Shown here in pieces: positions 1 through 64,000 of a stretch of DNA of 64,000 nucleotides. Numbering within the stretch: position 1 is the first letter of the stretch; each line of letters begins with the position of its first letter. Origin of the DNA: a phage; sequence record PX393108.1. One strand, written 5' to 3'. The notes under the pieces are model-generated. The model had not been told where the DNA came from. It did no database searches and worked only from the letters and a program-made list of their open reading frames with translations. The position numbers and the translations under genes are program-made.

Positions 1-490
1 TAAGGTCTTCTGTATTATTGGTCTTAAAAATCATTTGTTTATCTAGACCTTTAGCTAATCGAGCACCCAATGCTAATAATCGTCGTTGATTTTCCCACAA
101 ATCTGCAATCATTTGGTCGAATGATAATTTTGGCATTAGTCGACCATAAAGGTCATATCCTTTATTGTAATTACGAAGGATTTCACTCGCATTAATACGA
201 GACAACGCTCCAATTTTATTAAGGGCTTTCATAATGCGATTAGATAAACTCATTCCAGACCCATTTGTTCGCTGTAAATGTTTTTCTAATCCAAATCCAA
301 TATCAACTTTAAACTTATCTAAAATTTCAGCATGAACATCTCTGTCGATAACATTCAAATCCAAAGTTGGGTTAAATCTATGAAAAAATTTATCTGGCTC
401 TCCACGGCGAAGTACAGTCCATTCATTCATCATTTTTTTATTAACTAAAGATTTAATTACTGCATTGACATTATTAATTACTACTGACAT
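1..490 (-). CDS. hypothetical protein, 3' end truncated by window edge (start ATG at 490, SD GAGGAAA)
   Basis: Open frame on minus strand from ATG at 488-490 to window edge; translation MSVVINNVNAVIKSL...; no recognisable motif. Confidence 0.5.
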   Translation of the reverse strand, partial: MSVVINNVNAVIKSLVNKKMMNEWTVLRRGEPDKFFHRFNPTLDLNVIDRDVHAEILDKFKVDIGFGLEKHLQRTNGSGMSLSNRIMKALNKIGALSRINASEILRNYNKGYDLYGRLMPKLSFDQMIADLWENQRRLLALGARLAKGLDKQMIFKTNNTEDL

Positions 491-497
491 ATTTTCC

Positions 498-905
498 TCA
501 CTCAATTTCAATTTTACTAAATACACAGAATATGATTGAACAGACTACATAAGCACCACACACAGATTGAACTAATACCATCCCAAAGAACCAAACAATA
601 TTATCAAACAGTGTCTGTTTTACGTCGAAAGGACGTAAACTTACAGTAATATTATCACCTTTTTCTATTGAAGAATACATCTCTGGGGAAATATATTCAC
701 TAAATCTATAACCGTCTTTGAGTTCATATACGGCAATAAACGATAAACTAGACCCTTTTCCTTGTGTTCCTGTAATGGTATTAACTACAGTAACATCATA
801 ATCTCTATAATGCATATAATCATTAATTGCGTAATAACCATATGCAACTACTACACATAAACAACATATCAATAAATTCAATCTTTTAATTATCAACTGT
901 TTCAT
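498..905 (-). CDS. small membrane protein (hydrophobic segments at both termini)
   Basis: 135 aa ORF; N- and C-terminal hydrophobic stretches (LLICCLCVVVAYGYYAI; IVWFFGMVLVQSVCGAYVVCSIIF). Confidence 0.5.
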   Translation of the reverse strand: MKQLIIKRLNLLICCLCVVVAYGYYAINDYMHYRDYDVTVVNTITGTQGKGSSLSFIAVYELKDGYRFSEYISPEMYSSIEKGDNITVSLRPFDVKQTLFDNIVWFFGMVLVQSVCGAYVVCSIIFCVFSKIEIE

Positions 906-960
906 AATAATCTCAATTAAAAGGGCTTAGAACCATTATACCATCCTTGGTATAAAGCGG

Positions 961-1488
961 TTATGCGAGTACCGTCTTTAACCGTTCTTCAAACTTCCGA
1001 AGAGTATTTTGGCGTTCAGCTCTTTGCTTTTTGTAAGTTTCAATACGCTCTGAAATGAGAGTGTATCGTTCATTTACTGATTCTTTCATAAAATCAGGAA
1101 TTTCACGAGAAGCTTTAATCTCGTCAAATTTATCAATAACAGCTTGCTCTTCAGCAATTAAGTTATCATACATTAAAATATCTTTCTTGATGAACTCAAT
1201 ATCTTCTTGAGTTACACGAGATAATTTAGATGCTTTATCCTTTTTGTACTGTTCGTTAGTATCACGAGACCAGTGTAATGTACGATTTTTATTCGTATTT
1301 TTGTAAATTTCTACAATACCGATCTCATCAATAATAACGATCCAATTCCAACGCGATTTGTAAATTTGTCCTCCATCAACAGTGATTTCACCTCCGATTG
1401 AGATGTCATTAAAGAACTTGCTTTGTGCTTCAGATTTAAATTTACCATCGTTGTAATTTACCAAGTTGAAAATATCTTTAGCGTTCAT
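961..1488 (-). CDS. hypothetical protein
   Basis: 175 aa ORF preceded by early-promoter cassette and SD GGAGGAA. Confidence 0.55.
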   Translation of the reverse strand: MNAKDIFNLVNYNDGKFKSEAQSKFFNDISIGGEITVDGGQIYKSRWNWIVIIDEIGIVEIYKNTNKNRTLHWSRDTNEQYKKDKASKLSRVTQEDIEFIKKDILMYDNLIAEEQAVIDKFDEIKASREIPDFMKESVNERYTLISERIETYKKQRAERQNTLRKFEERLKTVLA

Positions 1489-1516
1489 TTTCTGTTCCTC
1501 CGTAGTTGATAGGGTA

Positions 1517-1545
1517 ATAATACCACAGAGGAACAGTCTTGTAAA
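1517..1545 (-). promoter_or_regulatory. T4-type early promoter (TTTACA-17-TATTAT) with conserved ATCAACT leader
   Basis: Minus-strand -35 TTTACA, 17 nt spacer, -10 TATTAT, then CCCTATCAACTACGGAGGAACAGAAAATG. Confidence 0.5.
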
Positions 1546-1548
1546 CCA

Positions 1549-1863
1549 CTAAAAGAAACTTCTTTCACAATTTTTTCCACTGAACCATGCACTCACTGCT
1601 TTCTTAGTCTCAGGAGCAGTGTTATCCATAAACCATTCAAAGGCAGCCTTTTTATGATTCTGGAGGGCTTCTCGGGCTTTAATCTGCTCACGGTCTATTA
1701 ACACTAACATATGAGCCTTTCTTGTCACCATGGGCTTCTTATGATTTTTTGAATACTCCCAGTCATTTGTCCATCGCATTGTCGTTGCGAACTGAAATAC
1801 TGCTTCTTTAATCTTAGTTTCGTAAATTTCACGAGCCTTTGAGTATAACATCACTACCTCCAT
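1549..1863 (-). CDS. hypothetical protein
   Basis: 104 aa ORF. Confidence 0.45.
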   Translation of the reverse strand: MEVVMLYSKAREIYETKIKEAVFQFATTMRWTNDWEYSKNHKKPMVTRKAHMLVLIDREQIKAREALQNHKKAAFEWFMDNTAPETKKAVSAWFSGKNCERSFF

Positions 1864-1952
1864 TCACCAGTTTAATTCTAGTCATCTTTTTAATGGCAGT
1901 CCATATAATCTATTTCTGAACTGCCTTTTTGTCATAGAAGTCCTCTTATGAA

Positions 1953-2921
1953 TTATTTCAGAAGAGTAACCTCAGCAATTTCTTCCCAACCGTTTTTGTC
2001 GGTCATAATAAAGTCAGCAAGATAAAGAGCAGTACGCAGTGAAACATTGCGTAAACGATTAACATTAACTTTCATCCATGATAATGCTTTATAAGTTTCT
2101 TCATCAGAAAGACCGCGCTTTTGCATCATGTCAGTTGAAAGAATAACATCTTCAACCCTGACCATAATTTCTTCATTAGTGTGAACACCCAAATCCAAAT
2201 AAACCGAGCGGGACACTAATGCTTGTAAATGTGGAGCAAGTTTAGTACCACGGTCTAATTCGCGGTCAATGTCAACGTTTGTGATAAAAACAATCGTTCC
2301 TTTAAATTCAAACTCACGGTCAATGCCTTTTTCTTCTAAGTAAGAAGATGCAGTGCTCCAGCAGACTTTACGGGTCTCTCCAGTGTCCAGAGCAGCTTTT
2401 AGAAGATTAAGAATGTCCATATCAGAGAAAACATCCACATCATCAATCAAAAGGACAGAATTCTCTTCACGATTATTCCAAAGCTGTTCATAAAGACCAA
2501 TACCAGAGATTTTACCATTAATGCTTTTATACTCAATGTATCCAATATCATTTGCTTTATTTAAAGCTTTATCTAAAGAATACGTTTTACCAATACCTGC
2601 TGCGCCAGAGATAATCAATGAACGAATATTTCCGTTAATAATACCATTCGTCATCATTCCCATAACATTAAATCTTTTATTAATGCGGGTTTTCATATCT
2701 TCATACGATTCTTTAACTTCCTCAACTTTTACACTATCATATGAAATATCTGATTTGTAAACCCAAACACCGCGACGTTTACCGTCAATTTCAACAAAAA
2801 CTTTACCATCTCCTTGTGCATCTACCGGAGCATTATCTGGGAACCATTCGCCTAAGAGCTCAAAAGTTCCAGAGATTTCTTTACCAAAGTAGATACCCTT
2901 ATTGATAGTTACAGTTTTCAT
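1953..2921 (-). CDS. P-loop ATPase (Walker A GAAGIGKT, Walker B LLIDDVD, sensor-like FITN), AAA-like
   Basis: 322 aa from ATG at 2919-2921 (MKTVTINKG, SD GGAGAATAAA); the longer track start at 3089 would read through a terminator hairpin. Confidence 0.7.
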   Translation of the reverse strand: MKTVTINKGIYFGKEISGTFELLGEWFPDNAPVDAQGDGKVFVEIDGKRRGVWVYKSDISYDSVKVEEVKESYEDMKTRINKRFNVMGMMTNGIINGNIRSLIISGAAGIGKTYSLDKALNKANDIGYIEYKSINGKISGIGLYEQLWNNREENSVLLIDDVDVFSDMDILNLLKAALDTGETRKVCWSTASSYLEEKGIDREFEFKGTIVFITNVDIDRELDRGTKLAPHLQALVSRSVYLDLGVHTNEEIMVRVEDVILSTDMMQKRGLSDEETYKALSWMKVNVNRLRNVSLRTALYLADFIMTDKNGWEEIAEVTLLK

Positions 2922-2955
2922 TTTATTCTCCAAATCCGTATCAGTTGATAGTTGT

Positions 2956-2984
2956 ATAGTACCATAAAGCTTTATGCTTGTAAA
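2956..2984 (-). promoter_or_regulatory. T4-type early promoter (TTTACA-17-TACTAT) driving ATPase gene
   Basis: -35 at 2979-2984, -10 at 2956-2961, conserved leader ACAACTATCAACTGATAC...GGAGAATAAAATG. Confidence 0.55.
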
Positions 2985-3008
2985 CTGTTTTGTGAAAATT
3001 TTTTGAAA

Positions 3009-3034
3009 TAAAAAAAGGGAGCCCGAAGGCTCCC
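3009..3034 (-). terminator. intrinsic terminator hairpin (GGGAGCC-CGAA-GGCTCCC + U-run) after NTase gene
   Basis: 7 bp GC stem with tetraloop followed by T-run on minus strand. Confidence 0.6.
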
Positions 3035-3036
3035 TA

Positions 3037-4050
3037 TCATTTATAATAACTTCGGTGGTTTTCAAGATAAACCCTCTCAAGGAAGTCATCCCAGAAACCC
3101 ATGTCTACTTTTTGTTGCATACCGTTCTTAGAAGCTTCAATGGATGCTGCTTCTACTTGATCGACCACATCTTCCAAAAACTCTTGAACAGTTTTAAATG
3201 GATGCTTACCCAGCTTCACGTCGAGAATAAATGGAGCGTCTTGAAGTGGATAAACTAAGTCACCGGTTTTGTAAATTTCCAATAGTTGGAGTCCACCACG
3301 ACAAGCATGACTCAGAGCTTTCCAGTCAATACCCTCATTCGCTTCAGCTTTACGAGCACGTTCACCATATTCAGCATCAAGTTTATTCAAAGACTGCTTA
3401 AGCTCAATAAGAGAAAGTGTAGTCTGATATTTACGACCCAACACAGTGTAAAACGTTTGTGGGCCTGTTTTCTCATGATTATGGAATACCCATTCGCAGA
3501 ACTCGTTTTCTGGAAGACGATGCTTAATATCTTCAACTTTAGTGCGACGAAGTCTATCAGGGATTCCTTCTTGATAGTCGACCCACTGGTCAGGGATTTG
3601 ATTAACTACTTTCAATACATCACGCAATGCGGCCAAACGAGAACCCTTGACACCATATTTAGAAGCTTGCTTGCGGACATATCCTAAATAAGATTTCATG
3701 TTAGTTGTATAAAAACGAGAACGATTGTCTTGAATAAACTTCCATACATCAGGCAAATCAGATTTAACTACCAGTTCAGGTGGAGTGTGGAGCATATCCA
3801 ATGCTACAGTTTCACCATCTGCTGCTAATTTAAAGAAATACTTAAGACTGTATAGTTCATGGTCAATATCATCTTTAGTGTTTTTAGATGATGTGTTGTT
3901 AGTGTTTTTACTCATATGCTCTTTAACATTTCCAATAAGAATATCGCGAGCAGGAGGAACAAAGATTTCTTTAAAATCTACATCAGATTCTGGAGTAGAA
4001 GTTCCATAAAGATGACTACCAAAATAGCTTTTCATTACTGTTTTCATCAT
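3037..4050 (-). CDS. Pol-beta superfamily nucleotidyltransferase (GS-x10-DVD motif) with long helical C-terminal domain
   Basis: 337 aa; N-terminal YFGSHLYGTSTPESDVDF matches hG[GS]x9-13Dh[DE]; further acidic residue in ALDMLH. Confidence 0.7.
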   Translation of the reverse strand: MMKTVMKSYFGSHLYGTSTPESDVDFKEIFVPPARDILIGNVKEHMSKNTNNTSSKNTKDDIDHELYSLKYFFKLAADGETVALDMLHTPPELVVKSDLPDVWKFIQDNRSRFYTTNMKSYLGYVRKQASKYGVKGSRLAALRDVLKVVNQIPDQWVDYQEGIPDRLRRTKVEDIKHRLPENEFCEWVFHNHEKTGPQTFYTVLGRKYQTTLSLIELKQSLNKLDAEYGERARKAEANEGIDWKALSHACRGGLQLLEIYKTGDLVYPLQDAPFILDVKLGKHPFKTVQEFLEDVVDQVEAASIEASKNGMQQKVDMGFWDDFLERVYLENHRSYYK

Positions 4051-4508
4051 TCAGCCTTATATTCAATAACAGGACATACTTTAGCTTTACGCGCTTTTAA
4101 AAATTCGACGATAATAGATTTCTTTGGTTGAATAGGAGGTAAACCTTTATACGCCCTATCAATATTTTCTACATGTAAAGCATAATCCTTTTTCCATTTA
4201 TAATCTTTATATTTTTCATGCAGTTGTGCAGGAATAACAAATGAACCAATAATAAGTAAAACAAGCAAAATAGCAAGTATAAATGCTGATGGAATAAGAG
4301 TCCATAAACTACCAAAAATAAGCCATTTCTGCATGATTTCTGCGCAGATGATAGTTAGACCTGCTAGTATAGTACATCCGAAAAAAGAAACGAAAAATGT
4401 AGGGATAACAATAGACCAAAAATATGCACACAGTGTCTTAGGTCGTTTCCATTCGTCGTTAAACATTTTGAATAATTTATAGTGCCAAGAGCTTTCATTA
4501 ATAATCAT
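4047..4508 (-). CDS. polytopic membrane protein
   Basis: 153 aa; several hydrophobic helices; ATGA overlap with downstream NTase gene. Confidence 0.55.
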   Translation of the reverse strand: MIINESSWHYKLFKMFNDEWKRPKTLCAYFWSIVIPTFFVSFFGCTILAGLTIICAEIMQKWLIFGSLWTLIPSAFILAILLVLLIIGSFVIPAQLHEKYKDYKWKKDYALHVENIDRAYKGLPPIQPKKSIIVEFLKARKAKVCPVIEYKAE

Positions 4509-4510
4509 AA

Positions 4511-5032
4511 TTATCCTTTCATTGAAGGTGTAACAGTTGTTAAATACTTAATCATAGCTTCAGCTTCTGATTTTGATAATGAAATTTCTCCATTGTTTTG
4601 ACGAATAGAAATAAAATCTGGATGACGGTCACCACCAGCTTTTAAAATACACATATAAGTATCAGTTTCATCTTCAATATCTGAAATGATTGAAGCAGTT
4701 CCGCATGAATGTGGTTTTTGATAAATCAATGCAGCTTTTCTTCCACCGTTTGACTGTTCATAAACTTTTAACACATCAAACAAATCACTTCTTTTATCAA
4801 TAGCTAAGATGTTGTTTTCATCTTCAATGTTAAATCCTTCGGATACTTCATAAAGTGTCACCCATAAATCGCCAATATCAATGACAGCATTCACCTTTCC
4901 ATGATTTTCAAGAGCATTACAAATTTTCTTAATTTCATCATAACTCATTTTAATAATATCATCTCCTTGAATAAGGAAGATGTCATTTTTAAATTCAACA
5001 CGAATTAAACCGCTTTCACTTGAAATAAACAT
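4511..5032 (-). CDS. hypothetical protein, paralogue of 5039-5602
   Basis: 173 aa; shares GFNIE motif and C-terminal ...KSEAEAMIKYLTTVTPSM with neighbour. Confidence 0.55.
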   Translation of the reverse strand: MFISSESGLIRVEFKNDIFLIQGDDIIKMSYDEIKKICNALENHGKVNAVIDIGDLWVTLYEVSEGFNIEDENNILAIDKRSDLFDVLKVYEQSNGGRKAALIYQKPHSCGTASIISDIEDETDTYMCILKAGGDRHPDFISIRQNNGEISLSKSEAEAMIKYLTTVTPSMKG

Positions 5033-5038
5033 ATTTCC

Positions 5039-5602
5039 TCACTTTGAAATCATAGTTGGAATGACAGAATCAAGATAAGTCTTTAGCGCAATGGCTTCGT
5101 CTTTGGTAAATGTGACAATATGTGATCGAAAATCGTCAATTTGGCGAATAGTTAAGACATCTCCCTCTTCATAACATTTTGATACATTTAAAAGAGTTTC
5201 ATCATTTTGATCGCACTGATCGCAAGCGTTAGTAATAATAGCATTGCAATTTTTAAGCCATTTTAAACTATGTTTTCTTTCATTAGAATAATAAAAATAT
5301 TTAATGTAAGTTATAAAATTATCCCAATTATTAATTGATAAGCATATTGACTCGCTTTCAATGTTAAATCCTGGGCATGAAGAATAAAAATGAATTTTAT
5401 GCTCATCATTGATGCTTACAATTTTATCAGTGTAAGGTTTTTCAATTTGGGTTAAATGAATAATTTCGCTAGGCGTAAAATACAGCATATCGTCTTCTTG
5501 CGTCAAACGATACATATTATTTACTTTTTCTATAGCCAATTCACCAAAAAGTGAACTAACTTCTAGTACTAATCGTTTCATATTAATCCTTTTTATTGGC
5601 AT
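5039..5602 (-). CDS. hypothetical protein, paralogue of 4511-5032
   Basis: 187 aa; C-terminal ...TKDEAIALKTYLDSVIPTM. Confidence 0.55.
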   Translation of the reverse strand: MPIKRINMKRLVLEVSSLFGELAIEKVNNMYRLTQEDDMLYFTPSEIIHLTQIEKPYTDKIVSINDEHKIHFYSSCPGFNIESESICLSINNWDNFITYIKYFYYSNERKHSLKWLKNCNAIITNACDQCDQNDETLLNVSKCYEEGDVLTIRQIDDFRSHIVTFTKDEAIALKTYLDSVIPTMISK

Positions 5603-5861
5603 GAATTTTTTCTAAAATTTTAGAGTATTCCTTTGTATCAGATTTACGCACAATCGATACACTATAAGGCATACTATCAGTGTCTTTTATAAAGCGTTCC
5701 AAATGACACTCTAATAAAATTTCTGGATTATAAATCGTGTACATCAAATTACCTGTTGCTCCACGATATTGGCAGATTTCTACTGATTGAGCATCATTCC
5801 ACAATTTTGTTAAGACTAAATCACCTACTTCTAATTTCGGAAAGCTCACATTATTCACCAA
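5583..5861 (-). CDS. hypothetical protein
   Basis: 92 aa ORF. Confidence 0.45.
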   Translation of the reverse strand: MVNNVSFPKLEVGDLVLTKLWNDAQSVEICQYRGATGNLMYTIYNPEILLECHLERFIKDTDSMPYSVSIVRKSDTKEYSKILEKIHANKKD

Positions 5862-5934
5862 TTAAAGTTTCAATTAATTCTCTTAACTTAAAAGCTTGTT
5901 CATTTGTCATTACATACTCCTTTGAATAATATCA

Positions 5935-5963
5935 ATAATATTGTTAACCAGATTATAAGTAAA
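5935..5963 (-). promoter_or_regulatory. T4-type early promoter (TTTACT-17-TATTAT)
   Basis: Sequence match on minus strand upstream of a 19-codon ORF and the 5583-5861 gene. Confidence 0.45.
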
Positions 5964-6042
5964 CATTGGGTAATTATATTGAATCATCACATACACAACA
6001 AACAAAACTTTCATTCTCTTCTCCTTGGCAGTTGACAAGATT

Positions 6043-6071
6043 ACTATACCATAACCTTGCCAACTTGTAAA
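6043..6071 (-). promoter_or_regulatory. sigma70-like early promoter (TTTACA-17-TATAGT)
   Basis: Sequence match on minus strand in a 200 nt non-coding gap. Confidence 0.4.
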
Positions 6072-6074
6072 CCA

Positions 6075-6221
6075 TTAAATGACGTTTTCAATAAAATTCT
6101 GAAGCTTTGTGTGAGCATCAACCATGATTTTCATTTCTTCCTTTGCGAAAGCTGTACCTCTTTCTCGAGCAGAATACTCATAGTCAGAAACTGCATTAGC
6201 ATATTCTTCAATTAGTTTCAT
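6075..6221 (-). CDS. small hypothetical protein (48 aa)
   Basis: ATG-initiated 48-codon ORF MKLIEEYANAVSDYEYSARERG...; below track size cut-off. Confidence 0.3.
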   Translation of the reverse strand: MKLIEEYANAVSDYEYSARERGTAFAKEEMKIMVDAHTKLQNFIENVI

Positions 6222-6237
6222 TAAAAACATCTGCTTT

Positions 6238-6432
6238 TCAGTTTTCATTATTCCACCTAATCATTTCAAGATATTGAACTAACTTAGCTTTGGATTTATC
6301 CAAATCCTTTTTAGCTGCTTCTATACCATCGTATGAATATCCTTCACAATGCTCAACTGCCAATTGGTATGAATCTATTTCAATATCACGTGCTAATTTA
6401 ATGATTTTTTCAAACTGTTCACGTGTTAGCAT
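6238..6432 (-). CDS. hypothetical protein
   Basis: 64 aa ORF. Confidence 0.4.
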   Translation of the reverse strand: MLTREQFEKIIKLARDIEIDSYQLAVEHCEGYSYDGIEAAKKDLDKSKAKLVQYLEMIRWNNEN

Positions 6433-6434
6433 AC

Positions 6435-6638
6435 TTAAACTCTCGTATTATGATCGATAATTTCATCAAGAAACATATCTAAAGCTTCTACAGCATTATC
6501 AACTTTAGCTTCAAGTTCTTCAGCGCCTTTATTTGCAATGCCTGCCGAAAACCAAGCAAAGTCACTAAGTTCCTCGTCTGCTTTGCGAATTAAAGCTACC
6601 AATTCTTTAATTTTATCTGCTTGTTCGATACTAATCAT
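6435..6638 (-). CDS. hypothetical protein (start chosen at [13 protein letters not shown])
   Basis: ORF 6435-6674 with internal Met giving ATGA overlap with upstream gene. Confidence 0.4.
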   Translation of the reverse strand: MISIEQADKIKELVALIRKADEELSDFAWFSAGIANKGAEELEAKVDNAVEALDMFLDEIIDHNTRV

Positions 6639-6826
6639 TATTCCACCACATATGAAAGAGAGAATATTGCACACGCCATATGAGTTGCAGCTTCATCACA
6701 CATATCATAACGTTTCTTAAGAAGTTTTTCAAGTTCTTCACTGGTAACTTCATCCATGTCGACGAAAAAATCGCCATTAATGATGACGTAGATATTTCCT
6801 TCTTGATTGAGTGCTTCAATTTTCAT
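6638..6826 (-). CDS. hypothetical protein (start [10 protein letters not shown])
   Basis: Preceded by early-promoter cassette and SD AAGAGGAGAA. Confidence 0.45.
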
Positions 6827-6854
6827 GATGTTCTCCTCTTTATCTGATGGTTGT

Positions 6855-6883
6855 ATAGTATCACAGCTCAAATGGAAAGTAAA
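6855..6883 (-). promoter_or_regulatory. T4-type early promoter (TTTACT-17-TACTAT)
   Basis: Conserved cassette with ACAACCATCAG leader. Confidence 0.5.
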
Positions 6884-6894
6884 CCGGTAAAATG

Positions 6895-6916
6895 AAAAAA
6901 GTCTCCCGAAGGAGAC
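6895..6916 (-). terminator. intrinsic terminator hairpin (GTCTCC-CGAA-GGAGAC + U-run) after rI.-1
   Basis: GC hairpin followed by T-run on minus strand. Confidence 0.55.
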
Positions 6917-6921
6917 TAATG

Positions 6922-7308
6922 TTATTCGAGGGAAAGAAGATATTTACTTTGATAAAACATCCCAGTAATATCATCTATCGTGCTTTGAATGGCTGGAGGC
7001 ATTTCTTTATAAATGCTGTTAGACTGGTCTAGTATGCGATCAATCATTTTAATTGTGTCGGTAGGAAGTTTACTGGCATCCGGAATTGACGGCGTGTATT
7101 TTCTACCAGAATACCCCAAATATTGCTCACCAAATTTATCAATCAAATCTGGTAACTCAGAGAAAATAAAATCGTATGCTTTGTGTCTAGCATAACTTTT
7201 AGTTTCAAAATGCGCAGAATGAAAATAAGCTTGTGCAGCCATTAATAAACCTAAGTATTCATCTGCCTTTGAAGGTTTTCCACTTTGTGAAAAGTCGCTG
7301 AATTTCAT
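6922..7308 (-). CDS. rI.-1: rI.-1-like protein
   Basis: 128 aa ORF immediately downstream of rI as in T4. Confidence 0.6.
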
Positions 7309-7598
7309 TCAGTCTCCAATTTAATGTTCATAATTCTAGCGTATGATTGTGCCATCTCCGCGCCTCGCTCTATACATTCAAAATCGGAAGAGCACGGGTC
7401 ATTTTTATAGGTCGTTCGCATAAAACTATAGAACTGTTCAGATGATTCTACGCTTTTATTTTCAAAAAGCATATAAACATGTCTAATACCAGATTCCATA
7501 AATTTATCAAAATGAGGATCGACATTCGCTTCAATCGGTGGAGATAAAGCAAACGCTAATCCTAGCATGGCAAATAGTGCCGTTGCTTTTAAGGCCAT
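7305..7598 (-). CDS. rI: lysis-inhibition regulator rI (signal-anchored periplasmic protein)
   Basis: 97 aa; N-terminal signal MALKATALFAMLGLAFALSPPIEA; matches recalled T4 RI sequence and position next to tk. Confidence 0.85.
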   Translation of the reverse strand: MALKATALFAMLGLAFALSPPIEANVDPHFDKFMESGIRHVYMLFENKSVESSEQFYSFMRTTYKNDPCSSDFECIERGAEMAQSYARIMNIKLETE

Positions 7599-7610
7599 AA
7601 AGGCCTCCTA

Positions 7611-7823
7611 TCATTTTTGTCCTGTATTTACTTTGTGCCGATGCACGGCCTTAACTTTATCAAGGTATTTTTCAAAATTTCGCAATCTAGTATAGTCTGC
7701 CGGAGATTGGTTGAGTGATACTTCTCGACGCAAAGCTGAAATGATATTTCCAACTTCCCTACGAATTTCATCTAATTGAAGAACAGTAAGATTGCGAAGT
7801 TGCTTTTCAGTTAATTGTAGCAT
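7611..7823 (-). CDS. rI.1: rI.1-like protein
   Basis: 70 aa ORF between tk and rI. Confidence 0.55.
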
Positions 7824-7865
7824 ATATACCCCTTTAGTTAGATAAACCTATTTATAACTTTTGCA

Positions 7866-8447
7866 CTAACCGAGCTTTTTAGTTAATTCATTCCAATGTT
7901 TTCTACACAAAGAAACATAAATTTCATCACCAATACAGATTTGATTACCTTCTTTAACTGGTGTTCCATCTTCCATTAATCGAGCTGTCATAATAGCTTT
8001 TTTACCACAATGACAAACTGCTTTTAGTTCAATAAGTTTATCTGCAATCGCCAAAAGTTCTTTAGAACCTTCAAATAATTTTCCAGCGAAATCAGTCCTT
8101 AGCCCATAAGCCATAACAGGAACATTGTATGTATCGACAATTCGGCTTAATTGATGCACCTGTTCAGTTTTTAAAAACTGAGCTTCATCTACAAATACGC
8201 AATGAATATCTTTTTGTGCTTCAGCCCATTTATAGAACTCAAAAATATCCATATCATCCGTAATAATATTCGCTTCCTGCTTAATTCCAATGCGAGAAAC
8301 GACTTCACAGACAGAATCGCGAGTATCAATAGCAGGTTTAAGAACTAATACACCCATTCCGCGTTCTTTATAATTATGCGCAGCAGTCAAAAGAGAAGCA
8401 GATTTTCCAGCATTCATTGCTGCATAAGTAAAAATTAAACTCGCCAT
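7866..8447 (-). CDS. tk: thymidine kinase
   Basis: 193 aa; P-loop AMNAGKS, FVDEAQF, C-terminal Cys cluster typical of TK1-type kinases; T4 Tk size. Confidence 0.9.
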   Translation of the reverse strand: MASLIFTYAAMNAGKSASLLTAAHNYKERGMGVLVLKPAIDTRDSVCEVVSRIGIKQEANIITDDMDIFEFYKWAEAQKDIHCVFVDEAQFLKTEQVHQLSRIVDTYNVPVMAYGLRTDFAGKLFEGSKELLAIADKLIELKAVCHCGKKAIMTARLMEDGTPVKEGNQICIGDEIYVSLCRKHWNELTKKLG

Positions 8448-8456
8448 ATCACCTTC

Positions 8457-8663
8457 TTAAAGCGTATTCACATAAGCTATTAATTCGTTTTCTTTCTTAT
8501 CAAACCGGTCAGCAAATTCTTCTTGCTGTTCGGGAGATAGCGGGCCGTATTCATCATAAAAGGTGTTTGCTTCTGTATGCTCATCTAGAAGTTCATGGAT
8601 AAGCTCAAACAATTTATCTTTTTGTTCTTTACTCAGACTCATAACCATGTAACCTTTAAGCAA
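8457..8663 (-). CDS. hypothetical small acidic protein
   Basis: 68 aa ORF. Confidence 0.45.
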   Translation of the reverse strand: MLKGYMVMSLSKEQKDKLFELIHELLDEHTEANTFYDEYGPLSPEQQEEFADRFDKKENELIAYVNTL

Positions 8664-8851
8664 TATTCTTCTACATGTTGTTTACGACCTTTCCTATCAA
8701 TAAAGGTATATTCAACGAATGTTCCAATATAGTCTTTATCTACATCATGAGGACTATTAATTGGGCATTTAGTACGGCAAATGCGTTCCCATTGACGAAT
8801 AATTTCCGCTTTGTTTTTAGGATCAAACGGATGCGGGTAATGTACTTTCAT
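8639..8851 (-). CDS. hypothetical protein
   Basis: 70 aa ORF. Confidence 0.4.
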   Translation of the reverse strand: MKVHYPHPFDPKNKAEIIRQWERICRTKCPINSPHDVDKDYIGTFVEYTFIDRKGRKQHVEEYCLKVTWL

Positions 8852-9302
8852 AATCCACCACTATCAAATCAATATCAGGAGTAAACATGTCGATTAATTT
8901 AGAAACCTTATCCCAATCACCGCCAGCAATACCACAACCTATGCGTGGAATATAAATTACTGGTTTAAACAAAAGGGTCTCTGCCTGTAGATTTAATTCT
9001 ATCATGCAATTTACTAAAGCACCATAATCAAGATTAGGACCCGGTTCGTATTGCGTATACAGGTTATAGCATATACCAAATCCCGTAGGACTATGTTTAA
9101 AAACAATAGACATATCGCCTAATTTATCGCGAGAACCGTACTCGGTAGTAGTTTTATCTATTTCTAAAATTTTGGGATAGGCTCTTGCTAATTGACCTGC
9201 CACACCTGAACCCATAGTATGAAAGCAGTTGCACCCGTGCGCAATAATATTACCTTGAAGAAATAGGGCGACAATATCGCCCTTGATATATTTTACAATC
9301 AT
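8823..9302 (-). CDS. macro domain protein (TARG1/OARD1/DarG-like ADP-ribose hydrolase fold)
   Basis: 159 aa; KGDIVALFLQGNIIAHGCNCFHTMGSGVAGQLA and IPRIGCGIAGGDW fit macro-domain ligand-binding loops. Confidence 0.65.
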   Translation of the reverse strand: MIVKYIKGDIVALFLQGNIIAHGCNCFHTMGSGVAGQLARAYPKILEIDKTTTEYGSRDKLGDMSIVFKHSPTGFGICYNLYTQYEPGPNLDYGALVNCMIELNLQAETLLFKPVIYIPRIGCGIAGGDWDKVSKLIDMFTPDIDLIVVDYESTLPASV

Positions 9303-9640
9303 CTAGTACTCAATCCTCGATTATAAGAATCTACCAAACGGTCAACCATTGAATGACAAGCGGCTTTATCTTTCTCCTCCGCAACTGAACATTCTAAGGT
9401 ATTCCACTTTTTAGCATATCGTTTTAATAAAGTATCGTTCTTGTATCTGCTTGATTTATCTCTTTCTCCGTCTTTATATGCATATATTAATTTCTGCGCA
9501 AATTCAGCTTGGCATGCTTTATTTTTCCCGCAATAATCCGCGGCAGTACGGTTTACATACTCTCTAATTTCAGTATATGATGTATTTGCTAACGCAGAAA
9601 ATGAAATTAATCCTATACATAAAACCAAAATTTTAGTCAT
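9299..9640 (-). CDS. secreted small Cys-containing protein (signal peptide)
   Basis: 113 aa; N-terminal MTKILVLCIGLISFSALA then four Cys. Confidence 0.55.
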   Translation of the reverse strand: MTKILVLCIGLISFSALANTSYTEIREYVNRTAADYCGKNKACQAEFAQKLIYAYKDGERDKSSRYKNDTLLKRYAKKWNTLECSVAEEKDKAACHSMVDRLVDSYNRGLSTR

Positions 9641-10178
9641 TTACTATTTCCAAAAGTTTATTATTTTTAAGGTAGTTAGCCTTTTCTAGGACTTCAGAAG
9701 CATATTTAGAACCTGCTTTAACATTCCATCCCGAATTATAAGAGGATATAGCCTTTCTTATATCGCCCTTATGTATATTTAACCAATAAGAAAGTTCAAT
9801 GTACGCCCAGGAAGCTGAATTGGACCGTTTATTCAACATTCTTTTTATTTCGGCATCGGTCATATTATAACCAAGTTCCTTAACTCTTGCTCGCATAGTA
9901 GGCAAATAATTTTGGAACATTCCGTAGGCATGATGCTTTGGTTTAGATTTTAAATTAACTCCGGCAGAGCTTTCTTGCCATAAAATAGCAGCCATTATAT
10001 GACCTAATCCGCTCTTATGGATATTTTTGTGTGTTTTATATTTTCCATCCTTAGAAAATTGTTCCCCGAATTGATACGCGTAACGCATGTTATCGAGTTG
10101 GACATTACTGAAAGTATGCTCGGAGCTATGTGCCATCATTGAAATGGCCAATAGACCAGCGAGTAGTGCTTTTCTCAT
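9633..10178 (-). CDS. periplasmic soluble lytic transglycosylase-like protein (SLT domain)
   Basis: 181 aa; signal peptide MRKALLAGLLAISMMAHS; SLT motif AAILWQESSAG...YGMFQ. Confidence 0.65.
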   Translation of the reverse strand: MRKALLAGLLAISMMAHSSEHTFSNVQLDNMRYAYQFGEQFSKDGKYKTHKNIHKSGLGHIMAAILWQESSAGVNLKSKPKHHAYGMFQNYLPTMRARVKELGYNMTDAEIKRMLNKRSNSASWAYIELSYWLNIHKGDIRKAISSYNSGWNVKAGSKYASEVLEKANYLKNNKLLEIVND

Positions 10179-10185
10179 GCTTACC

Positions 10186-10647
10186 TCATTGAGTTTTAAT
10201 TACTGCTTTAGAAGCCTTTCCCGGTAAACGACGACTATTGATAATTGCCATCCTGCACTGAAGTGACGGGTCTTTGAACTTCGCATTAGGTTTACAAACT
10301 GTAAATCCAAGCCAAAGATTTCCATCTGTGATTTCTAAACGCCCAGGACGATATTCAACCCCATCAATAAAATCCTCGTCAATGTCAGGACGCGGAGGCA
10401 TACTCAGGAATTCATTAACTTCTAAAACATGGTCTTTTATTTTATGGAATAATTCAAAAACATATGTCTCATCAATCTCCCGTTGAATTGCACGATCAAG
10501 AAGATGCTGAGAATATTTTAGATGAAACGATGAGACCCCTGCTGCTTTTGATGCCTCACGAATCTCATTGTTAATTTGACGAAACTCCGACTCAAAGTGA
10601 CGACGGAGCTTATTTCGACGGATAAAAACTTCTGTGTTGATAGTCAT
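10186..10647 (-). CDS. regB: RegB site-specific endoribonuclease
   Basis: 153 aa; matches recalled T4 RegB sequence and size; preceded by early promoter. Confidence 0.8.
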   Translation of the reverse strand: MTINTEVFIRRNKLRRHFESEFRQINNEIREASKAAGVSSFHLKYSQHLLDRAIQREIDETYVFELFHKIKDHVLEVNEFLSMPPRPDIDEDFIDGVEYRPGRLEITDGNLWLGFTVCKPNAKFKDPSLQCRMAIINSRRLPGKASKAVIKTQ

Positions 10648-10674
10648 GTTATTCTCCTCTTAACTGATAGAAAA

Positions 10675-10703
10675 ATTATACCACAGTCAAGAGGAAAAGT
10701 AAA
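10675..10703 (-). promoter_or_regulatory. T4-type early promoter (TTTACT-17-TATAAT) for regB
   Basis: -10 TATAAT at 10675-10680, -35 at 10698-10703, SD AAGAGGAGAATAAC. Confidence 0.55.
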
Positions 10704-10706
10704 CAG

Positions 10707-10985
10707 TTATTCTTTAAATCTAATCAATTTATTCATAGACTTTGTAACTTCTGCACGAACCTCATGTAGGTTTTTGAGCTGTTCAAGACGTTGCTCATAG
10801 TAAGCAATTTCATCTTCTTCGAGACAGTCCTGTGAATCTTCTTTAAGATAACGTGCATAGTCCTGGAAAGCTTTACGGACTACTTCCTGGAAGTCATCAA
10901 GACTTTGAATTTTCTTAGGAGCAACAGATACACGACGAGGGGCAGTATAATACTCATAACCAAACCCTGCGCTTAATTGAGCCAT
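10707..10985 (-). CDS. hypothetical protein (start [13 protein letters not shown])
   Basis: 92 aa from internal ATG overlapping upstream stop. Confidence 0.45.
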
Positions 10986-11251
10986 TAATATTTTTCCTCT
11001 GGTTGGAACACAGCACGACAAGCCCACATACTGGCTTCTTTGAGTTTCGTTTTAGCAATAGTTAACTGATCAAGACTTTCAGCATAATTCTTTGCGAATT
11101 CACAGTCTTCACAATTATCTAGTGCTTCCCAGAATTCATCATACAAAGCATCAAAGATAAGTCCTAAACGAACTTCAGCATCTTTGATAGCATTCACTTT
11201 ACCGATTTTCTCTTCAGTGTGCGGCTTATAACCCTTAATATCTTCAATCAT
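10985..11251 (-). CDS. hypothetical protein (88 aa)
   Basis: ORF in the position where vs.3/vs.4 lie in T4 as I recall; identity not verifiable from sequence. Confidence 0.45.
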
Positions 11252-11465
11252 ATTCTACTTCCTCACCAGTACATAAATCATATTCAACTAAACGAATAGG
11301 TTCATGAATGCCATATCCCTGAACAGAAATTTCTGTCGTAGGATAAATTCCATCAATATCACCCATATTCCATGCTTCATTAAATTGCTGTTCGCCTGAA
11401 TTACTAAACCACTCGGCGAAAGCATTTAGCACATCTTTAGAACCTTCAATAATTATCTTTGCCAT
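11244..11465 (-). CDS. hypothetical protein (73 aa)
   Basis: ORF. Confidence 0.45.
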   Translation of the reverse strand: MAKIIIEGSKDVLNAFAEWFSNSGEQQFNEAWNMGDIDGIYPTTEISVQGYGIHEPIRLVEYDLCTGEEVEYD

Positions 11466-11839
11466 TACAGACTCTCGGTAAAGGTACGAGCGATAACGTC
11501 GCGCTGCTGTTCCGGAGTCAGAGAGTTAAAGCGAACTGCATAACCGGATACACGGATGGTCAGCTGCGGATATTTTTCCGGATGCTTAACTGCATCTTCC
11601 AGAGTTTCACGACGCAGAACGTTAACGTTCAGGTGTTGACCACCTTCAATTTTAACTGTAGGTTGTGTTTCAATTTCAATTTCACGGGCATGCAAACCGT
11701 AGAAAATTTCTGGGTCTACAAAAGAGTCCTCTTTAAAGGTTTTAGAGACAATAATTCGTGCTTGAATACCGTCTTCAAAATAAATAGTACCTTTATGCGT
11801 GCCTTCAAGAATTTGATATGCTTTCATATAACCTCTCAA
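11465..11839 (-). CDS. autonomous glycyl radical cofactor (GrcA/YfiD homologue)
   Basis: 124 aa; C-terminal half ...[63 protein letters not shown] carries the RVSGY glycyl-radical motif, near-identical to E. coli GrcA. Confidence 0.85.
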
Positions 11840-12162
11840 TTAGAAAATAAATTTATCCAAGACTGTTCTTTAATTAAAAATGGCTCAGAATCATATGCCA
11901 TTAAACTTTGGGTGATTAGTCCTTTAAAAGGTCCATCAATAAATTCCATGGTAAAATATGGAATTTTATTCATTAATCTTGCATTAGGAGCAGTACACAA
12001 AACTCTGCATCCTTTGAATACGCCTTTTTGTAATTTGTATTGCTTAGGATAAAATTCGCTCAAGACGTTGTTATTTGCCAAAATTTCAAAATGATTCACC
12101 AATTTATTTTTAATAGTTTTTGGCGAAAAATAAAGATATTCGAAAAGTTGCGTATCTGTCAT
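11836..12162 (-). CDS. hypothetical protein (start likely [10 protein letters not shown])
   Basis: ORF; longer 12216 start would overlap upstream gene. Confidence 0.45.
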
Positions 12163-12749
12163 CATTGCATCCCAATTACGAAAAACTGTGGACGAGTAAT
12201 ACCACCAATGCAACATTTACTATTGCAGCAGTGTTGCACAGTTTCAATATGAATATCGTAAATTTTATCCATATCAGGAGATTTAACAGGCTCATCAATT
12301 ATATACAAAATTCGTGAAAGCGATAAACCTCTGAACTTGCTACCTCTATTACCAACAAAACTACGGACAGAATCAGTAAATAAACGGAATCGAATATCAT
12401 CATTAGAATAACGTGAAAATTCTTTTTTAATGTGGCCCGCAGAAATTTTAGCGTAAGCTGAAGTATTAGAAAGAACAATAACTGTTCCACCGTCATACAA
12501 CCAATTAGCGGCAAAATTAGTTACTGCAGTTGATTTACCGGATTGACGTCCACCATCTAAACGAAGTGTGCAATACTGCTTAAGTAAGTCTTCAAATGGT
12601 GGGATATAATCGTTTTTACAAATTTCTTCTACTCTAGCATCAGAATGGTGTGTAAAAGCATTCATCAGGGATAGATAAGGACCAGTTAAAAATGTTCTCA
12701 TTTTATTCTCTCTAAATTTGGGCCATTCCATGGCGCATGAATTGTCCAT
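12162..12749 (-). CDS. small P-loop NTPase (Walker A GGRQSGKST, Walker B ILYIIDEP)
   Basis: 195 aa ORF with both Walker motifs. Confidence 0.55.
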   Translation of the reverse strand: MDNSCAMEWPKFRENKMRTFLTGPYLSLMNAFTHHSDARVEEICKNDYIPPFEDLLKQYCTLRLDGGRQSGKSTAVTNFAANWLYDGGTVIVLSNTSAYAKISAGHIKKEFSRYSNDDIRFRLFTDSVRSFVGNRGSKFRGLSLSRILYIIDEPVKSPDMDKIYDIHIETVQHCCNSKCCIGGITRPQFFVIGMQ

Positions 12750-12842
12750 TTCTGTATTTACCCATTACCGCACTTGGGCTCGACCTTATTACAGGTTGGC
12801 GGGAATCCCTCACAGAATCATGAGGTCCAGGTTGTTCCCATA

Positions 12843-13316
12843 TTATTTGAATGATTTGACGTACTGAATAGAACCTTTACTATTCACGAAAGCGATTTTA
12901 CCATTCTTATTATACATGGTAGCAGTACGCTGATAGCCATAAGTTTGCTTACCAGATTGATAACCAACTAATGCGAAATTATCTTCACCCATTTTATTCT
13001 GTTTAGCACGAATACGTTCATGACCGTGTGCCATAAGAACCTTAGCATCACCAGTTGAAATTGATCTACGAGTTTTTTCATCTTCAACTGTATTAACAAA
13101 GTCGTCAAATGAATCAAATTTAGCATGGGATTTATTATACAGTTTTCCATCTACTGCATAATTATATCCCTGTACATCCATCTCAACTTCTGTACCATCA
13201 TCCAATACAGCAGTGATTTTTTGACCTTTTTTAAATTTCAAAAGATCAGTAAAAGATTCAGCAATAATTTGAGAATTAATAGCTGCTTCAGTAATAAATT
13301 CTTGATATGTTTTCAT
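12843..13316 (-). CDS. internal protein (IPIII-like), N-terminal capsid targeting sequence MKTYQEFITE
   Basis: 157 aa; first 10 aa match the T4 IP capsid-targeting sequence with gp21-type L/I-x-E cleavage site. Confidence 0.7.
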   Translation of the reverse strand: MKTYQEFITEAAINSQIIAESFTDLLKFKKGQKITAVLDDGTEVEMDVQGYNYAVDGKLYNKSHAKFDSFDDFVNTVEDEKTRRSISTGDAKVLMAHGHERIRAKQNKMGEDNFALVGYQSGKQTYGYQRTATMYNKNGKIAFVNSKGSIQYVKSFK

Positions 13317-13330
13317 GTGTATCCTTTAAT

Positions 13331-13648
13331 TTATTCTTTAGGGAAGTTTTTAGAATATGCATCATAAAGCTTATTTCCAATACGGCGGAAAACTCTAGCC
13401 GCAAAACGATTTTCTGGGTTTTTAATCATGATTTGCATCATATAAGTACCCGCGTCAGAAAGAGCTTCTTCATAGTACCCATTAATTTCTTTAAGAGTCC
13501 TACGTTTACCACCAGGACCATCAACAGTAATTTTCCATTTACCTGTAGAAGTGCGGCTCGGTGGCTCAACTTGTTCAATCCAAATATAACCTCCTTCTAC
13601 ACGTTGTCCTTGGGCAGATTCTGCAATAAATTCTTTATACGTTTTCAT
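13331..13648 (-). CDS. internal protein (IPII-like), CTS MKTYKEFIAE
   Basis: 105 aa; CTS motif. Confidence 0.7.
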   Translation of the reverse strand: MKTYKEFIAESAQGQRVEGGYIWIEQVEPPSRTSTGKWKITVDGPGGKRRTLKEINGYYEEALSDAGTYMMQIMIKNPENRFAARVFRRIGNKLYDAYSKNFPKE

Positions 13649-13657
13649 ATGTTTCCT

Positions 13658-14074
13658 TTAAATGTAAATATTTTTGCCGTAATACTTGTACCAGTGTGGC
13701 TTTATTAAAATTTTTTCATCGAGTCGTTGTTGACTCAATTTAATAGCTGATTTGCATGGATTATAATCATTTTTCCATTCTGCTGGAATATCGCTGATGT
13801 CGGGAACTTCAGTATCTTTTATACTAAACCCACGTTTTAAGCATTCCGTTATAATGTCTGATTGACGCTTTCGCAAAAATTCTAACTTATCGTAAAAGAA
13901 CGTAACATGACCAGAACCTAAAATAAACTCGGAAGATATTTTAAAATCTTTAACCCGCTTACCATTTGCCACGTGTTTACGAACTATACCAAAAACACGT
14001 GGCAATTCACGGTATTCTGCGATTAAATGCTGATCAGCAAGTTCAGATACTAAAGTCAAATTAATACGAGTCAT
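13658..14074 (-). CDS. denV: endonuclease V (pyrimidine-dimer DNA glycosylase)
   Basis: 138 aa; [17 protein letters not shown]...WYKYYGK matches recalled T4 DenV. Confidence 0.9.
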
Positions 14075-14099
14075 TTTATCCCTCCAAGTAACTGTGAAT

Positions 14100-14128
14100 A
14101 TACTATCACAGTTTTAGGAGAAAGTAAA
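14100..14128 (-). promoter_or_regulatory. T4-type early promoter (TTTACT-17-TAGTAT) for denV
   Basis: Conserved cassette upstream of denV start. Confidence 0.5.
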
Positions 14129-14133
14129 CAACT

Positions 14134-14664
<531 letters not shown>

Positions 14665-15120
14665 TTAAAAGAGGCTGTTCATTATTCGGTAAAGTGAAGG
14701 ACCCATCACATATTGCCACTGAGTACGAGGAATAAGAGCAAAAGCATCCATCTCTGGAATCATAACGCCATCTTTATTTTCAAAATAAGACTCACAACGG
14801 CAATTTCTGAACATCTCATGCTCTACTGGAATCGTATAATAAAATAACTGTAAGTCTTTATTACTAGAATATTTAAATACACCTAGGTCTTCTAGAAGGT
14901 CTGGATTATAATTGTTAAAACCAGTCTCTTCTGAGCATTCTCTTCGTGCTGCATCTAATGCGCTTAAATCAGAATTTTCTACACGCCCCTTTGGAATATC
15001 CCAGCGATGTGCCATCATTCCAGGCTTACGAGAACCAGTAACTCGTCCCATAAATAAATCTTTATCTTCTGTCATAAAGATAATACCAGCTGATAATGTT
15101 TTCATTTTAATTTCCTGCAT
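14665..15120 (-). CDS. nudE: Nudix hydrolase NudE
   Basis: 151 aa; Nudix box GRVENSDLSALDAARRECSEETGF; downstream of e as in T4; alternative start at 15105. Confidence 0.85.
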   Translation of the reverse strand: MQEIKMKTLSAGIIFMTEDKDLFMGRVTGSRKPGMMAHRWDIPKGRVENSDLSALDAARRECSEETGFNNYNPDLLEDLGVFKYSSNKDLQLFYYTIPVEHEMFRNCRCESYFENKDGVMIPEMDAFALIPRTQWQYVMGPSLYRIMNSLF

Positions 15121-15590
15121 TCAGTGATAAAGTTATTTAAATTTTGAGTATATTTCTTTTCATCAAAAATCTTTTGTTGTCTGCGTAGCCGCCATGGCAT
15201 TTCAATGAACGCGTACCATATCCCAGATAATATTGCTGCTGTAAAAATATTAACAAGTATGGTTAAAATAATCCAATCTCCCGTTCTGCCTACTGGACTT
15301 TCTCCAAAGAAGCAAAATACAAATGATGTCACAGGAAAACTAATAATGTACCACAGAATCATAATTTTATCTGTGAACCAATCAGCGTTCGTTAATTTAG
15401 CGCGACCATTATGAATACACACGAATTTATCATCTGTTGCAGTAGATGGCTTAACTGGTTGATATCCCATTCTAAACTCCCTAATTAATCGTTTCTTTGT
15501 ATCTTCAGAACAGCCGCTCCAGTCAACTCTATCGACTGAAATGCCATCGTCCCCATCATCTAAATCATACCAGCGAGTTTTTAAAATCAT
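15102..15590 (-). CDS. membrane protein, member of tandem array (C-terminal ...FITECRKLK)
   Basis: 162 aa; two hydrophobic helices in C-terminal half. Confidence 0.55.
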   Translation of the reverse strand: MILKTRWYDLDDGDDGISVDRVDWSGCSEDTKKRLIREFRMGYQPVKPSTATDDKFVCIHNGRAKLTNADWFTDKIMILWYIISFPVTSFVFCFFGESPVGRTGDWIILTILVNIFTAAILSGIWYAFIEMPWRLRRQQKIFDEKKYTQNLNNFITECRKLK

Positions 15591-15949
15591 TTAATTTTCC
15601 TACAATCACTCACAAACTCTTCCATTGATTCATTTTCAATATAAGACATGTAGTTATTATATTCTTTTAATTGTATTTTGTAATCCTTTTTTCTTTGCCA
15701 ATTTATTTTAAAATTATCATAATGAAAATATAGCATGGTACCAAAGAATGAAAATAATGTAATCGCTATAGTAAAACGAAGTTCACTCCAAACCTCTGTT
15801 ATAATTGCTGAACCATCGATGTTTAAAATAATACAGTCAATTAACAATCCAATAAGACTACCAGCAAGAGCTGCAAATACTGACACGGCAAGAATTAATA
15901 GTGCCTCGGGAAACGAATATTTGACTTTATTTAGTTTTGGCTTTTGCAT
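15587..15949 (-). CDS. membrane protein, member of tandem array (C-terminal ...EFVSDCRKIK)
   Basis: 120 aa; two or three hydrophobic helices; ATGA overlap with next gene. Confidence 0.55.
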   Translation of the reverse strand: MQKPKLNKVKYSFPEALLILAVSVFAALAGSLIGLLIDCIILNIDGSAIITEVWSELRFTIAITLFSFFGTMLYFHYDNFKINWQRKKDYKIQLKEYNNYMSYIENESMEEFVSDCRKIK

Positions 15950-16323
15950 CGTGATTCCTTAACAAATTTCATAATTTCATTAAATTCATACTCAGCAAGT
16001 TTAAGCTGGTGTTCCTTTTTAATCTTTTTACACTGTGCTTTCCAATCACGTACACGTTTACGATAATGTCTTCCTTGATACCAATATCCTATCCAATTTA
16101 CAGGTACTAATAAAAGTGGAACTATTAATGGAAGAATTAGCATTAACACAAGTATTTCGCCAGAATCAATATCAGTCATAACATCTAAAACACCTCCAAT
16201 AATCAATAGAATTACAAATGATATGAGTATAACAGGACCTATTAATACATCAGTAGGAATTAGCTGACGCTTTAGTTCATACTTCACAGGTTTACTTGGA
16301 AGGTATAGTGATGGCTTTGACAT
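15931..16323 (-). CDS. membrane protein, member of tandem array (start MSKPSLY)
   Basis: about 130 aa; hydrophobic helices; start after SD AAGGAATGTAGAGAAT. Confidence 0.55.
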   Translation of the reverse strand: MSKPSLYLPSKPVKYELKRQLIPTDVLIGPVILISFVILLIIGGVLDVMTDIDSGEILVLMLILPLIVPLLLVPVNWIGYWYQGRHYRKRVRDWKAQCKKIKKEHQLKLAEYEFNEIMKFVKESRCKSQN

Positions 16324-16897
16324 ATTCTCTACATTCCTTAACAAATTTTTCTAATAATAAATCGCTTTCAAAATTAGGATTTTCCACGAATTTATCAAAA
16401 AGATCATCAACGATAGTTAAGATATTCTTTTTACTAAGAATACGCTTATTTTCATATTTTGTTTCAGAGTCAACTATAAGAGTAAAGAAATATTTCTTTC
16501 CCTGAAATTTTACCGTAGTATCAATATAGAACAAATTTGACTTTTGTAAATTACGTTTAAACCATGCGTCACTTAAACTGTAAACGCCAAGATAATCATA
16601 ATCGTCATTTAAATAACAAACTGTCCATTCAGGAGAAATGAAATCAGTAAATTCAACATCAAAATCACACGTCAATGAATGAATTGATTCAATACTTTTA
16701 ATGAGTATTCCAGGACGTATTAAAGACTTTTTACCTTTATAAAATCCAGAAAGACTTTCATCAGTTTCATATGAAGACCCCCAATAGTAATTACGTCCTT
16801 CTGCCATACGTTTAAGAGCATTTAGTAATTGGTCTGGAACATCAATCTGTCTTTGGAACTCTTCAAACATTGAATTGAAATCACTTTGCATTTTCAT
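16292..16897 (-). CDS. hypothetical soluble protein heading the tandem array (C-terminal ...KFVKECREYVKAI)
   Basis: 201 aa ORF. Confidence 0.5.
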   Translation of the reverse strand: MKMQSDFNSMFEEFQRQIDVPDQLLNALKRMAEGRNYYWGSSYETDESLSGFYKGKKSLIRPGILIKSIESIHSLTCDFDVEFTDFISPEWTVCYLNDDYDYLGVYSLSDAWFKRNLQKSNLFYIDTTVKFQGKKYFFTLIVDSETKYENKRILSKKNILTIVDDLFDKFVENPNFESDLLLEKFVKECREYVKAITIPSK

Positions 16898-16918
16898 TCC
16901 TATTTACTCCAAGTAATA

Positions 16919-16932
16919 GGGGCCGAAGCCCC
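16919..16932 (-). terminator. GC hairpin with UUCG-type tetraloop (terminator or RNA-stability element)
   Basis: GGGGC-CGAA-GCCCC immediately after the 16939 stop. Confidence 0.4.
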
Positions 16933-16938
16933 TTATCA

Positions 16939-17532
16939 TTATTTCAGAGAATTAATGTATTCCTGAACATCGGCAGAGGTAGTTTCAACCCCGGAAATAT
17001 TACCGTTAAAGGTTTCAACTCGAGCAAGGGTATCTTCAATATCAACCTTAGTCAGTGCTGCAATTTCAACTACATCATCGGCAGTACTAATTCCAAGAGC
17101 ATTTGCCGCACGAGTTTCACGGATATATTCCAATTTAACCGCAAGTTCTTGGCGAGCATCATCTAACTCAACTACTTTCTTGGCGATTTCAATTCGCATT
17201 TCAGCATAACCGTCAGCTTTAGTAGTCAACTGCTCAGCTGTTCGACGATATAGCAAACCGAGTTTAGCATGCATTGTTACATCTTGACCTTCGGAAAGAA
17301 GTTTACGAATTTCACGCTCTTTTGATTCGGCCTGTCGATTCTTTTCGATAACAAGTTCACGAATACGTTTTTCTTCATTAATAGATTTAATAGAAGCAGT
17401 TTTTAGATCTTTAATTTTATCAAGTAATTTTGCTGCTGCAGCAGTATACTGTTCTTCGACAGATAGATTTTTAGCCATAGCAGAACCAAGTTTAGTGCGA
17501 ATAAACTCAACAATTTTCTTCAGTGTGTTCAT
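16939..17532 (-). CDS. coiled-coil protein (possibly PspA/IM30-like, speculative)
   Basis: 197 aa, strongly helical heptad-like composition; preceded by perfect early promoter. Confidence 0.5.
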
Positions 17533-17574
17533 AGTATTTCCTTAGGTTAATTGAGATTTAAAATCCGTTGGAGT

Positions 17575-17603
17575 ATTATATCTTGTTCTCCGAGGGATGT
17601 AAA
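17575..17603 (-). promoter_or_regulatory. T4-type early promoter (TTTACA-17-TATAAT)
   Basis: Perfect -10 TATAAT, 17 nt spacer, -35 TTTACA. Confidence 0.55.
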
Positions 17604-17607
17604 CATG

Positions 17608-18006
17608 CTATTTCATTTTTGCGAGACAGATTTCGTTGGCTTCCCATTGAGCTTGCTTAATAATAGCTTTGGATACAGGAACCTTTTGACCATAAGTTTT
17701 TGATGTTGAGAGAACAATATATTTGTTTGCCTCATTATGCCAACCCCATGATTTTTCACCATGAGTACCTTTAACTACAGCTGACACCTCAACAGAACAA
17801 CCATCAGCTCCAATCTTGGTATCCACAATCCATTCATTTCTCTCGGCAGCTTCATTTTCCGACCTCATTTTTTCTTCATACACGGCGGCCCAATCAGTTT
17901 TTGTCAAGCTTAAACTAAGAGCTTTCTCTAATTCTTTGGCAGCTTTTTGTTGTTCGGGTGTTAATGAATTATATAACTCTCGCATTTCTTTATCTTCAAT
18001 ATTCAT
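17608..18006 (-). CDS. hypothetical protein
   Basis: 132 aa ORF. Confidence 0.5.
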   Translation of the reverse strand: MNIEDKEMRELYNSLTPEQQKAAKELEKALSLSLTKTDWAAVYEEKMRSENEAAERNEWIVDTKIGADGCSVEVSAVVKGTHGEKSWGWHNEANKYIVLSTSKTYGQKVPVSKAIIKQAQWEANEICLAKMK

Positions 18007-18061
18007 TATGTTCTCCTCAAGTTACAGGCTCATAATATCTCAATCATGAGCCTGTGTAAAC

Positions 18062-18325
18062 TTATTTCATATTATTGAAATATTCTTCTGCGATTTCGTC
18101 GTTATCATGGTAAACTTTAGAAGACAGTTTAACATAACCTTCTGCTGTAAACATGTTAATCACAACCTTTACAGTATACCACTGACCATCTTCATTACCC
18201 ATTACTGCGTAAGTTTCAAACATCGGATGATCAGGACCGATAACTTTAATATCATTCACTGTACGACCGAAATCTTCTGAAACACATTTCATAAAGAAGT
18301 TGAACAGTTCGCCGTAATTATCCAT
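18062..18325 (-). CDS. hypothetical protein (start MDNYGELF)
   Basis: 87 aa from ATG with SD GGAGAATAAA; the longer track ORF would overlap its own promoter. Confidence 0.5.
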   Translation of the reverse strand: MDNYGELFNFFMKCVSEDFGRTVNDIKVIGPDHPMFETYAVMGNEDGQWYTVKVVINMFTAEGYVKLSSKVYHDNDEIAEEYFNNMK

Positions 18326-18368
18326 TTTATTCTCCAAGTTGTTTTCTGTATCAGTAGTTGATATTGAT

Positions 18369-18397
18369 ATAGTACCACGGAAGAACATGGATGTAAA
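18369..18397 (-). promoter_or_regulatory. T4-type early promoter (TTTACA-17-TACTAT)
   Basis: Conserved cassette with ATCAATATCAACTACTGATAC leader. Confidence 0.5.
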
Positions 18398-18564
18398 CAG
18401 TTTTGTGAAAAAAATTTTAAAAAGTTTTAGGGAATTCTAGGGCAGGGAGGGGCAATTAAAGGATAGGATAATATATTATAAAGGGTAGAAACTAAATGAT
18501 GCCTAGAGAGGTCCAGAAAGGCCTAGATACCAAAAAGCCCTATCATTTAGATAGGGATTTAAAA

Positions 18565-19128
18565 TTATTTATCTAGTTTAGTTATTATAGCTTCTGCGGC
18601 AGCTTTTAGCTTAGATGCAGTGTTAATACGATTTTTAATTTCAGTATACGCATCGCCAAGAACATCAAGGCTATCAGAATAAACACTTACACTATTGCGT
18701 TCGCTATTTGAAATAGAACCTTTAGTTTTACGATCAAAATCGGTGTACACGTCTTGAAGATCACGGGCTGCCTTCTTTGCATCATCCAATGCATCAAGAG
18801 CTTTATTCAAAGCATTAACGTATTTTTTAGTGTCGAACATATTCTTAGAAATTTTAACAGGTGCGCGTTCAGGAGTAGCTAATGCAGATTTAGGAACCTG
18901 AGCGCCAGATGCCAATTTCTTAGAAATTTTGAAAAACGCTTTATTGAATTTATTTTCTTGACTCATCGTAAAAGAACTATTATCGATGTTGTACATTTCA
19001 ATAGCTTTAGCTTTCCACTTAAGAAAATCGCCGCGGTCTTTTGGGTCCAAGTGGAAGAATACTTTAGTAAGATCTGCTTCAGATGGTAATTTTGCTGCTT
19101 CGGTTAAAAATTCGGCATAGGTTTTCAT
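18565..19128 (-). CDS. internal-protein-like capsid-targeted protein (CTS MKTYAEFLTE)
   Basis: 187 aa; N-terminal CTS motif. Confidence 0.6.
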   Translation of the reverse strand: MKTYAEFLTEAAKLPSEADLTKVFFHLDPKDRGDFLKWKAKAIEMYNIDNSSFTMSQENKFNKAFFKISKKLASGAQVPKSALATPERAPVKISKNMFDTKKYVNALNKALDALDDAKKAARDLQDVYTDFDRKTKGSISNSERNSVSVYSDSLDVLGDAYTEIKNRINTASKLKAAAEAIITKLDK

Positions 19129-19216
19129 TTAAAATCCTTGAAATAATTTATCGGTTGGTTATTAATTATTTATTACTTTGTTATTATCCGTAACAGCATT
19201 CTCTATGTGATTCAAA

Positions 19217-19248
19217 CTAAAAACCCCAACCTTTCGGTCGGGGCTAAG
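19217..19248 (-). terminator. intrinsic terminator, copy 1 of a 32 nt direct repeat
   Basis: Minus-strand hairpin CCCCGACC-GAAA-GGTTGGGG followed by TTTTT. Confidence 0.6.
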
Positions 19249-19433
19249 AATGTTATTTGATTTGTTTAGCAGACCAAATGCGGTCTTTGATGATTTTTTG
19301 GATGTCTTCAACATACTCTAGGTCATGAGCATGTGGGTTATCTTTGAAACTATAAGCACGAGCTAGTTTTTGGCCTTCAGTTTTGATTACTAAAAGCTCT
19401 TTAAGGATAGCTTCATATTTAGCGATAATTCCT

Positions 19434-19727
19434 TTAACAATATTTTTTTTCTTGTGCAGCTTTAGGATCTGCTTTAGGAGCAGGTTTACCCGAAGCCTTT
19501 GCAAAAGCAGCACCAGTAGCAACTAAACTTTTCCAGGCCATACTAACCGCATTTCCTGTAAATCCTTCTGCTTTCATGTCGCGAGCAAACTGGAATCGTG
19601 ATTCGTCAGAAGCATCTTTATAGGAATATTTACCCGCTGCAATGGCTGCTTTTGCGACAGCTTGAATTTCGGTGCTAGATGCTTCATTTAACACCGCTTC
19701 ATTTAAAAATTGAGCATATGATTTCAT
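19434..19727 (-). CDS. internal-protein-like capsid-targeted protein (CTS MKSYAQFLNE); frame ends just after an A8 tract
   Basis: 97 aa; CTS motif; late promoter upstream; downstream overlapping ORF 19253-19522 continues in another frame. Confidence 0.6.
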   Translation of the reverse strand: MKSYAQFLNEAVLNEASSTEIQAVAKAAIAAGKYSYKDASDESRFQFARDMKAEGFTGNAVSMAWKSLVATGAAFAKASGKPAPKADPKAAQEKKYC

Positions 19728-19766
19728 CTTATTTCCTGTTTTAATTCGTGATTTAATATACTACTA

Positions 19767-19774
19767 TATTTATA
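19767..19774 (-). promoter_or_regulatory. late promoter TATAAATA
   Basis: Exact TATAAATA on minus strand about 40 nt upstream of the IP-like ATG. Confidence 0.5.
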
Positions 19775-19807
19775 CTAAAAAGCCCCAACCTTTCGGTCGG
19801 GGCTAAG
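19774..19807 (-). terminator. intrinsic terminator, copy 2 of the 32 nt direct repeat
   Basis: Same hairpin plus U-run as 19217-19248, one extra G. Confidence 0.6.
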
Positions 19808-19809
19808 CC

Positions 19810-20110
19810 TTGCGGCAACCTTGTCGGGGTTCCACCTGCTAAGGCAAGTGTTTGTACGAAACGCCGGGATTCGAACCCGGTTATTAAGCAGTTGACGCTA
19901 CTTAATATTTTTAAAAGGCCATATCTCGACCATATCCGAACGTTCCGTCAAAAACGCTACTCGGCTTACGGCAAAGATATTTCCTCGAATCGATAATTCG
20001 GTGCGCCGTTTCTGCTGTGATGTAAGAGGGCATCAACAAATCATAAAGATTTATTAACACAATTCCTTACTCAGGGAACATCAGTCCGACGACTTACCGG
20101 TAGCGACCCG
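19810..20110 (-). ncRNA. putative structured small RNA region (tRNA-like T-arm, no cloverleaf)
   Basis: No ORF of 60 codons or more; perfect T-arm-like CCGGGTTCGAATCCCGG on minus strand; in T4 the small stable RNAs C and D map near the tRNA cluster as I recall. Confidence 0.3.
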
Positions 20111-20115
20111 GTTTC

Positions 20116-20466
20116 TTAATATTCTTTTAAAGCATCAATCTGTTCACGACGTTTACGCCATAAATCAATTGCTTCATACGCAGATTCAGCATTTCGAATT
20201 GGACGGCATTTATATAAAGACTTGTGATTTTGATATTGCGTAGATAACGAAATTTTATCTAAAAGGTCTTTACGTTCAAAGTATTCGTAACCATCTAAGC
20301 CAAATGAACGATTTTTGAGAAATTGCCAATGACCATATTCGTTTTCGACATAAACATAATCCGCGTGTTGATAAAGCAAATTAATTACACGTTCAGAAAT
20401 AACAGTGTCATTGTGATTAAAATAAAATGTTAAATCATGAACTACTAAATAAACATTACCTTTCAT
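20116..20466 (-). CDS. hypothetical protein
   Basis: 116 aa ORF between the ncRNA region and tRNA-Arg. Confidence 0.5.
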   Translation of the reverse strand: MKGNVYLVVHDLTFYFNHNDTVISERVINLLYQHADYVYVENEYGHWQFLKNRSFGLDGYEYFERKDLLDKISLSTQYQNHKSLYKCRPIRNAESAYEAIDLWRKRREQIDALKEY

Positions 20467-20472
20467 ATTTTC

Positions 20473-20548
20473 CTCACTTATAATTGGTCGAGGCAGTAGG
20501 GATCGAACCTACGACCTAGGACTTAGAAGGTCCTTGCTCTTCCTTCTG
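20473..20548 (-). tRNA. tRNA-Arg (anticodon UCU)
   Basis: Cloverleaf folded by hand: anticodon loop CTTCTAA, T-arm GTAGG-TTCGATC-CCTAC, CCA encoded. Confidence 0.85.
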
Positions 20549-20552
20549 AGCT

Positions 20553-20628
20553 ATGCCCCGTAATTGGGGTGACCGATGGGAGTCGAACCCATGACTACGA
20601 GAATCACAATCTCGAGTTCTACCAACTG
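20553..20628 (-). tRNA. tRNA-His (anticodon GUG), discriminator C73, no encoded G-1
   Basis: Anticodon stem-loop CGAGATTGTGATTCTCG; 3' end CCACCCCA like E. coli tRNA-His. Confidence 0.8.
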
Positions 20629-20753
20629 AACTACGGCCACATTAATACCTACTCCAACAATCAAGATGTCTTCACACGAAATTAAGAGAAGAGTGATCAG
20701 TTCAACCCTATAATCGCGTCAAGTAGATATTAATGTGACAGTTGTCACAAATT

Positions 20754-20828
20754 TGGCGGACGTGATAGGATTCGAACCTATAACCAATCGCTTAACAGGC
20801 GATCGCTCTGCCATTGAGCTACACATCC
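20754..20828 (-). tRNA. tRNA-Asn (anticodon GUU)
   Basis: Anticodon loop CTGTTAA; T-arm ATAGG-TTCGAAT-CCTAT; CCA encoded. Confidence 0.8.
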
Positions 20829-20832
20829 AAAT

Positions 20833-20919
20833 TGGTGGGGAGTGATGGAGTCGAACCACCCGAGTCGCAATGACAATGGATTTACAGTCCACACCGCTAC
20901 CTCTACGGGATAACTCCCC
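20833..20919 (-). tRNA. tRNA-Tyr (anticodon GUA), long variable arm
   Basis: 87 nt; anticodon loop CTGTAAA; discriminator A; CCA encoded. Confidence 0.8.
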
Positions 20920-20932
20920 TTAATTCTTAATT

Positions 20933-21007
20933 TGGTGGCCCTGGGTGGAATTGAACCACCATCTGGCGATTATGAGTCGCTTGCTTGAACCTTCCAGCTA
21001 CAGGGCC
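20933..21007 (-). tRNA. tRNA-Ile (anticodon CAU, Ile2/lysidine type; Met not excluded)
   Basis: Anticodon arm GCGACTCATAATCGC identical to E. coli tRNA-Ile2 as recalled; CCA encoded. Confidence 0.75.
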
Positions 21008-21008
21008 T

Positions 21009-21085
21009 TGGTGCTGATTGACGGAATCGAACCGCCGACCTTCTCATTACAAGTGAGTTGCTCTACCTACTGAGCTAAATCAGCA
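21009..21085 (-). tRNA. tRNA-Thr (anticodon UGU)
   Basis: Anticodon loop CTTGTAA; perfect 7 bp acceptor stem; 1 nt from Ile tRNA. Confidence 0.85.
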
Positions 21086-21089
21086 AAAC

Positions 21090-21179
21090 TGGCGGAGGCG
21101 ATAGGATTTGAACCTATGAGTCGCCGGAGCGACTGCCGGTTTTCAAGACCGGTGCATTAAACCACTCTGCCACGCCTCC
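21090..21179 (-). tRNA. tRNA-Ser (anticodon UGA), type II
   Basis: 90 nt; anticodon loop TCTTGAAAA region; long variable arm. Confidence 0.85.
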
Positions 21180-21181
21180 AG

Positions 21182-21255
21182 TCTCCATACAAGGATTTGA
21201 ACCTTGGACCTCCTGATCCCAAATCAGGCGCTCTACCAAACTGAGCTACACGGAG
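21182..21255 (-). tRNA. tRNA-Pro (anticodon UGG), CCA not encoded
   Basis: Anticodon loop TTTGGGA; 3' end lacks CCA; 2 nt from tRNA-Ser. Confidence 0.8.
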
Positions 21256-21265
21256 TAAATTAAAT

Positions 21266-21339
<74 letters not shown>

Positions 21340-21344
21340 AAATT

Positions 21345-21431
21345 TGGTGCGAGAAGTGGGACTCGAACCCACAAGGAAATCATTCCGCAGCATTTTAAGT
21401 GCTGTGCCTTTACCAATTTGACCATTCTCGC
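21345..21431 (-). tRNA. tRNA-Leu (anticodon UAA), type II
   Basis: 87 nt; anticodon loop CTTAAAA; long variable arm. Confidence 0.85.
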
Positions 21432-21432
21432 G

Positions 21433-21505
21433 CTGGGAATAAAGGACTCGAACCTTTGCATCCTGGAATCAAAATCCAGTGCCTTACCAACTTGGCTAAT
21501 TCCCA
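21433..21505 (-). tRNA. tRNA-Gln (anticodon UUG), starts with U1, CCA not fully encoded
   Basis: Anticodon loop TTTTGAT; abuts tRNA-Leu as a dimeric precursor. Confidence 0.85.
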
Positions 21506-21591
21506 ATTATTAACAAAGGCTCTCAGGAAAGAACCCTTGATGATAGAGGGTATTAATCAATGCGATATGAGTTAATAATAACAAATAATTC

Positions 21592-22116
21592 TTAAAGCAA
21601 ATTAAACATTTTAACGGTCGGCAAAACAATTTCTTCTTCTATATAAGAGTATTTAACACTCTCAACTACACGCAAAAAATCATAATCATAATACTCAGAA
21701 GCATTACCTAAAATATTAATAAGTCCTTCAAGCACTTTATTACCATTCACAAAGAATAAGTCAAATACACGTTCTTCATCTTCTTCAGATTTATTACCAA
21801 GGTCAACTTCTATATCAAAGACCTTTTTAATGAATTCTGGATAAAGTTGGTCTGAGAACAGTCCTTCAACCAAGTATTCATAGATAAAAAGCGATTGCTC
21901 ACTGAACGAAGCATTACCACAATAGTGCTCAATTTTAGTACTAGAATGTCGGCTTTTAAACTTCTTTAAAAGATATTGGAATTGTAAGATTTCATGCTCT
22001 TCTACGCCAAACAGTGTTTTGGTTTTATAGTTGTCACCATCATTTTCCCAGGTAGTGACATCAATTACGTAACCCTGCGGAATTGTAGTACCCAAACAAA
22101 TATTCATTTTCATCAC
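21592..22116 (-). CDS. hypothetical protein
   Basis: 174 aa ORF. Confidence 0.5.
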   Translation of the reverse strand: MMKMNICLGTTIPQGYVIDVTTWENDGDNYKTKTLFGVEEHEILQFQYLLKKFKSRHSSTKIEHYCGNASFSEQSLFIYEYLVEGLFSDQLYPEFIKKVFDIEVDLGNKSEEDEERVFDLFFVNGNKVLEGLINILGNASEYYDYDFLRVVESVKYSYIEEEIVLPTVKMFNLL

Positions 22117-22400
22117 GCTGCATTAATGTAAGTATATTTAATACATTCAAGATCTAAAGGATTCTTGAAAATATCATATTCAAGAGGACCTTTTTCCGTT
22201 TCAATAAAGAAATCAAAGTTAACTGTGTTAAATTTACGGTCTTCCTTCACTAATTTAACTTGAGAAGATGAACGGTCAATGTAAACCTTTTCAACTTCAA
22301 AATATGTTAAAATGCCATAATCATTAATCAAGGCTTTAGCCGCGTCTTGATCATATTTATATCCATTTTCAATGGACGATACTTTCGCATAAAGAATCAT
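22113..22400 (-). CDS. hypothetical protein
   Basis: 95 aa ORF, ATGA overlap. Confidence 0.5.
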   Translation of the reverse strand: MILYAKVSSIENGYKYDQDAAKALINDYGILTYFEVEKVYIDRSSSQVKLVKEDRKFNTVNFDFFIETEKGPLEYDIFKNPLDLECIKYTYINAA

Positions 22401-22402
22401 TA

Positions 22403-22807
22403 TTAACCTTTATCAACAATAGTATGAGTATGGGCATTTACAATTTGCCACCAGTCGAAACTATCGCCAAATCGTTTTGATTTATTGTCTTCAATAATTT
22501 GGCGTAATTCATCTTCTGTTTCAGCATACGCAATCAAATCATCATATCCACCGCAAGGATAGTAATTATCGCCTGCGAACAAAAGAAAATTTACTTTAGA
22601 TGGGTCTACATAATAATGCTCTTTAGGATATTTAGTTCCTTTCCAATCAGTTACTTCAACATAACGGTAAGAAAATCCATTTTTACTTTCAACCCAACTC
22701 CACGCTTCAAAAGGAGTATTAAAAACTTTATCAGGTATTAAATTACCTTCAAAATGAGAAGGATTTGCATAATCCCCAGCATAAACATAGTATTCGTTAA
22801 TACTCAT
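22403..22807 (-). CDS. hypothetical protein
   Basis: 134 aa ORF. Confidence 0.5.
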   Translation of the reverse strand: MSINEYYVYAGDYANPSHFEGNLIPDKVFNTPFEAWSWVESKNGFSYRYVEVTDWKGTKYPKEHYYVDPSKVNFLLFAGDNYYPCGGYDDLIAYAETEDELRQIIEDNKSKRFGDSFDWWQIVNAHTHTIVDKG

Positions 22808-22993
22808 CTATTCACCTTTAGAAATTTTATCCATAACAATAGCGATTAAACCAATTAAAAATGCTACTACAAGTGAAAACACATTTTCTGCTGTAGTTAA
22901 TAATCCACATATAAATCCAACAAACATTGAAAAACTAAAAGCAGAAGCAGAAATTGCAATAGCAACATTTCGAATTAATTCACAACGTTTCAT
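22808..22993 (-). CDS. small single-pass membrane protein
   Basis: 61 aa, almost entirely hydrophobic; preceded by early promoter. Confidence 0.5.
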   Translation of the reverse strand: MKRCELIRNVAIAISASAFSFSMFVGFICGLLTTAENVFSLVVAFLIGLIAIVMDKISKGE

Positions 22994-23021
22994 TTTATTC
23001 TCCTCGGTAGTTGATAGGGTA

Positions 23022-23050
23022 ATAGTATCACAACTAAAACCCTATGTAAA
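23022..23050 (-). promoter_or_regulatory. T4-type early promoter (TTTACA-17-TACTAT)
   Basis: Conserved cassette; near-identical to the copy at 23387-23415. Confidence 0.5.
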
Positions 23051-23069
23051 CAACTTTGTGAAATATTTA

Positions 23070-23357
23070 TTACAAAAGATTTTTAGCAATAATCTTGAGA
23101 TGTGCCGCAGAAATGTGTTTAGCTTTAAACAACGCAGTTTCTTCAGCAGGAGAGATAATGATTGTAGCACCATCCTTTTTAGCAGACCACCCATCACCTA
23201 GGTAAACAGTACCTTTGATTTCTTCGCCATCAACCAAACTAATCATTGGTTTACCTTCTCGTCCTTTATTTGCTTTAATAACTTCAGAAGTAAGAGTAGC
23301 TTCAGTAATAGTAGAAACCGGGGTAGTTTTTGTAGTAAACTCTTTGAAAGTTTTCAT
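23070..23357 (-). CDS. internal protein I-like capsid-targeted protein (CTS MKTFKEF...ITE)
   Basis: 95 aa; CTS-like N-terminus; position upstream of 57B corresponds to ipI in T4. Confidence 0.6.
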   Translation of the reverse strand: MKTFKEFTTKTTPVSTITEATLTSEVIKANKGREGKPMISLVDGEEIKGTVYLGDGWSAKKDGATIIISPAEETALFKAKHISAAHLKIIAKNLL

Positions 23358-23386
23358 TTTATTTTCCTAATTAATTTTGATGAGAT

Positions 23387-23415
23387 AATAGTATCACTAC
23401 CTCATCAACGTGTAA
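23387..23415 (-). promoter_or_regulatory. T4-type early promoter (TTTACA-17-TACTAT)
   Basis: Conserved cassette. Confidence 0.5.
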
Positions 23416-23429
23416 ACAACTTTGTGAAA

Positions 23430-24126
<697 letters not shown>

Positions 24127-24127
<1 letters not shown>

Positions 24128-24840
24128 TATAGTACCTTTAGTGTATTTTTAATTTTAGAAAAAAGTTCTTCAAGAGAACCATCGTTTGTAATTACTAAAT
24201 CGCCATCACGAATTGGCAATCCAGCTTCTGTAATATGAGTATCATTGGATTTTTGACCAGGACGAACTACATGAATTACTGTAGCACCCATCGCCCTAGC
24301 CGCATCCATTTCATGATCTTGACGAGTATCAGGAACGATATAATAATCATAACCTGAGTTAAATTTATCAAGATAATCTAAAGCAAATAATTTTACCCAA
24401 TACATGCGGTCGAAGTTATTAACAATCAAATCCGTACCTAGGGCTTGCATCAGACGACGGACTGACCATTGATCTTCAATATTATTTATAACGTCAGCAA
24501 TCTTGTTAAATGCTACGAAATTAACTGCGTCATCAAAAATAAACACACCTTTAATTGGGCTTTTACTATTAAGATAGCAAAATGCTTGTTCCATAATCGT
24601 AATTACTTCTAATTTAGTCAGATTTAAATTAGTTTCACGATCATAGTCAATTCCTTCAAACTCTTTACGAGTTAAACAAGGATAGCCAGTGTTTGCTGCA
24701 AATACACCCCATGCATAAGCCAATGCATCCTTAATAGGACCAGCAAGTTGATATTTAACTGCAGAATAATTTTCCATGATAAAATCCGCAGTAGTATCTT
24801 TTCCGCTACGCTTTACACCACTTAAAAAGATTAGTTTCAT
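24127..24840 (-). CDS. 1: deoxynucleoside monophosphate kinase (gene 1)
   Basis: 237 aa; P-loop GVKRSGKDT; position as in T4. Confidence 0.9.
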
Positions 24841-24889
24841 ATGTTTCTCCTCAAATTTAGTTAAGATTATAACACATGAAACTGAAGCA

Positions 24890-25420
24890 TTAAACTTCTG
24901 CTATAATTTTGCCATCTTTTTCTACTTGAAAATACGTATAAGGAATCGTTGCTGTGCATACTAAGGCTGGGTCTGAATCTTCTGTGTAGCTAAATTCTAC
25001 TTCAGACAGGTCAGAAACCCAAGGCTTATAAAAATTTATTGACATCACGATTTCAGTTTTACTATTATCTAAAATGTAAAGCGTAATGTATTCAGGACCT
25101 GTTTTTTGGGCAGTATTTTCGCCTGTAAGATAGTTACTAGTTCCTAGCATCCATTCATACATTCCTATCCATGACTTAAGCTCTTCATCAACTATAAATC
25201 TCACGATGAGTGGGTCGTACTCAAATGTAACACCTGGACGTTGTGCTCGGCCTAGTCCAAACGGCCCAGTCACGGTATCAGTAACAGGTATCCTAATTCC
25301 CGGAATAGGAACTGACTGAGCATTTAAAGTAAAAGCAGATGTAGTATTACTATGCGGTATTGATACTACAAAGTTAGTTGTATTTGCTTGGTTAAAAATT
25401 TGTTGCAATGCTTGCGACAT
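24890..25420 (-). CDS. 3: gp3 tail tube terminator / sheath stabiliser
   Basis: ORF 24890-25501; start at MSQALQQ gives the 176 aa T4 size. Confidence 0.8.
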   Translation of the reverse strand: MSQALQQIFNQANTTNFVVSIPHSNTTSAFTLNAQSVPIPGIRIPVTDTVTGPFGLGRAQRPGVTFEYDPLIVRFIVDEELKSWIGMYEWMLGTSNYLTGENTAQKTGPEYITLYILDNSKTEIVMSINFYKPWVSDLSEVEFSYTEDSDPALVCTATIPYTYFQVEKDGKIIAEV

Positions 25421-25526
25421 ATATTCCTCATAATGCTTCATAAATGTTGGTGGTATAATGGGTCTAAGTCCCTTCCATTCAATTCCAATTAGAACAAACA
25501 ATAGAAAAGAATGGAAGATAATAGAA

Positions 25527-26351
25527 TTAGATATTTGACCAGACTTTGTTTGCAGAGAAACGTTTTCCTTTTGAAACGAACTGCTGAAGTGGCATTAACA
25601 CAACGTTCGCCCAGTCTTTCGGGGCGATTTCAACAAGGCTACCCATAATATTACCGGGTATATATGCCTTAATCATTTGGTCTGCACCCCTAAATCCTTT
25701 CACTTGACTCCAATCAATTTTTAATTTCGTTTTATTAGTAATAGTAGGTGTATTCGAATATTGCTTTAAAAGCTCTTCTAGAAATTGCTGACGAGCTTTA
25801 GGTGGAATATAGTGCAAGTTCAATCCGTACATTAAATTATGTTTACCTAAACCGAGGTAAATTATCAAAGGAAATTTATCCCAGTAAGGAAGAGTTTCTT
25901 TGTGTTTAGCATCGTAAGCAAAAGCATATATTCGTCCCGGCTGCGGGCGAACAACTTTATGTCCTTTTACTTGCTTAATAGTTTCAGCAAACCACTTTCT
26001 GGTTTTATTATTAATTGCTGCACCTTCATTACGAATTTTATCACGCAATGTTTGCCTGAATGAATTTATCATAAGCAGTTGTCTTTCTTGCTTATTGAGT
26101 TTATTCATTGGTTTTGATTCAAGCTTTTGAATCTTTTCAGCCGTTTTAATTCCTGAAGCATATTTTGACATTGCCGAAGTAAACGTAGAGTATTTGATTC
26201 CTCTTTCTTCAGCAAATTGCTTTCCTGTCATTCCTTTTGCTTTGGCCTTTCTGTATTCAAGACCTATTTGAATCCATTTCTTTTCGTTTAATGATTGCTT
26301 AACCTTTGGAACTTGGGGAGTGCTTTCATTAATTATTTGAAAAATAGCCAT
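25527..26351 (-). CDS. 2: gp2 DNA end-protector protein
   Basis: 274 aa, T4 size and position. Confidence 0.85.
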
Positions 26352-26803
26352 TATGCCCCCTTAAAGCCAAGAGCTCTTAATCCATCTTCTGTTAGAATTC
26401 TAAATTTTATTCCACGCTTTTCAGCTAAAGCTTGCGCTGCTTTCCATTTGTCAGTATTAACGGAATATGTATAAATTTCATTCATAAATCTTTTCTTCGC
26501 TGCAGTTGTTAGATGTGCTGGTTTAACTGGTGGTTGTGTTTCTTTTTTAGGTTTTATTTCAATAAAAAATTCTTGTCCAGAAGAATCTTTCATCCAAATA
26601 TCCATGAAGTATCTACGTTTTTTCCCTTCTGCATTACAAAAATAAGGAATTACTGCTGTTTCACTACCCCATGCAATAATTTCTGGATTTTTATCTAACC
26701 ATTCAAAAAAGAATTTTTCCCAATTTGATCTATACGTAATTTTTTTAGGGTCACCTCTATATTTTGATATATTTTTAGGAACCCATTTTCCAGAATATGC
26801 CAT
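26351..26803 (-). CDS. 4: gp4 head completion protein
   Basis: 150 aa, T4 size and position. Confidence 0.85.
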
Positions 26804-26814
26804 TGGATTCTCCT

Positions 26815-26822
26815 TATAAATA
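26815..26822 (+). promoter_or_regulatory. late promoter TATAAATA for gene 53
   Basis: Exact TATAAATA 29 nt upstream of the gene 53 ATG. Confidence 0.55.
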
Positions 26823-26829
26823 GATAATA

Positions 26830-26837
26830 TATTTATA
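26830..26837 (-). promoter_or_regulatory. late promoter TATAAATA for gene 4 (divergent)
   Basis: Exact TATAAATA on minus strand. Confidence 0.5.
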
Positions 26838-26850
26838 AACAGGAGGGCCC

Positions 26851-27441
26851 ATGCTCTTTACATTTTTTGATCCGATTGAATATGCGGCCAAAACGGTGAA
26901 TAAAAACGCGCCGACTATTCCTATGACAGATATTTTTAGAAACTATAAAGACTATTTCAAACGTGCTCTTGCGGGATACCGTTTACGCACTTATTATATC
27001 AAAGGTTCACCACGCCCGGAAGAATTAGCAAATGCTATATATGGAAATCCGCAGTTGTATTGGGTTTTATTGATGTGTAATGATAATTATGATCCGTATT
27101 ATGGATGGATTACTTCGCAAGAAGCTGCTTATCAAGCATCTATACAAAAATACAAAAATGTAGGTGGAGACCAAATAGTATATCATGTGAATGAGAACGG
27201 TGAAAAATTTTATAATTTAATATCATACGATGATAATCCATATGTTTGGTATGACAAAGGCGATAAAGCTAGAAAATATCCTCAATATGAAGGAGCACTT
27301 GCTGCGGTCGATACGTATGAAGCTGCTGTTCTTGAAAATGAAAAACTTCGTCAAATAAAAATAATAGCAAAATCAGACATCAATTCATTTATGAACGACC
27401 TTATACGTATAATGGAGAAATCTTATGGAAATGATAAGTAA
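26851..27441 (+). CDS. 53: gp53 baseplate wedge protein
   Basis: 196 aa, T4 size and position. Confidence 0.9.
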   Translation: MLFTFFDPIEYAAKTVNKNAPTIPMTDIFRNYKDYFKRALAGYRLRTYYIKGSPRPEELANAIYGNPQLYWVLLMCNDNYDPYYGWITSQEAAYQASIQKYKNVGGDQIVYHVNENGEKFYNLISYDDNPYVWYDKGDKARKYPQYEGALAAVDTYEAAVLENEKLRQIKIIAKSDINSFMNDLIRIMEKSYGNDK

Positions 27442-29152
27442 TAACCTTAATTGGTTTGTTGGTGTTGTTGAAGATAGAATGGACCCATTAAAATTAGGTC
27501 GTGTTCGTGTTCGTGTGGTTGGTCTGCATCCACCTCAAAGAGCACAAGGTGATGTAATGGGTATTCCAACCGATAAATTACCATGGATGTCAGTTATTCA
27601 ACCTATAACTTCTGCAGCAATGTCTGGAATTGGAGGCTCCGTTACTGGTCCGGTAGAAGGAACTAGAGTTTATGGTCATTTTTTAGACAAATGGAAAACT
27701 AACGGAATTGTCCTTGGCACGTATGGTGGAATAGTTCGCGAAAAGCCTAATAGACTTGAAGGATTTTCTGACCCGACTGGACAGTATCCTAGACGTCTAG
27801 GAAATGATACTAACGTATTAAACCAAGGCGGAGAAGTAGGATATGATTCGTCTTCTAATATTATCCAAGATAGTAATTTAGACACTGCGATAAATCCTGA
27901 TGATAGACCACTATCAGAGATTCCAACTGATGATAATCCAAATATGTCAATGGCTGAAATGCTTCGCCGCGATGAAGGATTAAGACTAAAAGTTTATTGG
28001 GATACCGAAGGATATCCGACAATTGGTATTGGTCATCTTATCATGAAGCAGCCAGTTCGTGATATGGCCCAAATTAATAAAGTTTTATCAAAACAAGTTG
28101 GTCGTGAAATTACCGGAAATCCAGGTTCTATTACAATGGAAGAAGCGGTAACTTTATTTGAACGTGATTTAGCTGATATGCAACGTGATATTAAATCACA
28201 TTCTAAAGTTGGCCCAGTTTGGCAGGCAGTTAATCGTTCTCGTCAAATGGCATTAGAAAATATGGCATTCCAAATGGGTGTTGGCGGTGTAGCTAAATTT
28301 AACACAATGTTAACTGCTATGTTAGCCGGAGATTGGGAAAAAGCATATAAAGCTGGTCGTGATTCATTGTGGTATCAACAAACAAAAGGCCGTGCATCCC
28401 GTGTTACCATGATTATTCTTACAGGGAATTTGGAATCATACGGCATTGAAGTGAAAACACCGGCTAGGTCTTTGTCAGCAATGGCTGCTGCTGTAGCAAA
28501 GTCTTCTGATCCAGCTGACCCTCCTATTCCGAATGATTCGAGAATTTTATTTAAAGAACCTGTTTCTTCATATAAAGGTGAATATCCGTATGTTCACACA
28601 ATGGAAACTGAAAGCGGTCATATTCAGGAATTTGACGATACCCCGGGACAAGAACGATACAGATTAGTTCATCCGACTGGAACATATGAGGAAGTATCAC
28701 CGTCAGGAAGAAGAACAAGAAAAACTGTTGATAATTTGTATGATATAACAAATGCTGATGGTAATTTTTTGGTAGCTGGCGATAAAAAGACTAACGTCGG
28801 TGGATCAGAAATTTATTACAACATGGATAATCGTCTCCACCAAATAGATGGAAGCAATACAATATTTGTACGTGGCGATGAAACTAAGACAGTTGAAGGT
28901 AATGGAACTATCCTAGTCAAAGGTAATGTTACTATTGTAGTCGAAGGTAATGCTGACATTACAGTTAAAGGTGATGCTACTACTTTAGTTGAAGGAAATC
29001 AAACTAACACAGTAAATGGAAATCTTTCTTGGAAAGTTGCTGGGACGGTTGATTGGGACGTTGGTGGTGATTGGACAGAAAAAATGGCATCTATGAATTC
29101 TATTTCATCTGGTCAATACACAATTGATGGATCGAGGATTGACATTGGCTAA
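27425..29152 (+). CDS. 5: gp5 baseplate hub / tail lysozyme (cell-puncturing device)
   Basis: 575 aa; T4-lysozyme-like middle domain (MAEMLRRDEGLRLKVYWDTEGYPTIGIGHL) and C-terminal VEGN beta-helix repeats. Confidence 0.95.
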   Translation: MEMISNNLNWFVGVVEDRMDPLKLGRVRVRVVGLHPPQRAQGDVMGIPTDKLPWMSVIQPITSAAMSGIGGSVTGPVEGTRVYGHFLDKWKTNGIVLGTYGGIVREKPNRLEGFSDPTGQYPRRLGNDTNVLNQGGEVGYDSSSNIIQDSNLDTAINPDDRPLSEIPTDDNPNMSMAEMLRRDEGLRLKVYWDTEGYPTIGIGHLIMKQPVRDMAQINKVLSKQVGREITGNPGSITMEEAVTLFERDLADMQRDIKSHSKVGPVWQAVNRSRQMALENMAFQMGVGGVAKFNTMLTAMLAGDWEKAYKAGRDSLWYQQTKGRASRVTMIILTGNLESYGIEVKTPARSLSAMAAAVAKSSDPADPPIPNDSRILFKEPVSSYKGEYPYVHTMETESGHIQEFDDTPGQERYRLVHPTGTYEEVSPSGRRTRKTVDNLYDITNADGNFLVAGDKKTNVGGSEIYYNMDNRLHQIDGSNTIFVRGDETKTVEGNGTILVKGNVTIVVEGNADITVKGDATTLVEGNQTNTVNGNLSWKVAGTVDWDVGGDWTEKMASMNSISSGQYTIDGSRIDIG

Positions 29153-29186
29153 TATACTTCCAATGAGCGCTGATTTAGGAGAATCC

Positions 29187-29681
29187 ATGGAAGGTTCTTC
29201 TATCGACGTCACCTTTACCGCTCAATTAGAAACAGGTGAAACGTTAGTATCTATAAATATAACTAGTTACGAAGAAACTCCTGGGGTTTTAGTAGAAGAA
29301 AATCGTTTATATGGAACGTATGAATCTGTATTTGGATTTGGAAATGATGCGCTGAAATATCGTTTAGATAATGAATTTAAAACCGCTACTTCATGGGAAG
29401 ACCTTCCAACTGATTCTAATACTCAGTTATATCTATGGAAGGCTCCTCAAAACCTCCAGAAGACATTCACTTACGAAGTAACATTAATATATGACTACCA
29501 AGAACAAGGTGAATCTGGAGGTTCTGGCAGTAATTCTAGGTCATCTTCTGATACTACTGAACCAACGAATCCTCCAGCTCCAATAAGAAAAACTCTTGTT
29601 AAAAATTACACAAAAACTATAGTTGGAAATTGGAGTCGTTGGGCTAATAAATTGAGAAGCTACGTGTATGAGAGGCCATAA
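29187..29681 (+). CDS. 5.1: 5.1-like protein
   Basis: ORF 29124-29681; start chosen at MEGSSID after SD AGGAGAA. Confidence 0.6.
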
Positions 29682-29975
29682 ATGTCAGGATTAAGTTATG
29701 ATAAGTGTGTTACTGCTGGCCATGAAGCGTGGCCTCCAACAGTTGTAAATGCTACACAAAGTAAAGTATTCACCGGAGGAATTGCTGTTCTCGTAGCAGG
29801 TGATCCAATTACAGAACATACAGAAATTAAAAAGCCATATGAAACACATGGCGGAGTGACACAACCTAGAACTTCTAAGGTATATGTCACTGGAAAGAAA
29901 GCTGTTCAAATGGCTGATCCAATATCATGCGGTGATACTGTGGCTCAGGCATCATCTAAAGTATTCATTAAATAG
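29682..29975 (+). CDS. 5.4: gp5.4 PAAR-repeat spike tip protein
   Basis: 97 aa, T4 size; Gly/Thr-rich PAAR-like. Confidence 0.85.
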
Positions 29976-29983
29976 GATTTAAA

Positions 29984-31966
29984 ATGGCAAATACCCCTGT
30001 AAATTATCAATTAACAAGAACAGCAAATGCTATTCCCGAGATATTCGTCGGGGGTACATTTGCTGAAATAAAACAAAACCTCATTGAATGGCTTAATGGC
30101 CAAAATGAATTTTTGGATTATGATTTTGAAGGCTCAAGATTAAACGTTCTGTGCGACCTTTTGGCTTATAATACATTATACATTCAGCAGTTTGGTAATG
30201 CTGCCGTGTATGAAAGCTTTATGCGTACTGCTAATTTGCGTAGTTCAGTAGTTCAAGCTGCACAAGATAATGGATATTTACCTACTTCAAAATCAGCTGC
30301 TCAAACTGAAATTATGCTAACTTGTACAGATGCATTGAATAGAAATTACATTACTATTCCTCGTGGTACTCGCTTTTTAGCATATGCAAAGGATACTTCC
30401 GTTAATCCTTACAACTTTGTATCTACCGAAGATGTTATTGCTATTCGCGATAAAAATAACCAATATTTTCCACGTTTAAAATTAGCCCAGGGACGTATAG
30501 TAAGAACTGAAATCATTTATGATAAATTAACACCTATTATCATTTATGACAAAAATATAGATAGAAACCAAGTTAAACTATATGTTGATGGAGCAGAATG
30601 GATTAACTGGACAAGAAAGTCAATGGTTCATGCTGGTTCTACATCAACAATTTACTACATGCGTGAAACTATTGATGGAAATACTGAGTTTTATTTTGGT
30701 GAAGGTGAGATTTCTGTTAATGCGGCAGAAGGAGCATTGACTGCTAATTATATTGGAGGTCTTAAACCTACCCAGAACTCTACGATTGTTATTGAGTACA
30801 TCAGTACTAACGGTGCAGATGCGAATGGCGCAGTCGGATTTTCATATGCAGATACATTAACAAATATAACTGTCATCAACATTAATGAAAATCCAAACGA
30901 TGACCCAGATTTTGTTGGGGCAGATGGCGGCGGTGATCCAGAAGATATTGAACGTATTCGCGAATTGGGTACTATTAAACGCGAAACCCAGCAGCGCTGC
31001 GTAACTGCGACTGACTATGATACATTCGTTTCAGAGAGATTTGGTTCTATTATTCAAGCAGTTCAGACGTTCACTGATTCTACTAAACCTGGTTATGCAT
31101 TTATTGCTGCTAAACCTAAATCAGGGCTATATTTAACTACTGTACAGCGCGAAGATATTAAAAATTATCTCAAAGACTATAATTTAGCTCCTATTACGCC
31201 ATCAATTATTTCTCCTAATTATCTTTTTATTAAGACTAATTTAAAAGTCACATATGCTTTAAATAAGCTGCAAGAATCCGAACAGTGGCTCGAAGGTCAA
31301 ATAATTGATAAAATTGATCGTTATTATACCGAAGATGTAGAAATTTTTAACTCATCTTTCGCTAAATCTAAGATGTTGACATATGTAGATGATGCAGATC
31401 ATTCTATCATTGGCTCATCAGCGACAATTCAAATTGTTCGTGAAGTACAAAACTTCTATAAAACGCCTGAAGCAGGTATTAAATACAATAATCAAATAAA
31501 AGATCGTTCTATGGAATCTAATACGTTTTCATTTAATTCTGGACGAAAGGTTGTAAATCCTGATACTGGTTTAGAAGAAGATGTATTATATGACGTTCGC
31601 ATAGTATCAACAGACCGAGATTCTAAAGGAATTGGTAAAGTTATTATTGGTCCATTTGCTTCTGGCGATGTTACAGAAAATGAAAACATTCAGCCGTATA
31701 CAGGCAACGATTTTAACAAATTAGCAAATTCTGATGGACGCGACAAATACTATGTTATCGGTGAAATAAATTATCCAGCTGATGTGATTTATTGGAATAT
31801 CGCTAAAATTAATTTAACATCTGAAAAATTTGAAGTTCAGACTATTGAATTATATTCTGACCCAACCGATGATGTTATCTTTACTCGCGATGGTTCACTG
31901 ATTGTATTTGAAAATGACTTACGTCCACAATACTTAACTATCGATTTGGAGCCTATATCACAATGA
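29984..31966 (+). CDS. 6: gp6 baseplate wedge protein
   Basis: 660 aa. Confidence 0.95.
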   Translation: MANTPVNYQLTRTANAIPEIFVGGTFAEIKQNLIEWLNGQNEFLDYDFEGSRLNVLCDLLAYNTLYIQQFGNAAVYESFMRTANLRSSVVQAAQDNGYLPTSKSAAQTEIMLTCTDALNRNYITIPRGTRFLAYAKDTSVNPYNFVSTEDVIAIRDKNNQYFPRLKLAQGRIVRTEIIYDKLTPIIIYDKNIDRNQVKLYVDGAEWINWTRKSMVHAGSTSTIYYMRETIDGNTEFYFGEGEISVNAAEGALTANYIGGLKPTQNSTIVIEYISTNGADANGAVGFSYADTLTNITVININENPNDDPDFVGADGGGDPEDIERIRELGTIKRETQQRCVTATDYDTFVSERFGSIIQAVQTFTDSTKPGYAFIAAKPKSGLYLTTVQREDIKNYLKDYNLAPITPSIISPNYLFIKTNLKVTYALNKLQESEQWLEGQIIDKIDRYYTEDVEIFNSSFAKSKMLTYVDDADHSIIGSSATIQIVREVQNFYKTPEAGIKYNNQIKDRSMESNTFSFNSGRKVVNPDTGLEEDVLYDVRIVSTDRDSKGIGKVIIGPFASGDVTENENIQPYTGNDFNKLANSDGRDKYYVIGEINYPADVIYWNIAKINLTSEKFEVQTIELYSDPTDDVIFTRDGSLIVFENDLRPQYLTIDLEPISQ

Positions 31967-34900
31967 CAGTAAAAGCACCTTCAGTCACTAGTCTCAGAAT
32001 TTCCAAGTTATCCGCAAATCAGGTGCAAGTACGCTGGGATGACGTTGGTGCTAATTTCTACTATTTTGTAGAAATCGCTGAGACAAAAACAAACTCGGGG
32101 GAAAATCTCCCGAGTAATCAATACAGATGGATTAACTTAGGATATACTGCAAATAACAGCTTCTTTTTTGATGATGCTGACCCATTGACATCATACGTTA
32201 TTAGAGTAGCTACAGCTGCACAAGATTTTGAGCAGTCTGATTGGATTTATACCGAAGAGTTTGAAACTTTTGCTACAAATGCTTATACATTTCAAAACAT
32301 GATTGAAATGCAATTAGCTAATAAATTCATTCAGGAAAAATTTACTCTTAATAATTCTGATTATGTTAATTTTAACAATGACACTATAATGGCTGCATTG
32401 ATGAATGAATCATTTCAATTCAGCCCATCATATGTTGATGTTTCATCAATAAGTAATTTTATTATTGGTGAAAATGAGTATCATGAAATACAGGGTTCTA
32501 TTCAGCAAGTATGTAAGGATATTAACCGAGTTTATTTGATGGAATCAGAAGGGATTCTATACCTTTTTGAGCGTTATCAACCTGTAGTTAAAGTATCCAA
32601 TGATAAAGGACAAACTTGGAAAGCTGTAAAGCTCTTCAATGACCGCGTAGGATATCCTTTATCTAAGACAGTATATTACCAATCTGCGAACACAACATAC
32701 GTTCTAGGATACGACAAGATTTTCTATGGCCGCAAATCTACTGATGTTAGATGGTCAGCTGACGATGTCAGATTTAGTTCTCAGGATATAACATTCGCTA
32801 AACTTGGCGACCAATTACATTTAGGATTTGATGTAGAAATTTTTGCCACTTACGCAACTTTGCCAGCGAATGTATATCGCATTGCAGAAGCTATTACTTG
32901 CACCGATGATTACATTTACGTTGTCGCCAGAGACAAAGTTAGATACATAAAAACGAGTAATGCACCTATAGATTCTGATCCATTATCTCCAACATATTCG
33001 GAAAGGCTTTTTGAGCCTGATACAATGACTATAACCGGAAATCCTAAAGCAGTATGCTATAAAATGGATTCTATCGGTGATAAAGTTTTTGCTCTTATTA
33101 TTGGTGAAGTTGAAACATTAAATGCTAATCCTAGAACATCAAAAATAATTGATTCTGCTGATAAAGGAATATATGTTTTAAATCACGACACAAAAACGTG
33201 GAAAAGAGTTTTTGGCAACACTGAAGAAGAAAGAAGACGTATTCAACCAGGGTATGCGAATATGTCAACTGATGGTAAATTAGTTTCTCTATCATCGAGT
33301 AATTTTAAATTTTTAAGTGATAATGTTGTTAATGACCCTGAAACTGCAGCAAAATATCAGTTAATCGGTGCTGTTAAATATGAATTTCCTCGTGAATGGC
33401 TAGCTGATAAGCATTATCATATGATGGCATTTATAGCAGATGAAAAGTCTGATTGGGAAACTTTTACTCCTCAGCCGATGAAATACTACGCTGAACCATT
33501 CTTTAACTGGTCTAAAAAATCTAACACACGTTGTTGGATAAACAACTCTGATAGGGTTGTAGTAGTTTATGCTGATTTAAAATACACTAAAGTTATAGAA
33601 AATATTCCTGAAACATCACCAGATAGATTAGTTCATGAATACTGGGATGATGGCGATTGCACTATAGTAATGCCAAATGTTAAATTCACTGGATTTAAAA
33701 AATATGCATCTGGGATGCTTTTCTATAAAGCTTCTGGTGAAATAATTTCTTACTATGATTTTAACTATCGTGTTAGAGACACTGTCGAAATTATTTGGAA
33801 GCCAACTGAAGTATTTTTAAAAGCATTTTTACAAAACCAAGAGCATGAAACTCCTTGGTCGCCTGAAGAAGAGCGTGGATTAGCTGACCCTGATTTAAGA
33901 CCATTGATTGGCACAATGATGCCTGATTCTTATTTGTTACAGGATTCGAATTTTGAGGCATTTTGCGAAGCATATATTCAATATCTTTCTGATGGGTATG
34001 GAACTCAGTATAACAATTTACGAAATTTAATTCGTAACAAATATCCACGAGAAGAGCATGCATGGGAATATTTGTGGTCAGAGATATATAAAAGAAACAT
34101 TTATTTAAATGCTGACAAACGTGATGCTGTTACAAGATTTTTTGAATCACGTAGCTATGATTTTTATTCTACTAAAGGAATTGAAGCATCATACAAATTT
34201 CTTTTTAAAGTTCTTTATAATGAAGAGGTTGAAATTGAAATTGAATCTGGAGCTGGTACTGAATATGATATAATCGTTCAATCTGATTCTTTAACTGAAG
34301 ATTTAGTAGGACAAACGATTTATACAGCTACAGGAAGATGTAATGTTACTTATATAGAAAGAAGTTATTCTAACGGTAAATTGCAATGGACCGTAACTAT
34401 TCATAATCTTTTGGGAAGATTAATTGCCGGTCAAGAAGTTAAAGCAGAAAGACTCCCTAGTTTTGAAGGCGAAATTATTCGTGGAGTTAAAGGGAAGGAT
34501 TTGCTTCAAAATAATATAGACTATATTAATAGAAGTCGGTCATATTATGTAATGAAAATTAAATCCAATTTGCCTTCTTCCCGCTGGAAATCTGACGTTA
34601 TTCGTTTTGTTCATCCAGTAGGATTTGGATTTATAGCAATTACTCTTTTAACAATGTTTATTAATGTTGGTTTAACTCTTAAACACACAGAGACTATAAT
34701 TAATAAATACAAAAACTACAAATGGGATTCTGGATTGCCTACTGAATATGCTGATAGAGTAGCTAAATTAACTCCAACCGGTGAAATTGAGCATGATTCG
34801 GTAACAGGCGAAGCAATTTATGAGCCTGGCCCAATGGCTGGCGTAGAATATCCTCTTCCTGATGACTATAATGCTGAAAATAATAATTCAATATTTCAAG

Positions 34901-35061
34901 GTCAATTGCCGTCTGAACGACGCAAATTAATGAGTCCTTTATTTGATGCATCTGGAACAACATTTGCGCAATTTAGGGATTTAGTTAATAAACGTCTAAA
35001 AGATAATATAGGAAATCCAAGAGACCCTGAAAATCCAACACAGGTTAAAATAGATGAATGA
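31963..35061 (+). CDS. 7: gp7 baseplate wedge initiator
   Basis: 1032 aa. Confidence 0.95.
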   Translation: MTVKAPSVTSLRISKLSANQVQVRWDDVGANFYYFVEIAETKTNSGENLPSNQYRWINLGYTANNSFFFDDADPLTSYVIRVATAAQDFEQSDWIYTEEFETFATNAYTFQNMIEMQLANKFIQEKFTLNNSDYVNFNNDTIMAALMNESFQFSPSYVDVSSISNFIIGENEYHEIQGSIQQVCKDINRVYLMESEGILYLFERYQPVVKVSNDKGQTWKAVKLFNDRVGYPLSKTVYYQSANTTYVLGYDKIFYGRKSTDVRWSADDVRFSSQDITFAKLGDQLHLGFDVEIFATYATLPANVYRIAEAITCTDDYIYVVARDKVRYIKTSNAPIDSDPLSPTYSERLFEPDTMTITGNPKAVCYKMDSIGDKVFALIIGEVETLNANPRTSKIIDSADKGIYVLNHDTKTWKRVFGNTEEERRRIQPGYANMSTDGKLVSLSSSNFKFLSDNVVNDPETAAKYQLIGAVKYEFPREWLADKHYHMMAFIADEKSDWETFTPQPMKYYAEPFFNWSKKSNTRCWINNSDRVVVVYADLKYTKVIENIPETSPDRLVHEYWDDGDCTIVMPNVKFTGFKKYASGMLFYKASGEIISYYDFNYRVRDTVEIIWKPTEVFLKAFLQNQEHETPWSPEEERGLADPDLRPLIGTMMPDSYLLQDSNFEAFCEAYIQYLSDGYGTQYNNLRNLIRNKYPREEHAWEYLWSEIYKRNIYLNADKRDAVTRFFESRSYDFYSTKGIEASYKFLFKVLYNEEVEIEIESGAGTEYDIIVQSDSLTEDLVGQTIYTATGRCNVTYIERSYSNGKLQWTVTIHNLLGRLIAGQEVKAERLPSFEGEIIRGVKGKDLLQNNIDYINRSRSYYVMKIKSNLPSSRWKSDVIRFVHPVGFGFIAITLLTMFINVGLTLKHTETIINKYKNYKWDSGLPTEYADRVAKLTPTGEIEHDSVTGEAIYEPGPMAGVEYPLPDDYNAENNNSIFQGQLPSERRKLMSPLFDASGTTFAQFRDLVNKRLKDNIGNPRDPENPTQVKIDE

Positions 35062-36058
35062 TTCAAGTGTTATCTATCGTGCGATAGTTACTTCAAAATT
35101 TAGAACAGAAAAAATGTTGAATTTTTATAATTCAATTGGAAGTGGTCCGGATAAAAACACTATCTTTATCACATTTGGAAGATCAGAACCGTGGTCATCA
35201 AATGAAAATGAGGTGGGCTTTGCTCCACCTTATCCAACCGATTCTGCATTAGGTGTAACTGACATGTGGACTCATATGATGGGAACTGTAAAGGTTCTTC
35301 CATCTATGCTTGATGCAGTTATTCCTCGTAGAGATTGGGGAGATACTAGATATCCGGATCCATACACATTTAGAATTAACGATATTGTAGTGTGTAACTC
35401 AGCTCCTTACAATGCTACTGAATCAGGCGCAGGCTGGTTAGTATATCGTTGTTTAGATGTTCCTGACACGGGAATGTGTTCAATTGAGTCTTTAACTAAT
35501 AAGGATGAATGCCTTAAGTTGGGTGGAAAATGGACTCCTTCTGCTAGGTCAATGACTCCTCCTGAAGGTCGAGGAGACGCGGAAGGAACAATCGAACCTG
35601 GAGACGGGTATGTATGGGAATATCTTTTTGAGATTCCGCCCGATGTATCTATAAATAGATGTACGAATGAATATATCGTGGTTCCTTGGCCTGAGGAATT
35701 AAAAGAAGACCCGGCTAGATGGGGATATGAAGATAATCTCACTTGGCAACAAGATGATTTTGGATTAATTTACCGTGTTAAGGCAAATACTATCCGTTTT
35801 AAAGCATATTTAGATTCAGTTTATTTTCCTGAAGCTGCACTGCCGGGAAATAAAGGATTTAGGCAAATATCAATAATCACGAATCCTCTTGAAGCTAAAG
35901 CTCATCCAAATGACCCAAACGTTAAAGCTGAAAAGGATTATTATGATCCGGAAGATTTAATGAGGCATTCGGGCGAAATGATTTATATGGAAAATAGGCC
36001 ACCTATTATCATGGCAATGGATCAAACAGAAGAAATCAATATTCTGTTTACATTTTAA
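35054..36058 (+). CDS. 8: gp8 baseplate wedge protein
   Basis: 334 aa. Confidence 0.95.
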   Translation: MNDSSVIYRAIVTSKFRTEKMLNFYNSIGSGPDKNTIFITFGRSEPWSSNENEVGFAPPYPTDSALGVTDMWTHMMGTVKVLPSMLDAVIPRRDWGDTRYPDPYTFRINDIVVCNSAPYNATESGAGWLVYRCLDVPDTGMCSIESLTNKDECLKLGGKWTPSARSMTPPEGRGDAEGTIEPGDGYVWEYLFEIPPDVSINRCTNEYIVVPWPEELKEDPARWGYEDNLTWQQDDFGLIYRVKANTIRFKAYLDSVYFPEAALPGNKGFRQISIITNPLEAKAHPNDPNVKAEKDYYDPEDLMRHSGEMIYMENRPPIIMAMDQTEEINILFTF

Positions 36059-36063
36059 CTTAA

Positions 36064-36087
36064 GGGAGCCCATGGGCTCCCTTTTTC
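36064..36087 (+). terminator. intrinsic terminator after gene 8
   Basis: GGGAGCCC-ATG-GGCTCCC hairpin plus T-run. Confidence 0.6.
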
Positions 36088-36089
36088 TT

Positions 36090-36097
36090 TATAAATA
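36090..36097 (+). promoter_or_regulatory. late promoter TATAAATA for gene 9
   Basis: Exact match 25 nt upstream of ATG. Confidence 0.55.
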
Positions 36098-36121
36098 CTA
36101 TAAACTCATAAGGAAACCGCT

Positions 36122-36988
36122 ATGTTCATTCAAGAGCCAAAGAAATTGATTGATACCGGCGAAATTGGTAACGCTTCTACTGGTGATATCTTATTCGACG
36201 GTGGTAATAAAATTAATAGTGATTTTAACGCAATTTATAATGCATTTGGCGATCAACGTAAAATGGCAGTAGCAAATGGAACTGGAGCAGATGGCCAAAT
36301 TATCCATGCTACTGGATATTATCAAAAACACTCTATTGCAGAGTACGCAACTCCAGTAAAAGTTGGCACTAGGCATGATATTGATACCTCTACTGTAGGT
36401 GTTAAAGTTATCATTGAAAGAGGCGAACTTGGTGATTGCGTTGAATTTATTAACTCAAATGGATCTATATCAGTTACTAATCCTTTAACGATTCAAGCGA
36501 TTGATTCAATTAAAGGTGTTTCAGGTAATTTAGTAGTAACTAGCCCATATAGTAAAGTTACTTTACGTTGTATTTCATCTGATAATTCTACATCGGTGTG
36601 GAATTATTCTATTGAAAGTATGTTTGGCCAAAAGGAATCACCAGCTGAAGGTACATGGAATATTTCTACATCCGGATCAGTTGATATTCCACTATTTCAT
36701 CGCACTGAATACAATATGGCTAAATTGCTAGTTACATGCCAATCAGTAGATGGAAGAAAAATTAAAACAGCAGAAATAAATATTCTTGTGGATACTGTTA
36801 ATTCAGAGGTCATTTCTTCTGAATATGCTGTCATGCGGGTTGGGAATGAAACCGAAGAAGACGAAATCGCTAACATTGCATTTAGTATTAAAGAAAATTA
36901 TGTAACGGCGACTATAAGTTCTCCAACTGTCGGTATGAGAGCAGCAGTTAAAGTTATCGCTACGCAGAAAATCGGGGTGGCTCAATAA
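36122..36988 (+). CDS. 9: gp9 baseplate protein (long tail fibre socket)
   Basis: 288 aa. Confidence 0.95.
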   Translation: MFIQEPKKLIDTGEIGNASTGDILFDGGNKINSDFNAIYNAFGDQRKMAVANGTGADGQIIHATGYYQKHSIAEYATPVKVGTRHDIDTSTVGVKVIIERGELGDCVEFINSNGSISVTNPLTIQAIDSIKGVSGNLVVTSPYSKVTLRCISSDNSTSVWNYSIESMFGQKESPAEGTWNISTSGSVDIPLFHRTEYNMAKLLVTCQSVDGRKIKTAEINILVDTVNSEVISSEYAVMRVGNETEEDEIANIAFSIKENYVTATISSPTVGMRAAVKVIATQKIGVAQ

Positions 36989-38796
36989 TGAAACAAAATA
37001 TTAATATCGGTAATGTTGTTGATGATGGTACCGGTGACTACCTGCGTAAAGGTGGTATAAAAATAAATGAAAACTTTGATGAGCTTTATTATGAGCTCGG
37101 TGATGGAGATGTTCCATATTCAGCCGGTGCCTGGAAAACTTATGATGCTTCATCTGGCCAAACACTAAAAGCTGAGTGGGGAAAATCATACGCTATTAAT
37201 ACCTCTTCTGGAAGAGTAACTATAAATCTTCCAAAAGGAACTGTCAATGATTACAACAAGGTAATTAGAGCTAGAGACGTATTTGCTACATGGAACGTCA
37301 ACCCAGTTACATTAGTAGCTGCTTCCGGTGATACGATTAAAGGGTCTGCAGTACCAGTAGAAATTAATGTTCAATTCAGCGATTTGGAATTAGTGTATTG
37401 CGCCCCAGGACGTTGGGAATATGTCAAAAATAAGCAAATTGACAAAATTACCAGTTCAGACATTAGTAATGTAGCTCGTAAAGAATTTTTAGTCGAAGTC
37501 CAAGGACAAACAGACTTTTTAGATGTTTTCCGTGGAACTAGTTATAATGTAAATAACATCAGAGTAAAACATCGTGGTAACGAATTGTATTACGGCGATG
37601 TATTTAGTGAAAACAGCGATTTTGGCTCTCCGGGCGAAAATGAAGGTGAATTAGTTCCTCTTGATGGATTTAATATTCGATTAAGACAGCCTTGTAATAT
37701 TGGTGATACTGTTCAAATTGAAACATTTATGGATGGCGTATCACAGTGGAGAAGTTCATATACAAGACGTCAAATTAGAGTGTTAGATTCAAAATTAACG
37801 TCAAAGACTTCTTTAGAAGGAAGCATTTACGTTACTGATTTATCAACAATGAAATCAATTCCGTTTTCAGCTTTTGGATTAATTCCAGGTGAACCTATTA
37901 ATCCTAATTCTCTCGAGGTCCGTTTTAATGGAATTTTACAAGAATTGGCTGGAACAGTTGGAATGCCATTATTTCATTGTGTTGGTGCCGATTCAGACGA
38001 TGAAGTAGAATGCTCTGTTTTAGGTGGAACTTGGGAACAGTCTCATACAGACTATTCAGTTGAAACTGATGAAAACGGCATACCAGAAACATTGCACTTC
38101 GATAGAGTATTTGAGCATGGCGACATTATCAATATCACCTGGTTTAATAATGATTTAGGTACATTATTAACAAAAGATGAGATTATTGATGAAACTGATA
38201 ATCTTTATGTATCGCAAGGACCAGGAGTAGATATTTCCGGTGATGTAAATTTAACAGACTTCGATAAAATTGGTTGGCCAAATGTAGAAGCAGTTCAATC
38301 TTATCAACGCGAATTTAACGCTGTTTCAAATATCTTTGATACGATTTATCCTATTGGAACTATATATGAAAACGCTGTTAATCCAAATAACCCTGTTACA
38401 TATATGGGATTCGGCTCATGGAAATTATTTGGGCAAGGAAAAGTTTTAGTTGGATGGAATGAAGATATTTCGGACCCTAACTTTGCTCTAAATAACAACG
38501 ATTTAGATTCGGGTGGAAATCCTTCACATACTGCAGGTGGAACAGGTGGTTCTACTTCTGTTACATTGGAAAATGCTAATCTTCCTGCAACTGAGACAGA
38601 TGAAGAAGTTCTAATAGTTGATGAAAATGGATCAGTCATTGTTGGTGGATGTCAATACGATCCAGATGAATCTGGTCCAGTTTACACGAAATACCGTGAA
38701 GCTAAAGCATCTACTAACTCTACTCACACTCCGCCAACATCAATAACTAACATTCAACCATATATTACAGTTTATCGTTGGATAAGGATTGCATAA
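36988..38796 (+). CDS. 10: gp10 baseplate wedge / short tail fibre attachment
   Basis: 602 aa. Confidence 0.95.
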
Positions 38797-39455
38797 TGAG
38801 TTTACTTAATAATAAAGCGGGAGTTATTTCCCGCTTAGCCGATTTTCTTGGTTTTAGACCTAAAACTGGCGACATTGATGTAATGAATCGTCAATCAGTT
38901 GGGTCAGTGACAATTTCTCAATTAGCGAAAGGATTTTATGAACCAAATGTAGAATCAGCTATTAATGATGTTCATAATTTTTCTATAAAAGACGTTGGTA
39001 CAATTATTACTAATAAAACTGGTGTTTCTCCTGAGGGTGTTTCTCAAACTGATTATTGGGCATTTTCAGGAACTGTGACAGATGATTCGCTTCCTCCTGG
39101 TTCTCCTGTTACTGTATTAGTATTTGGTCTTCCAGTTTCAGCAACAACTGGAATGACAGCTATTGAGTTTGTCGCCAAAGTTCGTGTTGCGCTACAAGAA
39201 GCTATTGCGTCATTTACTGCTATCAATTCATATAAAGACCATCCAACCGATGGTAGTAAATTAGAAGTTACTTATTTAGATAATCAGAAACATATATTAA
39301 GCACATATTCTACATATGGAATAACTATTTCCCAAGAAATTATTTCCGAATCTAAGCCTGGATATGGCACATGGAATTTGCTTGGTGCACAAACTGTAAC
39401 TTTAGATAATCAGCAAACTCCAATAGTACTTTATCATTTTGAGAGAACAGCATGA
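38796..39455 (+). CDS. 11: gp11 baseplate wedge / short tail fibre attachment
   Basis: 219 aa from [20 protein letters not shown]; TAATG overlap with gene 10. Confidence 0.95.
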
Positions 39456-41035
39456 GTAATAATACATATCAACACGTTTCTAATGAATCTCGCTATGTAA
39501 AATTTGATCCAACTGGTACAAATTTTCCGGCAGAGATTACTGATGTTCAGGCTGCTATAGCAGCCATTTCTCCTGCTGGTGTAAATGGAGTTCCTGATGC
39601 ATCATCAACAACAAAAGGAATTTTATTTCTTGCCACTGAACAGGAAGTTATCGACGGAACTGATAATACCAAAGCAGTTACACCAGCAACGTTGGCAACA
39701 AGATTATCTTATCCAAACGCAACTGAAACTGTTTATGGATTAACAAGATATTCAACCAATGATGAAGCAATTGCCGGAGTTAATAATGAATCTTCTATAA
39801 CTCCCGCTAAATTTACTGTTGCCCTTAATAATGCCTTTGAAACACGAGTTTCAACTGAATCATCAAATGGAGTTATTAAAATTTCATCTCTACCGCAAGC
39901 ATTAGCTGGCGCAGATGATACTACTGCAATGACTCCATTAAAAACGCAGCAGTTAGCTATTAAACTAATTGCACAAATCGCTCCTTCTGAATCCACAGCT
40001 ACCGAATCGGCCCAAGGTGTTGTTCAATTAGCGACAGTAGCTCAAGTTCGTCAAGGAACCTTAAGAGAAGGCTATGCAATTTCTCCTTATACGCTAATGA
40101 ATTCTACTGCTACTGAAGAATATAAAGGCGTAATTAAATTAGGAACACAATCAGAAGTTAACTCGAATAATGCTTCTGTTGCGGTTACTGGCGCAACTCT
40201 TAATGGTCGTGGTTCTACAACGTCAATGAGAGGCGTAGTTAAATTAACTACAACCGCCGGCTCACAGAGTGGAGGTGATGCTTCATCAGCACTAGCTTGG
40301 AATGCTGACGTTATCCATCAAAGAGGTGGTCAAACGATTAATGGAACACTTCGCATTAATAATACGCTCACAATAGCTTCAGGCGGAGCAAATATTACCG
40401 GAACAGTTAACATGACCGGTGGTTATATTCAGGGTAAGCGTGTTGTAACGCAGAATGAAATAGATAGAACTATTCCTGTCGGAGCTATTATGATGTGGGC
40501 GGCTGATAGCCTTCCTAGTGATGCTTGGCGCTTCTGTCATGGCGGAACTGTTTCAGCGTCGGATTGCCCATTATATGCTTCTAGAATTGGAACAAGATAC
40601 GGCGGAAGCTCATCAAATCCTGGATTACCTGATATGCGTGGTCTTTTTGTTCGTGGCTCTGGTCGTGGCTCTCACTTAACAAATCCAAATGTTAATGGTA
40701 ATGACCAATTTGGTAAGCCTAGATTAGGTGTAGGTTGTACCGGTGGATATGTTGGTGAAGTACAAAAACAGCAGATGTCTTATCATAAACACGCTGGCGG
40801 ATTTGGTGAGCATGATGATTCTGGAGCATTCGGTAATACCCGTAGATCAAATTTTGTTGGTACACGTAAAGGACTTGACTGGGATAACCGTTCATATTTC
40901 ACCAATGACGGATATGAAATTGACCCAGCATCACAACGAAATTCCAAATATACATTAAATCGTCCTGAATTAATTGGAAATGAAACACGTCCATGGAACA
41001 TTTCTTTAAACTACATAATTAAGGTAAAAGAATGA
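39452..41035 (+). CDS. 12: gp12 short tail fibre
   Basis: 527 aa. Confidence 0.95.
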
Positions 41036-42495
41036 CAGATATTGTACTGAATGACTTACCATTCGTTGACGGCCCTCCTGCAGAGGGCCAGAGCCGCATT
41101 TCCTGGATTAAAAACGGCGAAGAAATATTAGGAGCTGACACACAATATGGAAGTGAAGGCTCAATGAATAGACCTACAGTTTCTGTACTAAGAAATGTTG
41201 AAGTTCTTGATAAAAACATTGGAATACTTAAAACATCTTTAGAAACCGCAAATAGTGATATTAAAACAATTCAGGGCATCTTAGATGTATCTGGCGATAT
41301 TGAAGCTTTGGCCCAAATAAGTATCAATAAAAAGGATATTTCTGACCTTAAAACGCTAACCAGTGAACATACAGAAATATTAAATGGGACTAATAGTACG
41401 GTTGACAGCATTCTTGCTGATATTGGTCCATTTAACTCCGAGGCCAACTCTGTATACAGAACGATCAGAAATGATTTACTGTGGATAAAGCGTGAACTTG
41501 GGCAATATACAGGCCAAGATATTAATGGTCTTCCTGTTGTAGGAAATCCTAGCACAGGAATGAAGCATCGCATTATTAATAATACTGATGTCATCACTTC
41601 ACAGGGAATACGTTTAAGCGAATTAGAAACAAAATTTATTGAATCTGATGTAGGTTCTTTAACTATTGAAGTTGGTAATCTTCGTGAAGAGCTTGGACCT
41701 AAACCACCATCGTTTTCACAAACCGTCTACAGCCGCTTAAATGAAATTGACACTAAACAGACAACAGTTGAGTCTGACATTAGTGCTATTAAGACCTCAA
41801 TAGGATATCCAGGAAATAATTCGATTATCACGAGTGTTAATACAAACACTGATAATATTGCATCTATTAATTTAGAGCTAAATCAAAGTGGAGGTATTAA
41901 ACAGCGTTTAACCGTTATTGAAACTTCTATTGGTTCAGATGATATTCCTTCGAGTATTAAAGGTCAAATCAAAGATAATACGACTTCAATTGAAGCTTTA
42001 AATGGAATCGTCGGTGAAAACACTTCATCCGGTTTAAGAGCGAATGTTTCGTGGTTAAACCAAATTGTTGGAACTGATTCTAGCGGTGGACAACCTTCTC
42101 CTCCTGGGTCTCTTTTAAACCGAGTTTCTACAATTGAAACTTCTGTTTCAAGCTTGAACAACGATGTTCAAAACCTACAAGTAGAGATTGGTAATAACAG
42201 CACAGGAATTAAAGGGCAAGTTGTAGCATTAAATACTTTAGTAAATGGAACTAATCCAAACGGTTCAACTGTCGAAGAACGTGGATTAACCAATTCAATA
42301 AAAGCTAACGAAACCAACATTGCATCAGTTACACAAGAAGTGAATACAGCCAAAGGTAGTATATCTTCTCTGCAAGGTGATGTTCAAGCTCTACAAGAAG
42401 CAGGTTATATTCCTGAAGCTCCAAAAGATGGTCAAGCTTACGTTCGTAAAGACGGCGAATGGGTATTACTTTCTACCTTTTTATCACCAGCATAA
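41032..42495 (+). CDS. wac: fibritin (whisker antigen control)
   Basis: 487 aa coiled-coil; C-terminal foldon [27 protein letters not shown]. Confidence 0.97.
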
Positions 42496-42496
42496 C

Positions 42497-42512
42497 ATGG
42501 GGCCGCAAGGCC
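42497..42512 (+). terminator. GC hairpin after wac (weak terminator)
   Basis: GGGGCC-GCAA-GGCCCC. Confidence 0.4.
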
Positions 42513-42527
42513 CCAAAGGATTTTTAA

Positions 42528-44229
<1,702 letters not shown>

Positions 44230-44270
44230 TAAATATTATAAACTAATTAAAGCCCAGATTAGGAGAAATC

Positions 44271-47411
<3,141 letters not shown>

Positions 47412-47439
47412 TATTAAAGCATATTAAAGAGGATTAAAA

Positions 47440-49419
47440 ATGACTTTATTATCTCCGGGCATTGAGCTCAAAGAAACTACGGTTCAAAGCACCGTGGTTA
47501 ATAACTCTACTGGTACAGCAGCTTTGGCCGGTAAATTCCAGTGGGGTCCTGCTTTTCAAATTAAACAGGTTACAAATGAAGTAGATTTAGTTAATACTTT
47601 TGGTCAACCTACAGCTGAAACTGCTGACTATTTTATGTCTGCAATGAATTTCTTACAATACGGAAATGATTTGCGAGTTGTGCGTGCTGTCGATAGAGAT
47701 ACCGCTAAAAACTCATCTCCAATTGCCGGTAATATTGAATACACTATTTCTACCCCAGGTAGTAACTACGCGGTTGGAGATAAAATCACGGTTAAGTATG
47801 TTTCAGAAGACATTGAAACAGAATGTAAAGTTACCGAAGTAGATGCTGATGGAAAAATTAAGAAAATTAATATTCCTACCGCAAAAATTATCGCTAAAGC
47901 GAAAGAAGTAGGCGAATATCCAGAATTAGGTTCTAACTGGACCGCGGAAATTTCTTCGTCTTCCTCTGGTTTAGCTGCAGTAATAACTCTTGGAAAAATT
48001 ATTACTGATTCTGGTATTTTATTAGCTGAAATTGAAAATGCCGAAGCTGCTATGACAGCGGTTGAATTTCAAGCAAATCTCGAAAAATATGGAATTCCAG
48101 GAGTAGTAGCTCTTTATCCAGGCGAGTTGGGCGATAAAATCGAAATCGAAATCGTATCTAAAGCTGACTACGCAAAAGGGGCTTCTGCATTACTTCCAAT
48201 TTATCCAGGTGGCGGAACACGCGCATCTACTGCCAAAGCAGTGTTTGGATATGGACCACAAACTGATTCACAATACGCTATTATAGTTCGTCGCAATGAT
48301 GCTATTGTTCAAAGCGTTGTTCTTTCAACGAAGCGTGGTGAAAAAGATATTTACGATAGTAACATTTATATTGATGACTTTTTCGCAAAAGGTGGTTCAG
48401 AATATATTTTTGCAACTGCACAAAACTGGCCAGAAGGCTTCTCTGGAATTTTAACTCTGTCTGGCGGATTATCGTCAAATGCTGAAGTAACAGCAGGAGA
48501 TTTGATGGAAGCTTGGGACTTCTTTGCTGACCGCGAATCTGTTGATGTTCAGTTGTTTATTGCGGGTTCTTGCGCCGGCGAATCTTTAGAAACAGCATCT
48601 ACTGTCCAAAAACACGTCGTTTCAATTGGTGATGCTCGCCAAGATTGCTTAGTACTGTGCTCACCACCGCGTGAAACTGTAGTTGGAATTCCTGTAACTC
48701 GTGCTGTTGATAACTTAGTCAATTGGAGAACTGCAGCAGGTTCATACACTGATAACAACTTTAATATCAGTTCAACCTATGCAGCAATCGATGGTAACTA
48801 CAAGTATCAGTATGACAAATATAATGATGTGAATCGTTGGGTTCCATTAGCAGCTGATATTGCTGGTTTGTGTGCAAGAACTGATAACGTTTCTCAGACT
48901 TGGATGTCTCCAGCTGGTTATAATCGTGGCCAGATTCTTAACGTTATTAAACTTGCTATTGAAACTCGCCAGGCACAACGCGACCGTTTATATCAAGAAG
49001 CTATCAACCCGGTAACCGGTACAGGTGGTGATGGTTACGTATTGTATGGTGATAAAACAGCTACTTCTGTTCCTTCTCCATTTGATCGTATTAACGTTCG
49101 TCGTCTGTTTAATATGTTGAAAACGAATATCGGACGTAGTTCAAAATATCGTTTGTTCGAATTAAACAACGCGTTTACTCGTTCATCGTTCCGCACAGAA
49201 ACTTCCCAGTACTTGCAGGGAATTAAAGCTCTCGGTGGAATTTATGAATATCGTGTAGTTTGCGATACAACAAATAACACTCCGTCAGTAATTGATAGAA
49301 ATGAGTTTGTTGCAACATTCTACATTCAACCGGCTAGAAGCATTAACTACATTACCTTAAACTTCGTAGCAACTGCTACTGGTGCAGATTTCGATGAGTT
49401 AACTGGTCTTGCAGGTTAA
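47440..49419 (+). CDS. 18: gp18 tail sheath protein
   Basis: 659 aa. Confidence 0.97.
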   Translation: MTLLSPGIELKETTVQSTVVNNSTGTAALAGKFQWGPAFQIKQVTNEVDLVNTFGQPTAETADYFMSAMNFLQYGNDLRVVRAVDRDTAKNSSPIAGNIEYTISTPGSNYAVGDKITVKYVSEDIETECKVTEVDADGKIKKINIPTAKIIAKAKEVGEYPELGSNWTAEISSSSSGLAAVITLGKIITDSGILLAEIENAEAAMTAVEFQANLEKYGIPGVVALYPGELGDKIEIEIVSKADYAKGASALLPIYPGGGTRASTAKAVFGYGPQTDSQYAIIVRRNDAIVQSVVLSTKRGEKDIYDSNIYIDDFFAKGGSEYIFATAQNWPEGFSGILTLSGGLSSNAEVTAGDLMEAWDFFADRESVDVQLFIAGSCAGESLETASTVQKHVVSIGDARQDCLVLCSPPRETVVGIPVTRAVDNLVNWRTAAGSYTDNNFNISSTYAAIDGNYKYQYDKYNDVNRWVPLAADIAGLCARTDNVSQTWMSPAGYNRGQILNVIKLAIETRQAQRDRLYQEAINPVTGTGGDGYVLYGDKTATSVPSPFDRINVRRLFNMLKTNIGRSSKYRLFELNNAFTRSSFRTETSQYLQGIKALGGIYEYRVVCDTTNNTPSVIDRNEFVATFYIQPARSINYITLNFVATATGADFDELTGLAG

Positions 49420-49454
49420 TACGGTGCATTCTAAAGGCCTGTTTCGGCAGGCCA

Positions 49455-49521
49455 TATAAATACACTATATCCTTAATTCTTTAATTCTATATGCCCTAGG
49501 TTAAACATAGGGATATAAATA
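49455..49521 (+). promoter_or_regulatory. two late promoters TATAAATA (49455-49462 and 49514-49521) for gene 19
   Basis: Exact matches in the 18-19 intergenic region, after a GC hairpin at 49437-49454. Confidence 0.5.
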
Positions 49522-49535
49522 CTACAGAGGCTAAT

Positions 49536-50027
49536 ATGTTTGTAGATGATGTAACACGAGCGTTTGAATCTGGTGATTTTGCTCGACCTAACTTATTCCA
49601 AGTAGAAATTTCTTATCTTGGACAAAATTTTACGTTTCAATGTAAAGCCACTGCTTTACCAGCTGGTATTGTAGAAAAAATTCCAGTCGGATTTATGAAC
49701 CGTAAAATTAACGTAGCAGGCGATCGTACATTCGATGACTGGACTGTTACAGTAATGAACGATGAGGCACATGATGCTCGCCAGAAGTTTGTTGATTGGC
49801 AAAGCATTGCTGCTGGGCAAGGGAACGAAATTACTGGTGGAAAACCAGCAGAGTATAAAAAGAGCGCTGTTGTTCGCCAATATGCTCGTGACGCTAAAAC
49901 TGTAACAAAAGAAGTCGAAATTAAAGGCCTGTGGCCTACCAACGTGGGTGAACTTCAATTAGATTGGGATTCAAACAATGAAATCCAAACCTTTGAAGTA
50001 ACTCTCGCTCTCGATTATTGGGAATAA
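49536..50027 (+). CDS. 19: gp19 tail tube protein
   Basis: 163 aa. Confidence 0.97.
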   Translation: MFVDDVTRAFESGDFARPNLFQVEISYLGQNFTFQCKATALPAGIVEKIPVGFMNRKINVAGDRTFDDWTVTVMNDEAHDARQKFVDWQSIAAGQGNEITGGKPAEYKKSAVVRQYARDAKTVTKEVEIKGLWPTNVGELQLDWDSNNEIQTFEVTLALDYWE

Positions 50028-50033
50028 AATGAA

Positions 50034-50047
50034 TGGGGAGAAATCCC
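50034..50047 (+). terminator. GC hairpin after gene 19
   Basis: GGGGA-GAAA-TCCCC. Confidence 0.4.
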
Positions 50048-50059
50048 CATCCTGCTTAA

Positions 50060-51684
<1,625 letters not shown>

Positions 51685-51685
<1 letters not shown>

Positions 51686-51918
51686 TGGAAGGTTTAATTG
51701 AAGCTATTAAATCAAACGACCTCGTAGCCGCTCGTAAATTCTTTGCTGAAGCCATGGCTGCAAGAACGATTGATTTAATTAAAGAAGAAAAAATCGCTAT
51801 CGCTCGTAATTTCTTAATCGAAGGTGAAGAACCTGAAGACGAGGATGATGACGAAGATAGCGATGATAAAGACGACAAAAAAGACAAAGACTCTGACGAA
51901 GACGAGGATGATGAATAA
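51685..51918 (+). CDS. 67: gp67 prohead core protein (acidic tail)
   Basis: 77 aa; poly-Asp/Glu C-terminus. Confidence 0.9.
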
Positions 51919-52343
51919 TGCTTCTGATCCCTGAAACTCATGAATTAGTTCTCGAGAATGTCGAAGCACTTATTCCTGAAGCACAGGGTCGCTTTGACGA
52001 ATTGTCTTCTGCTTTAAATAAAGACGATATAAATACAATTATCGAGAATATGCTTGATGATGAAACTGATTTAGCAGTTGCATTAGCTTCTATTAATGAA
52101 AATATGCCGTTAAATGAATTCATTGTTAAGCATGTTTCAGCTCGTGGTGAAATTACACGTACTAAAGACCGCAAAACGCGCGAACGTAATGCATTTCAAA
52201 CCACTGGGCTGTCTAAAGCAAAACGTAGACAAATTGCTCGCAAAGCTACCAAAACGAAGATTGCCAATCCAGCAGGTCAATCTCGTGCTCAGCGTAAGCG
52301 TAAAAAAGCTCTTAAACGCCGTAAAGCATTAGGATTAAGCTAA
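51918..52343 (+). CDS. 68: gp68 prohead core protein
   Basis: 141 aa. Confidence 0.9.
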
Positions 52344-52981
52344 TGAATGAACCCCAATTACTAATTGAAACTTGGGGTCAACCTGGCGAAATTATTGATG
52401 GCGTGCCAATGCTTGAATCTCATGATGGAAAAGACTTAGGTTTAAAACCTGGTTTATACATCGAAGGAATATTCATGCAAGCGGAAGTCGTCAATAGAAA
52501 TAAACGTCTTTATCCAAAACGCATATTAGAAAAAGCGGTAAAAGACTATATCAATGAGCAAGTTTTAACAAAACAAGCTCTCGGAGAATTAAATCATCCT
52601 CCACGCGCTAATGTTGACCCGATGCAAGCCGCTATCATTATAGAAGATATGTGGTGGAAAGGAAATGACGTATACGGACGAGCTCGTGTTATTGAAGGTG
52701 ACCACGGTCCTGGAGATAAATTAGCAGCTAATATTCGTGCCGGATGGATTCCAGGAGTTTCTTCTCGTGGATTAGGTTCATTGACTGACACAAATAAAGG
52801 TTATCGTATCGTAAACGAAGGATTCAAATTAACTGTAGGTGTTGATGCAGTATGGGGTCCAAGTGCTCCAGATGCATGGGTAACTCCTAAGGAAATTACC
52901 GAATCACAGACGGCGGAAGCCGATACAAGTGCCGATGACGCCTATATGGCTCTCGCAGAGGCCATGAAAAAAGCGTTATAA
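52343..52981 (+). CDS. 21: gp21 prohead core protease
   Basis: 212 aa. Confidence 0.95.
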   Translation: MNEPQLLIETWGQPGEIIDGVPMLESHDGKDLGLKPGLYIEGIFMQAEVVNRNKRLYPKRILEKAVKDYINEQVLTKQALGELNHPPRANVDPMQAAIIIEDMWWKGNDVYGRARVIEGDHGPGDKLAANIRAGWIPGVSSRGLGSLTDTNKGYRIVNEGFKLTVGVDAVWGPSAPDAWVTPKEITESQTAEADTSADDAYMALAEAMKKAL

Positions 52982-53011
52982 ATATTATTATCTAAACAAC
53001 AGGACTACAAA

Positions 53012-53821
53012 ATGCTTAAAGAACAACTGATTGCTGAAGCGCAAAAAATTGATGCTTCCGTTGCTCTTGATAGTATTTTCGAATCAGTTAATATTTCTCC
53101 GGAAGCAAAAGAAACTTTCGGCACTGTATTCGAAGCTACCGTCAAGCAGCACGCCGTTAAATTAGCTGAATCTCATATCGCTAAAATTGCTGAAAAAGCA
53201 GAAGAAGAAGTAGAAAAAAATAAAGAAGAAGCCGAAGAAAAAGCTGAGAAGAAAATCGCTGAGCAAGCTTCTAAATTCATTGACCATCTTGCGAAAGAAT
53301 GGCTCGCTGAAAATAAATTAGCAGTTGATAAAGGCATCAAAGCCGAACTGTTTGAATCCATGCTTGGTGGATTAAAAGAGCTCTTTGTTGAACACAACGT
53401 TGTTGTTCCAGAAGAATCAGTTGATGTTGTGGCTGAAATGGAAGAAGAGCTGCAAGAACATAAAGAAGAATCAGCTCGTCTGTTCGAAGAACTCAATAAG
53501 CGTGACGCATATATCAATTATGTGCAGCGTGAAGTGGCATTGAGCGAAAGTACTAAAGATCTGACTGAGTCTCAAAAAGAAAAAGTCTCTGCTCTGGTCG
53601 AAGGTATGGATTATTCAGATGAATTCTCAAGTAAATTGAGTGCCATCGTAGAAATGGTGAAGAAGTCTAATAAAGATGAAAGCACTATTACTGAGGGTAT
53701 AAATACTCCTGATACTGAAGCAGCCGGACTGAATTTCGTCACTGAAGCTGTAGAAGATAAAGCTGCACCTGGTGCAGAAGATATTGTAAGTGTATATGCG
53801 AAAGTCGCATCTCGTTTCTAA
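53012..53821 (+). CDS. 22: gp22 prohead core scaffold protein
   Basis: 269 aa, Glu/Lys-rich coiled coil. Confidence 0.95.
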   Translation: MLKEQLIAEAQKIDASVALDSIFESVNISPEAKETFGTVFEATVKQHAVKLAESHIAKIAEKAEEEVEKNKEEAEEKAEKKIAEQASKFIDHLAKEWLAENKLAVDKGIKAELFESMLGGLKELFVEHNVVVPEESVDVVAEMEEELQEHKEESARLFEELNKRDAYINYVQREVALSESTKDLTESQKEKVSALVEGMDYSDEFSSKLSAIVEMVKKSNKDESTITEGINTPDTEAAGLNFVTEAVEDKAAPGAEDIVSVYAKVASRF

Positions 53822-53839
53822 TTTTAAAGGTTAACACAA

Positions 53840-55405
53840 ATGACTATCAAAACTAAAGCTGAACTTTTGAACAAATGGAAGCCATTACTGGAAGGTGAAG
53901 GTTTACCGGAAATTGCTAATAGCAAACAAGCGATTATCGCTAAAATCTTTGAAAACCAGGAAAAAGATTTCCAGACAGCTCCAGAGTACAAAGACGAAAA
54001 AATCGCTCAGGCGTTCGGTTCTTTCTTAACAGAAGCTGAAATCGGTGGTGACCACGGTTACAACGCTACTAACATCGCTGCTGGTCAGACTTCTGGCGCA
54101 GTAACTCAGATTGGCCCAGCTGTTATGGGTATGGTACGTCGTGCTATTCCTAACCTGATTGCTTTCGATATTTGCGGTGTTCAGCCGATGAACAGCCCGA
54201 CTGGCCAGGTATTCGCACTGCGCGCAGTATATGGTAAAGACCCAATCGCTTCCGGTGCTAAAGAAGCATTCCACCCAATGTATGGTCCAGATGCAATGTT
54301 CTCTGGTCAGGGTGCTGCTAAGAAATTCCCGGCTCTGGCTGCTAGCACAGAAACCACAGTAGGTGATATCTATACTCACTTCTTCCAGGACACTGGTACT
54401 GTGTATCTGCAGGCTTCTGCTCAAGTAACAATTAGTGCAAGCGCAACTGATGCAGCTAAATTAGATGCTGAAATTAAGAAACAAATGGAAGCTGGTGCAT
54501 TGGTAGAAATCGCTGAAGGTATGGCTACTTCTATCGCTGAACTCCAGGAAGGTTTCAACGGTTCTACCGATAACCCATGGAATGAAATGGGCTTCCGTAT
54601 CGATAAACAAGTTATCGAAGCTAAATCTCGCCAGCTGAAAGCTGCTTACTCTATCGAATTAGCACAAGACCTCCGCGCTGTTCACGGTATGGATGCTGAT
54701 GCTGAACTGTCTGGTATTCTGGCTACCGAAATCATGCTGGAAATCAACCGTGAAGTTGTTGATTGGATTAACTACTCGGCTCAGGTTGGTAAATCTGGTA
54801 TGACCTTGACTCCAGGTTCTAAAGCTGGTGTATTTGACTTCCAGGATCCGATTGATATTCGTGGTGCTCGCTGGGCGGGTGAATCCTTTAAAGCTCTGTT
54901 GTTCCAGATTGACAAAGAAGCAGTTGAAATTGCTCGTCAGACCGGTCGTGGTGAAGGTAACTTCATTATCGCTTCCCGTAACGTAGTTAACGTTCTGGCT
55001 TCAGTTGATACTGGCATTTCTTATGCTGCACAAGGTCTGGCTACCGGCTTTAACACTGATACTACCAAGTCAGTATTTGCTGGTGTTCTGGGTGGTAAAT
55101 ACCGTGTATATATCGACCAGTATGCTAAACAGGATTATTTCACTGTAGGTTATAAAGGTCCGAACGAAATGGATGCTGGTATTTACTACGCTCCATATGT
55201 AGCTCTGACTCCGCTGCGTGGTTCCGATCCGAAGAACTTCCAACCAGTAATGGGATTCAAAACTCGTTACGGTATCGGTATCAACCCATTTGCAGAATCC
55301 GCTGCTCAGGCTCCGGCTTCTCGCATCCAGAGCGGTATGCCTTCTATTCTGAATAGCCTTGGTAAAAACGCTTACTTCCGCCGTGTATATGTTAAAGGTA
55401 TCTAA
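53840..55405 (+). CDS. 23: gp23 major capsid protein
   Basis: 521 aa; MTIKTKAELLNKWKPLLEGEG... Confidence 0.98.
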   Translation: MTIKTKAELLNKWKPLLEGEGLPEIANSKQAIIAKIFENQEKDFQTAPEYKDEKIAQAFGSFLTEAEIGGDHGYNATNIAAGQTSGAVTQIGPAVMGMVRRAIPNLIAFDICGVQPMNSPTGQVFALRAVYGKDPIASGAKEAFHPMYGPDAMFSGQGAAKKFPALAASTETTVGDIYTHFFQDTGTVYLQASAQVTISASATDAAKLDAEIKKQMEAGALVEIAEGMATSIAELQEGFNGSTDNPWNEMGFRIDKQVIEAKSRQLKAAYSIELAQDLRAVHGMDADAELSGILATEIMLEINREVVDWINYSAQVGKSGMTLTPGSKAGVFDFQDPIDIRGARWAGESFKALLFQIDKEAVEIARQTGRGEGNFIIASRNVVNVLASVDTGISYAAQGLATGFNTDTTKSVFAGVLGGKYRVYIDQYAKQDYFTVGYKGPNEMDAGIYYAPYVALTPLRGSDPKNFQPVMGFKTRYGIGINPFAESAAQAPASRIQSGMPSILNSLGKNAYFRRVYVKGI

Positions 55406-55420
55406 TCTTTGACGATTTAA

Positions 55421-55445
55421 GGGACCTTCGGGTCCCTTTAGTTGT
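55421..55445 (+). terminator. intrinsic terminator after gene 23
   Basis: GGGACC-TTCG-GGTCCC plus T-rich tail. Confidence 0.6.
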
Positions 55446-55453
55446 TTTTATGG

Positions 55454-55461
55454 TATAAATA
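55454..55461 (+). promoter_or_regulatory. late promoter TATAAATA for gene 24
   Basis: Exact match. Confidence 0.55.
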
Positions 55462-55488
55462 AATCATATAAACCAAAAGGAAAGCGCA

Positions 55489-56772
55489 ATGGCTAAAATC
55501 AACGAACTTCTGCGCGAATCAACCACAACGAATAGCAACTCAATCGGTCGCCCAAATCTCGTTGCTTTGACTCGCGCTACCACTAAATTAATATATTCTG
55601 ACATTGTAGCAACGCAAAGAACTAATCAACCTGTTGCTGCTTTTTATGGTATCAAATACCTTAATCCAGATAACGAATTTACATTTAAAACTGGTGCTAC
55701 TTACGCTGGCGAAGCTGGGTACGTAGACCGAGAACAAATCACAGAATTAACAGAAGAGTCTAAATTAACTCTCAATAAAGGCGATTTATTCAAATATAAT
55801 AATATCGTTTATAAAGTATTAGAAGATACACCATTTGCTGATATTGAAGAAAGCGATTTAGAATTAGCTCTTCAGATTGCAATTGTTCTTTTAAAGGTTC
55901 GTCTATTTTCTGATGCTGCAGTAACAAGCAAATTTGAAAGCTCTGATAGCGAAATTGCGGATGCTAGATTCCAGATTAATAAATGGCAAACCGCAGTTAA
56001 ATCTCGTAAACTTAAAACTGGCATTACAGTTGAATTAGCACAAGATTTAGAAGCAAATGGATTCGATGCTCCTAATTTCTTGGAAGATTTGCTTGCAACT
56101 GAAATGGCAGATGAAATCAATAAAGATATTCTGCAATCTTTGATTACAGTATCAAAACGTTATAAAGTTACAGGAATTACTGATACTGGATTCATTGATT
56201 TGAGTTATGCATCTGCACCTGAAGCTGGTCGTTCATTATATCGAATGGTATGTGAAATGGTTTCACATATCCAAAAAGAATCAACTTATACTGCAACGTT
56301 CTGTGTTGCTTCAGCTCGTGCCGCTGCGATTCTTGCTGCATCAGGTTGGTTAAAACATAAACCAGAAGATGATAAATATCTTTCACAAAATGCCTACGGG
56401 TTCTTAGCTAATGGTTTACCGCTTTATTGCGATACTAACAGCCCATTAGATTATGTAATCGTTGGTGTAGTAGAAAATATTGGCGAAAAAGAAATTGTTG
56501 GATCAATTTTCTATGCTCCGTATACAGAAGGTCTTGACTTAGATGACCCTGAACATGTAGGTGCATTTAAAGTTGTAGTTGATCCAGAAAGCTTACAACC
56601 ATCTATCGGTTTATTGGTTAGATATGCTTTATCTGCAAATCCTTACACTGTAGCAAAAGATGAAAAAGAAGCAAGAATAATTGATGGTGGAGACATGGAT
56701 AAAATGGCGGGTCGTTCAGATTTGTCTGTTTTATTAGGTGTTAAATTACCAAAAATTATCGTTGATGAATAA
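55489..56772 (+). CDS. 24: gp24 capsid vertex protein
   Basis: 427 aa. Confidence 0.95.
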   Translation: MAKINELLRESTTTNSNSIGRPNLVALTRATTKLIYSDIVATQRTNQPVAAFYGIKYLNPDNEFTFKTGATYAGEAGYVDREQITELTEESKLTLNKGDLFKYNNIVYKVLEDTPFADIEESDLELALQIAIVLLKVRLFSDAAVTSKFESSDSEIADARFQINKWQTAVKSRKLKTGITVELAQDLEANGFDAPNFLEDLLATEMADEINKDILQSLITVSKRYKVTGITDTGFIDLSYASAPEAGRSLYRMVCEMVSHIQKESTYTATFCVASARAAAILAASGWLKHKPEDDKYLSQNAYGFLANGLPLYCDTNSPLDYVIVGVVENIGEKEIVGSIFYAPYTEGLDLDDPEHVGAFKVVVDPESLQPSIGLLVRYALSANPYTVAKDEKEARIIDGGDMDKMAGRSDLSVLLGVKLPKIIVDE

Positions 56773-56778
56773 AACAAA

Positions 56779-56800
56779 GGGACCGAAAGGTCCCTTTTTT
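56779..56800. terminator. bidirectional intrinsic terminator between convergent genes 24 and rnlB
   Basis: GGGACC-GAAA-GGTCCC flanked by A-run and T-run. Confidence 0.65.
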
Positions 56801-56802
56801 AT

Positions 56803-57807
56803 TTAACTTACCAATTCAATCCAAGCCGGACGAAGTACATCTTGTACCATTTTAACTAATTCCTTTTTAATCAAAGAAGGATTATCCGCTTGAGTTAAAG
56901 TAATACCTTCACGAGAAGTTTCTTCCAAAATATCTTGAACAGTTAGTCCCATCACCTTTCCAAAATCCTTTGGACCAATTTCGCCAATTTTAGAAATAAC
57001 GTTATTTACTCGGTTCAGTGTAACGTAGCAAGCTAAAATTCCCAGCAATTTATTATCAGCTTCTGACAGCTTAACTTTAGCTTTAATAGGCTTATCAGAC
57101 TTTTTCTTTTCGCTAAATTTAGAGTTCTTGCATTTGATAGCTACGCGATTACCATTAGGCATCCAAGAAGGATAACAAGGTTTCAATACATAACCTTCAG
57201 CAGTAAATACTTCGCCTTTTGCTTCGGCATTCCAAACGCATTTATTTGCATCAACTAATCCAGCGTGGTCTACCGTAAAATTATAATCCTGGACGACAGA
57301 ATCTAAATCATTTGGCAATTTAATAAGTTCTTCAAATTTACCACGACCCAAAAGTGGAGCCATTTTAAATTTGAATGTATTACAGAATGATTCCATCATA
57401 TAATCATCGACATAAGTCACATCACCACTTTCTGTAGTAACAATAATGTCAAATACATAAAAATCTTTATCACCATAATCGACATTCTTCTGAATGCCAG
57501 GTCCAGCGAATTCGCCGAAGACTTGATAAGATACAACCGCTGAAGTTTCCATAATATCTTGTACTGCTTTAATGGAATCAGCGTAATTCTTCAAAATAAT
57601 TTCATACCCAAAGAAATCTTCAGCAGGAAGAATCGGTCCAGTACGTTTAGCACAAGTTACTTTATCACGCTCAATAATCAATGAAAAGTTTGTACCATGA
57701 ATCTTTTCACGAGCTACCCATTCGCCGCCAGTCAATCCTAAACTGTAAAGTTTTTCAATGAATTTAGAATTGTAATGATTTTCAAGACTGCTATACTTTT
57801 TAAACAT
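56803..57807 (-). CDS. rnlB: RNA ligase 2 (RnlB)
   Basis: 334 aa; ligase motif I EKIHGTN. Confidence 0.9.
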
Positions 57808-57816
57808 AATTAATCC

Positions 57817-58095
57817 TCAAAATGTAATTTCTAACCAATCACCATCACGCTGATCACTATTGACTTTAAAGCTAAATCCTTCTTTTCTCAGCCAATCACC
57901 AATTTCTTCAGTAATCAATTTATCGCGAGCAGTACAATAATAACTAAAATATGTTTTACCTTGCTCAGCTGCTTTATTAGCAAGTTCCGAAAAATCTTTA
58001 ATAAAACACTCTAGTTTAAACTGTTTACTTTTAAGTGCTTTTTCGCGTAATTGATTAGCGAAAGATTCATTTTCATAAAGATCATACTGTTCCAT
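57817..58095 (-). CDS. 24.2: 24.2-like protein
   Basis: 92 aa ORF in T4 position. Confidence 0.6.
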   Translation of the reverse strand: MEQYDLYENESFANQLREKALKSKQFKLECFIKDFSELANKAAEQGKTYFSYYCTARDKLITEEIGDWLRKEGFSFKVNSDQRDGDWLEITF

Positions 58096-58297
58096 TTTTC
58101 ACCTTTTTATTAATATGTCTTTTTCTATAGACAACTTTTTCTCGAGTCTCAAATTTATTCTTAGCAGTCATAGCTCGAGCCCATAATACAGCCACTTCTT
58201 TTGCCTGTAAGTTCAATTCACGAGCAATTTCAATGAATGACTTTCCAGACTCATGAAGAGTAAACACCACAACCTCAGTTCTCATAATCAATCTCAT
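58082..58297 (-). CDS. 24.3: 24.3-like small protein (possible HTH)
   Basis: 71 aa; GKSFIEIARELNLQAKEV helix-turn-helix-like. Confidence 0.55.
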   Translation of the reverse strand: MRLIMRTEVVVFTLHESGKSFIEIARELNLQAKEVAVLWARAMTAKNKFETREKVVYRKRHINKKVKNGTV

Positions 58298-58354
58298 GTT
58301 ATCGAGTTGGTGCCATTATATACATCATTTTCTGAGTGTGTTTTGTGTGCTTTC

Positions 58355-58380
58355 AAAATGAAGAAAGGGGCCGAAGCCCC
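58355..58380 (-). terminator. intrinsic terminator after hoc
   Basis: GGGGC-CGAA-GCCCC hairpin then U-rich tail on minus strand. Confidence 0.55.
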
Positions 58381-58386
58381 TTATGA

Positions 58387-59517
58387 TTATGGATAGGTAT
58401 AGATTATACCAGTTTCTAAAGCAGTTTTATGAATGATGTATCCATTACGTGATTCTTGGACATCAACTTCTGGATAGTCTTTCATCATCTTCTGAAGAGT
58501 GTAACGATGCAGGTAGTATTTACTATCTGGATCTTCAGTTTTCCAATCTTTACCTTCTTCGGTCATTTTTTGGATTTCATCCATAACCCACCAACCGCAC
58601 CAGATATAAGCTGAAGTACGATGTGGAAGAGGATGAACATAAGGCAATTCACCTTCTGGTTCTGGAGCAACTTTATCAGTTACCTGAACTTGGCCTTCTG
58701 CTGTGATAGTTTTGCTATCATAATCAGTAGCAGTAACAGTTGCAGTAACTTCAATAGTTTGACTTCCAACAGATGAGGTATCAACGGTGTATACGTTAGT
58801 TGACCCTTCTACAGGAGAAGAATCTTTCTTCCATGAATATTCGATTTGCGCTTCTTCAGGAGCATCAGTGACATTAGCAGTAAATGTAGCCGAAGCATCT
58901 TGCTGAACATTAATAGAAGGAGGAGTCAATGTAACCTGTGGATTCATTGTCTTCTTATTAACAGTCAGTGATACTTCATTAGAAGTAACTTCCTTTGCAT
59001 CATAATCTGTCGCTGTTACTTGGGCTACGCATTTAATTCTTTTTACTCCACTTGTAGTTGGAGTATAGCTAAATGTAGAGTTAGTTTCCCCACTAGCCTG
59101 AGAGTCATCAACATACCATTGATACGTAGCAGATGCGCCTGATGGTTGAGAAGCTAAAGCAGCAGTAAATTCAACAGGAGTTCCAATCACTCCAGCAGCA
59201 GGACTATCAGGAGTTACAGCTAAGGTAGTTGTCTGTGTCTTATTTTGAACTGTGATAGTTGTAGTAGCTTCTGCTGTTTCAGCATCAGTATCTGGAACTG
59301 TGTTTGTTGCAACTACTTTAATAGTCTTTTGACCGGCAGGTCCTTTTAGTACATAACTAAAAGTTGCTTCAGTTCCATCTTGTGGAACATCGTCTACAGT
59401 CCAAGCATATGTAATAGGTCCATCTCCAGTTTGACCACTGGGTGTAGCAGTAAACTGCTGAGTCTGATCTATAACTCCAGTAGGTGTTTTAGGAGTTATA
59501 TCAACTGTAAAAGCCAT
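58387..59517 (-). CDS. hoc: Hoc highly immunogenic outer capsid protein (Ig-like repeats)
   Basis: 376 aa; repeated Thr/Val-rich Ig-like segments. Confidence 0.9.
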   Translation of the reverse strand: MAFTVDITPKTPTGVIDQTQQFTATPSGQTGDGPITYAWTVDDVPQDGTEATFSYVLKGPAGQKTIKVVATNTVPDTDAETAEATTTITVQNKTQTTTLAVTPDSPAAGVIGTPVEFTAALASQPSGASATYQWYVDDSQASGETNSTFSYTPTTSGVKRIKCVAQVTATDYDAKEVTSNEVSLTVNKKTMNPQVTLTPPSINVQQDASATFTANVTDAPEEAQIEYSWKKDSSPVEGSTNVYTVDTSSVGSQTIEVTATVTATDYDSKTITAEGQVQVTDKVAPEPEGELPYVHPLPHRTSAYIWCGWWVMDEIQKMTEEGKDWKTEDPDSKYYLHRYTLQKMMKDYPEVDVQESRNGYIIHKTALETGIIYTYP

Positions 59518-59526
59518 AAGTTATCC

Positions 59527-60207
59527 TTATTTTAATGTTACGAAAGAAGAATTACGTGTTTCACGAATTAGAACTGATCCGTCACGATTAATGTAGTAAA
59601 TTAAGCTAAATAAAGTTTGGTGTGCCGACGCGTGTTCAAAACTAGTTGGGTGAGATTTCCAATCTGGGGTTTCAGCAATCCATTGATAAATCCACCAAGG
59701 AACAGTGCAGAATCCTGGATTTTTTCCAATCAGCTGAAGATTCGGACTAAAGTTTTCCGGAAGAGTAAATACAGACGGCTTTTCAGATTCAATAATCTCA
59801 GCTACAGCCTGTTCGAATTTTTCTTCAACAAAAGGAGTATCTTCAATCAAAACATCGGTATTTTCGGGAATTTTATCCATTTCGACTACTTTAATTTTAA
59901 TGTCAGATTTAACCGGAGAATCAATCAGAAGTGCTGCTTCTGGATTGACTTCTTCATCGTCATATTTTAATCCCTCTGCGGCATCAGCAGCATTGATTAA
60001 GTCTTTAATAGATAACCCATCAGTCTCTGGCATAGGTTCACTAGCGAGCTTCTGGAGGGCTTCTTCAATATCAATAACGATATTATCAAAAGATTTATTC
60101 TTTTTGACCTTTATACCAAACTGTTCAGCATATTCGGCTAATTTAGCCTTAGCTTCTTTATTATCATCAAGAGCCTTCAGCTCTGCAATATAATCTTTAT
60201 CTATCAT
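59527..60207 (-). CDS. inh: Inh prohead protease inhibitor
   Basis: 226 aa in T4 position. Confidence 0.8.
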   Translation of the reverse strand: MIDKDYIAELKALDDNKEAKAKLAEYAEQFGIKVKKNKSFDNIVIDIEEALQKLASEPMPETDGLSIKDLINAADAAEGLKYDDEEVNPEAALLIDSPVKSDIKIKVVEMDKIPENTDVLIEDTPFVEEKFEQAVAEIIESEKPSVFTLPENFSPNLQLIGKNPGFCTVPWWIYQWIAETPDWKSHPTSFEHASAHQTLFSLIYYINRDGSVLIRETRNSSFVTLK

Positions 60208-60257
60208 AATATTTCCTCAGTATAAATATAGATATATTTATTACATGGTATTTAGAC

Positions 60258-61769
60258 ATGACTGACATTAAAGTACATTTTTATGATTTTAGTCACGTGA
60301 GAATTGATTGTGAAGAAAGTACATTTCATGAACTCCGTGATTTCTTTAGCTTCGAAGCTGATGGGTATCGTTTTAATCCGAAATACAAGTATGGTCACTG
60401 GGATGGACGAATCCGTCTATTAGATTATAATCGCCTTCTTCCGTTTGGCTTAGTCGGGCAAATTAAAAAGTTCTGTGATAACTTTGGCTATAAAGCCTGG
60501 ATTGACCCACAGATTAACGAAAAAGAAGAATTATCAAGAAAAGATTTTGATGAATGGCTTTCTAAGTTAGAAATCTATTCAGGAAATAAAAGAATTGAAC
60601 CACACTGGTATCAAAAAGATGCAGTGTTCGAAGGATTAGTTAATCGTCGTAGAATTCTTAATCTTCCAACATCCGCAGGTAAATCTTTAATTCAAGCTTT
60701 GCTTGCTCGATATTATTTGGAAAATTATGAAGGTAAAATTCTTATCATTGTTCCAACAACTGCTCTGACAACTCAGATGGCTGATGACTTTGTTGACTAT
60801 CGTTTATTCAGTCATGCAATGATAAAGAAAATCGGTGGTGGAGCATCAAAAGATGATAAATATAAAAATGATGCACCAGTCGTTGTTGGTACATGGCAAA
60901 CTGTAGTAAAACAACCAAAAGAATGGTTCTCACAGTTTGGAATGATGATGAATGATGAATGCCATCTTGCTACAGGAAAAAGTATTTCATCTATCATATC
61001 AGGTTTAAATAACTGTATGTTTAAATTTGGTTTGTCCGGTTCATTACGCGATGGCAAAGCCAATATCATGCAGTATGTTGGAATGTTCGGTGAAATATTT
61101 AAGCCAGTAACGACTTCTAAATTAATGGAAGATGGGCAAGTAACTGAGTTAAAAATTAATAGTATTTTTCTTCGCTATCCCGATGAGTTCACTACTAAAT
61201 TAAAGGGAAAAACTTACCAAGAAGAAATAAAAATTATTACTGGGCTCAGTAAAAGAAATAAATGGATCGCTAAATTAGCTATTAAGCTTGCGCAAAAAGA
61301 TGAAAACGCTTTTGTCATGTTTAAACACGTATCACACGGTAAAGCTATTTTCGATTTAATTAAAAATGAATACGATAAAGTTTATTACGTATCAGGGGAA
61401 GTTGATACCGAAACACGCAACGTAATGAAAACCCTAGCTGAAAACGGTAAAGGAATAATTATAGTAGCTAGTTATGGTGTATTTTCTACTGGTATTTCAG
61501 TTAAAAATCTGCATCACGTTGTTTTAGCACACGGTGTTAAATCTAAAATTATTGTATTGCAAACAATAGGTCGCGTATTACGTAAGCATGGTTCTAAAAC
61601 AATCGCAACGGTCTGGGACCTCATAGATGATTGCGGTGTTAAGCCAAAATCTGCTAATACGAAAAAGAAATATGTTCATTTGAACTATCTTTTAAAACAC
61701 GGCATTGATCGTATTCAGCGATACGCAGATGAAAAATTTAATTACGTAATGAAAACAGTTAATTTATAA
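60258..61769 (+). CDS. uvsW: UvsW DNA/RNA helicase (SF2)
   Basis: 503 aa; Walker A LPTSAGKS, DECH box. Confidence 0.95.
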   Translation: MTDIKVHFYDFSHVRIDCEESTFHELRDFFSFEADGYRFNPKYKYGHWDGRIRLLDYNRLLPFGLVGQIKKFCDNFGYKAWIDPQINEKEELSRKDFDEWLSKLEIYSGNKRIEPHWYQKDAVFEGLVNRRRILNLPTSAGKSLIQALLARYYLENYEGKILIIVPTTALTTQMADDFVDYRLFSHAMIKKIGGGASKDDKYKNDAPVVVGTWQTVVKQPKEWFSQFGMMMNDECHLATGKSISSIISGLNNCMFKFGLSGSLRDGKANIMQYVGMFGEIFKPVTTSKLMEDGQVTELKINSIFLRYPDEFTTKLKGKTYQEEIKIITGLSKRNKWIAKLAIKLAQKDENAFVMFKHVSHGKAIFDLIKNEYDKVYYVSGEVDTETRNVMKTLAENGKGIIIVASYGVFSTGISVKNLHHVVLAHGVKSKIIVLQTIGRVLRKHGSKTIATVWDLIDDCGVKPKSANTKKKYVHLNYLLKHGIDRIQRYADEKFNYVMKTVNL

Positions 61770-61782
61770 GGGCTTCGGCCCT

Positions 61783-62025
61783 TTGGAGAAAAAGATGTTA
61801 CTAGAATTTAAACAATTTCTTTATGAAGCTTCTATTGATGAATTTATGGGTAAAATTGCCTCTTGTCAAACATTAGAAGGTCTAGAAGAACTTGAAGCTT
61901 ATTACAAGAAAAGAGTTAAAGAAACTGAATTAAAAGATACTGATGACATCTCTGTGAGAGATGCTTTGGCAGGAAAAAGAGCTGAATTAGAAGATTCAGA
62001 CGATGAAGTAGAAGAAAGCTTTTAA
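61783..62025 (+). CDS. uvsW.1: UvsW.1
   Basis: 80 aa ORF directly after uvsW. Confidence 0.75.
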   Translation: MEKKMLLEFKQFLYEASIDEFMGKIASCQTLEGLEELEAYYKKRVKETELKDTDDISVRDALAGKRAELEDSDDEVEESF

Positions 62026-62080
62026 ATTAAAAAAGGCCCAACCAAAAAGGAAGGGCCAAAACTATAGACTAAAGGTCACA

Positions 62081-62248
62081 CTATAGCAAAAGTTGTGTTT
62101 CATTTAATTGTTCTTCCGAACTTTCTGAAACTGGTAGTTCTTTAATGTAATTATAGCAAGGCCCAGGATGTACAGGACCTTTGTCTGTTTCAACAACCAA
62201 TGCAGAATCGATTGGAGTTTTACAGACAACACAAATCTTATCTGACAT
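62081..62248 (-). CDS. small Cys-rich protein (55 aa, CxxC...PGPC zinc-ribbon-like)
   Basis: ATG ORF with strong SD GAGGAGACAATC; MSDKICVVCKTPIDS...; below track cut-off. Confidence 0.45.
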   Translation of the reverse strand: MSDKICVVCKTPIDSALVVETDKGPVHPGPCYNYIKELPVSESSEEQLNETQLLL

Positions 62249-62278
62249 GATTGTCTCCTCTAAATTATATATATCTAT

Positions 62279-62503
62279 TTATATAACTCTCATATGCATA
62301 TCAATGCCCATATCTTTAGAATAAAAATATTCATCAAGATATCCGGCAAATTTTCCTTTAATATAAAGTACATCTTCACCGCATGGATGGTCGGCCAGGA
62401 TACGAATATCCTGACGCTTGAGATTATACTTTTTCATTAAGAATTGAATTTCCGTTTCAAATTCTTCTTCATAATTAAAAGCATCATCAATGCTATATCT
62501 CAT
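62279..62503 (-). CDS. uvsY.-2: uvsY.-2-like protein
   Basis: 74 aa ORF downstream of uvsY. Confidence 0.6.
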   Translation of the reverse strand: MRYSIDDAFNYEEEFETEIQFLMKKYNLKRQDIRILADHPCGEDVLYIKGKFAGYLDEYFYSKDMGIDMHMRVI

Positions 62504-62916
62504 TATTTTCCAGCCTCAAATGCTCGCATGTCTTGAATATGCTTAATAGCAAATCCACGTGATTTAATAGCATCAAGAGCTCCGCTACAGAAATCTAATA
62601 AAATTCCCCAATATTGTAATGAAGTATCAACTTTTAAAACATCCTTATCGGCTGATAGAACTGTCTTCATTTCTGATTTCTCATAACGATCCATACTAAA
62701 TTCATCACCATCTCCTCGTCCCGAGTAGTAGTCTAATTTAGCTTTAAGAGCAACTTTTTTCTGTGCGTCAATTCTAAGCATTTCCTTTTTAATACTTGAA
62801 TGCTTATTGAGCCATTTACTATATAACATCACATTATTAGCTGCTTCATACTGTAATTTAGTCGAATCTATAAACACATCTTTCTTCAATTCTTCTTGAA
62901 GATCTTCTAATTTCAT
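62503..62916 (-). CDS. uvsY: UvsY recombination mediator
   Basis: 137 aa. Confidence 0.9.
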   Translation of the reverse strand: MKLEDLQEELKKDVFIDSTKLQYEAANNVMLYSKWLNKHSSIKKEMLRIDAQKKVALKAKLDYYSGRGDGDEFSMDRYEKSEMKTVLSADKDVLKVDTSLQYWGILLDFCSGALDAIKSRGFAIKHIQDMRAFEAGK

Positions 62917-62982
62917 ATTGTTCTCTATTCAATTGTTATTGGATGGACTTAGATTCATTATACCACGTTTATACGTGAAGCA

Positions 62983-63381
62983 TTATACTCTGTTACTGGA
63001 AGCCAGTTGTAGTTTTATCTGCTCAATATCATCAGGGTTATCGATGACCGAAAAGCGTATTTCTACTATCAGAGTATAATCATCATAAACTGGTATTACA
63101 TTAACTGCTAATTTATCAATACGTGGCTCGTAGTTTCTTACTGCGCTTTCAATGTTACGCTCAACAGTATCAGCAGTAAGAGGAGTCATATTCTCAAAAA
63201 GCTGATCAGATAAATCGCATCCAAATTCTGGGTCAAATGGCCTTGACCCTTTCCTGGTTGTAATAATTCCTAAAAGACTATTTTTAATTGACCTTAATCC
63301 AAGAGATCTGGAAACGTCTTTGTCCCAATCCATTTTCATTTCTGGGTCAATGTCAGAATAAAGCTTATTAATATTTGCCAT
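62983..63381 (-). CDS. 25: gp25 baseplate wedge protein
   Basis: 132 aa. Confidence 0.95.
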   Translation of the reverse strand: MANINKLYSDIDPEMKMDWDKDVSRSLGLRSIKNSLLGIITTRKGSRPFDPEFGCDLSDQLFENMTPLTADTVERNIESAVRNYEPRIDKLAVNVIPVYDDYTLIVEIRFSVIDNPDDIEQIKLQLASSNRV

Positions 63382-64000
63382 TACAATAGCTCAAAGAATT
63401 CTTTGAGTCCTCTTATTACATGAGCGTGAGATTTTCCACACTCTGGACATTTAATTGGAACAGCCAAATAAACAGTAGGCTTTAAAAGCATATCTTTTAT
63501 AGCTACAATATCTGACTCTGTGATGATAGAATATAAATCTTCCAACTCTTTTTCATTCAAGTCTTCAATTGGAATGCTTTCACCGTTAGCATGAATCGTT
63601 TCTATACATGATACTATCATGTGGGCTATGTTTTTATCATCAAAAATTTTAGGGTAATGGAACTTAATTTTAATGTCATCCAGTGTATACCAGAGGTCTT
63701 CTGGTGCATCTATTTGTGTATGTAATAGATTTATATGGGTTGGTATTTCAGTTCCGCAGGTGCACTTCCAGGAGTTTTCGTGATTAACTTCTCCAAGAGA
63801 ATGTGCCCATAAATGAATCAATAGTAGTTCTGATTCTTGGCGGTTTAAATCTTTTGCATTTGTGCATTCTTTAATTAGCTTTTTAACGATCTCTTCTACT
63901 GAACCGTTCTTTTTAGCAGTAATAAGTTCTAGATATTCTTTGAGAGTAAATGCGCGACAGTTGATTATTTTAGAACCAACTCTCACATCAAATTTGTATT
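63381..64000 (-). CDS. 26: gp26 baseplate hub protein, 5' end truncated by window edge
   Basis: Open frame runs to window end; the track start at 63986 is a GTG, the frame continues upstream. Confidence 0.8.
   Translation of the reverse strand, partial: YKFDVRVGSKIINCRAFTLKEYLELITAKKNGSVEEIVKKLIKECTNAKDLNRQESELLLIHLWAHSLGEVNHENSWKCTCGTEIPTHINLLHTQIDAPEDLWYTLDDIKIKFHYPKIFDDKNIAHMIVSCIETIHANGESIPIEDLNEKELEDLYSIITESDIVAIKDMLLKPTVYLAVPIKCPECGKSHAHVIRGLKEFFELL

Follow-up and report, generated by a model that had tools for sequence, protein, structure and literature searches.

Duplicated rnaC terminators flank an internal-protein-like gene in a Tequatrovirus and probably mediate its gain and loss

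The variable locus between rnaC and e.8 in this phage is likely to be explained by a duplication of the rnaC terminator, the two copies of which would recombine with each other so that a cassette carrying an internal-protein (IP)-like gene, gene A, is gained or lost. The window, i.e. the whole 64,000-nt stretch of sequence record PX393108.1 that was analysed, belongs to a Tequatrovirus, and its locus is 99.2% identical to those of Shigella phage SH-1 and E. coli phage vB_EcoM_G50 (G50).

The two direct repeats read CTTAGCCCCGACCGAAAGGTTGGGG(C)TTTTTAGT on the minus strand, which also carries all the neighbouring genes, and differ by a single base. On the plus strand copy 1 is ACTAAAAACCCCAACCTTTCGGTCGGGGCTAAG (33 nt, 19216–19248) and copy 2 is ACTAAAAAGCCCCAACCTTTCGGTCGGGGCTAAG (34 nt, 19774–19807). 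The initial annotation had described this pair as lying in the same orientation, and both copies are indeed read where it placed them, save that the first starts at 19216 rather than 19217. The difference can be scored as one G/C indel or, alternatively, as a single substitution in a 30-nt alignment (97% identity; repeat finder, family D3). Identity between the copies stops at the ends of the 33/34-nt repeat, so their outer flanks are unrelated. The 21-nt core CCCCAACCTTTCGGTCGGGGC is present at exactly two sites in the 64 kb with up to three mismatches allowed, and 100 shuffled sequences gave no match.

Both copies form, on the minus strand, the hairpin AGCCCCGACC-GAAA-GGTTGGGG(C/T)T followed by TTTT(T)AGT, with a stem of 10 bp (6–7 GC pairs) closed by a GAAA tetraloop. 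In copy 2 the hairpin reads AGCCCCGACC-GAAA-GGTTGGGGCT before the U-run, while copy 1 is the same hairpin without the C. RNA folding gave −20.3 kcal/mol for copy 2 and −19.5 kcal/mol for copy 1 (z = −4.2 and −4.7), and no shuffle was as good. The U-tracts directly 3' of the stems, UUUUUAGUAUA and UUUUAGUUUGA, are shortish, with 4–5 U. The two copies are the top two terminator-like sites within 17–22 kb; the total of such sites in this region (5 vs 3.9 expected) is not above chance, and the case rests on these two copies specifically. Their assignment as rho-independent terminators is supported by the GC stem, the U-tract and the position at the 3' end of a transcription unit. Copy 1 is annotated as a terminator in G50, and the copies had independently been predicted in the annotations of G50 and PhAPEC2. 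The earlier proposal that each copy is an intrinsic terminator of the minus strand thus agrees with the anatomy on the gene strand and with the orthology to T4.

Transcription reaches the locus through 11 tRNA genes, then rnaD (species 2 stable RNA, 20000–20119, minus strand) and then rnaC (species 1 stable RNA, 19855–19993, minus strand), which lies upstream of copy 2. Both stable RNA orthologs were placed by alignment to the T4 annotation; an Rfam scan of 18–22 kb returned tRNAs only, rnaC and rnaD being absent from Rfam. T4 has one copy of the hairpin (L003, 7835–7858), 51 nt past rnaC and with the e.8 promoter region directly next to it. Copy 2 shares with this T4 terminator of the tRNA/species 2/species 1 RNA unit the same 24-nt hairpin, the distance of 51 nt from rnaC and surroundings that are 95–96% identical, and is, judged by these features, orthologous to it; T4 has no other terminator-like hairpin past rnaC. 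In T4 the single copy leads directly into the e.8 promoter region. In the window, by contrast, a gene separates it from a second copy, located 558 nt downstream.

Altogether the window carries ~1.27 kb more than T4 between the rnaC terminator and e.8, comprising in order a TATAAATA late promoter, gene A, copy 1, gene B and a further terminator, T_B. The latter (CCCTATC-TAAAT-GATAGGG + CTTTTT, 18533–18556, minus strand, −11 kcal/mol) ends the gene B cassette and is unrelated to the repeats. Past T_B the sequence rejoins T4 precisely at the U-run (…GGGC TTTTTGGTATCTA…), that is, at what follows the T4 rnaC terminator, and continues into the e.8 early promoter region (18330–18530) and the e.8 ortholog (87 aa from MDNYGELF, 18062–18325, minus strand), which is conserved and bounds the variable locus on its right.

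The T4-type late promoter box TATAAATA at 19767–19774 (minus strand, read from 19774 to 19767) starts at the last base of copy 2 and lies 39 nt upstream of the gene A start codon, so the late promoter that had been noted here is present and touches the repeat. The window contains 21 such boxes vs 9.1 expected, two of them 13 nt apart at 14642–14662 on the minus strand. The box beside copy 2 is kept at the same place in G50, F26, G28, PP01, L004–L006, WG01, ESCO10 and AM_K2, and the junction TTTTT(A/G)GTATAAATA is conserved across Tequatrovirus, Dhakavirus and Jiaodavirus. Upstream of gene B there is only AATAAATA, a late-promoter variant that is one base off, and no sigma70-like early promoter was found in or beside either repeat copy. 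Copy 1 starts 5 nt past the stop codon of the intact gene A allele and sits directly upstream of the gene B cassette. The order terminator, TATAAATA, Shine-Dalgarno (SD) sequence with gene, terminator therefore has the layout expected of the promoter-gene-terminator cassette that was originally suggested.

Gene A (19253–19727, minus strand; 512 records from several genera) and gene B (187 aa, 18565–19128, minus strand) start with the leaders MKSYAQFLNE/A and MKTYAEFLTE/A, respectively, compared with MKTYQEFIAE/A in T4 IPII and IPIII. Both keep the residues at positions 4 and 7 (targeting) and 8 and 10 (processing) of the capsid-targeting sequence (CTS), namely Y4, F7, L8 and E10, and the pI of the mature parts is 9.4 (A) and 9.5 (B), against 9.6–9.7 for T4 IPII and IPIII. 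The block of gene B that spans the SD sequence and the CTS codons (19097–19138, minus strand) is 76% identical to the corresponding gene A block (19696–19737; family D4), this leader being common to IP genes. We label the products internal proteins on account of their leader, their charge and the late promoter, which is a reasonable inference and is in line with the original description of the gene between the repeats. T4 IPs and the products of genes A and B are alike in having an N-terminal CTS with Y4, F7, I/L8 and E10, in being small and basic, in the late promoter (with the full TATAAATA for A) and in being non-essential and variable between phages. They differ in that there is no similarity beyond the leader and no structural match. 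Indeed, in BLASTP and hhalign comparisons genes A and B resemble, past the leader, neither each other nor any T4 IP. The sole PHROG match of the two genes is phrog_2280, of 'unknown function'; Pfam gave nothing above threshold, NCBIfam no match and sequence searches of the PDB no relative, and every name in the databases is hypothetical.

Several closer relationships were considered and rejected. Genes A and B are not tandem paralogues, as hhalign aligns only the 12-residue leader and BLASTP agrees. Gene A is not an ortholog of T4 IPI, IPII or IPIII; BLASTP to IPII and IPIII finds the leader or nothing. The idea that a Klebsiella-phage homologue fuses the A N-domain to a B-like C-domain was not supported. 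The AlphaFold2 model of gene A (pLDDT 71) is all-helical with two domains, a confident N-domain followed by a disordered linker and a C-terminal helical hairpin; Foldseek of this model against the PDB gave no match with E below 1.

In the window gene A is frameshifted, with a 97-aa ORF at 19434–19727 that retains the leader and the N-domain and with the remainder in another frame down to 19253, while the intact protein of G50 and most relatives has 157 aa. The source of the frameshift is an A8 homopolymer (T8 on the plus strand, 19443–19450, gene on the minus strand) that has one A more than the intact allele. A7 and the intact 157-aa protein are found in most of the 336 records with gene A, SF2-1 and G28 also have the A8 or 97-aa form, and F26 and SfPhi01 are truncated differently, to 111 aa. 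The run changes length in ~3 of 30 sampled records and is positioned where the C-terminal helical hairpin begins, just past the linker predicted to be disordered. The A8 run could be a sequencing error or a truly slippery tract.

The initial annotation had suggested looking in related genomes for the repeat and for a different gene within it. A 1.5-kb query across the locus matched 676 records in the INPHARED phage collection; an exact-motif scan of IMG/VR gave six loci only. The repeat was matched in 424 records, and at least 96 of these have two near-exact copies, with no more than two places per record among the matches listed. The locus is not invariant: both cassettes (A+B) are found in 128 of the 676 records, and among rows sampled evenly down the ranking of these records ~37% have A only, ~10% are empty and ~5% have B only, with further records holding divergent or unrelated contents. 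Alignment lengths fit whole cassettes, at ~1520 nt for A+B, ~960 for B only, ~830 for A only and ~275 for the empty class, to which T4, RB3 and RB5 belong. Gene B was found in 165 records, with identities that never drop below 85% and reach 95% or more in nearly every case.

The junctions of these alleles carry the argument. In the A-only phages G28 and PP01 and the IMG/VR locus L004, two hairpin copies still bracket gene A, and the T4-type flank follows the second. The B-only phage EP01 has a single copy, ...GCAAGGCTTAGCCCCGACCGAAAGGTTGGGGC-TTTTTAGTTTGAATCAC, made of the left side of copy 2 and the right side of copy 1, and the T4 junction joins the left side of the upstream copy of PP01 to the right flank of its downstream copy. 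Junctions fall inside the hairpin or the U-run, with no bases added or lost in either deletion-type allele. As sequences, EP01 and T4 are exactly the products expected of a crossover between direct repeats and, read in reverse, would be the substrates for insertion. Moreover, EP01 and G50 have no mismatches over 336 positions to the left of the repeat and 31 over 811 to its right (Fisher p = 2.6e-5), so their relatedness switches at the repeat, which therefore marks a recombination breakpoint. The early suggestion that the repeats could mediate deletion, duplication or exchange is thus supported for deletion and exchange by the natural recombinant junctions of EP01 and T4, while no repeat-mediated duplication was seen among the natural genomes examined.

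One candidate for such a duplication was rejected. F26 (L002) carries an extra 350 bp, a tandem duplication that runs from the gene B 3' end through T_B and the e.8 promoter into e.8, of which it includes the first 24 nt. It is joined within gene B and e.8 rather than in a terminator (CTGTTC/GCGTAT), and may be real or an assembly artefact.

Comparison across genera reveals that the two copies vary together. In Tequatrovirus both read GCCCCGACC..., with GACC in each. In the Mosigvirus PhAPEC2 (A+B) both read GCCCCTTCCGAAAGGTTGGGGC, a variant that puts a TT/TT mismatch into the stem and weakens it, and in the Dhakavirus WG01 GGCCCTTCCGAAAGGTTGGGC(C) flanks both sides of a two-gene block of gene A and an unrelated gene. 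Copies within a genome are therefore more alike than orthologous copies between genera, which implies either gene conversion between the copies or re-creation of the second from the resident one; in the latter case a circle or a second genome would recombine at the resident terminator. Mosaicism is also found, as in the Dhakavirus ESCO10 (L020), where the rnaC side and the upstream copy are of Dhakavirus type and the gene A 3' end, the downstream terminator and the e.8 flank are of Tequatrovirus type. The Klebsiella Jiaodavirus AM_K2 has a stable RNA region, a hairpin, TTTTTAGTATAAATA and a gene with the N-domain of gene A; its two terminators are unrelated to each other. Since four genera, among them Jiaodavirus, have gene A in this same position, behind a stable RNA, a terminator and TATAAATA, its presence is probably ancestral. 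From these comparisons, the empty site of T4 would then probably reflect a loss. Gene B, for which nearly all of the 165 records show an identity of 95% or more and a Mosigvirus one of 98%, appears by contrast to be young and moving horizontally. Elsewhere, a 251-kb IMG/VR contig (L007) that is otherwise unlike the window has the identical 21-nt core at 6970–6990 and 8608–8628, 1638 nt apart and flanking five small ORFs, and a further locus (L008) has a near-copy of the hairpin core beside an exact copy.

We propose the following mechanism for the origin of this pattern. One copy (copy 2) stands at the original place after rnaC and the other (copy 1) at the 3' end of gene A. Copy 2 would stop early and middle transcription of the tRNA/rnaD/rnaC unit and so insulate the cassette, such that gene A would be read only from its own TATAAATA box, late, at prohead assembly, as the anatomy suggests; copy 1 would end the late transcript of gene A. 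Since the copies are direct repeats, recombination between them would remove or add the gene A cassette and leave one hybrid copy. Such events could take place within one genome or between co-infecting phages, as deletion, insertion or exchange. The predicted excision product has one hybrid copy (…GGGGC TTTTTAGTTTG…), and a junction between hairpin and U-run (…GGGGC TTTTT / …) would also join on the gene B cassette. The outcome would be a four-state polymorphism in T-even phages (A+B, A, B and empty), T4 being most likely the empty state and a deletion derivative. The copies would homogenise each other, or Campbell-type insertion at the resident terminator would re-create them, and in either way they would stay near-identical within a genome. 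Events may have run in either direction, as deletion or as insertion.

Some observations limit how far this mechanism reaches. A repeat of 33 bp is short for efficient UvsX-type recombination, which counts against a crossover between the copies, and the sequence common to the A/B cassette junction and T_B is limited to ~9 nt (GGGCTTTTT). Transfer between genera (ESCO10, and gene B at 98% in a Mosigvirus) weakens the parsimony case for an ancestral gene A. Alleles can spread by flank recombination or SegB co-conversion, so independent repeat events may be few. The unrelated terminators in Jiaodavirus mean that repeats are not required for keeping gene A, and the presence of the same core in an unrelated 251-kb contig means that some hairpin similarity can arise independently.

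The strongest alternative, which we consider unlikely but not negligible, is that the repeats are terminators only, the second copy being a relic, and that the allele classes arose once each by illegitimate events in which the repeat was no substrate for crossover, with alleles now moving by recombination in the conserved flanks or by co-conversion with the homing endonuclease SegB. The presence of segB next to the locus in EP01, G28, PP01 and T4 is consistent with such movement, as are the visible mosaicism of the flanks, the retention of gene A in Jiaodavirus without repeated terminators and the position of the F26 duplication junctions away from the terminators. What tells against it is that both deletion-type alleles join inside the 33-nt repeat with no bases extra or missing, that the relatedness of EP01 and G50 switches right at the repeat, and that co-variation of the copies within genera needs exchange between them. 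Flank recombination and SegB co-conversion may well contribute, but they leave the junction positions and the co-variation unexplained.

It is very improbable that the identity of the copies instead reflects a role at the RNA level, in which the hairpins would stabilise the 3' ends of the rnaC precursor and the IP mRNAs or direct their processing, and would be kept alike through recognition by one RNA-binding or processing factor. A distance of 51 nt does separate copy 2 from the mature 3' end of rnaC, so the precursor would be trimmed, and GNRA tetraloops are common recognition elements for proteins and RNA. However, nothing points to a specific factor, and the loop differs among relatives (GAAA, AAAA or TTAT). 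This reading is in any case compatible with repeat recombination and not exclusive of it. Equally hard to sustain is convergence on an optimal terminator (GC stem, GAAA tetraloop and U-run) by selection rather than descent: the core does recur twice in the unrelated L007, with a near-copy in L008, but in the window identity reaches past the stem (CTTAG on the 5' side and TTTTTAGT on the 3' side), no other terminator there resembles the repeat, and genus-specific variants, including the stem-weakening TT/TT mismatch, are common to both copies.

Recombination between the duplicated terminators, which we favour, has a close parallel in the PeSL (promoter-early stem-loop) cassettes of RB49 and phi1, for which modular shuffling, deletion and mini-circles were described (Arbiol et al., 2010; PMC2839356); PeSL-like elements were also reported at T-even IP loci (PMC2839356). 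In both cases a repeated stem-loop terminator flanks small non-essential genes, indels between close relatives (here EP01 vs G50 and T4 vs PP01) join inside the element, and an excision product with one hybrid copy is predicted, for the window from sequence alone. In contrast to PeSLs, the window repeat has no sigma70-like early promoter and a late promoter abuts only one copy. Only two copies are found across 64 kb with up to three mismatches allowed, instead of dozens dispersed in hyperplastic regions, and the stem is that of the rnaC terminator, not the PeSL consensus. By these sequence features the element is not a PeSL. The GGGC/GCCC ends of the hairpins recall a motif at T4 deletion endpoints that is cited by Arbiol et al. 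(PMC2839356).

For the IP loci themselves, Repoila et al., 1994, as cited in PMC2839356 and PMC12373910, proposed that conserved blocks up- and downstream mediate shuffling. Going by those citations, the T-even IP loci share with ours a conserved leader of 10–11 aa and a gene number, order and identity that vary between phages; the loci they describe, however, are ipI (on the 57B-tRNA side) and ipII/ipIII (denV-e), while the window locus lies between rnaC and e.8. Its flanks are also different, with a strong GC hairpin where Arbiol et al. described early promoters and weak AT-rich stem-loops (PMC2839356).

The window has IP-type genes and variable spots elsewhere as well. Its denV-e locus holds two leader-bearing IP genes (12843–13648), additional to those between rnaC and e.8, whose 5' ends share a 48-nt block of SD sequence and leader (13282–13329 and 13614–13661, 83% identity, 332 nt apart). 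Near ipI a 54-nt block resembling an early promoter is repeated (23011–23064 and 23377–23430, 78% identity, 366 nt apart). Flanking GC hairpins are absent from both the ipI and the denV-e loci of the window. A 116-aa ORF at 20116–20466, between rnaD and tRNA-Arg, where T4 has nothing, is similar to RB69ORF150c according to the annotation of its PhAPEC2 counterpart. The window has 11 tRNA genes (20485–21505) vs 8 in T4, those for His, Asn and Tyr being extra, and it lacks segB. The slot between e.8 and e.6 (17608–18006) varies too, with a 132-aa ORF in the window, WG01 and phage 212, a 58-aa ORF in G50, EP01 and G28, and e.7 (111 aa) in T4 and PP01. Phage BW-1 (OR125554.1) acquired the same rnaD SNP in all lines evolved on ECOR34 (PMC12685909); it has the A+B arrangement, 96–97% identical to the window, with rnaD just upstream of the IP-like cassettes.

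The process is known in kind (Repoila et al., 1994; PeSL cassettes, Arbiol et al., 2010), and the rnaC–e.8 case is a clear added example. Both Arbiol et al., 2010 and Silas 2025 speak of two IP loci, so the one described here would be a third, with an earlier description possible (Repoila et al., 1994; Comeau 2007). Petrov 2010 and Nolan 2006 make no mention of IP genes at the rnaC–e.8 locus, and a literature search on the ORF names returned nothing relevant. The new angle is modest: an apparent third IP-type locus, seemingly lost by T4, together with what looks like concerted evolution of its flanking terminators. More tentatively, and with the balance somewhat against the whole of it being right, all observations could be read jointly as a third T-even IP locus that T4 lost by recombination between terminators and that encodes two injected proteins, has terminators evolving in concert and carries an A7/A8 switch. 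As parts of this joint reading, gene A, known from at least four genera, may be old, gene B may be a recent gene that spreads horizontally, and the A7/A8 run at the domain boundary may act as a switch that determines whether the product has two domains or one.

Internal proteins of T-even phages enter the host along with the DNA. T4 IPI*, IPII and IPIII are injected and inhibit type IV restriction enzymes of the GmrSD type (PMC12373910, PMC3012670), and each of the three studied proteins disarms a different one of these (PMC12373910). The set of IPs therefore helps to decide which wild E. coli strains a phage infects. With this locus come two further leader-bearing proteins, both unstudied, which most sequenced Tequatroviruses have and T4 lacks; this absence may be why genes A and B have been overlooked. 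If the locus is indeed a third IP locus as in the joint reading, A and B would be candidates for new anti-defence specificities. A duplicated terminator would represent a simple route for the gain and loss of IP-type genes, which is of relevance to how fast the host range and counter-defence repertoire of phages, including those used in therapy, can change.

Follow-up and report, generated by a model that had tools for sequence, protein, structure and literature searches.

The minus-strand gene for a 97-aa internal-protein-like product in phage record PX393108.1 is likely to be a shortened natural allele of a longer, conserved accessory gene, in which a heritable insertion converted an A7 run to A8 by genuine replication slippage at a hypermutable tract. 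The stretch of DNA that was analysed, referred to below as the window, comprises 64,000 nucleotides of a Tequatrovirus (T4-like phage). The change at the tract is best read as a hot-spot mutation and not as a programmed frameshift, and it was assessed by comparison with the same gene in several hundred phage records, as well as in public assemblies and metagenomes.

In the preliminary description of this DNA, a run of eight T at 19443-19450 was placed at the end of the 97-aa ORF, and direct reading of the sequence confirmed that this is A8 on the coding minus strand (Table 1) and that the stop of the ORF is the third codon past the run. In frame 0 the tract is read as GAA AAA AAA TAT TGT TAA, with two sense codons left before the stop at 19436-19434. 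The 97-aa product, which ends ...AAQEKKYC, consists of the capsid targeting sequence (CTS), a three-helix N-terminal domain, a Lys/Pro/Ala linker, the start of a C-terminal helix and a KYC tail that is out of frame. The +1 frame is read across the same tract as AAG AAA AAA AAT ATT GTT... and stays open until TAA at 19255-19253; in the window it is cut off from a start codon. Thus the overlapping frame does exist as described, but it adds 63 codons (N95-K157) and not about 68, and the protein that could be formed by fusion of both frames has 157 aa instead of about 160. The frames fuse with one base fewer (A7) or with two more. Fusion by a single additional base, which had also been proposed, does not hold, since A9 leads into the third frame and to a 112-aa product, which is how the gene is annotated in Yersinia phage fPS-65. 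In the A7 state, the tract makes up codons E93-K94-N95 (GAA AAA AAT). The A8 run stands out from chance background. No other A/T run in the 64 kb reaches eight bases; about 18 runs of this length or longer are expected under a first-order Markov model, and six runs of at least seven bases were seen vs. about 50 expected under the same model.

Table 1. Coordinates of the frameshifted gene, its parts and its surroundings in the window
Feature	Position	Strand	Basis or remark
187-aa paralogue MKTYAEFLTEA...	18565..19128	minus	matches phrog_2280 over full length; CTS-bearing, intact
Downstream intrinsic-terminator hairpin	19222..19245	minus	nearly identical to the upstream hairpin; terminator scan and sequence
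+1-frame continuation, 63 codons and stop	19253..19444	minus	residues N95-K157 of the presumed ancestral 157-aa protein
Truncated 97-aa ORF	19434..19727	minus	ORF list; phrog_2280 match; AlphaFold2 model
A8 homopolymer (T8 on plus)	19443..19450	minus	presumed site of +1 insertion; A7 in most relatives
CTS-like propeptide MKSYAQFLNE, codons 1-10	19698..19727	minus	alignment with T4 IPII, IPIII and T2 IpIV
Putative late promoter, T4 consensus TATAAATA	19767..19774	minus	39 nt 5' of the ATG; consensus match
Upstream intrinsic-terminator hairpin AGCCCCGACCGAAAGGTTGGGGCT, then T run	19781..19804	minus	terminator scan and sequence

The uninterrupted form of the gene is present in Shigella phage SH-2, which in the alignment is identical to the window over 520 nt except for A7 in place of A8, so that the gene in the window is intact but for a +1 insertion. 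Phages G50 and CrRp10 also have A7, and in each of these three records a single CDS of 474 nt (157 aa) is annotated. When the 157-aa protein was used in a tblastn search, 512 phage records were retrieved, and full-length matches extended to Mosigvirus-like phages at 72% identity. Both this protein and its 187-aa neighbour match phrog_2280, a family of unknown function, from end to end, and the 97-aa ORF covers only positions 1-90 of its 178. The part located 3' of the tract is the best conserved of the protein, with conservation at the protein level higher than that of the N-terminal part and with dN/dS of 0.02-0.09 between lineages (dS up to about 1). After in-silico repair, the C-terminal frame was intact in 19 of 19 alleles. 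This downstream part is under strong purifying selection, and the possibility considered earlier, that the downstream frame is unconserved in relatives, is clearly contradicted by these values and by its conservation down to 72% identity.

In the AlphaFold2 model of the 157-aa protein (mean pLDDT 74.7, which is moderate) a disordered N-terminus precedes three helices at residues 18-71, a Lys/Pro/Ala linker of low confidence at 76-87 and a C-terminal helical hairpin at 88-154, composed of helices 88-124 and 131-154. Since E93-K94-N95, the residues encoded by the tract, lie where the predicted hairpin begins, the frameshift would delete one whole domain. With more distant homologues, only the N-domain is in common. 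A Foldseek search against the PDB returned generic helical hairpins only, all with E > 3, and gave no fold match; the Pfam search with the 157-aa protein gave no match either.

The ORF had been labeled internal-protein-like and capsid-targeted, and the alignment of its N-terminus supports this label. MKSYAQFLNEA aligns with MKTYQEFIAEA of T4 IPII and IPIII, and with T2 IpIV, and a propeptide of the form MK(T/S)Y..F(I/L).E|A is shared with T4 IPI, IPII, IPIII and T2 IpIV. Residues Y4, F7, L8, and E10 are kept; in the CTS, residues 4 and 7 were assigned to targeting and residues 8 and 10 to processing (PMC9026906). Two candidate cleavage motifs of gp21 type (L/I-x-E followed by a small residue) were recognized as sequence matches, i.e., L8-N9-E10|A11 and, in VLNE|A at residues 12-15, L13-N14-E15|A16. 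From these features the 157-aa protein is probably packaged in the capsid. Like the T4 internal proteins and IpIV, it is a small Lys-rich protein with an upstream late-promoter consensus and a variable presence among T-even phages. Unlike for those proteins, the locus here lies between rnaC and e.8 and the mature region is unrelated: outside the propeptide, no similarity to IPI, IPII, IPIII, or IpIV was found. Yet the known internal proteins are mutually unrelated in their mature regions, so that homology in this region is not strictly defining. Identity with T2 IpIV was considered in view of the equal length (157 aa) and was rejected, as the sequences are unrelated. The T4 internal proteins and IpIV bear a CTS, are processed by gp21 and are injected; for the protein described here, packaging, cleavage and injection are predicted from the sequence, and an anti-defence role is hypothetical. 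IPI* of T4 inhibits the GmrSD restriction enzyme. The T4 internal proteins as a whole constitute a diverse anti-restriction set in which the CTS is the sole shared part (PMC3012670).

A 651-nt query around the gene gave matches in 425 phage records. The gene occupies the interval between the rnaC/rnaD stable RNAs and e.8; its upstream neighbors are an 11-gene tRNA cluster and homologues of rnaD and rnaC of T4, and downstream it is followed by the 187-aa paralogue and then by the e.8-e.1 genes. At the corresponding position in T4 or T2 the gene was not found. The upstream hairpin, at whose position a terminator is annotated in the G50 and fPS-65 records, marks the end of the rnaD/rnaC unit and the 5' edge of the gene cassette. 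The late-promoter consensus TATAAATA occurs 21 times in the window vs. 9.1 expected, and a predicted late promoter is annotated at the homologous position of the fPS-65 record. An AGGA ribosome-binding site is located about 7 nt 5' of the ATG at 19727. The downstream terminator lies 7 nt past the stop of the full-length frame, so that the transcription unit fits a gene of 157 codons. The 187-aa paralogue is found in some relatives only, and A8 alleles occur both with and without it; no link between the frameshift allele and the paralogue is evident. The Rfam search of 19100-20500 gave no match.

The comparison of natural phages marks the tract as a hot spot of recurrent mutation, at which A6, A8, and A9 arose independently many times. 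In an 84-nt search across the tract, 11 of 336 records spanned 84 or 85 nt and not 83. Seven of these longer records were read directly: SF2-1, AUBRB02, PYps55T, ph0021, G28, and teqhal carry A8 with an annotated 97-aa CDS, and fPS-65 carries A9. Isolates with A8 annotated as the 97-aa CDS come from China, Brazil, Germany, and Denmark. The variant tract was present in 2 of 60 records of an evenly spread sample, and the match was split in two pieces in 3 of 44 close relatives of a spread tblastn sample; overall, non-A7 alleles make up about 3-7% of records and the plain in-frame A7 gene is present in about 93-97% of those sampled. In the protein collection, truncated forms that result from tract changes in either direction were found in three diverged lineages, with A8 proteins that end in ...QEKKYC or ...QEKKYRQRNYF and A6 forms that run on as ...QEKI(S/L)LKEL.... 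On contigs of at least 95 kb, each truncated form ends at this tract, and disabling mutations of any other kind are lacking. A product identical to the 97-aa protein of the window is encoded in 44 blocks of public assemblies, metagenome scaffolds included, in differing gene neighborhoods. In IMG/VR the exact A8 30-mer had no matches; among the nine related loci in this collection, the tract was detectable in eight, all of them A7.

When 29 loci were compared, 17 A8 alleles fell on 13 distinct nucleotide haplotypes and were often nearer to some A7 allele than to one another. Moreover, three haplotypes each exist in two tract states, namely the window and L029 (A8) with SH-2 (A7), L027 (A8) with G50 (A7), and fPS-65 (A9) with L012 (A7). 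The 63-codon downstream frame is intact in all 17 A8 alleles. In this between-genome comparison, changes of +/-1 at the tract are elevated relative to other sites.

The first question raised by such a tract is whether the extra A is an artefact of sequencing or assembly of the PX393108.1 record, with the phage truly being A7. Indel errors classically fall in homopolymers, and in this gene the tract is all that separates the window from SH-2; nevertheless, this explanation is unlikely. The same 474-nt haplotype with A8 is present in L029, a distinct genome from an independent run, which differs from the window by 20 mismatches in the flanks and by a different upstream gene. The recurrence of the exact 97-aa product in the 44 assembly blocks also argues against an artefact, and so do the linked SNPs common to A8 alleles of independent isolates, for example those of the KATQEKKYC variant found on nine contigs. 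Over 26.7 kb of structural genes the alignment of the window with SH-2 has zero gaps, and the studied tract is the sole homopolymer indel between them in conserved coding region. As a control, a 7-base run in the essential gene 4 (26740-26746) was searched with a synthetic 8-base query, and the 8-base form was seen in 0 of 503 records vs. at least 11 of 336 at the studied tract (Fisher p = 4e-5), a contrast that may be inflated because submitters may hand-correct frameshifts in essential genes. The lack of an 8-base variant at the control makes generic sequencing error an unlikely cause, and the sequencing indel suggested in the preliminary description is unlikely for this record. Programmed ribosomal +1 frameshifting or transcriptional slippage, evolved to give short and long isoforms as in dnaX tau/gamma, is highly improbable, even though the A-run itself is slippery and slippage on 8-A runs was documented in other systems (PMC1088944). 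With A8, the exact wild-type sequence would be regained by a +1 slip or by removal of a single A from the mRNA. With A7, slippage by -1 on A AAA AAT would yield precisely the ...QEKKYC product, with a stop three codons on, an outcome that resembles dnaX gamma. However, the two-frame arrangement is unconserved, and recoding is unnecessary in most relatives, in which A7 keeps the gene in frame. No Shine-Dalgarno-like element was found upstream of the tract, and a stimulatory RNA structure 3' of it was rejected, as the downstream fold (-13.4 kcal/mol, z = -1.7, 11 of 200 shuffles as good) is not significant. Furthermore, A6 and A9 alleles enter the third frame without a conserved product, and bacterial transcriptional slippage is generally appreciable from about nine A/T (PMC1088944). 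In dnaX and in IS-element recoding (PMC1088944, PMC5009743), as here, an A-run is followed by a near stop in the shifted frame and slippage would cost a C-terminal domain; unlike in those systems, the in-frame state is here the norm, the out-of-frame state is a minority allele and stimulatory elements were not found. The two isoforms by programmed slippage that had been envisaged are therefore unsupported, and low-level restoration of the full-length protein by slippage of RNA polymerase or the ribosome on A8 is possible.

Among the earlier suggestions, a phase-variable or hypermutable gene is the one best supported by comparative genomics, with A6-A9 on many haplotypes in three lineages, and the variation may be reversible and of adaptive value. 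It is possible, though doubtful, that the tract is an adaptive contingency locus, kept since reversible A7/A8/A6 switching gives mixed progeny. In such bet-hedging, progeny would inject either the two-domain protein or the N-domain only, with a payoff where hosts differ in a defence that is countered or triggered by the C-domain; this would extend the explanation by replication slippage and not replace it. Recurrent shortening and lengthening of the tract (A6 and A8) among three diverged lineages is in line with this proposal, as are the intact downstream frames of 17 of 17 A8 alleles, the lack of other disabling mutations on contigs of at least 95 kb, the three identical haplotypes in two tract states each and the presence of the allele in metagenomes. 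There is also a precedent in agt and rIIA of T2 and T4 (10.1101/2025.10.21.683753), and anti-restriction activity is known for the T4 internal proteins (PMC3012670). On the other hand, codon usage (AAA 91%, GAA 85%, AAT 92%) accounts fully for conservation of the tract: 61% of two-fold codon columns are invariant, which gives p of about 0.23 for three consecutive ones. The essential genes 4 and 22 carry A7 runs too, so that a 7-base run alone is no sign of selection, and together with the codon bias this leaves no evidence of selection maintaining the tract; selection for the tract itself was rejected, the invariant GAA AAA AAT across lineages being background. Neither a fold match nor a Pfam match suggests a function, and merely recent frameshifts predict intact downstream frames equally well. 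Polyphyly and the 17 of 17 intact frames are equally compatible with frequent reversion or with recent one-way events, and the variant frequency and the lack of other lesions fit recent mildly deleterious mutation and reversible switching equally. In its fullest form, the proposal of selection on the A-tract as a reversible bet-hedging switch between a two-domain and a one-domain capsid-packaged protein, with the C-terminal hairpin as effector or target in the defence arms race, is tentative and rather doubtful. It is quite unlikely that the gene is a decaying pseudogene, with the frameshift as the first step in its loss from a lineage. The absence from T4 and T2, the varying content of the locus among relatives and an annotated N-domain-only homologue in a Klebsiella phage would agree with decay, but a second lesion was seen in 0 of 17 A8 alleles, the gene is identical elsewhere to the intact allele of SH-2 and strong purifying selection acts across the family.

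According to the preferred reading, a slippage allele at a mutational hot spot, the ancestral gene would have encoded a 157-aa protein built of the CTS, the three-helix N-terminal domain, the disordered Lys/Pro/Ala linker and the C-terminal hairpin. The insertion may have originated by slipped-strand mispairing in DNA replication (the Streisinger mechanism) at the longest homopolymer of the region, and it would interrupt the C-terminal domain in its first turn. The window phage would now make a 97-aa protein with the CTS, the N-domain and the linker, the C-terminal domain being lost. Since the promoter, the ribosome-binding site, the CTS and the N-domain are intact, the product should still be made, and because it retains the CTS, its packaging and its cleavage by the prohead protease would be expected. 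The gene appears to be dispensable, judging from the truncated alleles and from its absence in T4 and T2, and length variants would be tolerated because it is non-essential.

Slipped-strand hot spots of Streisinger type are known in T4 from the lysozyme e gene and the rII A-runs, and their frequency rises with run length. The present tract resembles them in its single-base additions and deletions in an A-run and in the T-even replication system; those cases are laboratory mutants scored by phenotype, whereas here the alleles are fixed in natural isolates and metagenome contigs. The poly-G tracts of Campylobacter phages and of bacterial phase-variable genes have lengths of G8-G13, much higher switching rates and documented phenotypes. 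As in those tracts, a change in homopolymer length switches an ORF on or off and gives population heterogeneity, but unlike them the A7 tract is short and its presence is accounted for by codon bias. A closer parallel comes from T2, T4, and T6, in which A-runs of at least six bases undergo reversible +/-1 frameshifts at a frequency of about 1e-4 to 1e-3, with a read-level value of about 3e-4 (preprint by Gomez, Barrick and Waters, bioRxiv, 10.1101/2025.10.21.683753). The same report gave reversion at the agt (A9) and rIIA (A6) tracts at 1,000-10,000 times that of point mutants, described an experimental fitness trade-off and termed such tracts phage contingency loci (10.1101/2025.10.21.683753). 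The tract described here fits these loci by structure (an A-run of at least six bases in an ORF) and by recurrence. It is found in the same genus, shows +/-1 frameshifts of the polymerase-slippage kind in recurrent and likely reversible events, and lies in an accessory gene plausibly engaged in the interplay with host defence. For the T2, T4, and T6 loci the rates and the trade-off were measured, whereas here the evidence is comparative, i.e., standing polymorphism among isolates and metagenomes. The T2 and T4 tables of that preprint cannot list the gene, which both phages lack. The share of non-A7 alleles, about 3-7%, is above the expectation from a rate of about 1e-4 to 1e-3 combined with strong purifying selection, which suggests that more than neutral noise may act; weak selection, a host-dependent advantage or hitch-hiking may account for the excess.

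The frameshift allele is probably real and fairly ordinary, and its interest lies in providing a natural example of a recently described phenomenon and in the correction of annotation. The annotated 97-aa hypothetical protein and the orphan downstream ORF together make up a single conserved 157-aa gene, here as in many deposited genomes of Tequatrovirus, and annotation as a frameshifted allele is warranted. The occurrence of A6-A9 on many haplotypes lends support from natural populations to the concept of A-runs as hypermutable switches in T-even phages, and the locus offers a concrete case in a probable injected protein, of a class to which the anti-restriction factor IPI* belongs. Without an adaptive role, the switch is still a clear illustration of hot-spot mutation in a dispensable gene. 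If it is adaptive, it would tie phage bet-hedging to the arsenal of injected proteins; in that case fluctuating selection instead of mutational noise would underlie the polymorphism of about 3-7% seen among isolates and metagenomes, and natural population-genomic evidence would for the first time document a contingency locus within the gene of an injected phage protein.

A/T homopolymers are strongly depleted across the whole 64-kb window: six A/T runs of at least 7 nt were observed and about 50 are expected under a first-order Markov model, and for runs of at least 8 nt the figures are one and about 18. Coding runs of seven lie in genes 4 and 22 (see table below), and the latter shares its G-A7-T context with the tract of the internal-protein-like gene. 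Tract length also differs from that of the close relative SH-2 in the neighbouring T and A tracts at 2999-3016, which read T6/A7 in the window and T5/A6 in SH-2, with a compensating change in an A run. Since the gene that ends at 1953 likely has its true start downstream of these tracts, this is probably an intergenic tract-length polymorphism.

In P0031, a homologue of the internal-protein-like gene product with 161 aa from a Logan contig, the linker carries an in-frame duplication of four residues (KADPKADPK). Changes in linker length are thus tolerated, and the short direct repeats in the linker are slippage-prone too. The homologue in the Klebsiella phage KpV477, a Jiaodavirus (L021, 1195-1431), is annotated as 78 aa comprising the N-domain only and is followed by about 490 nt without an annotated gene; it could represent one more case of truncation or decay.

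Features in and around the internal-protein-like gene, and coding runs of seven
Feature	Coordinates	Strand	Basis or details
Intact paralogue, 187 aa	18565-19128	minus	phrog_2280 membership
Terminator hairpin pair	19222-19245 and 19781-19804	minus	AGCCCCGACCGAAAGGTTGGGG C/T T
rnaD (species 2) and rnaC (species 1) homologues, T4 stable RNAs	19810-20115	minus	identity to T4
116-aa ORF	20116-20466	minus	phrog_3355; between tRNA-Arg and rnaD
11 tRNA genes (Arg, His, Asn, Tyr, Met, Thr, Ser, Pro, Gly, Leu, Gln)	20485-21505	minus
Coding run of 7, gene 4	26740-26746
Coding run of 7, gene 22	53214-53220		G-A7-T (GAA AAA AAT)

The rnaD and rnaC homologues are well over 90% identical to those of T4 across the aligned length, and because an Rfam search of this segment matched no family even at E ≤ 1, these long-known RNAs appear to be without a curated family. 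The tRNA genes number 11 against 8 in T4, with His, Asn, Tyr and Met as additions and without the tRNA-Ile call of T4. The 116-aa ORF has a copy in T2 (KMC23_gp136) and none in T4. Among relatives, the gene upstream of the internal-protein-like gene varies: it can encode a GIY-YIG endonuclease or a T5orf172 protein, or be a 116-aa ORF. The neighbouring 187-aa paralogue, present in some relatives and missing in others, begins with MKTYAEFLTEA, which resembles a CTS. The paralogue and the internal-protein-like gene share one PHROG family, although outside the propeptide their pairwise similarity is barely detectable. The two terminator hairpins, one on each side of the internal-protein-like gene, are nearly identical to each other, and such repeated hairpins may be recombination points in cassette exchange.
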